This document shows, piece after piece, positions 1 to 64,000 of a DNA stretch of 64,000 bases. Where the stretch lies: contig OZ024760.1 of NCBI GenBank assembly GCA_964016885.1, positions 3,100,001 through 3,164,000 of the forward strand, given 5' to 3'. The position numbers and the translations under genes were made by a program. This DNA comes from Eledone cirrhosa. Its lineage: Eukaryota. The notes below the pieces were generated by a model. It saw only the letters and a program-made list of their open reading frames with translations. It searched no databases and was not told where the DNA came from. Positions within the stretch are counted from its first letter, which is position 1, and each line of letters opens with the position of its first letter.

Positions 1-180
1 TCATCATCATCAACATCATCACCATCATCATCATTTCATCTTCATCGACATCAGCAACATCAACATCTTCATTTTATCTCAGCTTTCCATGCCGTCATGG
101 GCTGGACAGGTCTTCACAGGTCAGAGTGACCAAATATCAAGCTATAGCCATAGCTTCTAAAAATAATGGAAAAAGTTGAC

Positions 181-395
181 TGGGTTCATTGGTGTAATGG
201 TAACATACTTATCCAGCAAACGAGAGGTGTGAGTTCAATACCATGTGTGCTGATACCCATCTTTTTCCATTCAATGGGTTTATACACCCCCCATTGAGGT
301 TAACTTTGCCTTTCATCCTTACGGGGTCAATACAATAAACTACTAGTAATGTACTGAGCAATTGCTGGCCTTGTGCCAAAAGTAGAAACAGTTAT
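181..395 (+). mobile_element. tRNA-derived SINE remnant: A/B-box head plus a body shared with other SINEs in the window
   Basis: TGGTGTAATGGT and GAGTTCAATACC boxes, then GGTTAACTTTGCCTTTCATCCTTACGGGGTC, which recurs many times. Confidence 0.65.
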
Positions 396-637
396 TAGAC
401 TATGATATTTAGTTAATGTTACAGTGAAGCTTCTGTTTCTATTTTGATTCAAGAATTTTCTTTTTTCATTTGTTAAACTTTATTCATAGTTTTTATAACA
501 AAATGGTGTCAAGCTTTTGAGAAAATTCTACACAGCTTCTAAATTTTATTAAGGCATAACTGTCAACATAATATTACAAATAGAAAGAGAAAAAAAAAGA
601 AAGAAAAGCAAAAGGGAAAAGAAAAGAGAAAAAAATG

Positions 638-1772
638 CACAAGCAGGTAATACATACATCTAGGACGACATACAACATACAAGCAGGTAATACTCACATC
701 TAGAATCACATACAACATACAAGCAGGTAATACATACATCTAGGACCACATACAACATACAACATACAAGCAGGTAATACATACATCTAGAACCACATAC
801 AACATACAAGCAGCTAATACATACATCTAGAACCACATACAACATACAAGCAGGTAATACATACATCTAGGACCACATACAACATACAAGCAGGTAATAC
901 TCACATCTAGGATAACATACAACACACAAGCAGGTAATACATACATCTAGAACCACATACAACATACAAGCAGGTAATACTCACATCTAGGACCACATAC
1001 AACACACAAGCAGGTAATACATACATCTAGGACCACATACAACACACAAGCAGGTAATACATATATCTAGGACCACATACAACACACAAGCAGGTAATAC
1101 ATACATCTAGAACCACATACAACATACAAGCAGGTAATACTCACATCTAGGACCACATACAACACACAAGCAGGTAATACATACATCTAGGACCACATAC
1201 AACACACAAGCAGGTAATACATACATCTAGAACCACATACAACATACAAGCAGGTAATACTCACATCTAGGACCACATACAACACACAAGCAGGTAATAC
1301 ATACATCTAGGACCACATACAACACACAAGCAGGTAATATACACATCTAGGACCACATACAACACACCAGCAGGTAATACATACATCTAGGACCACATAC
1401 AACACACAAGCAGGTAATACATACATCTAGAACCACATACAACATACAAGCAGGTAATACTCACATCTAGGACCACATACAACACACAAGCAGGTAATAC
1501 ATACATCTAGGACCACATACAACACACAAGCAGGTAATATACACATCTAGGACCACATACAACACACCAGCAGGTAATACATACATCTAGGACCACATAC
1601 AACACACAAGCAGGTAATACATACATCTAGGACCACATACAACACACAAGCAGGTAATACATACATCTAGAACCACATACAACACACAAGCAGGTAATAT
1701 ACACATCTAGAACCACATACAATACACAAGCAAGTAATACATACATCTAGGACCACATACAACAAAAGCAGG
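638..1772. repeat. 40-bp minisatellite, about 28 copies (CAAGCAGGTAATACATACATCTAGGACCACATACAACACA)
   Basis: Visible 40-bp period with a local 3-unit (120-bp) variant cycle. Confidence 0.97.
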
Positions 1773-1963
1773 TGAAAAAGGTGGACAAATGAACTGCTGC
1801 CAAAACAAAAGATAATAATATCGCAAGGAACGCTGGGAAACCTCTCTAATAATTTTTTATGCAAGCCAGCATGCTCACAGAATTACCTTGAGTGATGGCG
1901 AGGCTGATGCACTGGAACAGCCAAGTTTTGTATTTATTTTATTTTATATTTTATATTTTGCAG

Positions 1964-2140
1964 TTACTCTCAAACTATTCCCAGGTTTATGTTGATTCTT
2001 TCAATAAACATTTACCATTTGGACTCCCATATTTAGACAAAAGTTCTGGGAAAAATTGCCTTCAATTTTCCAAATCTTTTGTCGTTGCTTATAATTCTGA
2101 ACTTCAAATGCCAAAATGGGCCTCGTCTACAATGGAAAAG
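1964..2140 (+). CDS. ENPP: ENPP exon A, start of NUC domain: [59 protein letters not shown]
   Basis: Pyrimidine tract then CAG at 1961-63; donor AAG|GTATGT at 2141. Resembles the ENPP HLPYGRP...YS..LLMPLWTSY region. An alternative in-frame acceptor ending at 1984 is possible. Confidence 0.85.
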
Positions 2141-5100
2141 GTATGTCATGTTTTGTATTGTTTTATATATATGCTTTTGATGTTTAATTTGGTTTGTGTG
2201 TATGTATACTCCCGTGTATCCAGTTTAGAATAGACACACTGTATAGCTGTGTTGTAAGAGGCAAGTAAAAGGGTTGGTATAAGAAAGGGTATCCAGCTGT
2301 AAAACATTGCCTGAAAACAGACTTTCTGTTACGGGGCCCAGAAAGCTAACCTCTACTTAAGTGGGGAAAATATAGTCTTAAAATGTTTGTTGTTGTTGTA
2401 TGTATGTCATGAGAGACAGCTAAAAGGGTTGGTGCCAGATAGGGACGCTATGATGGATATTAGGATAGCCATGGGGCCTGCCAGAATAAAGCCTGCATTA
2501 GAGGGGGAAAATGCCCTTAAAATGTTCCTTTGTTGTTGTTTTTGTGTCTGTATCTAGTTTAGAATATGTGCCACCATATGCTCCAGAACGGGCATCATCC
2601 AGCTGTAAAAGGTTTCCCCAGAAAAGACCCTATGATCAGTATGAAAACTGTCATAGGGGTTGCAAGGTTAACATTTGTCTTAATGGGGAAATTGGCCATA
2701 AAATGCTTGTTCTTGTTCTCATAGTTGTTTTCTACATTTGGGGTTCCACGGTTTCATGTGTGTATATATATATATATAGTGAAGGCGTGTGGCTGAGTGG
2801 TTAGAGAATTGGATTCGCAATCGTAAGGTTGTGAGTTTGATTCCTGGACCAGGCGATGCGTTATGTCCTTGAGCAAGGCACTTTATTTCACGTTGCTCTT
2901 TCTACCTGGAGTTGCGACTGATAGATAGTATTAGCAATTGGAAAGACTGACGGAAACATTGTTCCCTCGGTCCGATTTGACTAAAGTCGATTGTTCCTGA
3001 TATATATATATCATGGCACATGGCTATAGGAGGCACATGGCTTAGTGGTTAGAGCATTGGCCTTGCAATCGAAAGGTTGTGAGTTCAATCCTCAGACCGG
3101 GTGATGTGTTGTGTCCTTGAGCAAGACACTTTATTTCACATTGCTCCAGTTTACTCAGCTGTAGAAATGAGATGATAGGGACTGGGGTCCCTATCATTCC
3201 ACTGCAAAGTGGACGTGTAGGCGCCACGGCAAAAAAGCACCCAGCACTCACTGTAAATGAGGTTGGTGTTAGGAAGGGCATCCAGCTGTAGAATCAAGCC
3301 AGAATCAGTTCTCGTCCCACCCTTGCAAGCAGGGAAAAAGCGGACGTAAAATGAAATGATGAAAATGATGATGATCATCAGCATCACTGTTTGATGTCCA
3401 TTTTTCCACGCTGGCATGGGTTAGACGAGTTATCCTGTTGTGAACAATGCTAGGTCGGGTGACCATGTCATGCTGATATAGAACCGATTTTGGCTTGGTT
3501 TCTACAGCTTGATGCCCTTCCTCATGCCAACCTCATTTACAGTGAGGACTGGATGCAACTTTTTTTATGATGACGACAATTCTGATGATGATGACGGTAA
3601 TTATGATGATTATAATGACAATGATGATGATGATGATGATGATAATGATGACAACAATTATAATGATGATGATGATGACTGAAGCTTCAAAAACAAATAA
3701 TGATTTCTTTTTTTATTCATTTCATTTTTTTTTTATGCAATTATATTTGTATAAAATTTAGATTTGATGGATAAGAACATACGAGGCCACAGGGAGATAA
3801 AACTCCTGACATTTCAAACAATTGCAGAGAGACAGAACACCTTTTTTTTGTTGTTATTTTTCGATGTTTATTCTCTGACTCTTTTACTACTGCTAGTCAC
3901 TAGACTGTGGCCAGGCTGGAGCACTACCTTTTAGAATTTTAGTTAATTATTTATTTATTTATTTATATATTTGCACCGCTCAAAGGCGGGGGGGGGGGGG
4001 GACACGATCGAGATCTTTGGCATTATGCAGTAATATCGAAGACCTGCCTTCCCATGTGTGTGGGTTGAAGAATACATTTAGTATGCACCAACTTCCCCTC
4101 CCTGGTTTTCATGATAAATGCACCCAGTGGACTCTGTAAAGTAGTTGGTGATATGAAAGGCATCTTATTGTAGAAAGGGTTGTGAGGACTCTTCTTCAGT
4201 TGTGTCAAAGATATGACAGCCTCCTTAGAAGTTGGTGTCATGATAAAATATTCTTGGTAGTGTGAAGGATCTTCTGTAAACAAATTGAGGGCCTCATAGC
4301 CCATATGATCACTTAAGCCCCAGCCTGGCAAGAAGAAGAAGGAGGAGGAGGAGGAGAAGAAGACGATGACAACTTCTGGAAGGTTGTTGATAAAATAAAG
4401 TACCAGACAAATACTGGGGGTTGATATAATCGACTTTCCCTAAATAAAGTCTAAAGTCTGTCGCAAGCCTGGAGACTCATCAGGCCAGTGTTTGTCCACC
4501 CTTGAACAGGGTGCCAGTTCAACACAGGGTTAAACCCCCAGCTATTACTGGTACTCATTCTCACCTGAGTATACTGGAGCAATGTGAAATGAAGTGTTTT
4601 GCTTAAGAACACAACACATAATCCAGTCCAGGAATTGAACCTATGACATAATGATTGTAAGCCCAACACCCTTACCACTAGGCCACATGCCTTGACTTTC
4701 CCCTCTCCCCACATTGCAGGCCTTATGCCAAAAGTAGAAGCCGCCATCGTTGTTGTTGTTGTTGGTGTTATGGCCTTTTACCTTTCTCTTTTGGGAGGGG
4801 AGGAGTTTGATAAAATAAAGTACCAGTCACACGCTGGGGTCGATATAATCGACTTTGTCCCATTCCACAAATTGCAGACCGTGTGCCTAAATTAGAAACC
4901 ATTGCGAGTCAGACGCCCATGCTTTGCAGCAAAGAGTTACGTCCCTTTATTGTCTGAGTTCAAATCCCGCCGAGGTTAAATTTTGCCTTTCATCCTTACG
5001 GGGTCGATAAAATAAAGTACCAGTAATACACTGGGGTAATTGCTGGCCTTGTGCCAAAAAGTAGAAACAATTATTAATATTAGGGTGGTGGATTGGCAGA

Positions 5101-6519
5101 ATCGGTAGAGCGTCAGAGACTATGCGCTGCGGCATAGTTACGGCCCTTTATGTTCTGAGATCAAATCCCACCGAGGTTAGCTTTGCCTTTTGTCCTTACG
5201 GGGTCGATGAAATAAAGTACCAGTAATGCACTGGGGTTGATTTTTATCTACTTTCTCCTCCCGCCAAATTTCTGACCTTGTATCTAAATCAGAAACCATT
5301 ATTACTACCACCATGAGGGTGGTGGATTGGCAGAATCAGTCGAGCATCAAACTCTATACTTTCCAGCATAGAGTTATGTCCCTTTACGTTCTGAGTTCAA
5401 ATCCCGCCTAGGTTATCTCTGCCTTTCATCCTTACAAGATTGGTAAAATAAAGTACCAGTAATGCACTGGGGTTGATTTAATCGACTTTCTCCTCCCCCA
5501 ACCCCTATTGCTGGCATATAGTAGAAACCATTATTATTAGTGGATTGGCAGTATCGGTAGAGGGTCGGACGTCATACTTTGACGCATGGAGTTACGGCCC
5601 TTGCCATTCTGAGTTCAAATCCCGCCGAGGTTAACTTTGCCTTTCATCCTTACGGGGGTCGATAAAATAAAGTACCAGTAATGCACTGGGGTAATTGCTG
5701 GCCTTGTGCCAAAAGTAGAAACAATAGTACCAGTAATGCACTGGGTAATTGCTGGCCTTGTGCCTAAAGTAGAAACAATTATTAGGGTGGTGGGTTGGCA
5801 GTAATCGGTAGACCGTCAGACACCATGCTTAGCGGCATAAAGTTACGACCCTTTATGGTCTGTGTTCAAATCCCACCAAGGTTAACTTTGCCTTTCATCC
5901 TTACGGGGTCGATAAAATAAAGTACCAGTAATGCACTGGGATAATTGCTGGCGTTGTGCCTAAAGTAGAAACAATTATTATTATTATTATTAGGGTGGTG
6001 GGTTGGCAGTAATCGGTAGAGCGTCGGACACCATGCTTAGCGGCATAAAGTTATGACCCTTTATGGTCTGTGTTCAAATCCCACCAAGGTTAACTTTGCC
6101 TTTCATCCTTACGGGGGGGTCGATAAAATAAAGCACCAGTAATACACTGGGGTCGATTTAATAAACGTTCTCCTCCCCTCCAAATTGATGGCTTTGTGCC
6201 AATCGTATAAATCATTATTAATATTCTTTTCAATCTTTCTTGACTATGAACCATTTTAAAGGTTACAAGCTCAGCCAAGCAGCCTCATACATCACCCCTG
6301 TTCGATATCTCATCAGCTAATTGTCTGAAATATGATAACAGCACAATAAATATCACCACAGGATATCTTCTGCCTTTCAGCAAGGGTGAGTGGATTTAGT
6401 TTGTGTTTTTAATTTAGTGGAAAATACATACATATATATATATTTGCCACCATCATCACCATCACCATCACCACCATCATCATCACTATCATCACCACCA
6501 CCAGCATCATCATCATTAA

Positions 6520-6554
<35 letters not shown>

Positions 6555-6791
6555 CCGCCACCATCATCATCGACATTACCAACACCACCATCACCATCAT
6601 CATCATCATCATCAACACCACCACCACCATCACCACCACCATCATCATCATCGTCATCATCACCATCATCATCATCAACACCACCATCATCATCACTATC
6701 ATCATCATTAACATTACCATCACCATTATCAACACCACCATCATCATCATAATCATCATCATCACCATTATCATCACCATCACCATCACCC

Positions 6792-6830
<39 letters not shown>

Positions 6831-9800
6831 CTATTGTCATCAACAACTTAGGTGTAGTGTCTATCACCCTCTCCCCTTTTTCCTTTTCTTTCTTTCGTAG
6901 CCTAATAATCCTTGCCTTTTCCCTTCTTTTCCTCTCATTTATAGCATTTATAGTTCTTTCCAATATTACTCTCTTTTTCTCTATATTTAACTAAATATCT
7001 TCTTCTTCGCCCACTTATTCCTGAGAGGGTCACGTGGGCAGAGTCCTCAAACACTCCCTCCATCAGGTCCTGTCAGAAGCAACTGTCTCTAACTGATCTG
7101 GCTGGATCCCCAAGCATCACCACCCAAGCTCTTGGATGTTATCCAACCATCTTACTAGATATCTACTCTTGGGTCTCCTACCTGTTGGTTTTGCCTGTAA
7201 AATCTGTCCAGCGATTCTTTCCTGAGACATTCTAACCCCATGTCCATAGTATCAGAGCTGTGATCTCTCAATTCAGAGAAGTAGTGGCTCTACCTGGAGT
7301 GACTCTCTGATCTCCGGGCTACAAATCTGTCCAGCGATTCTTTCCTGAGACATTCTAACCCCATGTCCATAGTATCAGAGCTGTGATCTCTCAATTCAGA
7401 GAAGTAGTGCCTCTACCTGGAGTGACTCTCTGATCTCCGAGCTACAAATCTGTCCATCGATTCTTTCCTGAGACATTCTAACCCCATGTCCATAGTATCG
7501 GAGCTGTGATCTCTCAATTCAAAGAAGTAGTGGCTCTACCTGGAGTGACTCACTGATCTCCGAGCTACAAATCTGTCCAGCGATTCTTTCCTGAGAGATT
7601 CTAACCACATGTCCATAGTATCGGAGCTGTGATCTCTCAATTCAGAGAAATAGTGGCTCTACCTGGAGTGACTCTCTGATCTCCAAGCTACAAATCTGTC
7701 CAGCGATTCTTTCCTGAGACATTCTAACCACATGCCCATAGTATCGGAGCTGTGATCTCTCAATTCAGAGAAATAGTGGCTCTACCTGGAGTGACTCTCT
7801 GATCTCCAAGCTACAAATCTGTCCAGCGATTCTTTCCTGAGACATTCTAACCACATGTCCATTATATCAGAGCTGTGATCTCTCAATTCAGAGAAGTAGT
7901 GCCTCTACCTGGAGTGACTCTCTGATCTCCGAGCTACAAATCTGTCCAGCGATTCTTTCCTGAGACATTCTAACCACATGTCTGTAATATCAGAGCTGTG
8001 ATCTCTCAATTCAGAGAAGTAGCGGCTCTACCTGGAGTGACTTGGCGATCAGAGAGACTAAATATTAAATTCTCTATGTAATTTTATCCTAGAAATATAT
8101 ATTACTCTGTTACATATTCCAACTGGCAGGCTGAGGCCATGCTGGGGCACCACCATTTGAGTATTTTGAAATAAAATGACTGAAATTTTTTGAAATTTTT
8201 TTCCTTATTTTGTAGATGAACATTATACAGAGATGGCAGTCCCTATGTTTGAAGGTTTTAAGAATGGTATGAATATATGAATATTTTTACAATTATGGTT
8301 GTTGTTGTTTTGCTATTGTTGCCATTGTTAATGTTGTTGTTGTTAATGCTGTTATTTTGTTGTTGTTATTGTTGTTAATGTTGTTTCTTTGCTGTTAATG
8401 TTGCTCTGGTTGTTGTTGCTTTACTGTTATTCTTGTTGTTGTTATTGTTCTTGTTGATGTTGGTGTTGTTGGTGTTGTTGTTAATGTTGATATTGTTGTT
8501 GCTTTCTTCTTGTTGTTCTTTCTTGTTCTTGTTGCTACTGTTGATGATGATGATGATGATAAATAAAGTGCTAATACAGGAATGGTGAATTGGTAGAATT
8601 GTTAAAGTGCTGGATAACAAGCTTGCCAGTGTCAGATCTGCTTCTGTGGTGCATTCTGAGTTGAAACCCGACTGAAGTCAACTTTGCCTTTCATCCTTTC
8701 GGGGTTTGATAAAGAGAGTAGTCATGCAGAGGTGGTTGATTAGCAGAACTGTTAAAAGGTTGCCCAGGTTGCCTGGCAGTATCTGATCGGGTTCTGTGCA
8801 TTTTTCTGAGAACAAATCCTGCCTGCTTCTGCAAAGAACTGGCAGACAGTATCAGCAATGGAAAGACCAATGGAAACATTGTTTTCTTGGTCAGATCTGA
8901 CAATCTACAGACAGTATCAGCAATGGAAAGACCAATGGAAACATTGTTTTCTTGGTCTGATCTGACAATCTACAGATAGTATCAGCAATGGAAAGACCAA
9001 TGGAAACATTGTTTTCTTGGTCTGATCTGACAATCTACAGATAGTATCAGCAATGGAAAGACCAATGGAAACATTGTTTCCTTGGTCTGATCTGACAATC
9101 TACAGACAGTATCAGCAATGGAAAGACCAATGGAAACATTGTTTTCTTGGTCTGATCTGACAATCTACAGATAGTATCAGCAATGGAAAGACCAATGGAA
9201 ACATTGTTTCCTTGGTCTGATCTGACAATCTACAGACAGTATCAGCAATGGAAAGACCAATGGAAACATTGTTTTCTTGGTCTGATCTGACAATCTACAG
9301 ACAGTATCAGCAATGGAAAGACCAATGGAAACATTGTTTTCTTGGTCTGATCTGACAATCTACAGATAGTATCAGCAATGGAAAGACCAATGGAAACATT
9401 GTTTTCTTGGTCTGATCTGACAATCTACAGATAGTATCAGCAATGGAAAGACCAATGGAAACATTGTTTCCTTGGTCTGATCTGACAATCTACAGACAGT
9501 ATCAGCAATGGAAAGACCAATGGAAACATTGTTTTCTTGGTCTGATCTGACAATCTACAGATAGTATCAGCAATGGAAAGACCAATGGAAACATTGTTTC
9601 CTTGGTCTGATCTGACAATCTACAGACAGTATCAGCAATGGAAAGACCAATGGAAACATTGTTTTCTTGGTCTGATCTGACAATCTACAGACAGTATCAG
9701 CAATGGAAAGACCAATGGAAACATTGTTTTCTTGGTCTGATCTGACAATCTACAGATAGTATCAGCAATGGAAAGACCAATGGAAACATTGTTTTCTTGG

Positions 9801-12800
9801 TCTGATCTGACAATCTACAGATAGTATCAGCAATGGAAAGACCAATGGAAACATTGTTTCCTTGGTCTGATCTGACAATCTACAGACAGTATCAGCAATG
9901 GAAAGACCAATGGAAACATTGTCTCCTTGGTCAGATCTGACAATCTACAGATAGTATCAGCAATGGAAAGACCAATGGAAACATTGTTTTCTTGGTCTGA
10001 TCTGACAATCTACAGATAGTATCAGCAATGGAAAGACCAATGGAAACATTGTTTCCTTGGTCTGATCTGACAATCTACAGACAGTATCAGCAATGGAAAG
10101 ACCAATGGAAACATTGTCTCCTTGGTCAGATCTGACAATCTACAGATAGTATCAGCAATGGAAAGACCAATGGAAACATTGTTTTCTTGGTCTGATCTGA
10201 CAATCTACAGATAGTATCAGCAATGGAAAGACCAATGGAAACATTGTTTCCTTGGTCTGATCTGACAATCTACAGATAGTATCAGCAATGGAAAGACCAA
10301 TGGAAACATTGTTTCCTTGGTCTGATCTGACAATCTACAGACAGTATCAGCAATGGAAAGACCAATGGAAACATTGTCTCCTTGGTCAGATCTGACAATC
10401 TACAGATAGTATCAGCAATGGAAAGACCAATGGAAACATTGTTTCCTTGGTCTGATCTGACAATCTACAGATAGTATCAGCAATGGAAAGACCAATGGAA
10501 ACATTGTTTTCTTGGTCTGATCTGACAATCTACAGATAGTATCAGCAATGGAAAGACCAATGGAAACATTGTTTTCTTGGTCTGATCTGACAATCTACAG
10601 ATAGTATCAGCAATGGAAAGACCAATGGAAACATTGTTTTCTTGGTCTGATCTGACAATCTACAGACAGTATCAGCAATAGAAAGACCAATGGAAACATT
10701 GTTTTCTTGGTCTGATCTGACAATCTACAGACAGTATCAGCAATGGAAAAACCAATGGAAACATTGTTTTCTTGGTGTGATCTGACAATCTACAGACAGT
10801 ATCAGCAATGGAAAGACCAATGGAAACATTGTTTCCTTGGTGTGATCTGACAATCTACAGATAGTATCAGCAATGGAAAGACCAATGGAAACATTGTTTC
10901 CTTGGTGTGATCTGACAATCTACAGATAGTATCAGCAATGGAAAGACCAATGAAAACATTGTTTCCTTGGTGTGATCTGACAATCTACAGATAGTATCAG
11001 CAATGGAAAGACCAATGAAAACATTGTTTCCTTGGTGTGATCTGACAATCTACAGACAGTATCAGCAATGGAAAGACCAATGGAAACATTGTTTTCTTGG
11101 TCAGATCTGACAATCTACAGATAGTATCAGCAATAGAAAGACCAATGGAAACATTGTTTTCTTGGTCAGATCTGACAATCTACAGATAGTATCAGTAATG
11201 GAAAGACCAATGGAAACATAGTTTCCTTGGTCTGATCTGACAATCTACAGATAGTATCAGCAATAGAAAGACCAATGGAAACATTGTTTTCTTGGTCAGA
11301 TCTGACAATCTACAGATAGTATCAGTAATGGAAAGACCAATGGAAACATAGTTTCCTTGGTCTGATCTGACAATCTACAGATAGTATCAGCAATAGAAAG
11401 ACCAATGGAAACATTGTTTTCTTGGTCTGATCTGACAATCTACAGATAGTATCAGCAATGGAAAGACCAATGGAAACATTGTTTTCTTGGTCAGATCTGA
11501 CAATCTACAGATAGTATCAGCAATGGAAAGACCAATGGAAACATAGTTTTCTTGGTCTGATCTGACAATCTACAGATAGTATCAGCAATGGAAAGACCAA
11601 TGGAAACATTGTTTTCTTGGTGTGATCTGACAATCTACAGACAGTATCAGCAATGGAAAGACCAATGGAAACATTGTTTCCTTGGTCAGATCTGACAATC
11701 TACAGATAGTATCAGCAATAGAAAGACCAATGGAAACATTGTCTCCTTGGTCAGATCTGACAATCTACAGGTAGTATCAGCAATAGAAAGACCAATGGAA
11801 ACATTGTCTCCTTGGTCAGATCTGACAATCTACAGATAGTATCAGCAATAGAAAGACCAATGGAAACATTGTCTCCTTGGTCAGATCTGACAATCTACAG
11901 ACAGTATCAGCAATGGAAAGACCAATGGAAACATTGTTTCCTTGGTCAGATCTGACAATCTACAGATAGTATCAGCAATGGAAAGACCAATGGAAACATT
12001 GTTTTCTTGGTTTGATCTGACAATCTACAGATAGTATCAGTAATGGAAAGACCAATGGAAACATTGTTTCCTTGGTCTGATCTGACAATCTACAGATAGT
12101 ATCAGCAATGGAAAGACCAATGGAAACATTGTTTCCTTGGTCAGATCTGACAATCTACAGATAGTATCAGTAATGGAAAGACCAATGGAAACATTGTCTC
12201 CTTGGTCTGATCTGACAATCTACAGGTAGTATCAGCAATGGAAAGACCAATGGAAACATTGTTTTCTTGGTCAGATCTGACAATCTACAGATAGTATCAG
12301 TAATGGAAAGACCAATGGAAACATTGTTTTCTTGGTTTGATCTGACAATCTACAGACAGTATCAGTAATGGAAAGACCAATGGAAACATTGTCTCCTTGG
12401 TCTGATCTGACAATCTACAGGTAGTATCAGCAATGGAAAGACCAATGGAAACATTGTCTCCTTGGTCAGATCTGACAATCTACAGATAGTATCAGCAATG
12501 GAAAGACCAATGGAAACATTGTTTTCTTGGTCAGATCTGACAATCTACAGATAGTATCAGTAATGGAAAGACCAATGGAAACATTGTTTTCTTGGTTTGA
12601 TCTGACAATCTACAGATAGTATCAGTAATGGAAAGACCAATGGAAACATTGTTTTCTTGGTCAGATCTGACAATCTACAGATAGTATCAGCAATGGAAAG
12701 ACCAATGGAAACATTGTTTCCTTGGTCTGATCTGACAATCTACAGACAGTATCAGCAATGGAAAGACCAATGGAAACATTGTTTTCTTGGTTTGATCTGA

Positions 12801-15800
12801 CAATCTACAGATAGTATCAGTAATGGAAAGACCAATGGAAACATTGTTTTCTTGGTCAGATCTGACAATCTACAGATAGTATCAGTAATGGAAAGACCAA
12901 TGGAAACATTGTTTTCTTGGTTTGATCTGACAATCTACAGGTAGTATCAGCAATGGAAAGACCAATGGAAACATTGTTTTCTTGGTCAGATCTGACAATC
13001 TACAGATAGTATCAGCAATGGAAAGACCAATGGAAACATTGTTTTCTTGGTCTGATCTGACAATCTACAGATAGTATCAGTAATGGAAAGACCAATGGAA
13101 ACATTGTTTTCTTGGTCAGATCTGACAATCTACAGATAGTATCAGTAATGGAAAGACCAATGGAAACATTGTTTTCTTGGTCAGATCTGACAATCTACAG
13201 ATAGTATCAGCAATGGAAAGACCAATGGAAACATTGTTTTCTTGGTTTGATCTGACAATCTACAGATAGTATCAGCAATGGAAAGACCAATGGAAACATT
13301 GTTTCCTTGGTGTGATCTGACAATCTACAGATAGTATCAGCAATGGAAAGACCAATGGAAACATTGTTTCCTTGGTCAGATCTGACAATCTACAGATAGT
13401 ATCAGTAATGGAAAGACCAATGGAAACATTGTTTCCTTGGTCAGATCTGACAATCTACAGATAGTATCAGTAATGGAAAGACCAATGGAAACATTGTTTC
13501 CTTGGTCAGATCTGACAATCTACAGATAGTATCAGTAATGGAAAGACCAATGGAAACATTGTTTCCTTGGTCAGATCTGACAATCTACAGACAGTATCAA
13601 CAATGGAAAGTCCAATGGAAACATAGTTTCCTTGGTCTGATCTGACAATCTACAGATAGTATCAGCAATGGAAAGACCAATGGAAACATTGTTTTCTTGG
13701 TGTGATCTGACAATCTACAGATAGTATCAGCAATGGAAAGACCAATGGAAACATTGTTTCCTTGGTGTGATCTGACAATCTACAGGTAGTATCAGCAATG
13801 GAAAGACCAATGGAAACATCGTTTCATTGGTCTGATCTGACAATCTACAGATAGTATCAGCAATGGAAAGACCAATGGAAACATTGTTTCCTTGGTCAGA
13901 TCTGACAATCTACAGATAGTATCAGTAATGGAAAGACCAATGGAAACATTGTTTCCTTGGTCAGATCTGACAATCTACAGACAGTATCAGCAATGGAAAG
14001 ACCAATGGAAACATTGTTTCCTTGGTCAGATCTGACAATCTACAGATAGTATCAGCAATGGAAAGACCAATGGAAACATTGTTTCCTTGGTCTGATCTGA
14101 CAATCTACAGATAGTATCAGCAATGGAAAGACCAATGGAAACATTGTTTCCTTGGTCTAATCTGACAATCTACAGATAGTATCAGTAATGGAAAGACCAA
14201 TGGAAACATTGTTTTCTTGGTCTGATCTGACAATCTACAGATAGTATCAGCAATGGAAAGACCAATGGAAACATTGTTTCCTTGGTCTAATCTGACAATC
14301 TACAGATAGTATCAGCAATGGAAAGACCAATGGAAACATTGTTTCCTTGGTCAGATCTGACAATCTACAGACAGTATCAGCAATAGAAAGACCAATGGAA
14401 ACATTGTCTCCTTGGTCAGATCTGACAATCTACAGACAGTATCAGCAATAGAAAGACCAATGGAAACATTGTTTTCTTGGTTTGATCTGACAATCTACAG
14501 ATAGTATCAGTAATGGAAAGACCAATGGAAACATTGTTTTCTTGGTGTGATCTGACAATCTACAGATAGTATCAGCAATAGAAAGACCAATGGAAACATT
14601 GTTTTCTTGGTGTGATCTGACAATCTACAGATAGTATCAGCAATGGAAAGACCAATGGAAACATTGTTTCCTTGGTGTGATCTGACAATCTACAGATAGT
14701 ATCAGTAATGGAAAGACCAATGGAAACATTGTTTTCTTGGTTTGATCTGACAATCTACAGATAGTATCAGTAATGGAAAGACCAATGGAAACATTGTTTT
14801 CTTGGTTTGATCTGACAATCTACAGATAGTATCAGTAATGGAAAGACCAATGGAAACATTGTTTCCTTGGTTTGATCTGACAATCTACAGATAGTATCAG
14901 TAATGGAAAGACCAATGGAAACATTGTTTCCTTGGTGTGATCTGACAATCTACAGATAGTATCAGTAATGGAAAGACCAATGGAAACATTGTTTCCTTGG
15001 TGTGATCTGACAATCTACAGATAGTATCAGCAATGGAAAGACCAATGGAAACATTGTTTCCTTGGTCTGATCTGACAATCTACAGATAGTATCAGTAATG
15101 GAAAGACCAATGGAAACATTGTTTTCTTGGTGTGATCTGACAATCTACAGATAGTATCAGCAATAGAAAGACCAATGGAAACATTGTTTTCTTGGTGTGA
15201 TCTGACAATCTACAGACAGTATCAGCAATGGAAAGACCAATGGAAACATTGTTTCCTTGGTCAGATCTGACAATCTACAGATAGTATCAGCAATGGAAAG
15301 ACCAATGGAAACATTGTTTCCTTGGTGTGATCTGACAATCTACAGATAGTATCAGCAATGGAAAGACCAATGGAAACATTGTTTCCTTGGTCAGATCTGA
15401 CAATCTACAGATAGTATCAGCAATGGAAAGACCAATGGAAACATTGTTTCCTTGGTGTGATCTGACAATCTACAGACAGTATCAGCAATGGAAAGACCAA
15501 TGGAAACATTGTTTCCTTGGTCAGATCTGACAATCTACAGACAGTATCAGCAATGGAAAGACCAATGGAAACATTGTTTTCTTGGTCTAATCTGACAATC
15601 TACAGATAGTATCAGCAATAGAAAGACCAATGGAAACATTGTTTCCTTGGTCTGATCTGACAATCTACAGATAGTATCAGCAATGGAAAGACCAATGGAA
15701 ACATTGTTTCCTTGGTGTGATCTGACAATCTACAGATAGTATCAGCAATGGAAAGACCAATGGAAACATTGTTTCCTTGGTCTGATCTGACAATCTACAG

Positions 15801-18800
15801 ATAGTATCAGCAATGGAAAGACCAATGGAAACATTGTTTCCTTGGTGTGATCTGACAATCTACAGATTGTATCAGCAATGGAAAGACCAATGGAAACATT
15901 GTTTCCTTGGTCTGATCTGACAATCTACAGATAGTATCAGTAATGGAAAGACCAATGGAAACATTGTTTCCTTGGTGTGATCTGACAATCTACAGATAGT
16001 ATCAGTAATGGAAAGACCAATGGAAACATTGTTTTCTTGGTGTGATCTGACAATCTACAGACAGTATCCGCAATGGAAAGACCAATGGAAACATTGTTTT
16101 CTTGGTGTGATCTGACAATCTACAGACAGTATCAGCAATGGAAAGACCAATGGAAACATTGTTTCCTTGGTCTGATCTGACAATCTACAGATAGTATCAG
16201 CAATGGAAAGACCAATGGAAACATTGTTTCCTTGGTGTGATCTGACAATCTACAGATAGTATCAGTAATGGAAAGACCAATGGAAACATTGTTTCCTTGG
16301 TCTGATCTGACAATCTACAGATAGTATCAGTAATGGAAAGACCAATGGAAACATTGTTTCCTTGGTGTGATCTGACAATCTACAGATAGTATCAGTAATG
16401 GAAAGACCAATGGAAACATTGTTTCCTTGGTCTGATCTGACAATCTACAGATAGTATCAGTAATGGAAAGACCAATGGAAACATTGTTTCCTTGGTGTGA
16501 TCTGACAATCTACAGATAGTATCAGTAATGGAAAGACCAATGGAAACATTGTTTCCTTGGTGTGATCTGACAATCTACAGATAGTATCAGTAATGGAAAG
16601 ACCAATGGAAACATTGTTTCCTTGGTCTGATCTGACAATCTACAGATAGTATCAGCAATGGAAAGACCAATGGAAACATTGTTTCCTTGGTCTGATCTGA
16701 CAATCTACAGATAGTATCAGTAATGGAAAGACCAATGGAAACATTGTTTCCTTGGTCTGATCTGACAATCTACAGATAGTATCAGCAATGGAAAGACCAA
16801 TGGAAACATTGTTTCCTTGGTCTGATCTGACAATCTACAGATAGTATCAGCAATGGAAAGACCAATGGAAACATTGTTTTCTTGGTGTGATCTGACAATC
16901 TACAGACAGTATCAGCAATGGAAAGACCAATGGAAACATTGTTTCCTTGGTCTGATCTGACAATCTACAGATAGTATCAGCAATGGAAAGACCAATGGAA
17001 ACATTGTTTCCTTGGTCTGATCTGACAATCTACAGATAGTATCAGTAATGGAAAGACCAATGGAAACATTGTTTCCTTGGTCTGATCTGACAATCTACAG
17101 ATAGTATCAGCAATGGAAAGACCAATGGAAACATTGTTTCCTTGGTCTGATCTGACAATCTACAGATAGTATCAGCAATGGAAAGACCAATGGAAACATT
17201 GTTTTCTTGGTGTGATCTGACAATCTACAGACAGTATCAGCAATGGAAAGACCAATGGAAACATTGTTTCCTTGGTCTGATCTGACAATCTACAGATAGT
17301 ATCAGCAATGGAAAGACCAATGGAAACATTGTTTCCTTGGTGTGATCTGACAATCTACAGATAGTATCAGCAATGGAAAGACCAATGGAAACATTGTTTC
17401 CTTGGTCTGATCTGACAATCTACAGACAGTATCCGCAATGGAAAGACCAATGGAAACATTGTTTCCTTGGTCTGATCTGACAATCTACAGATAGTATCAG
17501 CAATGGAAAGACCAATGGAAACATTGTTTCCTTGGTCTGATCTGACAATCTACAGACAGTATCAGTAATGGAAAGACCAATGGAAACATTGTTTCCTTGG
17601 TCTGATCTGACAATCTACAGATAGTATCAGCAATGGAAAGACCAATGGAAACATTGTTTCCTTGGTCTGATCTGACAATCTACAGATAGTATCAGTAATG
17701 GAAAGACCAATGGAAACATTGTTTCCTTGGTCTGATCTGACAATCTACAGATAGTATCAGCAATGGAAAGACCAATGGAAACATTGTTTCCTTGGTCTGA
17801 TCTGACAATCTACAGACAGTATCCGCAATGGAAAGACCAATGGAAACATTGTTTCCTTGGTCTGATCTGACAATCTACAGATAGTATCAGCAATGGAAAG
17901 ACCAATGGAAACATTGTTTCCTTGGTCTGATCTGACAATCTACAGACAGTATCCGCAATGGAAAGACCAATGGAAACATTGTTTCCTTGGTCTGATCTGA
18001 CAATCTACAGATAGTATCAGCAATGGAAAGACCAATGGAAACATTGTTTCCTTGGTCTGATCTGACAATCTACAGACAGTATCCGCAATGGAAAGACCAA
18101 TGGAAACATTGTTTCCTTGGTCTGATCTGACAATCTACAGACAGTATCCGCAATGGAAAGACCAATGGAAACATTGTTTCCTTGGTCTGATCTGACAATC
18201 TACAGATAGTATCAGCAATGGAAAGACCAATGGAAACATTGTTTCCTTGGTCTGATCTGACAATCTACAGACAGTATCAGTAATGGAAAGACCAATGGAA
18301 ACATTGTTTCCTTGGTCTGATCTGACAATCTACAGATAGTATCAGCAATGGAAAGACCAATGGAAACATTGTTTCCTTGGTCTGATCTGACAATCTACAG
18401 ATAGTATCAGTAATGGAAAGACCAATGGAAACATTGTTTCCTTGGTCTGATCTGACAATCTACAGATAGTATCAGCAATGGAAAGACCAATGGAAACATT
18501 GTTTCCTTGGTCTGATCTGACAATCTACAGATAGTATCAGTAATGGAAAGACCAATGGAAACATTGTTTCCTTGGTCTGATCTGACAATCTACAGATAGT
18601 ATCAGCAATGGAAAGACCAATGGAAACATTGTTTCCTTGGTCTGATCTGACAATCTACAGATAGTATCAGTAATGGAAAGACCAATGGAAACATTGTTTC
18701 CTTGGTCTGATCTGACAATCTACAGATAGTATCAGCAATGGAAAGACCAATGGAAACATTGTTTCCTTGGTCTGATCTGACAATCTACAGATAGTATCAG

Positions 18801-21800
18801 CAATGGAAAGACCAATGGAAACATTGTTTCCTTGGTCTGATCTGACAATCTACAGATAGTATCAGTAATGGAAAGACCAATGGAAACATTGTTTCCTTGG
18901 TCTGATCTGACAATCTACAGATAGTATCAGCAATGGAAAGACCAATGGAAACATTGTTTCCTTGGTCTGATCTGACAATCTACAGATAGTATCAGTAATG
19001 GAAAGACCAATGGAAACATTGTTTCCTTGGTCTGATCTGACAATCTACAGATAGTATCAGTAATGGAAAGACCAATGGAAACATTGTTTCCTTGGTCTGA
19101 TCTGACAATCTACAGATAGTATCAGCAATGGAAAGACCAATGGAAACATTGTTTCCTTGGTCTGATCTGACAATCTACAGATAGTATCAGCAATGGAAAG
19201 ACCAATGGAAACATTGTTTCCTTGGTGTGATCTGACAATCTACAGATAGTATCAGCAATGGAAAGACCAATGGAAACATTGTTTCCTTGGTCTGATCTGA
19301 CAATCTACAGATAGTATCAGCAATGGAAAGACCAATGGAAACATTGTTTCCTTGGTGTGATCTGACAATCTACAGATAGTATCAGCAATGGAAAGACCAA
19401 TGGAAACATTGTTTCCTTGGTCTGATCTGACAATCTACAGATAGTATCAGCAATGGAAAGACCAATGGAAACATTGTTTCCTTGGTGTGATCTGACAATC
19501 TACAGACAGTATCAGCAATGGAAAGACCAATGGAAACATTGTTTCCTTGGTCTGATCTGACAATCTACAGACAGTATCCGCAATGGAAAGACCAATGGAA
19601 ACATTGTTTCCTTGGTCTGATCTGACAATCTACAGATAGTATCAGTAATGGAAAGACCAATGGAAACATTGTTTCCTTGGTCTGATCTGACAATCTACAG
19701 ATAGTATCAGCAATGGAAAGACCAATGGAAACATTGTTTCCTTGGTCTGATCTGACAATCTACAGATAGTATCAGTAATGGAAAGACCAATGGAAACATT
19801 GTTTCCTTGGTCTGATCTGACAATCTACAGATAGTATCAGCAATGGAAAGACCAATGGAAACATTGTTTCCTTGGTCTGATCTGACAATCTACAGATAGT
19901 ATCAGTAATGGAAAGACCAATGGAAACATTGTTTCCTTGGTCTGATCTGACAATCTACAGATAGTATCAGCAATGGAAAGACCAATGGAAACATTGTTTC
20001 CTTGGTCTGATCTGACAATCTACAGATAGTATCAGTAATGGAAAGACCAATGGAAACATTGTTTCCTTGGTCTGATCTGACAATCTACAGATAGTATCAG
20101 CAATGGAAAGACCAATGGAAACATTGTTTCCTTGGTGTGATCTGACAATCTACAGATAGTATCAGTAATGGAAAGACCAATGGAAACATTGTTTCCTTGG
20201 TGTGATCTGACAATCTACAGACAGTATCAGCAATGGAAAGACCAATGGAAACATTGTTTCCTTGGTCTGATCTGACAATCTACAGATAGTATCAGTAATG
20301 GAAAGACCAATGGAAACATTGTTTCCTTGGTCTGATCTGACAATCTACAGATAGTATCAGTAATGGAAAGACCAATGGAAACATTGTTTTCTTGGTGTGA
20401 TCTGACAATCTACAGACAGTATCCGCAATGGAAAGACCAATGGAAACATTGTTTCCTTGGTCTGATCTGACAATCTACAGATAGTATCAGCAATGGAAAG
20501 ACCAATGGAAACATTGTTTCCTTGGTCTGATCTGACAATCTACAGATAGTATCAGCAATGGAAAGACCAATGGAAACATTGTTTCCTTGGTCTGATCTGA
20601 CAATCTACAGATAGTATCAGCAATGGAAAGACCAATGGAAACATTGTTTCCTTGGTCTGATCTGACAATCTACAGATAGTATCAGTAATGGAAAGACCAA
20701 TGGAAACATTGTTTCCTTGGTCTGATCTGACAATCTACAGATAGTATCAGTAATGGAAAGACCAATGGAAACATTGTTTCCTTGGTCAGATCTGACAATC
20801 TACAGACAGTATCAGCAATGGAAAGACCAATGGAAACATTGTTTCCTTGGTCTGATCTGACAATCTACAGATAGTATCAGTAATGGAAAGACCAATGGAA
20901 ACATTGTTTTCTTGGTGTGATCTGACAATCTACAGATAGTATCAGTAATGGAAAGACCAATGGAAACATTGTTTCCTTGGTCTGATCTGACAATCTACAG
21001 ATAGTATCAGTAATGGAAAGACCAATGGAAACATTGTTTCCTTGGTCTGATCTGACAATCTACAGATAGTATCAGTAATGGAAAGACCAATGGAAACATT
21101 GTTTTCTTGGTCTGATCTGACAATCTACAGATAGTATCAGCAATGGAAAGACCAATGGAAACATTGTTTCCTTGGTCTGATCTGACAATCTACAGACAGT
21201 ATCCGCAATGGAAAGACCAATGGAAACATTGTTTCCTTGGTGTGATCTGACAATCTACAGATAGTATCAGCAATGGAAAGACCAATGGAAACATTGTTTT
21301 CTTGGTGTGATCTGACAATCTACAGATAGTATCAGTAATGGAAAGACCAATGGAAACATTGTTTTCTTGGTGTGATCTGACAATCTACAGACAGTATCAG
21401 CAATAGAAAGACCAATGGAAACATTGTTTCCTTGGTGTGATCTGACAATCTACAGACAGTATCAGCAATGGAAAGACCAATGGAAACATTGTTTCCTTGG
21501 TGTGATCTGACAATCTACAGATAGTATCAGTAATGGAAAGACCAATGGAAACATTGTTTTCTTGGTCTGATCTGACAATCTACAGATAGTATCAGCAATG
21601 GAAAGACCAATGGAAACATTGTTTCCTTGGTCTGATCTGACAATCTACAGATAGTATCAGCAATAGAAAGACCAATGGAAACATTGTTTCCTTGGTGTGA
21701 TCTGACAATCTACAGATAGTATCAGTAATGGAAAGACCAATGGAAACATTGTTTCCTTGGTCTGATCTGACAATCTACAGACAGTATCAGTAATGGAAAG

Positions 21801-24800
21801 ACCAATGGAAACATTGTCTCCTTGGTCAGATCTGACAATCTACAGATAGTATCAGTAATGGAAAGACCAATGGAAACATTGTTTTCTTGGTGTGATCTGA
21901 CAATCTACAGACAGTATCAGCAATAGAAAGACCAATGGAAACATTGTTTCCTTGGTGTGATCTGACAATCTACAGACAGTATCAGCAATGGAAAGACCAA
22001 TGGAAACATTGTTTCCTTGGTGTGATCTGACAATCTACAGATAGTATCAGTAATGGAAAGACCAATGGAAACATTGTTTTCTTGGTGTGATCTGACAATC
22101 TACAGATAGTATCAGCAATGGAAAGACCAATGGAAACATTGTTTTCTTGGTGTGATCTGACAATCTACAGACAGTATCAGTAATGGAAAGACCAATGGAA
22201 ACATTGTTTCCTTGGTGTGATCTGACAATCTACAGATAGTATCAGTAATGGAAAGACCAATGGAAACATTGTTTTCTTGGTGTGATCTGACAATCTACAG
22301 ATAGTATCAGCAATGGAAAGACCAATGGAAACATTGTTTTCTTGGTGTGATCTGACAATCTACAGACAGTATCAGCAATGGAAAGACCAATGGAAACATT
22401 GTTTCCTTGGTGTGATCTGACAATCTACAGACAGTATCAGCAATAGAAAGACCAATGGAAACATTGTTTCCTTGGTGTGATCTGACAATCTACAGACAGT
22501 ATCAGCAATGGAAAGACCAATGGAAACATTGTTTCCTTGGTGTGATCTGACAATCTACAGATAGTATCAGTAATGGAAAGACCAATGGAAACATTGTTTT
22601 CTTGGTGTGATCTGACAATCTACAGACAGTATCAGCAATGGAAAGACCAATGGAAACATTGTTTTCTTGGTGTGATCTGACAATCTACAGATAGTATCAG
22701 TAATGGAAAGACCAATGGAAACATTGTTTTCTTGGTGTGATCTGACAATCTACAGACAGTATCAGCAATGGAAAGACCAATGGAAACATTGTTTCCTTGG
22801 TGTGATCTGACAATCTACAGACAGTATCAGCAATAGAAAGACCAATGGAAACATTGTTTCCTTGGTGTGATCTGACAATCTACAGACAGTATCAGCAATG
22901 GAAAGACCAATGGAAACATTGTTTCCTTGGTGTGATCTGACAATCTACAGATAGTATCAGTAATGGAAAGACCAATGGAAACATTGTTTTCTTGGTGTGA
23001 TCTGACAATCTACAGACAGTATCAGCAATGGAAAGACCAATGGAAACATTGTTTTCTTGGTGTGATCTGACAATCTACAGATAGTATCAGTAATGGAAAG
23101 ACCAATGGAAACATTGTTTTCTTGGTCTGATCTGACAATCTACAGACAGTATCCGCAATGGAAAGACCAATGGAAACATTGTTTTCTTGGTGTGATCTGA
23201 CAATCTACAGACAGTATCAGTAATGGAAAGACCAATGGAAACATTGTTTTCTTGGTCTGATCTGACAATCTACAGACAGTATCCGCAATGGAAAGACCAA
23301 TGGAAACATTGTTTTCTTGGTGTGATCTGACAATCTACAGATAGTATCAGCAATGGAAAGACCAATGGAAACATTGTTTCCTTGGTGTGATCTGACAATC
23401 TACAGATAGTATCAGCAATGGAAAGACCAATGGAAACATTGTTTTCTTGGTGTGATCTGACAATCTACAGACAGTATCAGCAATGGAAAGACCAATGGAA
23501 ACATTGTTTCCTTGGTGTGATCTGACAATCTACAGATAGTATCAGTAATGGAAAGACCAATGGAAACATTGTTTTCTTGGTCTGATCTGACAATCTACAG
23601 ATAGTATCAGCAATGGAAAGACCAATGGAAACATTGTTTCCTTGGTGTGATCTGACAATCTACAGATAGTATCAGCAATGGAAAGACCAATGGAAACATT
23701 GTTTTCTTGGTGTGATCTGACAATCTACAGATAGTATCAGTAATGGAAAGACCAATGGAAACATTGTTTCCTTGGTCTGATCTGACAATCTACAGATAGT
23801 ATCAGTAATGGAAAGACCAATGGAAACATTGTTTTCTTGGTCTGATCTGACAATCTACAGATAGTATCAGTAATGGAAAGACCAATGGAAACATTGTTTT
23901 CTTGGTGTGATCTGACAATCTACAGATAGTATCAGTAATGGAAAGACCAATGGAAACATTGTTTCCTTGGTCTGATCTGACAATCTACAGATAGTATCAG
24001 TAATGGAAAGACCAATGGAAACATTGTTTTCTTGGTCTGATCTGACAATCTACAGATAGTATCAGTAATGGAAAGACCAATGGAAACATTGTTTCCTTGG
24101 TGTGATCTGACAATCTACAGATAGTATCAGCAATGGAAAGACCAATGGAAACATTGTTTTCTTGGTGTGATCTGACAATCTACAGATAGTATCAGTAATG
24201 GAAAGACCAATGGAAACATTGTTTCCTTGGTGTGATCTGACAATCTACAGATAGTATCAGTAATGGAAAGACCAATGGAAACATTGTTTCCTTGGTCTGA
24301 TCTGACAATCTACAGATAGTATCAGTAATGGAAAGACCAATGGAAACATTGTTTTCTTGGTCTGATCTGACAATCTACAGATAGTATCAGTAATGGAAAG
24401 ACCAATGGAAACATTGTTTCCTTGGTCTGATCTGACAATCTACAGATAGTATCAGTAATGGAAAGACCAATGGAAACATTGTTTTCTTGGTCTGATCTGA
24501 CAATCTACAGATAGTATCAGTAATGGAAAGACCAATGGAAACATTGTTTTCTTGGTCTGATCTGACAATCTACAGACAGTATCAGCAATGGAAAGACCAA
24601 TGGAAACATTGTTTCCTTGGTGTGATCTGACAATCTACAGATAGTATCAGCAATGGAAAGACCAATGGAAACATTGTTTTCTTGGTGTGATCTGACAATC
24701 TACAGATAGTATCAGTAATGGAAAGACCAATGGAAACATTGTTTCCTTGGTGTGATCTGACAATCTACAGATAGTATCAGTAATGGAAAGACCAATGGAA

Positions 24801-27800
24801 ACATTGTTTCCTTGGTCTGATCTGACAATCTACAGATAGTATCAGCAATGGAAAGACCAATGGAAACATTGTTTTCTTGGTGTGATCTGACAATCTACAG
24901 ATAGTATCAGCAATGGAAAGACCAATGGAAACATTGTTTTCTTGGTCTGATCTGACAATCTACAGATAGTATCAGTAATGGAAAGACCAATGGAAACATT
25001 GTTTTCTTGGTCTGATCTGACAATCTACAGATAGTATCAGTAATGGAAAGACCAATGGAAACATTGTTTCCTTGGTCTGATCTGACAATCTACAGATAGT
25101 ATCAGTAATGGAAAGACCAATGGAAACATTGTTTTCTTGGTCTGATCTGACAATCTACAGATAGTATCAGTAATGGAAAGACCAATGGAAACATTGTTTC
25201 CTTGGTGTGATCTGACAATCTACAGATAGTATCAGCAATGGAAAGACCAATGGAAACATTGTTTTCTTGGTGTGATCTGACAATCTACAGATAGTATCAG
25301 TAATGGAAAGACCAATGGAAACATTGTTTCCTTGGTGTGATCTGACAATCTACAGATAGTATCAGTAATGGAAAGACCAATGGAAACATTGTTTCCTTGG
25401 TCTGATCTGACAATCTACAGATAGTATCAGTAATGGAAAGACCAATGGAAACATTGTTTTCTTGGTCTGATCTGACAATCTACAGATAGTATCAGTAATG
25501 GAAAGACCAATGGAAACATTGTTTCCTTGGTCTGATCTGACAATCTACAGATAGTATCAGTAATGGAAAGACCAATGGAAACATTGTTTTCTTGGTCTGA
25601 TCTGACAATCTACAGATAGTATCAGTAATGGAAAGACCAATGGAAACATTGTTTTCTTGGTCTGATCTGACAATCTACAGACAGTATCAGCAATGGAAAG
25701 ACCAATGGAAACATTGTTTCCTTGGTGTGATCTGACAATCTACAGATAGTATCAGCAATGGAAAGACCAATGGAAACATTGTTTTCTTGGTGTGATCTGA
25801 CAATCTACAGATAGTATCAGTAATGGAAAGACCAATGGAAACATTGTTTCCTTGGTGTGATCTGACAATCTACAGATAGTATCAGTAATGGAAAGACCAA
25901 TGGAAACATTGTTTCCTTGGTCTGATCTGACAATCTACAGATAGTATCAGCAATGGAAAGACCAATGGAAACATTGTTTTCTTGGTGTGATCTGACAATC
26001 TACAGATAGTATCAGCAATGGAAAGACCAATGGAAACATTGTTTTCTTGGTGTGATCTGACAATCTACAGATAGTATCAGTAATGGAAAGACCAATGGAA
26101 ACATTGTTTTCTTGGTCTGATCTGACAATCTACAGATAGTATCAGCAATAGAAAGACCAATGGAAACATTGTTTTCTTGGTCTGATCTGACAATCTACAG
26201 ATAGTATCAGTAATGGAAAGACCAATGGAAACATTGTTTCCTTGGTGTGATCTGACAATCTACAGATAGTATCAGCCATGGAAAGACCAATGGAAACATT
26301 GTTTCCTTGGTGTGATCTGACAATCTACAGATAGTATCAGCAATGGAAAGACCAATGGAAACATTGTTTTCTTGGTCTGATCTGACAATCTACAGATAGT
26401 ATCAGCAATGGAAAGACCAATGGAAACATTGTTTTCTTGGTCTGATCTGACAATCTACAGATAGTATCAGTAATGGAAAGACCAATGGAAACATTGTTTC
26501 CTTGGTGTGATCTGACAATCTACAGATAGTATCAGCCATGGAAAGACCAATGGAAACATTGTTTCCTTGGTGTGATCTGACAATCTACAGATAGTATCAG
26601 CAATGGAAAGACCAATGGAAACATTGTTTTCTTGGTCTGATCTGACAATCTACAGATAGTATCAGCAATGGAAAGACCAATGGAAACATTGTTTTCTTGG
26701 TCTGATCTGACAATCTACAGATAGTATCAGTAATGGAAAGACCAATGGAAACATTGTTTTCTTGGTCTGATCTGACAATCTACAGATAGTATCAGCAATA
26801 GAAAGACCAATGGAAACATTGTTTTCTTGGTCTGATCTGACAATCTACAGATAGTATCAGCAATAGAAAGACCAATGGAAACATTGTTTTCTTGGTCTGA
26901 TCTGACAATCTACAGATAGTATCAGTAATGGAAAGACCAATGGAAACATTGTTTTCTTGGTGTGATCTGACAATCTACAGACAGTATCCGCAATGGAAAG
27001 ACCAATGGAAACATTGTTTCCTTGGTCTAATCTGACAATCTACAGATAGTATCAGCAATGGAAAGACCAATGGAAACATTGTTTCCTTGGTCTGATCTGA
27101 CAATCTACAGATAGTATCAGCAATAGAAAGACCAATGGAAACATTGTTTCCTTGGTCTGATCTGACAATCTACAGATAGTATCAGCAATAGAAAGACCAA
27201 TGGAAACATTGTTTCCTTGGTCTGATCTGACAATCTACAGATAGTATCAGCAATAGAAAGACCAATGGAAACATTGTTTCCTTGGTCTGATCTGACAATC
27301 TACAGATAGTATCAGCAATAGAAAGACCAATGGAAACATTGTTTCCTTGGTCTGATCTGACAATCTACAGATAGTATCAGCAATAGAAAGACCAATGGAA
27401 ACATTGTTTCCTTGGTCTGATCTGACAATCTACAGATAGTATCAGTAATGGAAAGACCAATGGAAACATTGTTTTCTTGGTCTGATCTGACAATCTACAG
27501 ATAGTATCAGCAATAGAAAGACCAATGGAAACATTGTTTCCTTGGTCTAATCTGACAATCTACAGATAGTATCAGCAATAGAAAGACCAATGGAAACATT
27601 GTTTCCTTGGTCTGATCTGACAATCTACAGATAGTATCAGTAATGGAAAGACCAATGGAAACATTGTTTTCTTGGTGTGATCTGACAATCTACAGACAGT
27701 ATCAGCAATGGAAAGACCAATGGAAACATTGTTTCCTTGGTCTGATCTGACAATCTACAGATAGTATCAGTAATGGAAAGACCAATGGAAACATTGTTTC

Positions 27801-30800
27801 CTTGGTCTGATCTGACAATCTACAGATAGTATCAGCAATGGAAAGACCAATGGAAACATTGTTTTCTTGGTGTGATCTGACAATCTACAGATAGTATCAG
27901 CAATGGAAAGACCAATGGAAACATTGTTTCCTTGGTCTGATCTGACAATCTACAGATAGTATCAGCAATGGAAAGACCAATGGAAACATAGTTTCCTTGG
28001 TCTGATCTGACAATCTACAGATAGTATCAGCAATGGAAAGACCAATGGAAACATTGTTTTCTTGGTCTGATCTGACAATCTACAGATAGTATCAGCAATG
28101 GAAAGACCAATGGAAACATTGTTTTCTTGGTGTGATCTGACAATCTACAGATAGTATCAGCAATGGAAAGACCAATGGAAACATTGTTTCCTTGGTCTGA
28201 TCTGACAATCTACAGATAGTATCAGCAATGGAAAGACCAATGGAAACATTGTTTTCTTGGTGTGATCTGACAATCTACAGATAGTATCAGCAATGGAAAG
28301 ACCAATGGAAACATTGTTTCCTTGGTCTGATCTGACAATCTACAGATAGTATCAGCAATGGAAAGACCAATGGAAACATTGTTTTCTTGGTGTGATCTGA
28401 CAATCTACAGATAGTATCAGCAATGGAAAGACCAATGGAAACATTGTTTCCTTGGTCTGATCTGACAATCTACAGATAGTATCAGCAATGGAAAGACCAA
28501 TGGAAACATTGTTTCCTTGGTGTGATCTGACAATCTACAGATAGTATCAGCAATGGAAAGACCAATGGAAACATTGTTTCCTTGGTCTGATCTGACAATC
28601 TACAGATAGTATCAGCAATGGAAAGACCAATGGAAACATTGTTTTCTTGGTGTGATCTGACAATCTACAGATAGTATCAGCAATGGAAAGACCAATGGAA
28701 ACATTGTTTCCTTGGTCTGATCTGACAATCTACAGATAGTATCAGCAATGGAAAGACCAATGGAAACATTGTTTCCTTGGTGTGATCTGACAATCTACAG
28801 ATAGTATCAGCAATGGAAAGACCAATGGAAACATTGTTTCCTTGGTCTGATCTGACAATCTACAGATAGTATCAGCAATGGAAAGACCAATGGAAACATT
28901 GTTTTCTTGGTGTGATCTGACAATCTACAGATAGTATCAGCAATGGAAAGACCAATGGAAACATTGTTTTCTTGGTGTGATCTGACAATCTACAGATAGT
29001 ATCAGCAATGGAAAGACCAATGGAAACATTGTTTCCTTGGTCTGATCTGACAATCTACAGATAGTATCAGTAATGGAAAGACCAATGGAAACATTGTTTC
29101 CTTGGTCTGATCTGACAATCTACAGATAGTATCAGCAATGGAAAGACCAATGGAAACATTGTTTTCTTGGTGTGATCTGACAATCTACAGACAGTATCAG
29201 CAATGGAAAGACCAATGGAAACATTGTTTCCTTGGTCTGATCTGACAATCTACAGATAGTATCAGCAATGGAAAGACCAATGGAAACATTGTTTCCTTGG
29301 TGTGATCTGACAATCTACAGATAGTATCAGCAATGGAAAGACCAATGGAAACATTGTTTCCTTGGTCTGATCTGACAATCTACAGATAGTATCAGTAATG
29401 GAAAGACCAATGGAAACATTGTTTTCTTGGTGTGATCTGACAATCTACAGACAGTATCCGCAATGGAAAGACCAATGGAAACATTGTTTTCTTGGTGTGA
29501 TCTGACAATCTACAGACAGTATCAGCAATGGAAAGACCAATGGAAACATTGTTTCCTTGTGTGATCTGACAAATCTACAGATAGTATCAGCAATGGAAAG
29601 ACCAATGGAAACATTGTTTCCTTGGTCTGATCTGACAATCTACAGATAGTATCAGCAATGGAAAGACCAATGGAAACATTGTTTCCTTGGTGTGATCTGA
29701 CAATCTACAGATAGTATCAGTAATGGAAAGACCAATGGAAACATTGTTTTCTTGGTGTGATCTGACAATCTACAGACAGTATCAGCAATGGAAAGACCAA
29801 TGGAAACATTGTTTTCTTGGTCTGATCTGACAATCTACAGACAGTATCAGCAATGGAAAGACCAATGGAAACATTGTTTTCTTGGTCTGATCTGACAATC
29901 TACAGACAGTATCAGCAATAGAAAGACCAATGGAAACATTGTTTTCTTGGTCTGATCTGACAATCTACAGATAGTATCAGCAATAGAAAGACCAATGGAA
30001 ACATTGTTTTCTTGGTCTGATCTGACAATCTACAGACAGTATCAGCAATGGAAAGACCAATGGAAACATTGTTTTCTTGGTCTGATCTGACAATCTACAG
30101 ACAGTATCAGCAATAGAAAGACCAATGGAAACATTGTTTTCTTGGTCTGATCTGACAATCTACAGATAGTATCAGCAATAGAAAGACCAATGGAAACATT
30201 GTTTTCTTGGTCTGATCTGACAATCTACAGACAGTATCAGCAATGGAAAGACCAATGGAAACATTGTTTTCTTGGTCTGATCTGACAATCTACAGACAGT
30301 ATCAGCAATGGAAAGACCAATGGAAACATTGTTTTCTTGGTCTGATCTGACAATCTACAGACAGTATCAGCAATGGAAAGACCAATGGAAACATTGTTTC
30401 CTTGGTGTGATCTGACAATCTACAGACAGTATCAGCAATGGAAAGACCAATGGAAACATTGTTCCTGGTCTGATCTGACAATCTACAGATAGTATCAGCA
30501 ATGGAAAGACCAATGGAAACATTGTTTTCTTGGTCTGATCTGACAATCTACAGATAGTATCAGCAATGGAAAGACCAATGGAAACATTGTTTCCTTGGTG
30601 TGATCTGACAATCTACAGATAGTATCAGCAATGGAAAGACAATGGAAACATTGTTTTCTTGGTCTGATCTGACAATCTACAGATAGTATCAGCAATGGAA
30701 AGACCAATGGAAACATTGTTTCCTTGGTGTGATCTGACAATCTACAGACAGTATCAGCAATGGAAAGACCAATGGAAACATTGTTTTCTTGGTCTGATCT

Positions 30801-33800
30801 GACAATCTACAGATAGTATCAGCAATGGAAAGACCAATGGAAACATTGTTTTCTTGTCTGATCTGACAATCTACAGATAGTATCAGCAATGAAAGACCAA
30901 TGGAAACATTGTTTTCTTGGTCTGATCTGACAATCTACAGACAGTATCAGCAATGGAAAGACCAATGGAAACATTGTTTCCTTGGTGTGATCTGACAATC
31001 TACAGACAGTATCAGCAATGGAAAGACCAATGGAAACATTGTTTTCTTGGTCTGATCTGACAATCTACAGATAGTATCAGCAATGGAAAGACCAATGGAA
31101 ACATTGTTTTCTTGGTGTGATCTGACAATCTACAGATAGTATCAGCAATGGAAAGACCAATGGAAACATTGTTTTCTTGGTCTGATCTGACAATCTACAG
31201 ACAGTATCAGCAATGGAAAGACCAATGGAAACATTGTTTCCTTGGTGTGATCTGACAATCTACAGACAGTATCAGTAATGAAAGACCAATGGAAACATTG
31301 TTTCCTTGGTCTGATCTGACAATCTACAGATAGTATCAGCAATGGAAAGACCAATGGAAACATTGTTTTCTTGGTCTGATCTGACAATCTACAGATAGTA
31401 TCAGTAATGGAAAGACCAATGGAAACATTGTTTCCTTGGTGTGATCTGACAATCTACAGATAGTATCAGCAATGGAAAGACCAATGGAAACATTGTTTTC
31501 TTGGTCTGATCTGACAATCTACAGACAGTATCAGCAATGGAAAGACCAATGGAAACATTGTTTTCTTGGTCTGATCTGACAATCTACAGATAGTATCAGC
31601 AATGGAAAGACCAATGGAAACATTGTTTTCTTGGTCTGATCTGACAATCTACAGACAGTATCAGCAATGGAAAGACCAATGGAAACATTGTTTTCTTGGT
31701 CTGATCTGACAATCTACAGACAGTATCAGCAATGGAAAGACCAATGGAAACATTGTTTTCTTGGTCTGATCTGACAATCTACAGATAGTATCAGTAATGG
31801 AAAGACCAATGGAAACATTGTTTCCTTGGTGTGATCTGACAATCTACAGATAGTATCAGCAATGGAAAGACCAATGGAAACATTGTTTTCTTGGTCTGAT
31901 CTGACAATCTACAGACAGTATCAGCAATGGAAAGACCAATGGAAACATTGTTTTCTTGGTCTGATCTGACAATCTACAGATAGTATCAGCAATGGAAAGA
32001 CCAATGGAAACATTGTTTTCTTGGTGTGATCTGACAATCTACAGACAGTATCAGCAATGGAAAGACCAATGGAAACATTGTTTTCTTGGTCTGATCTGAC
32101 AATCTACAGATAGTATCAGCAATGGAAAGACCAATGGAAACATTGTTTTCTTGGTCTGATCTGACAATCTACAGATAGTATCAGCAATGGAAAGACCAAT
32201 GGAAACATTGTTTTCTTGGTGTGATCTGACAATCTACAGATAGTATCAGCAATGGAAAGACCAATGGAAACATTGTTTTCTTGGTCTGATCTGACAATCT
32301 ACAGATAGTATCAGCAATGGAAAGACCAATGGAAACATTGTTTCCTTGGTGTGATCTGACAATCTACAGACAGTATCAGCAATGGAAAGACCAATGGAAA
32401 CATTGTTTTCTTGGTCTGATCTGACAATCTACAGATAGTATCAGCAATGGAAAGACCAATGGAAACATTGTTTCCTTGGTCTGATCTGACAATCTACAGA
32501 TAGTATCAGCAATGGAAAGACCAATGGAAACATTGTTTTCTTGGTCTTGATCTGACAATCTACAGATAGTATCAGCAATGGAAAGACCAATGGAAACATT
32601 GTTTCCTTGGTCTGATCTGACAATCTACAGATAGTATCAGCAATGGAAAGACCAATGGAAACATTGTTTCCTTGGTCTGATCTGACAATCTACAGATAGT
32701 ATCAGTAATGGAAAGACCAATGGAAACATTGTTTCCTTGGTGTGATCTGACAATCTACAGATAGTATCAGCAATGGAAAGACCAATGGAAACATTGTTTC
32801 CTTGGTGTGATCTGACAATCTACAGACAGTATCAGCAATGGAAAGACCAATGGAAACATTGTTTTCTTGGTCTGATCTGACAATCTACAGATAGTATCAG
32901 CAATGGAAAGACCAATGGAAACATTGTTTCCTTGGTGTGATCTGACAATCTACAGATAGTATCAGCAATGGAAAGACCAATGGAAACATTGTTTCCTTGG
33001 TGTGATCTGACAATCTACAGATAGTATCAGTAATGGAAAGACCAATGGAAACATTGTTTTCTTGGTCTGATCTGACAATCTACAGATAGTATCAGCAATG
33101 GAAAGACCAATGGAAACATTGTTTCCTTGGTGTGATCTGACAATCTACAGATAGTATCAGCAATGGAAAGACCAATGGAAACATTGTTTCCTTGGTCTGA
33201 TCTGACAATCTACAGATAGTATCAGCAATGGAAAGACCAATGGAAACATTGTTTCCTTGGTGTGATCTGACAATCTACAGATAGTATCAGCAATGGAAAG
33301 ACCAATGGAAACATTGTTTCCTTGGTCTGATCTGACAATCTACAGATAGTATCAGCAATGGAAAGACCAATGGAAACATTGTTTTCTTGGTCTGATCTGA
33401 CAATCTACAGATAGTATCAGCAATGGAAAGACCAATGGAAACATTGTTTCCTTGGTGTGATCTGACAATCTACAGACAGTATCAGTAATGGAAAGACCAA
33501 TGGAAACATTGTTTTCTTGGTCTGATCTGACAATCTACAGATAGTATCAGCAATGGAAAGACCAATGGAAACATTGTTTCCTTGGTGTGATCTGACAATC
33601 TACAGATAGTATCAGCAATGGAAAGACCAATGGAAACATTGTTTCCTTGGTCTGATCTGACAATCTACAGATAGTATCAGCAATGGAAAGACCAATGGAA
33701 ACATTGTTTCCTTGGTCTGATCTGACAATCTACAGATAGTATCAGCAATGGAAGACCAATGGAAACATTGTTTTCTTGGTCTGATCTGACAATCTACAGA

Positions 33801-36800
33801 TAGTATCAGCAATGGAAAGACCAATGGAAACATTGTTTCCTTGGTGTGATCTGACAATCTACAGATAGTATCAGCAATGGAAAGACCAATGGAAACATTG
33901 TTTCCTTGGTGTGATCTGACAATCTACAGACAGTATCAGTAATGGAAAGACCAATGGAAACATTGTTTTCTTGGTGTGATCTGACAATCTACAGATAGTA
34001 TCAGTAATGGAAAGACCAATGGAAACATTGTTTCCTTGGTGTGATCTGACAATCTACAGATAGTATCAGTAATGGAAAGACCAATGGAAACATTGTTTCC
34101 TTGGTCTGATCTGACAATCTACAGATAGTATCAGCAATGGAAAGACCAATGGAAACATTGTTTTCTTGGTGTGATCTGACAATCTACAGATAGTATCAGC
34201 AATGGAAAGACCAATGGAAACATTGTTTCCTTGGTCTGATCTGACAATCTACAGATAGTATCAGTAATGGAAAGACCAATGGAAACATTGTTTTCTTGGT
34301 GTGATCTGACAATCTACAGATAGTATCAGCAATGGAAAGACCAATGGAAACATTGTTTCCTTGGTGTGATCTGACAATCTACAGACAGTATCAGTAATGG
34401 AAAGACCAATGGAAACATTGTTTCCTTGGTCAGATCTGACAATCTACAGACAGTATCAGTAATGGAAAGACCAATGGAAACATTGTTTTCTTGGTGTGAT
34501 CTGACAATCTACAGATAGTATCAGCAATGGAAAGACCAATGGAAACATTGTTTTCTTGGTGTGATCTGACAATCTACAGATAGTATCAGCAATGGAAAGA
34601 CCAATGGAAACATTGTTTTCTTGGTGTGATCTGACAATCTACAGATAGTATCAGCAATGGAAAGACCAATGGAAACATTGTTTTCTTGGTGTGATCTGAC
34701 AATCTACAGATAGTATCAGCAATGGAAAGACCAATGGAAACATTGTTTCCTTGGTCTGATCTGACAATCTACAGACAGTATCAGTAATGGAAAGACCAAT
34801 GGAAACATTGTTTTCTTGGTGTGATCTGACAATCTACAGATAGTATCAGTAATGGAAAGACCAATGGAAACATTGTTTCCTTGGTGTGATCTGACAATCT
34901 ACAGATAGTATCAGTAATGGAAAGACCAATGGAAACATTGTTTCCTTGGTGTGATCTGACAATCTACAGATAGTATCAGCAATGGAAAGACCAATGGAAA
35001 CATTGTTTCCTTGGTGTGATCTGACAATCTACAGATAGTATCAGTAATGGAAAGACCAATGGAAACATTGTTTCCTTGGTGTGATCTGACAATCTACAGA
35101 TAGTATCAGTAATGGAAAGACCAATGGAAACATTGTTTCCTTGGTGTGATCTGACAATCTACAGATAGTATCAGTAATGGAAAGACCAATGGAAACATTG
35201 TTTCCTTGGTGTGATCTGACAATCTACAGATAGTATCAGTAATGGAAAGACCAATGGAAACATTGTTTCCTTGGTGTGATCTGACAATCTACAGATAGTA
35301 TCAGTAATGGAAAGACCAATGGAAACATTGTTTCCTTGGTGTGATCTGACAATCTACAGATAGTATCAGTAATGGAAAGACCAATGGAAACATTGTTTCC
35401 TTGGTGTGATCTGACAATCTACAGATAGTATCAGCAATGGAAAGACCAATGGAAACATTGTTTCCTTGGTGTGATCTGACAATCTACAGATAGTATCAGT
35501 AATGGAAAGACCAATGGAAACATTGTTTCCTTGGTGTGATCTGACAATCTACAGATAGTATCAGTAATGGAAAGACCAATGGAAACATTGTTTCCTTGGT
35601 GTGATCTGACAATCTACAGATAGTATCAGCAATGGAAAGACCAATGGAAACATTGTTTCCTTGGTGTGATCTGACAATCTACAGATAGTATCAGTAATGG
35701 AAAGACCAATGGAAACATTGTTTCCTTGGTGTGATCTGACAATCTACAGATAGTATCAGTAATGGAAAGACCAATGGAAACATTGTTTCCTTGGTCTGAT
35801 CTGACAATCTACAGATAGTATCAGCAATGGAAAGACCAATGGAAACATTGTTTTCTTGGTGTGATCTGACAATCTACAGATAGTATCAGCAATGGAAAGA
35901 CCAATGGAAACATTGTTTCCTTGGTGTGATCTGACAATCTACAGATAGTATCAGTAATGGAAAGACCAATGGAAACATTGTTTCCTTGGTGTGATCTGAC
36001 AATCTACAGATAGTATCAGCAATGGAAAGACCAATGGAAACATTGTTTTCTTGGTGTGATCTGACAATCTACAGATAGTATCAGCAATGGAAAGACCAAT
36101 GGAAACATTGTTTCCTTGGTGTGATCTGACAATCTACAGATAGTATCAGTAATGGAAAGACCAATGGAAACATTGTTTTCTTGGTCAGATCTGACAATCT
36201 ACAGATAGTATCAGTAATGGAAAGACCAATGGAAACATTGTTTCCTTGGTGTGATCTGACAATCTACAGATAGTATCAGTAATGGAAAGACCAATGGAAA
36301 CATTGTTTCCTTGGTGTGATCTGACAATCTACAGATAGTATCAGCAATGGAAAGACCAATGGAAACATTGTTTTCTTGGTGTGATCTGACAATCTACAGA
36401 TAGTATCAGCAATGGAAAGACCAATGGAAACATTGTTTTCTTGGTGTGATCTGACAATCTACAGATAGTATCAGCAATGGAAAGACCAATGGAAACATTG
36501 TTTCCTTGGTGTGATCTGACAATCTACAGATAGTATCAGTAATGGAAAGACCAATGGAAACATTGTTTTCTTGGTCAGATCTGACAATCTACAGATAGTA
36601 TCAGTAATGGAAAGACCAATGGAAACATTGTTTCCTTGGTGTGATCTGACAATCTACAGATAGTATCAGTAATGGAAAGACCAATGGAAACATTGTTTCC
36701 TTGGTGTGATCTGACAATCTACAGATAGTATCAGTAATGGAAAGACCAATGGAAACATTGTTTTCTTGGTGTGATCTGACAATCTACAGACAGTATCAGC

Positions 36801-39800
36801 AATGGAAAGACCAATGGAAACATTGTTTTCTTGGTCAGATCTGACAATCTACAGATAGTATCAGTAATGGAAAGACCAATGGAAACATTGTTTCCTTGGT
36901 GTGATCTGACAATCTACAGACAGTATCAGCAATGGAAAGACCAATGGAAACATTGTTTTCTTGGTGTGATCTGACAATCTACAGATAGTATCAGTAATGG
37001 AAAGACCAATGGAAACATTGTTTCCTTGGTGTGATCTGACAATCTACAGATAGTATCAGTAATGGAAAGACCAATGGAAACATTGTTTCCTTGGTGTGAT
37101 CTGACAATCTACAGATAGTATCAGTAATGGAAAGACCAATGGAAACATTGTTTCCTTGGTGTGATCTGACAATCTACAGATAGTATCAGTAATGGAAAGA
37201 CCAATGGAAACATTGTTTCCTTGGTGTGATCTGACAATCTACAGATAGTATCAGTAATGGAAAGACCAATGGAAACATTGTTTCCTTGGTGTGATCTGAC
37301 AATCTACAGATAGTATCAGTAATGGAAAGACCAATGGAAACATTGTTTCCTTGGTGTGATCTGACAATCTACAGATAGTATCAGTAATGGAAAGACCAAT
37401 GGAAACATTGTTTCCTTGGTGTGATCTGACAATCTACAGATAGTATCAGTAATGGAAAGACCAATGGAAACATTGTTTCCTTGGTGTGATCTGACAATCT
37501 ACAGATAGTATCAGTAATGGAAAGACCAATGGAAACATTGTTTCCTTGGTGTGATCTGACAATCTACAGATAGTATCAGCAATGGAAAGACCAATGGAAA
37601 CATTGTTTCCTTGGTGTGATCTGACAATCTACAGACAGTATCAGTAATGGAAAGACCAATGGAAACATTGTTTTCTTGGTGTGATCTGACAATCTACAGA
37701 TAGTATCAGTAATGGAAAGACCAATGGAAACATTGTTTCCTTGGTCTGATCTGACAATCTACAGATAGTATCAGCAATGGAAAGACCAATGGAAACATTG
37801 TTTCCTTGGTCTAATCTGACAATCTACAGACAGTATCAGTAATGGAAAGACCAATGGAAACATTGTTTTCTTGGTGTGATCTGACAATCTACAGATAGTA
37901 TCAGTAATGGAAAGACCAATGGAAACATTGTTTTCTTGGTGTGATCTGACAATCTACAGACAGTATCAGCAATGGAAAGACCAATGGAAACATTGTTTTC
38001 TTGGTGTGATCTGACAATCTACAGACAGTATCAGCAATGGAAAGACCAATGGAAACATTGTCTCCTTGGTCTGATCTGACAATCTACAGATAGTATCAGC
38101 AATGGAAAGACCAATGGAAACATTGTCTTCTTGGTCTGATCTGACAATCTACAGATAGTATCAGTAATGGAAAGACCAATGGAAACATTGTCTTCTTGGT
38201 CTGATCTGACAATCTACAGATAGTATCAGTAATGGAAAGACCAATGGAAACATTGTTTTCTTGGTCTAATCTGACAATCTACAGACAGTATCAGTAATGG
38301 AAAGACCAATGGAAACATTGTTTTCTTGGTCTAATCTGACAATCTACAGACAGTATCAGTAATGGAAAGACCAATGGAAACATTGTTTTCTTGGTGTGAT
38401 CTGACAATCTACAGATAGTATCAGCAATGGAAAGACCAATGGAAACATTGTTTTCTTGGTGTGATCTGACAATCTACAGATAGTATCAGTAATGGAAAGA
38501 CCAATGGAAACATTGTTTTCTTGGTGTGATCTGACAATCTACAGATAGTATCAGTAATGGAAAGACCAATGGAAACATTGTTTTCTTGGTGTGATCTGAC
38601 AATCTACAGACAGTATCAGCAATGGAAAGACCAATGGAAACATTGTTTTCTTGGTGTGATCTGACAATCTACAGATAGTATCAGTAATGGAAAGACCAAT
38701 GGAAACATTGTCTTCTTGGTCTGATCTGACAATCTACAGATAGTATCAGTAATGGAAAGACCAATGGAAACATTGTTTTCTTGGTCTGATCTGACAATCT
38801 ACAGATAGTATCAGTAATGGAAAGACCAATGGAAACATTGTTTTCTTGGTGTGATCTGACAATCTACAGATAGTATCAGCAATGGAAAGACCAATGGAAA
38901 CATTGTTTTCTTGGTGTGATCTGACAATCTACAGATAGTATCAGTAATGGAAAGACCAATGGAAACATTGTTTTCTTGGTGTGATCTGACAATCTACAGA
39001 TAGTATCAGTAATGGAAAGACCAATGGAAACATTGTTTTCTTGGTGTGATCTGACAATCTACAGACAGTATCAGCAATGGAAAGACCAATGGAAACATTG
39101 TTTTCTTGGTGTGATCTGACAATCTACAGATAGTATCAGTAATGGAAAGACCAATGGAAACATTGTCTTCTTGGTCTGATCTGACAATCTACAGATAGTA
39201 TCAGTAATGGAAAGACCAATGGAAACATTGTTTTCTTGGTCTGATCTGACAATCTACAGATAGTATCAGTAATGGAAAGACCAATGGAAACATTGTTTTC
39301 TTGGTGTGATCTGACAATCTACAGATAGTATCAGTAATGGAAAGACCAATGGAAACATTGTTTTCTTGGTCTAATCTGATAATCTACAGACAGTATCAGT
39401 AATGGAAAGACCAATGGAAACATTGTTTTCTTGGTGTGATCTGACAATCTACAGACAGTATCAGCAATAGAAAGACCAATGGAAACATTGTTTCCTTGGT
39501 GTGATCTGACAATCTACAGATAGTATCAGTAATGGAAAGACCAATGGAAACATTGTTTCCTTGGTGTGATCTGACAATCTACAGATAGTATCAGTAATGG
39601 AAAGACCAATGGAAACATTGTTTTCTTGGTGTGATCTGACAATCTACAGACAGTATCAGCAATGGAAAGACCAATGGAAACATTGTTTTCTTGGTGTGAT
39701 CTGACAATCTACAGATAGTATCAGTAATGGAAAGACCAATGGAAACATTGTTTCCTTGGTGTGATCTGACAATCTACAGATAGTATCAGTAATGGAAAGA

Positions 39801-42800
39801 CCAATGGAAACATTGTTTTCTTGGTGTGATCTGACAATCTACAGACAGTATCAGCAATGGAAAGACCAATGGAAACATTGTTTTCTTGGTGTGATCTGAC
39901 AATCTACAGATAGTATCAGTAATGGAAAGACCAATGGAAACATTGTTTCCTTGGTGTGATCTGACAATCTACAGATAGTATCAGTAATGGAAAGACCAAT
40001 GGAAACATTGTTTCCTTGGTGTGATCTGACAATCTACAGATAGTATCAGTAATGGAAAGACCAATGGAAACATTGTTTTCTTGGTGTGATCTGACAATCT
40101 ACAGATAGTATCAGTAATGGAAAGACCAATGGAAACATTGTTTCCTTGGTGTGATCTGACAATCTACAGATAGTATCAGTAATGGAAAGACCAATGGAAA
40201 CATTGTTTCCTTGGTGTGATCTGACAATCTACAGATAGTATCAGTAATGGAAAGACCAATGGAAACATTGTTTCCTTGGTGTGATCTGACAATCTACAGA
40301 TAGTATCAGTAATGGAAAGACCAATGGAAACATTGTTTCCTTGGTGTGATCTGACAATCTACAGATAGTATCAGTAATGGAAAGACCAATGGAAACATTG
40401 TTTCCTTGGTGTGATCTGACAATCTACAGATAGTATCAGTAATGGAAAGACCAATGGAAACATTGTTTCCTTGGTGTGATCTGACAATCTACAGATAGTA
40501 TCAGTAATGGAAAGACCAATGGAAACATTGTTTCCTTGGTGTGATCTGACAATCTACAGATAGTATCAGTAATGGAAAGACCAATGGAAACATTGTTTCC
40601 TTGGTGTGATCTGACAATCTACAGATAGTATCAGCAATGGAAAGACCAATGGAAACATTGTTTCCTTGGTGTGATCTGACAATCTACAGACAGTATCAGT
40701 AATGGAAAGACCAATGGAAACATTGTTTTCTTGGTGTGATCTGACAATCTACAGATAGTATCAGTAATGGAAAGACCAATGGAAACATTGTTTTCTTGGT
40801 GTGATCTGACAATCTACAGACAGTATCAGCAATGGAAAGACCAATGGAAACATTGTTTTCTTGGTGTGATCTGACAATCTACAGATAGTATCAGTAATGG
40901 AAAGACCAATGGAAACATTGTCTTCTTGGTCTGATCTGACAATCTACAGATAGTATCAGTAATGGAAAGACCAATGGAAACATTGTTTTCTTGGTCTAAT
41001 CTGACAATCTACAGACAGTATCAGTAATGGAAAGACCAATGGAAACATTGTTTTCTTGGTCTAATCTGACAATCTACAGACAGTATCAGCAATGGAAAGA
41101 CCAATGGAAACATTGTTTTCTTGGTCTAATCTGACAATCTACAGACAGTATCAGTAATGGAAAGACCAATGGAAACATTGTTTTCTTGGTCTAATCTGAC
41201 AATCTACAGACAGTATCAGTAATGGAAAGACCAATGGAAACATTGTTTCCTTGGTCTGATCTGACAATCTACAGATAGTATCAGTAATGGAAAGACCAAT
41301 GGAAACATTGTTTTCTTGGTGTGATCTGACAATCTACAGATAGTATCAGCAATGGAAAGACCAATGGAAACATTGTTTTCTTGGTGTGATCTGACAATCT
41401 ACAGATAGTATCAGTAATGGAAAGACCAATGGAAACATTGTTTTCTTGGTGTGATCTGACAATCTACAGATAGTATCAGTAATGGAAAGACCAATGGAAA
41501 CATTGTTTTCTTGGTGTGATCTGACAATCTACAGACAGTATCAGCAATGGAAAGACCAATGGAAACATTGTTTCCTTGGTCAGATCTGACAATCTACAGA
41601 CAGTATCAGCAATGGAAAGACCAATGGAAACATTGTTTCCTTGGTCTGATCTGACAATCTACAGATAGTATCAGTAATGGAAAGACCAATGGAAACATTG
41701 TCTTCTTGGTCTGATCTGACAATCTACAGATAGTATCAGTAATGGAAAGACCAATGGAAACATTGTTTTCTTGGTCTGATCTGACAATCTACAGATAGTA
41801 TCAGTAATGGAAAGACCAATGGAAACATTGTTTTCTTGGTGTGATCTGACAATCTACAGATAGTATCAGTAATGGAAAGACCAATGGAAACATTGTTTTC
41901 TTGGTGTGATCTGACAATCTACAGATAGTATCAGTAATGGAAAGACCAATGGAAACATTGTTTTCTTGGTCTGATCTGACAATCTACAGATAGTATCAGT
42001 AATGGAAAGACCAATGGAAACATTGTTTTCTTGGTGTGATCTGACAATCTACAGATAGTATCAGTAATGGAAAGACCAATGGAAACATTGTTTTCTTGGT
42101 GTGATCTGACAATCTACAGATAGTATCAGTAATGGAAAGACCAATGGAAACATTGTTTTCTTGGTCTGATCTGACAATCTACAGATAGTATCAGTAATGG
42201 AAAGACCAATGGAAACATTGTTTTCTTGGTGTGATCTGACAATCTACAGATAGTATCAGTAATGGAAAGACCAATGGAAACATTGTTTTCTTGGTGTGAT
42301 CTGACAATCTACAGATAGTATCAGTAATGGAAAGACCAATGGAAACATTGTTTCCTTGGTCAGATCTGACAATCTACAGATAGTATCAGCAATGGAAAGA
42401 CCAATGGAAACATTGTCTTCTTGGTCTGATCTGACAATCTACAGATAGTATCAGCAATGGAAAGACCAATGGAAACATTGTCTTCTTGGTCTGATCTGAC
42501 AATCTACAGATAGTATCAGCAATGGAAAGACCAATGGAAACATTGTTTTCTTGGTCTGATCTGACAATCTACAGATAGTATCAGCAATGGAAAGACCAAT
42601 GGAAACATTGTCTTCTTGGTCTGATCTGACAATCTACAGATAGTATCAGTAATGGAAAGACCAATGGAAACATTGTCTTCTTGGTCTGATCTGACAATCT
42701 ACAGATAGTATCAGTAATGGAAAGACCAATGGAAACATTGTTTTCTTGGTCTGATCTGACAATCTACAGATAGTATCAGTAATGGAAAGACCAATGGAAA

Positions 42801-44531
42801 CATTGTTTTCTTGGTGTGATCTGACAATCTACAGACAGTATCAGCAATGGAAAGACCAATGGAAACATTGTTTTCTTGGTGTGATCTGACAATCTACAGA
42901 TAGTATCAGTAATGGAAAGACCAATGGAAACATTGTTTCCTTGGTCAGATCTGACAATCTACAGATAGTATCAGCAATGGAAAGACCAATGGAAACATTG
43001 TTTTCTTGGTGTGATCTGACAATCTACAGATAGTATCAGCAATGGAAAGACCAATGGAAACATAGTTTCCTTGGTCTGATCTGACAATCTACAGATAGTA
43101 TCAGCAATGGAAAGACCAATGGAAACATTGTTTCCTTGGTGTGATCTGACAATCTACAGATAGTATCAGCAATGGAAAGACCAATGGAAACATTGTTTCC
43201 TTGGTGTGATCTGACAATCTACAGATAGTATCAGCAATGGAAAGACCAATGGAAACATTGTTTCCTTGGTGTGATCTGACAATCTACAGATAGTATCAGC
43301 AATGGAAAGACCAATGGAAACATTGTTTTCTTGGTGTGATCTGACAATCTACAGATAGTATCAGCAATGGAAAGACCAATGGAAACATAGTTTCCTTGGT
43401 CTGATCTGACAATCTACAGATAGTATCAGCAATGGAAAGACCAATGGAAACATTGTTTCCTTGGTGTGATCTGACAATCTACAGATAGTATCAGCAATGG
43501 AAAGACCAATGGAAACATTGTTTCCTTGGTGTGATCTGACAATCTACAGATAGTATCAGCAATGGAAAGACCAATGGAAACATTGTTTCCTTGGTGTGAT
43601 CTGACAATCTACAGATAGTATCAGCAATGGAAAGACCAATGGAAACATTGTTTCCTTGGTGTGATCTGACAATCTACAGATAGTATCAGCAATGGAAAGA
43701 CCAATGGAAACATTGTTTCCTTGGTGTGATCTGACAATCTACAGATAGTATCAGCAATGGAAAGACCAATGGAAACATTGTTTCCTTGGTGTGATCTGAC
43801 AATCTACAGATAGTATCAGTAATGGAAAGACCAATGGAAACATTGTTTTCTTGGTCTGATCTGACAATCTACAGATAGTATCAGCAATGGAAAGACCAAT
43901 GGAAACATAGTTTCCTTGGTCAGATCTGACAATCTACAGACAGTATCAGCAATGGAAAGACCAATGGAAACATTGTTTTCTTGGTCTGATCTGACAATCT
44001 ACAGATAGTATCAGCAATGGAAAGACCAATGGAAACATTGTTTTCTTGGTCTGATCTGACAATCTACAGGTAGTATCAGCAATGGAAAGACCAATGGAAA
44101 CATTGTTTCCTTGGTCTGATCTGACAATCTACAGACAGTATCAGCAATGGAAAGACCAATGGAAACATTGCTTTCTGGAGGAGTTGCAACTACCAGTAGA
44201 TAGTATCAGTAATGGTAAGACCATTTTTTTTCTTTACTCATTTTTTCATATTTTGCTAAAGTAGCTACTTTGGATTCATTTACCATTTGCAGGTATTTGG
44301 AAAGAAATACAGGACTTAATCAGTGAGTACAGGAAGAAGTATTTGTTGAATGTTATTGTTGGCCCAGTCTTTGAGAAGAATACTGGGAATGGAACATTCG
44401 ACAATGTTGCTGTTACTGCAGCTCTAGTAAGGTGAGTACAGGGGAGGAGGTCTTCTTCTTCTTTGCCTTCTTCATCATCGTCGTCGTCGTCGTCGTCGTC
44501 GTCGTCATCATCATCATCATCATCATCATCA

Positions 44532-44569
<38 letters not shown>

Positions 44570-46457
44570 TTCTCCTCCTCTTCCTCTTTTTTCTTCATCT
44601 TCCTCCTCCTCCTTCAGTATTTTCCATCCTATGTTTACACTTTTATATGTGTGTGTGTGTGTGTGTGTGTGGTTAATATATATATATGTGTATTTATTAA
44701 CCACACACACACACATATTAACCTCGCACATACATACATATATGTATGTTAGCCACACACATATATTTATTGACACACACATACATACACTATTTATTAA
44801 CCACACACACATATATTAACCTCGCACATACATACATATATGTATATTAGCCACACACATATATTTATTAACCACACATACACACACATACATACACGTA
44901 TTTATTAACCACACATACACATGTATACATTATCCACAAACACACACACACATGTATTTAATACTCAAACACACACATATATTTATTAACCACATACACA
45001 CACACACACACACATATGTATATATATATATATGTGTGTGTGTATATGTGTGTGTATGGGTGTGCCTATGGACTCTATAGCTTCCCTATATCTCCTATAG
45101 TTTTCCTATAATCCACATGGATTTTTATCATCCATATTTATTAACCACACACACACACAAACATACACATATATATATATATATATATATCATCATCATC
45201 ATCATCATCAGGTTTAGCGTCCGTGTTCCACGCTTGCATGGGTTTGGACGGGGGTTTTCCCACTTGAGGCAAGAGTGGTTGTCTTGCTCGCATAGGACTG
45301 TCTGGCGGGTTTTCTACAGTTGGATGCCCTTCCTAACACCAACCACATTTACAGTGTGGGGCTGGGAGGTTTTTACCGTGTTGCCTACACGGCCACATTA
45401 CAGCGTGGACTGTCTGGCGGGTTTTCTACAGCTGGATGCCCTTCCTAACACCAACCACATTTACAGTGTGGGGCTGGGAGGTTTTTACCGTGTTGCCTAC
45501 ACGGCCACATTTACAGCGTGGACTGTGTGTTTTTTGTCGTGACACCTACACGATCTCATTTGTTTCGGCCTGGATGTTGTGGGACCAACATAACTTTACA
45601 TTGAAAGGGGCGGTGTGGGTGGGGTGGAGGTGGTGGGACGGGGGTGTGTTTTGATAGAGGTGCCTACTGACTGTAGTAGGTTTTTACTTTGTATTTAGGT
45701 AAGGCGGGTCTTCTCTATTACTGAGTACCGCCAAAGGTCTCGGTCCAGTGACATTGTCTTGGAGAGGTGTAAGCGTGTGAGGTCGGAATTTATCAGCTCG
45801 TCCCATGTTTTTCTGGGTCTGCCTACTCCGTGGCTACCGTCTATCTTTATTGCCCTGCACTTTGTTATACAGCTGTCGTCTTTCATGCGCATCACGTGAC
45901 CGTACCAACGTAGCCTTCTCTCGAGTAAACAACATCTGATCCCTCTTATTTCTAATTTTTTCCTTAGTTCGTTTATGCTTTGCCGTTCACGTATATTACT
46001 ATTGCACATCCAGCGGAGCATGCAAGCTTCGTTCCTCTCTAGTCTGCGTATATCCTCTGCACACAATGCCCAGGTCTCACTGCCATGCAGCATTGCTGTT
46101 CGTATGCAGGCATCGTATAACCTGCCTTTCATTTTTAGGGAGAACCCTCTAGCGGCTAATAGTGGTATAAGCTCTCTGAACTTTTTCCATCCAGTTCTGA
46201 CTCTAGCTACTGTACTTTCATATATATATATATATATATATGTGAAGGCGTGTGGCTGAGTGGTTAGAGAATTGATTCACAATCTTGAGGTTGTGAGTTC
46301 GATTCCTGGACCAGGTGATGTGTTATGTCCTTGAGCAAGACACTTTATTTCACGTTGCTCCTTCTACCTGGAGTTGCGACCCATAGATTGTATTAGCAAC
46401 TGGAAAGACCAACGGAAACATTGTTTCCTTGGTCCGATTTGACAAAAGTCGATTGAT

Positions 46458-46529
<72 letters not shown>

Positions 46530-49500
46530 TCCTATGGCCTCTATAGCTATTCTATATCTCCTATAGTTTTCCTATAATCCATATAGATATATATCTATTA
46601 ACCACACAAACACATTACACTATTACATGTTCCAGCTGAAAGGCTGAGGCCATGCTGGGGCGCCATCATTGACATATAATTATATTTATTTTGCTTCAAT
46701 TTCAGATCTGAAGAAACCAATATGACATATATGATTCCTAGTCATTTTTATGTCATTTTGAGCAAATGCCAAGGAGGTGATGATAATCTTACAGAATGCA
46801 CAAACAATGCTGAGGTATTGTCGGTAATCCTTCCTCACACCAAAGAAGCCAGCAATTGTATGGTAAGCACTGATTGGGTAAAAGGGTAAAGACTCCCCTT
46901 CGGTCAGGACTGACCATGGGATTTGCACCTAGAAAGCTCCCTTCCGTGGCATAAGTCCAAGCAAGGTTATTTGCGGAAGACCTGTAGTCATCCATGTATA
47001 CCAGTCTCTCCCCCTCTCCATGCCACTGATGTTGTCCAAGGTAAAGGTTTTCAAAATAAATATCAAAATATATAATATTTATTCATACATAGTATATATT
47101 ATATTATATCATTTATTATATATAAATTAACAATATTATATATATTATATATTATTTACAATTTGCGTGTAGGTAGGTCTCTCTGGAAAAAGGGCTGGGG
47201 CGCGCTGAGGGTATTATGTGGCCGTGAAGTGGGGCAATGGCCCCAAAAGTTTCAGAACCTCTGCTCTATAGCTATGAAATACGTTTCACCAAATATATTT
47301 CATATAGGTTTATATACAGTTATCTTGAATAATGTTGTGTTAGTGCTAATCTTAATTTTAAATGTTTCTTTTCTGTTTTTTTATTTTACCTAAAAAAATG
47401 TCTTTAGAGTCCCAGAAAATATATTGAACAGTACCGATCTCGGGTACGAGACATTGAACTTTTGACTGGCATTGAGTTTTTGACAAATTTGTCCAAACCT
47501 GATTCTGTGAGGATGAGGACATTCCTACCTGTAGGACTTTGGGAAGGAGACCGTGTTTCCTCTTGGATGGAGTTACCATTCTGTGAGAAAAAGGATACAA
47601 GTCAGTGCAAAAATATATCAAAGGAGTACGTATACTATCTTTTTGCTTCGTAACTGTTTCTTCATTTCATTCACTATGCAAAGTATCAAAACTGCATCAA
47701 TTAATGGTTTTACTTTTATTTTATTTTACTGCAAACTTTCACTTTGATCTGTCACTAGGAAATATATTAAAAACCGAACATAAGCTGGTGACATCTGACT
47801 TTGAAAGAAATATATGCCAGCCTTCCATGTATATCTGTCATTGTATGTAAAAAGAGAGTAAGATTTGCTGGCCACTGCCATCGTGCCACCTATGAGCCTG
47901 TATCCCCATTAATGCCTTGAAAACCACAAGCAGTCACTAATAACAGGGGGCGCAGCTCTCCTATCCCAATGTCATCTTCAGAGATTCTTGTATTGAAATC
48001 CAGGATTTGGCAACGACAATGAACGATAGATCCACGTGGAGATCAATTGTTGAGTCAATGATGAAGATTTAAAATATATTTCCCAGAATTCCTGGCTAAT
48101 GTGGCTTCATGGGGTACAGGATATTAAGAATTAAAATGTTTCCCAGAATGCCTGGCTAATGTGGTTTCATGTGGTACAGGATATTAAGAATTAAAATGTT
48201 TCCCAGAATGCCTGGCTAATGTGGTTTCATGTGGTACAGGATGTTAAGAGTTAAAATATGTTTTACCTTTTTTTCTTTACAGTGGTCCTACCTTAATATT
48301 TATCTCGTTAGATGGATTCCGAGTAAGCTACATGAATAAGCATGTAACACCTGTAATTGATCGCCTCAGGCAGTGTGGAGTCCATAGTCCCTACATGAAA
48401 CCTGTGTTTCCCTCAATAACCTTCCCAAACCATTTCAGTATGGCGACCGTAAGTAATCTTTCCATAATTTCATACGATATAAACACATAAGTCCTACTCT
48501 CGTGTTATTAGACTTCAGTTAGAGTGAGTTAGAATGTTGAGGGGGAAGTTACATTTGACGCATGTCAAATCGCTTACGAGAAAGTAAAAAGGGATGTCAG
48601 GATAGGCATTGCTGTTGCATTTCCAGACAGCAAAGGTCCTCCTATGGCGCTGACATGCAGCATTTGTGCAAGACTCTGCCTCAGCAAATCTGGACTCGAA
48701 AGTCATCTTCGCAGTCATAAAGTGAGACCAGTGGTTGACTACCAGGCTGTTGTCAAAGATGCTACTCATCATGCCTGTCAAGCATGTGGAAGAGAGTGTA
48801 GCTCAGCAGGAGGGCTCAAACGACATGCAAGGGTACATGAACTCCAATCACAGCTGGCTATTGCCAGTGAATGTTTTGGTTGCCAACTCTGTGCAAGACA
48901 TTTTAGGTCATTGGCTGGGCTAAAAAGCCACATTCGATTGCAGCACCATTAATTATTAATATATATATTTTTTGTTTTGTTTTGTTTTTTCGTGCAATGG
49001 CCATACTCGATAATGAGGGGGCAGCCATCATCATCATCATCATCATCATTTAATATCTGCTTTCCCTGCTAGCAAGGGTTGGATGGGTCTACATAGACCA
49101 AGTCAGTACTGAAGCGGGGCCACTGAAGTCCCAGACAGACTGAGGAGGTATATATTCTGCTTATGTACAAATGATGCCATAAGGGCAAAAACGACAGTAA
49201 AAGTCTTTGCAAGGTATTTAACCCTTTACCATTTACAATACTCTATATATATACTATTATATTTTCATAGTAAAGGCTTTATCTCACATAATTATCTCAC
49301 ATAATATTGAATCTATGAGATTTTGAAAGTATTTATTTTGAGAACAATACCTTAACGTCAGTATGAGTGGCCAGTTACAGCCAGTTTGAACAGAAAGAGG
49401 TGAGAGAACTCTGGCTAGATATGGCCAGTTTAAATGCTCAAGGAATAAATTAATTATACATTTCTCAGGACATGGACAGTGCCAATCAGCACTATTATCT

Positions 49501-52387
49501 GCAGGTGCTTCACTTTCCAGGTATTTGATCCAAATATTTTTCAGTTCCCTTTTTTATCATTTCAAATGCTCCAACTGTCACAGGTATTGTTCAAGCCTTA
49601 ACCCTTTAGTGTTCAAACCGTCCAAAACCGGCCAGAATTCTCTACCTCTTTCTGTTGAAACTGGCTGTAACTGGTCACCCAAACTGATGTTAAGGTATTG
49701 TTTTCAAAATAAATACTTTCAAAATCTCATAGATTCGATATTATGTGAGATAATTATGTGAGGTAAAGCCTTTACCATTAAAATATAATAGTATATATAA
49801 AATAATGTGAATGCTTAAAGGGTTAAGATGCCTGATTTTCTCAGTCTCAGTTAGCAGATCTTTGTATTTACTGAGTTTTCAAAGCTCTTTCGAGATGTTA
49901 CAATCTGATGAATCCTTATGTCAGTTAAGAAGCATGTATTCATTTTATGGTCCTTCACAATTATATCAGATCTGTTGGCCTTGTGGCCTTGTTCTGTCAG
50001 TATTCACAGGGAAATCCCATAGGATTGTCCTGTTCATGCATCCTGTTTCTGAATCTGGGTGTTATTATTATTATTATTATTGGATTATTGGAAGGGAGAT
50101 GGTCGGACACCATGCTTTGCAGCATAGAGTTACGGCCCTTTACGGTCTGAGTTCAAATCCCGCCGTGGTTAACTTTGCCTTTCATCCTTACGAGGTCGAT
50201 AAAATAAAGCACCAGTAATGCACTGGGTAATTGCTGGCCTTGTGCCTAACGTAGAAACAATTATTATAATAATTTGTTAATTAACAGGGCCTCTATCCAG
50301 AAACTCATGGAATTATTGCCAACACTATGTTTGACATAAAACTCAATGCAAGCTTCAGAACACGCAGCACTGAGAATCATTGGTGGAATGCAGAACCGGT
50401 AAGAGAGAATACTTTCTCTGAATCTTCTTAAGATTATTGATACTCAAGCAAAACGCTACATATGATCTACTTATAGTAAAATTGTTGGACTGGTTTAGTA
50501 ATATAACTGATACTCAAGCAAAACACTACATATGATCTACTTATAGTAAAACTGTTGGAGTGGTTTAGTAATATAACTGATACTCAAGCAAAACGCTACA
50601 TATGATCTACTTATAGTAAAACTGTTGGAGTGGTTTAGTAATATAACTGATACTCAAGCAAAACGCTACATATGATCTACTTATAGTAAAACTGTTGGAC
50701 TGGTTTAGTAATATAACTGATACTCAAGCAAAACGCTACATATGATCTACTTATAGTAAAACTGTTGGACTGGTTTAGTAATATAACTGATACTCAAGCA
50801 AAACGCTACATATGATCTACTTATAGTAAAACTGTTGGACTGGTTTAGTAATATAACTGATACTCAAGCAAAACGCTACATATGATCTACTTATAGTAAA
50901 ACTGTTGGACTGGTTTAGTAATATAACTGATACTCAAGCAAAACGCTACATATGATCTACTTATAGTAAAACTGTTGGACTGGTTTAGTAATATAATTGA
51001 TACTCAAGCAAAACACTACAAATGATCTACTTATAGTAAAACTGTTGGACTGGTTTAGTAATATAACTGATACTCAAGCAAAACGCTACATATGATCTAC
51101 TTATAGTAAAACTGTTGGACTGGTTTAGTAATATAATTGATACTCAAGCAAAACACTACATATGATCTACTTATAGTAAAACTGTTGGACTGGTTTAGTA
51201 ATATAACTGATACTCAAGCAAAACACTACATATGATCTACTTATAGTAACACTGTTGGACTGGTTTAGTAATATAACTGATACTCAAGCAAAACACTACA
51301 TATGATCTACTTATAGTAAAACTGTTGGACTGGTTTAGTAATATAACTGATACTCAAGCAAAACGCTACATATGATTTACTTATAGTAAAACTGTTAGAC
51401 TGGTTTAGTAATATAACTGATACTCAAGCAAAATGCTACATATGATCTACTTATAGTAAAACTGTTGGACTGGTTTAGTAATATAACTGATACTCAAGCA
51501 AAACACTACATATGATCTACTTATAGTAAAACTGTTGGACTGGTTTAGTAATATAACTTAGCTTTATCATTATTAAGTTGACGTTTGGAACATAACTTAA
51601 TGAAGGTTAACATAGAATCATGATGGAAAGTTTTAGATAAATATAAAAATATTGTTTTCAAGTTGGTGCTTGGAACATAACTTAACAAAGGTTATTACAT
51701 TTTGGCAGTATCGGTAGAGGGTCGGACGCCATGCTTTCCAGCATAGTTACGTCCCTTTACGATCTGAGTTCAAATCCCGCCGAGGTTGACTTTGCCTTTC
51801 ATCCTTACGGGGTCGATAAAATAAAGTACCAGTAATACACTGGGTATTTGCTGGCCTTGTGCCTAACGTAGAAACAGTTATTACATTTATAATGGAAAGA
51901 TTTTAGATAAATATGAAAATATGGTTTAGTATTATAACTTAGCTTTCTCATAATTAAGTTGGTGTTTGGAACATAACTTAACAAAGGTTATTACATAAAA
52001 TTATGATGGAAGGTTTTTAGATAAATATAAACACTTTAAAACAAACAGCTTAGCCTTATAAAACAAGGGGTGGTTTCAGTTAGTTTCAAATTAAAAGGGT
52101 TAAATTCAGATAAATATTAAACTAGGTTGTTGTTGTTTTTTTGTAGGGGTAGGGGCAGGGTTATTATTTTGGGGGTTGTTTCAGGAAAAAAGACAGAAGG
52201 TTAATAACTATTTATTTTTTTTTAGATCTGGAAGAGATTAACAGATAATGGAATACAAACTGCATCTCTCTATCCTGGCAACACTGTAGAGAGTAAGTAT
52301 CACACACTCACACATTTATGTATGTATATATGCATACATATATATATATATATATATATATGTGTCTGTATATATACATACACACAC

Positions 52388-52452
<65 letters not shown>

Positions 52453-53459
52453 CATACATACACACAGTTATATATATATATATGTGTCTGTATATATATA
52501 CATACACACACTATTATATATATATACATACAGACACACAATTATATATATATATATGTGTGTCTGTATATATATACATACACACACTATTATATATATA
52601 TATACATATACATACATACACACAGTTATATATATATATATGTGTTTGTCTGTATATATACATACACACACTATTATATATATATATATATATACATACA
52701 TACACACAGTTATATATATATATATGTGTGTGTCTGTATATATACATACACACACTATTATATATATATATGGTGGCTGCCAACTCGTTTTCGAGTACGG
52801 CCACTACTTTATATCCATGTAGGAGAACCTCTACCGATGCGCTGAACGAGTGTGACTTTTTAGTCCAGCCAGCGACTTGAAAACTCTGGTACAAACACTA
52901 CACCTGTGACAATTATTGACACATAGTGCTGGGCCCATGGCACCATGTGACGACAAGTGCAGAGAGATCTCCAGATATAAAGCAATGCCTGTGCCGTGAA
53001 GCTTTTATAGTGAGCAAAGGCACTGCACAAAGCCAGTCCCACTCTCTTAACCAAGATGATATTTACCAAAAAGAAGAACAAGTCAACATCATTGGATACC
53101 ATCAGGGTTGCAGGTGTTATATCAGAGTTTTCCTTCTCCTAGAATTCTGCCTTGACAAAGGCTAAGGGATCGTCTCTCCCGGTGATTTTGGATGGCCATT
53201 GACTCTTAAGAGCTCCTTTGCCCTTTGACAGGTTTTGTTTTTAGTCCTGCAGGATGTCCAAAGTCACCCTCCTCACCAAGAAACCTTGGTGGGGCTGCCA
53301 GTTTAGTCGCCAACGACCCGACCATGAGACAGGTTGCACCGAGATACATGTTACCAGTAGCACCAACTGGTGACCTGACATATATATATATATATATACA
53401 TACACACAGTTATATATATATATATATATGTGTGTGTCTGTATATATACATACACACAC

Positions 53460-53497
<38 letters not shown>

Positions 53498-53977
53498 GAA
53501 AACCAAACAATGCACTAGAAAGAAAATTAAAATTGCTAAGATAACAAAAAATTCTTATCTTAGCAAATTTAAAAACCCTTTATCAAGAGAGTATCCCTAT
53601 GAAAAACTTAAATGATCGATTGGAATTAACTTGCTAAGGTAAGATTCTTTTGTTATCTTAGCAATTTTTATTTTCTTTCCAGTGCATTGTTTATTTTTGA
53701 AAATTATTTAAATTTGTGTTTCCTATTCAACAATGCTTCAAGCAAAGCAAACTATAACACTCTATTAAGGGTGAAAGCAGCGATTCTTTGCTTAAACTTT
53801 AATCTGTTATTTTAATAAATATTTGCTCTAGGGTTCTTATATATTTGATATATATTTATCCTTATCGAGCCCTCTTTGGATTTTAGTCTTCACATTTATT
53901 ATTATTACTATATATATATAGGAACGAGTAGGACCCCGACGGCTGAGCTGAAGCCGTTTCGACGGCTAATTCTGGAC

Positions 53978-54028
<51 letters not shown>

Positions 54029-54193
54029 AGATCAAAAGATAGTTTAAAGAGTTCCAAATATTTTATTATGCGTATTTCAAAAACAAATATCATCATGGGA
54101 TGATATTTACGTTCTCATCAGATAAAATAGGGAGACATGATATGAAGCTTAAAAAACACTTGTGAGGAATGAAGTTTTAAAACAACATATATC

Positions 54194-54243
<50 letters not shown>

Positions 54244-55011
54244 CATGAGTGAATAATAATATTATAATAATTGTTTCTACTTTTGGCACAAGGTCAGCAA
54301 TTATCCCAGTGTATTACTGGTACTTTATTTTATCAACCCCGTAAGGATGAAAAGTTAACCTCGGCGGGATTTGAACTCAGACCATAAAGGGCCGTAACTC
54401 TATGCTGCAAAGCATGGCATCTGACCCTCTACTGATACTGCCAATCCACCGCCCCTATAATATTATAATAATACCATAATAATATTGTTCCTCAATGTCA
54501 GTGTCGAACAAACAAGTGATGATGGGTCACTGGCATGGCACAGCTTTAATCGGGCCCTTCGTTTACAAACGAATCAAACATTATTATTGGGCGGTGAATT
54601 GGCAGTATCGGTAGAGGGTCGGACACCATGGCAGTATCGGTAGAGGGTCGGACACCATGGCAGTATCAGTAGAGGGTCGGACGCCATTCTTTCCAGCATA
54701 GTTACGTCCCTTTACGATCTGAGTTCAAATCCTGCCGAGGTTAACTTTGCCTTTCATCCTTACGGGGTCGATAAAATAAAGTACCAGTAATGTACTGGGT
54801 AATTACTGGCCTTGTGCCTAAAGTAGAAACAATTATATTATATTTATACGTCCCTTTATGGTCTGAGTTCAAATCCCGCCGAGGTTGACTTTGCCTTTCA
54901 ACCTTACGGGGTCGATAAAATAAAGTACCAGTAATGTACTGGGTAATTACTGGCCTTGTGCCTAACGTAGAAACAATTATTACTGTTCGATATAACCCAT
55001 ACATACATATG

Positions 55012-55068
<57 letters not shown>

Positions 55069-58000
55069 ATGTGCGCATACTAACATATATATATATATGT
55101 ATATACATATATATATGTGTTCATACACACACACTATATATGTTTTATTTTGTTTTCCTGCAGAAAATAGAGGAAATTTTTTCGAAAATTATAATCCGTG
55201 AGTATATGCTTTGTTTGCTATCACTATGATTCCTATATATATCCCTATGACCCCAATAGTTTTCCTAAAACTCCTATAGAGTTCCTATGGTCCTTCTATA
55301 TATCCATGTAACTCCTATAGATTTCCCTACAGCCCCTGTAGTTTCACTCTGACTCCTATAGTTGTTCCTATGATCCCTATTGTTTCTTTGTGGTCCCTAT
55401 AATTGTCCCTATTCCCCTATAATATCTCTGTGATCCCTATAGTTTCCCTATCACCCCTATAGTATTTCTCTGAACCCTATTGTTTCCCTATCAACTCTAT
55501 AGTTATCCACGTAACTGCCATGATTTTCCTATGACCCCTAATTTTTATTACTTTTCTTATTACGAATCCTTGCTTTTTTATAAATCCTGAAGGACTTTCC
55601 TAATTGTTATTCCTTCTTCTCTTAATCTTATAAATCCTTGTTTTTATTTGTTGGGGGGTGTTCCAATAAACCCTATTTCTGTCATGTGAAACCATGTGGC
55701 CCAATAGTTAAGGTGTTAGCTTTATGATCCTGTCTTCGATTCCTAGCAGCACATTGTGTCCTTGAGCAACACACTTTACTTCATGGTGCTCCAGTCTACT
55801 CAGCTGGTAAAAATGCATTATACCAGTAATTTCAAAGGGGGTTGTAGCTAGCTTTGTCATACACTCTGCTTCGTTGGTTCTCCCTGGCAACTATGTTGAT
55901 GGTACACAGGTCTGTGGAATGGTTAGTCACTTGTACATCAATGTCACAAGTAGGCTGGAACAGTCTTTGTTGGAACCAGCAGAGGTCCAGCGAATTGTGG
56001 GCATGTGCAACTTTTATCCCACACGTCAAATTGTAAATCCTATTAAATCCACATGAACTATTCTGCTTTATAAACACATTTCTCACAGTACTTTATAAAC
56101 ACACATCTCACAGTACTTTATAAACACACATATCACAGTACTTTATAAACACACATATCACAGTACTTTATAAACATATATCTCACAGTACTTTATAAAC
56201 ATACATCTCACAGTACTTTATAAACATATATCTCACAGTACTTTATAAACATATCTCACACTGCTTCACATGAACTATACTACTTTATAAACACACATCT
56301 CACAATACTTTATAAACACACATCTCACAGTACTTTATAAACACACATCTCACAGTACTTTATAAACAAATATCTCACAGTACTTTATAAACATATCTCA
56401 CACTACTTCACATGAATTATACTACTTTATAAACACACATCTCACAATACTTTATAAACACACATCTCACAGTACTTTATAAACATCTCACACTGCTTCA
56501 CATAAACTATACTCCTTTTATAAACACACATCTCACAGTACTTTATAAACACACATCTCACAGTACTTTATAAACACACATCTCACAGTACTTTATAAAC
56601 ACATACCTCATAATACTTTATAAACACATATCTTACAGTACTTTATAAACACATACCTCATAATACTTTATAAACACATATCTTACAGTACTTTATAAAC
56701 ACATATCTCACACTGCTTCACATGAACTATTACTACTTTATAAACATATCTCACAGTACTATATAAACACTATATGAACTATACTGCTTTATATTTTTAG
56801 GGTAAAGTCTTTTGAAGACAACATAGATAAAGCTGTCACATGGATTAAAAATGGTGTGAGATTTGTTAGCCTTTATTTTGAACAACCAGACGAATCTGGC
56901 CACAGACGTGGACCATTTTCAGCAAAGGTTTGTTGAAGGTTTTGTCACTTTCATCATGAGCGTTTAACTCTTTCTTGATCATATTCCTAAAGAAATACTC
57001 TATTTTATTTAATTAACCCTTTAGCATTTACATTACTCTATATATACTATTGTATTTTCATGGTAAAGGCTTTATCTCAGATAATTATCTCGCATAATAT
57101 GAAAGCTAAGAAATTTTGATATTATTTTTTTTTAGAAAAATACTTTAACATAAGTATTAGCAGCCAGTTATGGCTGGTTTGAATAGGAAGTGGTGAGAGA
57201 ATTCTGGCCGGATAAAACTGGTTTAAATGCAAAAGGGTTAAAGAAGAATTTAGAAGGGATTTACTAAAATGTTTAATTATTTCATTATAAAGAGAGTATT
57301 CGTAGTAGTTTTTCACACATCCATGGATGCAAAACCTTGGACACTTTCTCAGTGTTATGTCCTGGAGTCACAGTTAGAAGGATTTACTAAATTATTTCAT
57401 TATTAAAATAGTATTTTTAGTATAACTTAAGTTTATCATATCAAATCATGTTTAAAGGTTTTTATTTATCGACATAGGAACGGTTTTAAATGGGTGGTTT
57501 TGTTTTTTACACATGTGTGTATATACATATACATAATATACATAAACACATACACACACACATATATATATATATATACGGTGTGTAGGAAAGGCGTAGG
57601 TAGAAACTCCATTTTATGTCCTAAATGCAAAGTATGGGTGCATAAAAGATGTAGTGGGATCACAGGTAAGCTAACTAAGAACATAGATTTTACATGTGGC
57701 CGGTGTTCTGGTGCAATAAGTAGCAGCAAGTGCCCACAAAATACTAGCTCTTTCAATTGCGCAGAGGGTTCTATAGAGGGTTCTTCCGTTACCTGGGCGA
57801 TAAAATCAGCAGTGGGGGAGGGTGCTCTGAAAGTACTGTAGCTAGAGTCAGAACTGGTTGGAAAAAGTTCAGAGAGCTTATACCACTATTAGCTGCTAAA
57901 GGGTTCTCCCTAAAAATGAAAGGCAGGTTGTACGATGCCTGCATACGAACAGCAATGTTGCATGGCAGTGAGACCTGGGCATTGTGTGCAGAGGATATAT

Positions 58001-58717
58001 GCAGACTAGAGAGGAACGAAGCTTGCATGCTCCGCTGGATGTGTAACAGTAATATACGTGAACGGCAAAGCATAAACGAACTAAGGAAAAAATTAGAGAT
58101 AAGAGGGATCAGATGTTGTTTACTCGAGAGAAGGCTACGTTGGTATGGACATGTGATGCGCATGAAAGTCGATAGCTGTATAACAAAGTGCAGGGCAATA
58201 AAGATAGACGGTAGCCACGGAATAGGCAGACCTAGAAAAACCTGGGACGAGCTGATAAACTCCGACCTCACACACTTACACCTCTCCAAGACAATGTCAC
58301 TGGACCGAGACCTTTGGCGGTACTCAGTAACAGAGAAGACCCGCCTTGCCAGTAGGCATCTCTAACAAAATACACCCCGTCCCGCCACCACCACCACCCC
58401 ATCCACACCACCTCGTTCTATGTAAAGTTATGTTGGTGCCGCGCCATCCAGGCCGAAACAAATGAGATTGTGTAGGTGTCACGACAAGAAAACACACAGT
58501 CCACGCTGTAATGTGGCCGTGTAGGCAACACGGTAAAAACCTCCCAGACCCACACTGTAAATGTGGTTGGTGTTAGGAAGGGCATCCAACTGTAGAAAAC
58601 CTGCCAGACAGTCCTATGCGAGCAAGACAATCACTCTTGCCTCAAGTGGGACTACCCCCATCCAAACCCATGCAAGCGTGGAACACGGACGTTAAACGTT
58701 GATGATGATGATGATGA

Positions 58718-58760
<43 letters not shown>

Positions 58761-59166
58761 TCGTAAAATAATGAACTTTTTTTTTTAATATAAGGAACTG
58801 TTTCTTTGTTTTATTCATTATTTTTTTAATATTTTATATATATATATATATATATGGAGGCACATGGCTTAGTGGTTAGAGCATTGGCCTTGCAATCGAA
58901 AGGTTGTGAGTTTAATTCTCAGACCGGGTGATGTGTTGTTTCCTTGAGCAAGACACTTTATTTCACATTGCTCCAGTTTACTCAGCTGTAGAAATGAGAT
59001 GCAAAGTGGTCGTGGAGGTGCCACGGCAAAAAAGCACCCAGCACTCACTGTAAATGAGGTTGGTGTTAGGAAGGGCATCCAGCTGTAGAAATCAAGCCAG
59101 CATCAGTTCCCGTCCCACCCTTGCAAGCAGGGAAAAGGCGGACGTAAAATGAAATGATGATGATGA

Positions 59167-59211
<45 letters not shown>

Positions 59212-60550
59212 AAAATTGAATGGGAACAAAACAGAGAGACAGTACGAACAAAGGTTTATTATATATATATATATATAAAAGATGAGATAAGATAAGGGCT
59301 TCATGATGATTTCTCTGGAATGAAACAGTTCTAGTCCTGTAGAAGCCTTTTCTATATCAAATATATATATATATATACATACATACACACACACACACTT
59401 ATATATATATATATTAGATATTAGTTTAACAATGATAATAATAACAAGGGCAAGTTATTTTATATATTCATTTTATTGTTTTATGATCGTTTCGGAGAGT
59501 TGATCATATTGATATATTGACTGATCTATAACACATCTAGACCACAATGTATATATATATATATATATACTAGCTCTTTCAACTGCGCAGAGGGTTCTAT
59601 AGAAATAGTGGACAGCTTCCGTTACCTGGGTGACAAAATCAGCAGTGGGGGAGGGTGCTCTGAAAGTACAGTAGCTAGAGTCAGAACTGGATAGAAAAAG
59701 TTCAGAGAGCTTATACCACTATTAGCCGCTAAAGGGTTCTCCCTAAAAATGAAAGGCAGGTTGTATGATGCCTGCATACGAACAGCAATGTTGCATGGCA
59801 GTGAGACCTGGGCATTGTGTGCAGAGGATATACGCAGACTAGAGAGGAACGAAGCTTGCATGCTCCGCTGGATGTGTAACAGTAATATACGTGAACGGCA
59901 AAGCATAAACGAACTAAGGAAAAAATTAGAGATAAGAGGGATCAGATGTTGTTTACTCGAGAGAAGGCTACGTTGGTATGGACACGTGATGCGCATGAAA
60001 GTCGATAGCTGTATAACAAAGTGCAGGGCAATAACGATAGACGGTAGCCACGGAATAGGCAGACCTAGAAAAACCTGGGACGAGCTGATAAACTCCGACC
60101 TCACACACTTACACCTCTCCAAGACAATGTCACTGGACCGAGACCTTTGGCGGTACTCAGTAACAGAGAAAACCCGCCTTGCCAGTAGGCATCTCTAACA
60201 AATAACACCCCGTCCCGCCACCACCCCCACCCCATCCACACCACCCCGTTCTATGTAAAGTTATGTTGGTGCCGCGCCATCCAGGCCGAAACAAATGAGA
60301 TCGTGTAGGTGTCACGACAAAAAAACACACAGTCCACGCTGTAATGTGGCCGTGTAGGCAACACGGTAAAAACCTCCCAGACCCACACTGTAAATGTGGT
60401 TGGTGTTAGGAAGGGCATCCAACTGTAGAAAACCTGCCAGACAGCCCTATGCGAGCAAGACAATCACTCTTGCCTCAAGTGGGACTACCCCCGTCCAAAC
60501 CCATGCAAGCGTGGAACACGGACGTTAAACGTTGATGATGATGATGATGA

Positions 60551-60584
<34 letters not shown>

Positions 60585-61805
60585 TATATTTATCGATTTT
60601 AAATCGTATGGTTGATTGTAGACTTGTTCTATATGTGACGGTATTTTAACGATAGTTATAGCTCTGATTCATCTGAATTATTGAGCCCTCTGCCGCTCAT
60701 ATCGAATTTCGTTTTTCGTTAACTCGTGCGCCGATTTTTCGATACTCGATCTTTCTAATATATTTAGCTCTGGACTTAGCTATCCACCAGTTAATTTTAT
60801 TGCTCATATTTTGTCGATTCTATTGAGTGATGAATAGCTTTTGTTTTATTTTAACATGTCTATTGAGCACTCTAATTCGATATGTGTATTTCCACATTCA
60901 CTCGAATTATTTTCGCGGATATAGGGGTCATCTCCCTTGTCTAATGCCATGTGCGTTTTTCACCGCTAGTTGACTCCTTTGCCGCCAGGATAAAACTCGT
61001 TGACAACGTAAACTCCGTTCCACTTATTCTAGTAGGCTTTTATATTTATATGTGAGCTGATAGAGTACTGTCTAAGGATTTACAGAAACCCATGAAGCTA
61101 GATTTAACACCTTTCTAGTGGGTCCGGGTATGATTTTACATTCATTTAAATTATTGACGTATTGTTTTATTGATATTTTTTATCTGTTTGGCCCGAATCT
61201 TCCTTTATCGATTTTAAATCGTATGGTTGATTGTAGACTTGTTCTATATGTGACGGTATTTTAACGATAGTTATAGCTCTGATTCATCTGAATTATTGAG
61301 CCCTCTGCCGCTCATATCGAATTTCGTTTTTCGTTAACTCGTGCGCCGATTTTTCGATACTCGATCTTTCTAATATATATATATATATATATAGATCGTA
61401 AAATAATGAACTTTTTTTTTTTAATATAAGGAACTGTTTCTTTGTTTTATTCATTATTTTTTTAATATTTTATATATATATATATATATATGGAGGCACA
61501 TGGCTTAGTGGTTAGAGCATTGGCCTTGCAATCGAAAGGTTGTGAGTTTAATTCTCAGACCGGGTGATGTGTTGTTTCCTTGAGCAAGACACTTTATTTC
61601 ACATTGCTCCAGTTTACTCAGCTGTAGAAATGAGATGCAAAGTGGTCGTGGAGGTGCCACGGCAAAAAAGCACCCAGCACTCACTGTAAATGAGGTTGGT
61701 GTTAGGAAGGGCATCCAGCTGTAGAAATCAAGCCAGCATCAGTTCCCGTCTCACCCTTGCAAGCAGGGAAAAGGCGGACGTAAAATGAAATGATGATGAT
61801 GATGA

Positions 61806-61850
<45 letters not shown>

Positions 61851-62420
61851 AAGGCGTGTGGCTGAGTGGTTAGAGTATTGGATTCACAATCGTGAGGTTG
61901 TGAGTTCGATTCCTGAACCAGGCGATGCGTTATGTCCTTGAGCAAGACACTTTATTTCACGTTGCTCCTTCTACCTGGAGTTGCGACCGATAGATAGTAT
62001 TAGCAATTGGAAAGACCAACGGAAACATAGTTTCCTCGGTCCGATTTGACGAAAGTCGATCGACTAGAATATATATATATAGTGAAAAATTGAACGGGAA
62101 CAAAACAGAGAGACAGTACGAACAAAGGTTTATTATATATATATATAAAAGATGAGATAAGATAAGGGCTTCATGATGATTTCTCTGGAATGAAACAGTT
62201 CTAGTCCTGTAGAAGCCTTTTCTATATCAAATATATATATATATATATATACATACATACACACACACACACTTATATATATATATATTAGATATTAGTT
62301 TAACAATGATAATAATAACAAGGACAAGTTATTTTATATATTCATTTTATTGTTTTATGATCGTTTCGGAGAGTTGATCATATTGATATATTGACTGATC
62401 TATAACACATCTAGACCACA

Positions 62421-62482
<62 letters not shown>

Positions 62483-63491
62483 TAGCTCTTTCAACTGCGC
62501 AGAGGGTTCTATAGAAATAGTGGACAGCTTCCGTTACCTGGGTGACAAAATCAGCAGTGGGGGAGGGTGCTCTGAAAGTACAGTAGCTAGAGTCAGAACT
62601 GGTTGGAAAATGTTCAGAGAGCTTATACCACTATTAGCCGCTAAAGGGTTCTCCCTAAGAATGAAAGGCAGGTTGTATGATGCCTGCATACGAACAGCAA
62701 TGTTGCATGGCAGTGAGACCTGGGCATTGTGTGCAGAGGATATACGCAGACTAGAGAGGAACGAAGCTTGCATGCTCCGCTGGATGTGTAATAGTAATAT
62801 ACGCGAACGGCAAAACATAAATGAACTAAGGAAAAAATTAGAAATAAGAGGGATCAGATGTTGTTTACTCGAGAGAAGGCTACGTTGGTATGGTCATGTG
62901 ATGCGCATGAAAGACGACAGCTGTATAGCAAAGTGCAGGGCAATAAAGATAGACGGTAGCCACGGAGTAGGCAGACCCAGAAAAACCTGGGACGAGCTGA
63001 TAAATTCCGACCTCACACACTTACACCTCTCCAAGACAATGTCACTGGACCGAGACCTTTGGCGGTACTCAGTAATAGAGAAGACCTGCCTTACCTAAAT
63101 ACAAAGTAAAACCTACTACAGTCAGTAGGCATCTCTAACAAAATACACCCCCGTCCCACCACCCACACCCCCATCCACACCGCCCCTTTCAATGTAAAGT
63201 TATGTTGGTGCCACAACATCCAGGCCGAAACAAATGAGATCGTGTAGGTGTCACGACAAAAAAACACACAGTCCACGCTGTAATGTGACCATGTAGGCAA
63301 CACGGTAAAAACCTCCCAGTCCCACACTGTAAATGTGGTTGGTGTTAGGAAGGGCATCCAACTGTAGAAAACCCGCCAGACACTCCTATGCGAGCAAGAC
63401 AACCACTCTTGCCTCAAGTGGGAAAACTCCCGTCCAAACCCATGCAAGCGTGGAACATGGACGTTAAACGATGATGATGATGATGATGATG

Positions 63492-63530
<39 letters not shown>

Positions 63531-63632
63531 GTAAACAGAAATAACAAAGCAAACAACATTGAAGAAATATATTTAGACATGATTCGGAGATGGCTCGCCA
63601 ATTCAGTGTTGTTATTGCAGTAAACCAAACCC

Positions 63633-63691
<59 letters not shown>

Positions 63692-63890
63692 ACCCTTCTC
63701 CTACATCCATTATCAAATTTGTTTACCAAACAAGAGCAAATCCCAATTAAACTATATTACATTTTAAATATATTTTTTCAGGTTGTTAAGGCACTAAAAT
63801 CAATCGATCACACTATTGGTGTATTGATGAACAAATTATTTGATGAAGGTCTGGAAAATTGTATTGATATTGTGATTGTAGCAGATCATG
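1964..63890 (+). CDS. ENPP: Multi-exon ENPP1/2/3-like gene, partial (both ends outside window): NUC domain followed in frame by a PDE domain; 12 exons listed separately
   Basis: Manual splicing at AG/GT sites gives a stop-free frame with ENPP motifs [86 protein letters not shown]. All 11 intron phases are compatible. Confidence 0.93.
2779..2999 (+). mobile_element. tRNA-head CORE-type SINE with satellite-related 3' tail, copy 1
   Basis: A box TGGCTGAGTGG, B-box-like GAGTTTGATTCC, CORE-like TGTCCTTGAGCAAGGCACTT; flanked by (TA)n; homologous to 46242 and 61847. Confidence 0.85.
3029..3376 (+). mobile_element. tRNA-head CORE-type SINE with RTE-like 3' tail ending in (GAT)n
   Basis: A/B boxes, CORE-like block, tail GGTTGGTGTTAGGAAGGGCATCCAGCTGTAG shared with the RTE copies; homologous to 58856 and 61492. 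Confidence 0.85.
3567..3680. repeat. (GAT/AAT)n microsatellite
   Basis: Direct reading. Confidence 0.9.
4460..4693 (-). mobile_element. Degenerate tRNA/CORE-type SINE
   Basis: Reverse complement reads GGCATGTGGCCTAGTGG...GGTTCAATTCC...TGTGTTCTTAAGCAAAACACTT. Confidence 0.75.
4790..6220 (+). mobile_element. Head-to-tail cluster of about 8 tRNA-derived SINE copies (Meta/MESC-like domain)
   Basis: Repeated GGATTGGCAGAATCGG...GAGTTCAAATCCCGCC GAGGTTAACTTTGCCTTTCATCCTTACGGGGTCGATAAAATAAAGTACCAG...(ATT)n. Domain name is recalled, not searched. Confidence 0.85.
6262..6385 (+). CDS. ENPP: ENPP exon B: [41 protein letters not shown]
   Basis: AG at 6260-61, donor G|GTGAG at 6386; phase 0 to 1. Resembles ENPP C..Y....NITYGFLYPP. 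Confidence 0.8.
6447..6846. repeat. (CAT/CAC)n microsatellite
   Basis: Direct reading. Confidence 0.95.
7010..7320 (-). mobile_element. RTE-clade LINE 3' fragment, degraded
   Basis: Minus strand reads [45 protein letters not shown]...RWLDNI...DRT*WR, the typical RTE ORF C-terminus. Confidence 0.75.
7200..8042. repeat. 123-bp tandem repeat, about 7 copies, derived from LINE coding sequence
   Basis: AATCTGTCCA recurs at 7201, 7324, 7447, 7570, 7693, 7816 and 7939. Confidence 0.95.
8216..8266 (+). CDS. ENPP: ENPP exon C: (D)[16 protein letters not shown]
   Basis: T-rich tract plus TAG acceptor, donor G|GTATG; phase 1 to 1. Matches ENPP TSNIVPMY..FK. Confidence 0.85.
8297..8560. repeat. (GTT/GAT)n low-complexity tract
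   Basis: Direct reading. Confidence 0.9.
8846..44170. repeat. Intronic 65-bp satellite array, about 543 copies (about 35.3 kb); unit AYAGTATCAGYAATGGAAAGACCAATGGAAACATTGTTTYCTTGGTSTGATCTGACAATCTACAG
   Basis: Strict 65-bp period (e.g. 9301 and 9366), single orientation, few variable positions. Confidence 0.99.
44293..44431 (+). CDS. ENPP: ENPP exon D: (G)[45 protein letters not shown]
   Basis: CAG acceptor, donor AG|GTGAGT; phase 1 to 2. Matches ENPP IW......KY....NVVSGPVFD region. Confidence 0.9.
44452..45060. repeat. Compound microsatellite tract: (CAT/CGT)n, (CTT/CCT)n, (CA/TA/TG)n
   Basis: Direct reading. Confidence 0.9.
45190..46219 (-). mobile_element. 5'-truncated RTE-clade LINE: ORF C-terminus plus 3' UTR and (GAT)n tail
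   Basis: ORF 45695-46132 [20 protein letters not shown]...[11 protein letters not shown]...GRPRKTW; near-identical to the copies at 57.6, 59.6 and 62.5 kb. Confidence 0.92.
46242..46460 (+). mobile_element. CORE-type SINE with satellite-related tail, copy 2
   Basis: Homologous to 2779-2999; sits within (TA)n. Confidence 0.85.
46706..46862 (+). CDS. ENPP: ENPP exon E: (R)[52 protein letters not shown]
   Basis: CAG acceptor, donor ATG|GTAAG; phase 2 to 0. Matches IPTHFF.VLTSC...L.FILPH...ESC. Confidence 0.92.
46878..47048. mobile_element. Probable interspersed repeat fragment
   Basis: GC-richer segment GTAAAGACTCCCCTTCGGTCA...GCACCTAGAAAG resembling a common octopus retroelement tail (recalled, unverified). 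Confidence 0.4.
47408..47625 (+). CDS. ENPP: ENPP exon F, end of NUC plus linker: [72 protein letters not shown]
   Basis: TAG acceptor, donor GA|GTACGT; phase 0 to 2. Contains the ARVRDVELLTGLDF...LKTYLP C-terminal motif followed by an SW...C......C pre-PDE linker. Confidence 0.9.
48072..48258. repeat. 60-bp tandem repeat, about 3 copies
   Basis: TCCCAGAATGCCTGGCTAATGTGG recurs at 48081, 48141 and 48201. Confidence 0.92.
48283..48448 (+). CDS. ENPP: ENPP exon G, PDE start: (D)[55 protein letters not shown]
   Basis: CAG acceptor, donor ACC|GTAAGT; phase 2 to 0. Has the SLDGFR Zn ligand and the catalytic Thr in TFPNH. Confidence 0.95.
48515..49049 (+). mobile_element. Probable LINE (RTE-like) 3' end encoding three C2H2 zinc fingers
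   Basis: ORF 48644-48952 has CSIC..HLRSH, CQAC..HARVH and CQLC..HIRLQH, followed by a short 3' UTR and a (CAT)n tail. No usable place in the ENPP splice chain. Confidence 0.65.
49218..49448 (+). mobile_element. piggyBac-like MITE copy (right end degenerate)
   Basis: Starts TTAA-CCCTTT; homologous to 57013-57241. Confidence 0.75.
49598..49826 (-). mobile_element. piggyBac-like MITE copy, inverted relative to 49218
   Basis: TTAA-CCCTTT...AAAGGG-TTAA ends; interior is the reverse complement of the 49218 copy. Confidence 0.8.
50085..50268 (+). mobile_element. Meta/MESC-like SINE ending just before the exon H acceptor
   Basis: Same body as the 4790-6220 cluster. Confidence 0.8.
50288..50398 (+). 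CDS. ENPP: ENPP exon H: [37 protein letters not shown]
   Basis: CAG acceptor, donor CCG|GTAAG; phase 0 to 0. Matches GLYPESHGII.N.MYD motif. Confidence 0.95.
50437..51558. repeat. 70-bp minisatellite, about 16 copies
   Basis: TATGATCTACTTATAGTAAA recurs every 70 bp (50461, 50531...). Confidence 0.97.
51702..51883 (+). mobile_element. Meta/MESC-like SINE
   Basis: Same family body. Confidence 0.8.
52226..52292 (+). CDS. ENPP: ENPP exon I: [22 protein letters not shown]
   Basis: Poly-T plus TAG acceptor, donor A|GTAAGT; phase 0 to 1. Aligns to ENPP IW.T...QGLK..TFFWPGSDV. Confidence 0.85.
52300..52771. repeat. Compound (TA/CA)n repeat with a higher-order unit; resumes at 53380-53492
   Basis: Recurrent CATACACACACTATTATATA and GTGTCTGTATA blocks. 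Confidence 0.9.
52772..53379 (-). mobile_element. About 600-bp GC-richer insertion in (TA)n, possibly a LINE 5' region
   Basis: Sharp composition change with the same compound repeat on both sides; minus strand has CTAGGAGAAGGAAAACTCTGA, reminiscent of RTE 5' UTRs. Confidence 0.45.
53491..53706. repeat. Foldback inverted repeat (about 80-bp arms, about 55-bp spacer), MITE-like
   Basis: AAACAATGCACTAGAAAGAAAATTAAAATTGCTAAGATAACAAAA versus TTTTGTTATCTTAGCAATTTTTATTTTCTTTCCAGTGCATTGTTT. Confidence 0.85.
54268..54982. mobile_element. Meta/MESC-like SINE cluster: one - copy (54268-54455) and two + copies (54588-54982)
   Basis: Family body on both strands; 29-bp head segment triplicated at 54600-54685. 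Confidence 0.8.
55164..55197 (+). CDS. ENPP: ENPP micro-exon J (34 nt): (K)[10 protein letters not shown](P)
   Basis: TTTTCCTGCAG acceptor, donor CC|GTGAGT; phase 1 to 2 exactly bridges exons I and K. Aligns to ENPP P..Y..YN. Confidence 0.8.
55228..55542. repeat. Degenerate short-period repeat (CCCTATAGTTTCC-like)
   Basis: Recurrent CCTATAG/CCTATGA motifs; similar remnants near 45065 and 46530. Confidence 0.65.
55692..55810 (+). mobile_element. Degenerate CORE-type SINE
   Basis: TGTGGCCCAATAGTTAAG...TTCGATTCC...TGTGTCCTTGAGCAACACACTT. Confidence 0.7.
56050..56792. repeat. About 25-bp minisatellite (CAGTACTTTATAAACACACATCTCA) with an interspersed variant unit
   Basis: 25-bp period (56111, 56136, 56161...); runs up to the exon K acceptor. 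Confidence 0.92.
56801..56927 (+). CDS. ENPP: ENPP exon K: [42 protein letters not shown]
   Basis: TTTTTAG acceptor, donor AAG|GTTTGT; phase 2 to 0. Has the YxEEPDxxGH Zn-binding motif. Confidence 0.93.
57013..57241 (+). mobile_element. Complete piggyBac-like MITE (about 220 bp)
   Basis: TTAA target duplications and CCCTTTAGCATTTA / TAAATGCAAAAGGG terminal inverted repeats. Confidence 0.85.
57578..58720 (+). mobile_element. RTE-clade LINE copy A (5'-truncated, frameshifted near 57778) with a Cys/His-rich PHD-like segment
   Basis: [26 protein letters not shown]...FTCGRC, then FRYLG...GSETW...LRWYGH; (GAT)n tail. Confidence 0.92.
58856..59169 (+). mobile_element. CORE-type SINE with RTE-like tail
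   Basis: Homologous to 3029; nearly identical to 61492-61808. Confidence 0.85.
59294..59350 (+). ncRNA. Type I hammerhead-ribozyme-like motif with a variant core, copy 1
   Basis: Stem I AAGGGCTTC/GAAGCCTTT, core ATGATGA...GAAA, stem III ACAG/CTGT, GUA triplet. C3 is replaced by A. Confidence 0.5.
59569..60553 (+). mobile_element. RTE-clade LINE copy B (premature TAG near 59691)
   Basis: Near-identical to copies A and C. Confidence 0.92.
60589..61378. mobile_element. About 790-bp insertion with identical direct terminal repeats of about 175 bp
   Basis: 60589-60763 matches 61204-61378; flanked by (TA)n. Confidence 0.75.
61492..61808 (+). mobile_element. CORE-type SINE with RTE-like tail (duplicate of 58856)
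   Basis: Near identity including upstream flank. Confidence 0.85.
61847..62070 (+). mobile_element. CORE-type SINE with satellite-related tail, copy 3
   Basis: Homologous to 2779 and 46242; absent from the paralogous (TA)n site at 59170-59207. Confidence 0.87.
62164..62220 (+). ncRNA. Hammerhead-like motif, copy 2
   Basis: Identical to 59294-59350. Confidence 0.5.
62481..63493 (+). mobile_element. RTE-clade LINE copy C (5'-truncated)
   Basis: ORF to 63098 [10 protein letters not shown]...GRPRKTW, plus 3' UTR and (GAT)n. Confidence 0.92.
63782..63890 (+). CDS. ENPP: ENPP exon L: [37 protein letters not shown]
   Basis: TTTTTTCAG acceptor, donor G|GTGAG. Has the (S/A)DHG Zn-binding motif. 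Confidence 0.95.
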
Positions 63891-64000
63891 GTGAGTTTTC
63901 TGCATTTTATTAAAAAGGCATCTGAAATTACTCTCTCTCTCTCTTTCTCTCTCGCGCGCACGCTATCTATCTATCTATCTATCTAATAAAGAAAGATATC

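Follow-up and report, generated by a model that had tools for sequence, protein, structure and literature searches.

The splice joint between positions 47625 and 48283 of the window (the whole 64,000-nt stretch analysed, C21:3,100,001-3,164,000 of Eledone cirrhosa) is real, and connects the end of a second NUC domain (NUC2) to the start of a third phosphodiesterase domain (PDE3) within one ENPP gene. The layout of this gene is a membrane anchor followed by three PDE-NUC modules. Its product is most probably an ecto-nucleotide pyrophosphatase anchored in the membrane, whose module 3 would cleave extracellular nucleotides and whose modules 1 and 2 would be folded pseudo-enzymes.

The junction exon and the complete gene

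The frame at 47408-47650 is open for 81 codons and closed by a TAA. Within it, exon F (47408-47625, + strand), the last exon of unit 2, carries the C-terminal end of NUC2 and a W..C..C linker (LW..SW..C......C) in a single frame, as an earlier sequence-only reading of this DNA had proposed. In a PDB search, query residues 6-43 of exon F were aligned to the C-terminal end of ENPP NUC domains, the best match being the snake-venom PDE 5gz4 (residues 786-825 of 830, E 4.9e-5), followed by ENPP3, ENPP1 and ENPP2. The best-scoring splice leads from the donor GA/gtacgt at 47625 to the acceptor ttacag/T at 48283, and removes a phase-2 GT-AG intron of 657 nt (47626-48282, + strand) between modules 2 and 3; the fitting script permitted GT/GC-AG ends only, so that canonical ends are no independent test. 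The first PDE3 exon (48283-48448, + strand) holds the codons of a Zn-ligand Asp (48311) and of the Thr nucleophile (48419), and its part from 48284 to 48448 covers positions 1-53 of the Pfam Phosphodiest domain (PF01663) with an E value of 2e-19.

This joint, predicted by the same reading, was recovered exactly in run X4 (kind not on record), where a single 350-nt contig of depth 3.1 aligns as 47407-47625 plus 48283-48409 with zero mismatches and gaps. The depth of X4 is zero in the intron bin 47633-47743, and runs X1-X3 cross the intron uninterrupted, as genomic DNA. Since the contig skips the intron exactly, X4 is taken as cDNA. The matching part of a second X4 contig coincides exactly with the exon at 50288-50398. 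Direct read support for splicing in E. cirrhosa amounts to one junction in one contig of one run, and the 47625/48283 joint is not among the rows listed in a further read table.

Ahead of exon F, NUC2 starts in the window at 1964-2140 (unit 2, exon 12 of 17) and continues at 6262-6385 and 8216-8266, these three exons being placed by tblastn with the O. sinensis orthologue and splice fitting; two further splice-fitted exons follow, one with a degenerate EF-hand-like motif (44293-44431) and one encoding the Cys that is predicted to form the bond with PDE2 (46706-46862). The 36-kb NUC2 intron between the exons at 8216-8266 and 44293-44431 (8267-44292) contains a 65-bp satellite array of about 544 copies with 97% matches (8843-44175), for which the list of open reading frames also reveals a higher period of 195 bp. 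Beyond the junction, PDE3 is continued by the splice-fitted exon at 50288-50398, by 52226-52292, in which the insertion loop begins, by a 34-nt micro-exon (55164-55197; score 95, against 58 for the runner-up) coding for the nucleotide-type insertion loop with its Tyr, and by the exons at 56801-56927 and 63782-63890, which carry Zn-ligand Asp and His codons at 56889 and 56901, and at 63884 and 63887, respectively. All these exons are on the + strand. Two observations concern the introns of PDE3: the one after its first exon contains a 139-codon frame (48533-48949) in which three motifs resemble C2H2 zinc fingers, and which probably belongs to a repeat in view of its very high depth in the DNA runs; another contains three similar fragments (57748-58362, 59695-60195 and 62415-63095), which look like the 3'-terminal part of a LINE-type reverse transcriptase.

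The first PDE3 exon has three matches on contig C21, and the gene as a whole spans 276 kb (C21:2,907,604-3,183,784, + strand), starting more than 190 kb before the window and ending about 19.8 kb beyond it. The O. bimaculoides models and O. sinensis XP_029649912.1 were reached by a search with the PDE start exon, and every exon of both orthologues (2,163 aa in O. sinensis, 2,111 aa in O. bimaculoides) was located on the same strand, with the order preserved. Together with the spliced contig, this agrees with the earlier view that two adjacent genes are unlikely. The splice-fitted model comprises 54 exons, i.e. three N-terminal ones followed by three units of 17 exons, with the identical intron-phase string 2,0,0,1,2,0,1,1,2,0,1,0,0,1,1,2,0 in each unit and, at equal positions, a micro-exon of 34 nt in all three and an 88-nt exon. 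Upstream PDE modules thus exist, pointing to duplication and not permutation; the internal duplication (PDE-NUC)-(PDE-NUC) put forward from the sequence stands as a duplication, with three modules instead of two.

The model is 2,145 residues long without its ATG exon, for which a sequence-only search of 37.6 kb upstream gave no convincing match, and is 72% identical to each Octopus orthologue. A single hydrophobic segment, at residue 27, is predicted by hydropathy to be a type II transmembrane anchor, as in ENPP1/3, and no second anchor segment precedes module 2 or 3. Three PDE domains of the alkaline-phosphatase fold (PF01663; residues 79-436, 770-1124 and 1457-1824) are each followed by a NUC domain (508-751, 1180-1431 and 1895-2145), the NUC-after-PDE order being that of ENPP1-3, which have a single such unit per chain. 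The SMB domains, of which ENPP1-3 have two at the N-terminus, were absent from a Pfam scan of the 2,111-aa orthologue, in keeping with the earlier reading; in our own model, of which only the first exon is missing, 78 residues with 3 Cys lie ahead of PDE1. The two Cys predicted to link PDE and NUC are retained by every module. The EF-hand-like motif is clear in NUC3, partial in NUC1 and degenerate in NUC2. As a separate observation, an octopod NUC1 exon has DIGH/NTGH where the other modules have no His, with a downstream Asn kept and a Glu seemingly missing, a pattern resembling the DRGH motif of active non-specific endonucleases.

Some irregularities were met in the available models. In the newer RefSeq models, the O. 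bimaculoides gene is divided into two, the break falling within PDE2 rather than between modules, and a PDE2 exon present in O. sinensis and Eledone is missing from all three O. bimaculoides models, which suggests an assembly gap. In E. cirrhosa, the assembled first NUC1 exon (C21:3,033,269-3,033,480) is frameshifted relative to the orthologues and was translated with X; no second copy of it was found in the assembly.

Catalytic state of the three modules

Six Zn ligands and a nucleophile, either Thr or Ser, are needed for ENPP catalysis (PMC8808174, in part). Seven catalytic columns (D,T,D,H,D,H,H) were scored, at which the Eledone modules 1, 2 and 3 read GTVEDHS (3/7), HSDHDHF (4/7) and DTDHDHH (7/7), respectively. 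Module 1 has lost four of the six Zn-binding Asp/His, and module 2 the first Asp (replaced by His) and the last His, with four ligands kept and Ser in place of Thr. The scores of modules 1-3 are 2, 3 and 7 in both O. sinensis and O. bimaculoides, and 3, 5 and 7 in cuttlefish, while module 3 of Argonauta scores 7; each of the eight coleoid modules 1-2 examined misses at least two of the seven residues. As for the other lophotrochozoan modules (n = 53), 48 are at 7/7, four are gapped at a site and one (Mactra module 3) is degraded, so that 48 of the 49 gap-free ones are intact; Patella module 1 and Dreissena module 2, from proteins that joined the comparison afterwards, are likewise degraded. 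The multi-catalytic ectonucleotidase suggested by the sequence-only reading therefore does not hold for this animal, two of its modules lacking catalytic residues, though by residue content the label would fit the bivalve, gastropod and chiton proteins. Only the outermost module is predicted to work, modules 1 and 2 of octopus and cuttlefish being likely inactive.

The dead PDEs are judged not to be decaying, because they are conserved as strongly as the live one: identity to O. sinensis is 73% for PDE1, 77% for PDE2 and 77% for PDE3. The predicted structure of O. bimaculoides module 1 aligns with human ENPP1 (6weu) along 737 columns, at an E value of 9e-55 and an rmsd of 3.7, and matches ENPP3 structures as well. 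The structure models have a pTM of 0.72 and 0.71 and a pLDDT of 71-81 at the junctions, with no inter-module error given, and hint at ordered module junctions. Residual activity of module 2 is possible, since four ligands are kept, with His for Asp and Ser for Thr; the nucleophile of ENPP6 is a Ser (PMC8808174, in part).

Module 3 has the Tyr-bearing insertion loop and a Phe following the nucleophile, as in ENPP1/3, and does not show the deletion of this loop that marks ENPP2: the aligned ENPP2 has no loop where module 3 has one. The equivalence of the Tyr and Phe was read from the ENPP3 alignment. Two of the three ENPP1 Lys-claw positions appear to be changed in module 3 (Ile, Thr), which makes its substrate preference uncertain.

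Distribution and history of the tandem array

A search for long relatives, restricted to proteins of 1,161-3,695 aa, gave 32 matches, 29 of which carry two to four PDE-NUC modules; these belong to 22 named molluscs (bivalves, gastropods, the chiton Liolophura and two octopuses), the leech Helobdella and six unnamed Logan proteins. The remaining three are two fish proteins and one single-PDE protein. A HMMER search with exon F yielded 30 matches, with four new long ones (Dreissena, Mizuhopecten, Patella and the annelid Owenia), the short ones being mostly unnamed fragments. In neither search, both of limited reach, was a multi-module protein found outside molluscs and annelids, and the junction motif RT(F/Y)LP..LW..W..C..C..P.LL.SLDG recurs across these two phyla. 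In the cluster with a Sepia pharaonis fragment, 11 of the 15 listed members (35 read) are 2,129-2,135 aa long, on contigs of 6.7-7.1 kb; these cuttlefish contigs would be spliced full-length mRNAs, since such a length is too short for introns. A word-index search with exon F, whose range excluded proteins above 2,000 aa, had no match at E ≤ 0.001, and only single-module ENPP clusters were present in the ESM Atlas.

No other PDE-plus-NUC gene was found in this genome by NUC-end and PF01663 searches, the NUC-end search having matched this gene only and recovered two of its three NUC ends, so that divergent copies may escape it. Three other PF01663 loci were observed, at C9:39.28 Mb, C9:10.56 Mb and C8:1.06 Mb. 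No NUC match lies within the 50 kb examined around the loci on C8 and C9, which are probably of the ENPP4-7 type; the gene at C9:39.28 Mb seems to have a damaged, incomplete copy at C9:10.56 Mb.

The sequence-only reading had left it undecided whether such an architecture was known. It turned out to be common among the long relatives, and no account of a tandem PDE-NUC ENPP was found in the literature covered, which included few subscription papers and no supplements. Six gene or protein identifiers return 0 papers, the layout goes unmentioned in passages of PMC6635378, PMC6368272, PMC5554399, PMC4460706, PMC10121219 and PMC7943599, and public models carry automatic names only. In zebra mussel, an ENPP with a nuclease domain was reported to be up 4.6-fold in plasma after poly I:C (PMC7148315, in part), and may belong to the tandem family.

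Three module trees were built, one of 69 rows, one of a 31-row subset of these and one of 31 rows with Patella, Dreissena and Owenia added, the vertebrate row being an ENPP2. In all three, the cuttlefish and octopod versions of each coleoid module (1, 2 and 3) are orthologues (support 99-100 in two trees), and the triplication hence predates the split of these two lineages. Cuttlefish and octopods also share the Asp-to-Gly and His-to-Ser changes of module 1. Later re-duplications are seen in Mya, Littorina and Liolophura in the 69-row tree. The deep branches are unstable: the C-terminal modules of coleoids, bivalves and gastropods are grouped at 97 in the tree with Patella, Dreissena and Owenia and not in the other two, and an AU test did not reject a separate cephalopod triplication (p 0.27), so that the trees do not establish that the array arose only once. 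A single lophotrochozoan origin may nevertheless be proposed from the shared junction motif. The same pair of changes, first Zn-ligand Asp to Gly and last Zn-ligand His to Ser with SDHG kept, occurs in coleoid module 1, Mactra module 3 and Patella module 1, and the modules with this pair sit at three places in the tree.

Competing readings and relation to known ENPPs

Among the competing readings, an actual frameshift in NUC1 would leave no full-length protein, module 3 being made from a shorter transcript or the gene being in decay. The frameshift is indeed present in the sole assembled copy, and the spliced evidence from X4 is confined to exons near the module 2/3 junction; against this, the remaining 53 exons have open frames and share about 72% identity with the orthologues, the upstream modules have no excess divergence, and the break falls at a short single-base run, a usual place for an assembly error, all of which makes this reading improbable. 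An enzyme with all three modules active is about as hard to defend, or slightly harder. It agrees with the residues of most bivalve, gastropod and chiton proteins and with the D, H, D, H and nucleophile Ser retained in Eledone module 2, but conflicts with the ligands missing from modules 1 and 2 here and with the deficits in every coleoid module 1 or 2 examined.

That the gene encodes a venom phosphodiesterase for the posterior salivary gland is highly improbable: the RefSeq name 'venom phosphodiesterase 2-like' of the O. bimaculoides models, which appears to be a similarity-based annotation, and the snake-venom PDE among the PDB matches would speak for it, whereas the membrane anchor is retained, orthologues exist in filter-feeding bivalves, and the literature on ENPP, octopus and salivary gland, as far as its passages go, concerns ENPP6 and a snail ENPP5. 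A salivary or venom role of the Eledone gene has no support. Least credible of all are two neighbouring ENPP genes joined by annotation or by rare read-through, an idea that could draw on the in-frame TAA met after the donor if the intron is retained, and on the RefSeq split of the O. bimaculoides locus. It is contradicted by the X4 contig, by full-length cuttlefish and oyster contigs, by the LW..W..C..C junction repeated in molluscs and annelids, and by the single anchor.

Under the preferred reading of one anchored pyrophosphatase, the junction would lie between modules 2 and 3 in a type II membrane protein with a predicted length of ~2,150 residues, presumably encoded by one full-length transcript in E. 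cirrhosa and ordered as an anchor, a short Thr-rich stalk and three PDE-NUC modules. The outermost module would hydrolyse extracellular nucleotides, and the two inner ones would be inactive, folded spacers or binding units; their most likely role may be that of a stalk in place of SMB domains, keeping the active site off the membrane. Because it keeps the insertion loop absent from autotaxin, module 3 is expected to have ENPP1/3-type chemistry, with two Zn and a Thr nucleophile, acting on ATP (to AMP and PPi), dinucleoside polyphosphates and possibly cGAMP. The array would have been born by tandem duplication of a 17-exon unit, and an ancestral molluscan protein likely had all modules active, two of which were lost in coleoids. 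It is also conceivable, although rather unlikely, that the dead modules are repurposed as metal-poor nucleotide-sensing or partner-binding domains, controlling the live module or signalling via the anchor; the recurrence of one pair of substitutions in three separate modules hints at a binding or regulatory role of this kind.

The protein shares with vertebrate ENPP1 and ENPP3 the type II anchor, the PDE-lasso-NUC unit with a W..C..C linker ahead of the PDE, the insertion loop, the seven catalytic residues (in module 3), the PDE-NUC Cys pair and an inactive NUC (PMC8808174, in part), and differs from them in the absence of SMB domains, in having three PDE-NUC units per chain and in two units missing catalytic residues. 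With ENPP2 (autotaxin) it has in common the PDE-NUC unit and the catalytic residues; ENPP2 is secreted and without the loop found in octopus module 3, and lysophospholipase D activity is for that reason not expected. The same architecture and junction motif are found in the orthologues O. sinensis XP_029649912.1, oyster LOC105325428, Dreissena LOC127876504 and Helobdella ESO05851.1, although tandem mollusc and annelid ENPPs vary from two to four modules, most of them intact outside coleoids. Receptor tyrosine phosphatases (D1/D2), lactase-phlorizin hydrolase and the JAK pseudokinase likewise combine an active domain with conserved dead copies; their folds are unrelated, and the comparison may serve as an analogy for regulation or scaffolding only. 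The novelty is one of arrangement of known parts and not of chemistry: judged by its residues, the last module would work like ENPP1/3, and the protein falls outside the definition of ENPP1-3 in its number of modules and in having no SMB domains.

ENPP1-3 are regarded as enzymes with one module, and the architecture of two to four modules in Mollusca and Annelida has gone unrecognised in public gene models. As the sole PDE-plus-NUC gene found in this genome, the gene described here is a likely candidate for the tasks of ENPP1/3, such as extracellular ATP clearance, the supply of pyrophosphate for shell or statolith mineral control, and cGAMP breakdown. Should the dead modules prove to be repurposed, an ancient multi-module ectoenzyme would have given rise more than once to a new ENPP pseudo-enzyme function. 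The dead-dead-live form of coleoids is a natural experiment on the function left to an ENPP module when catalysis is gone.
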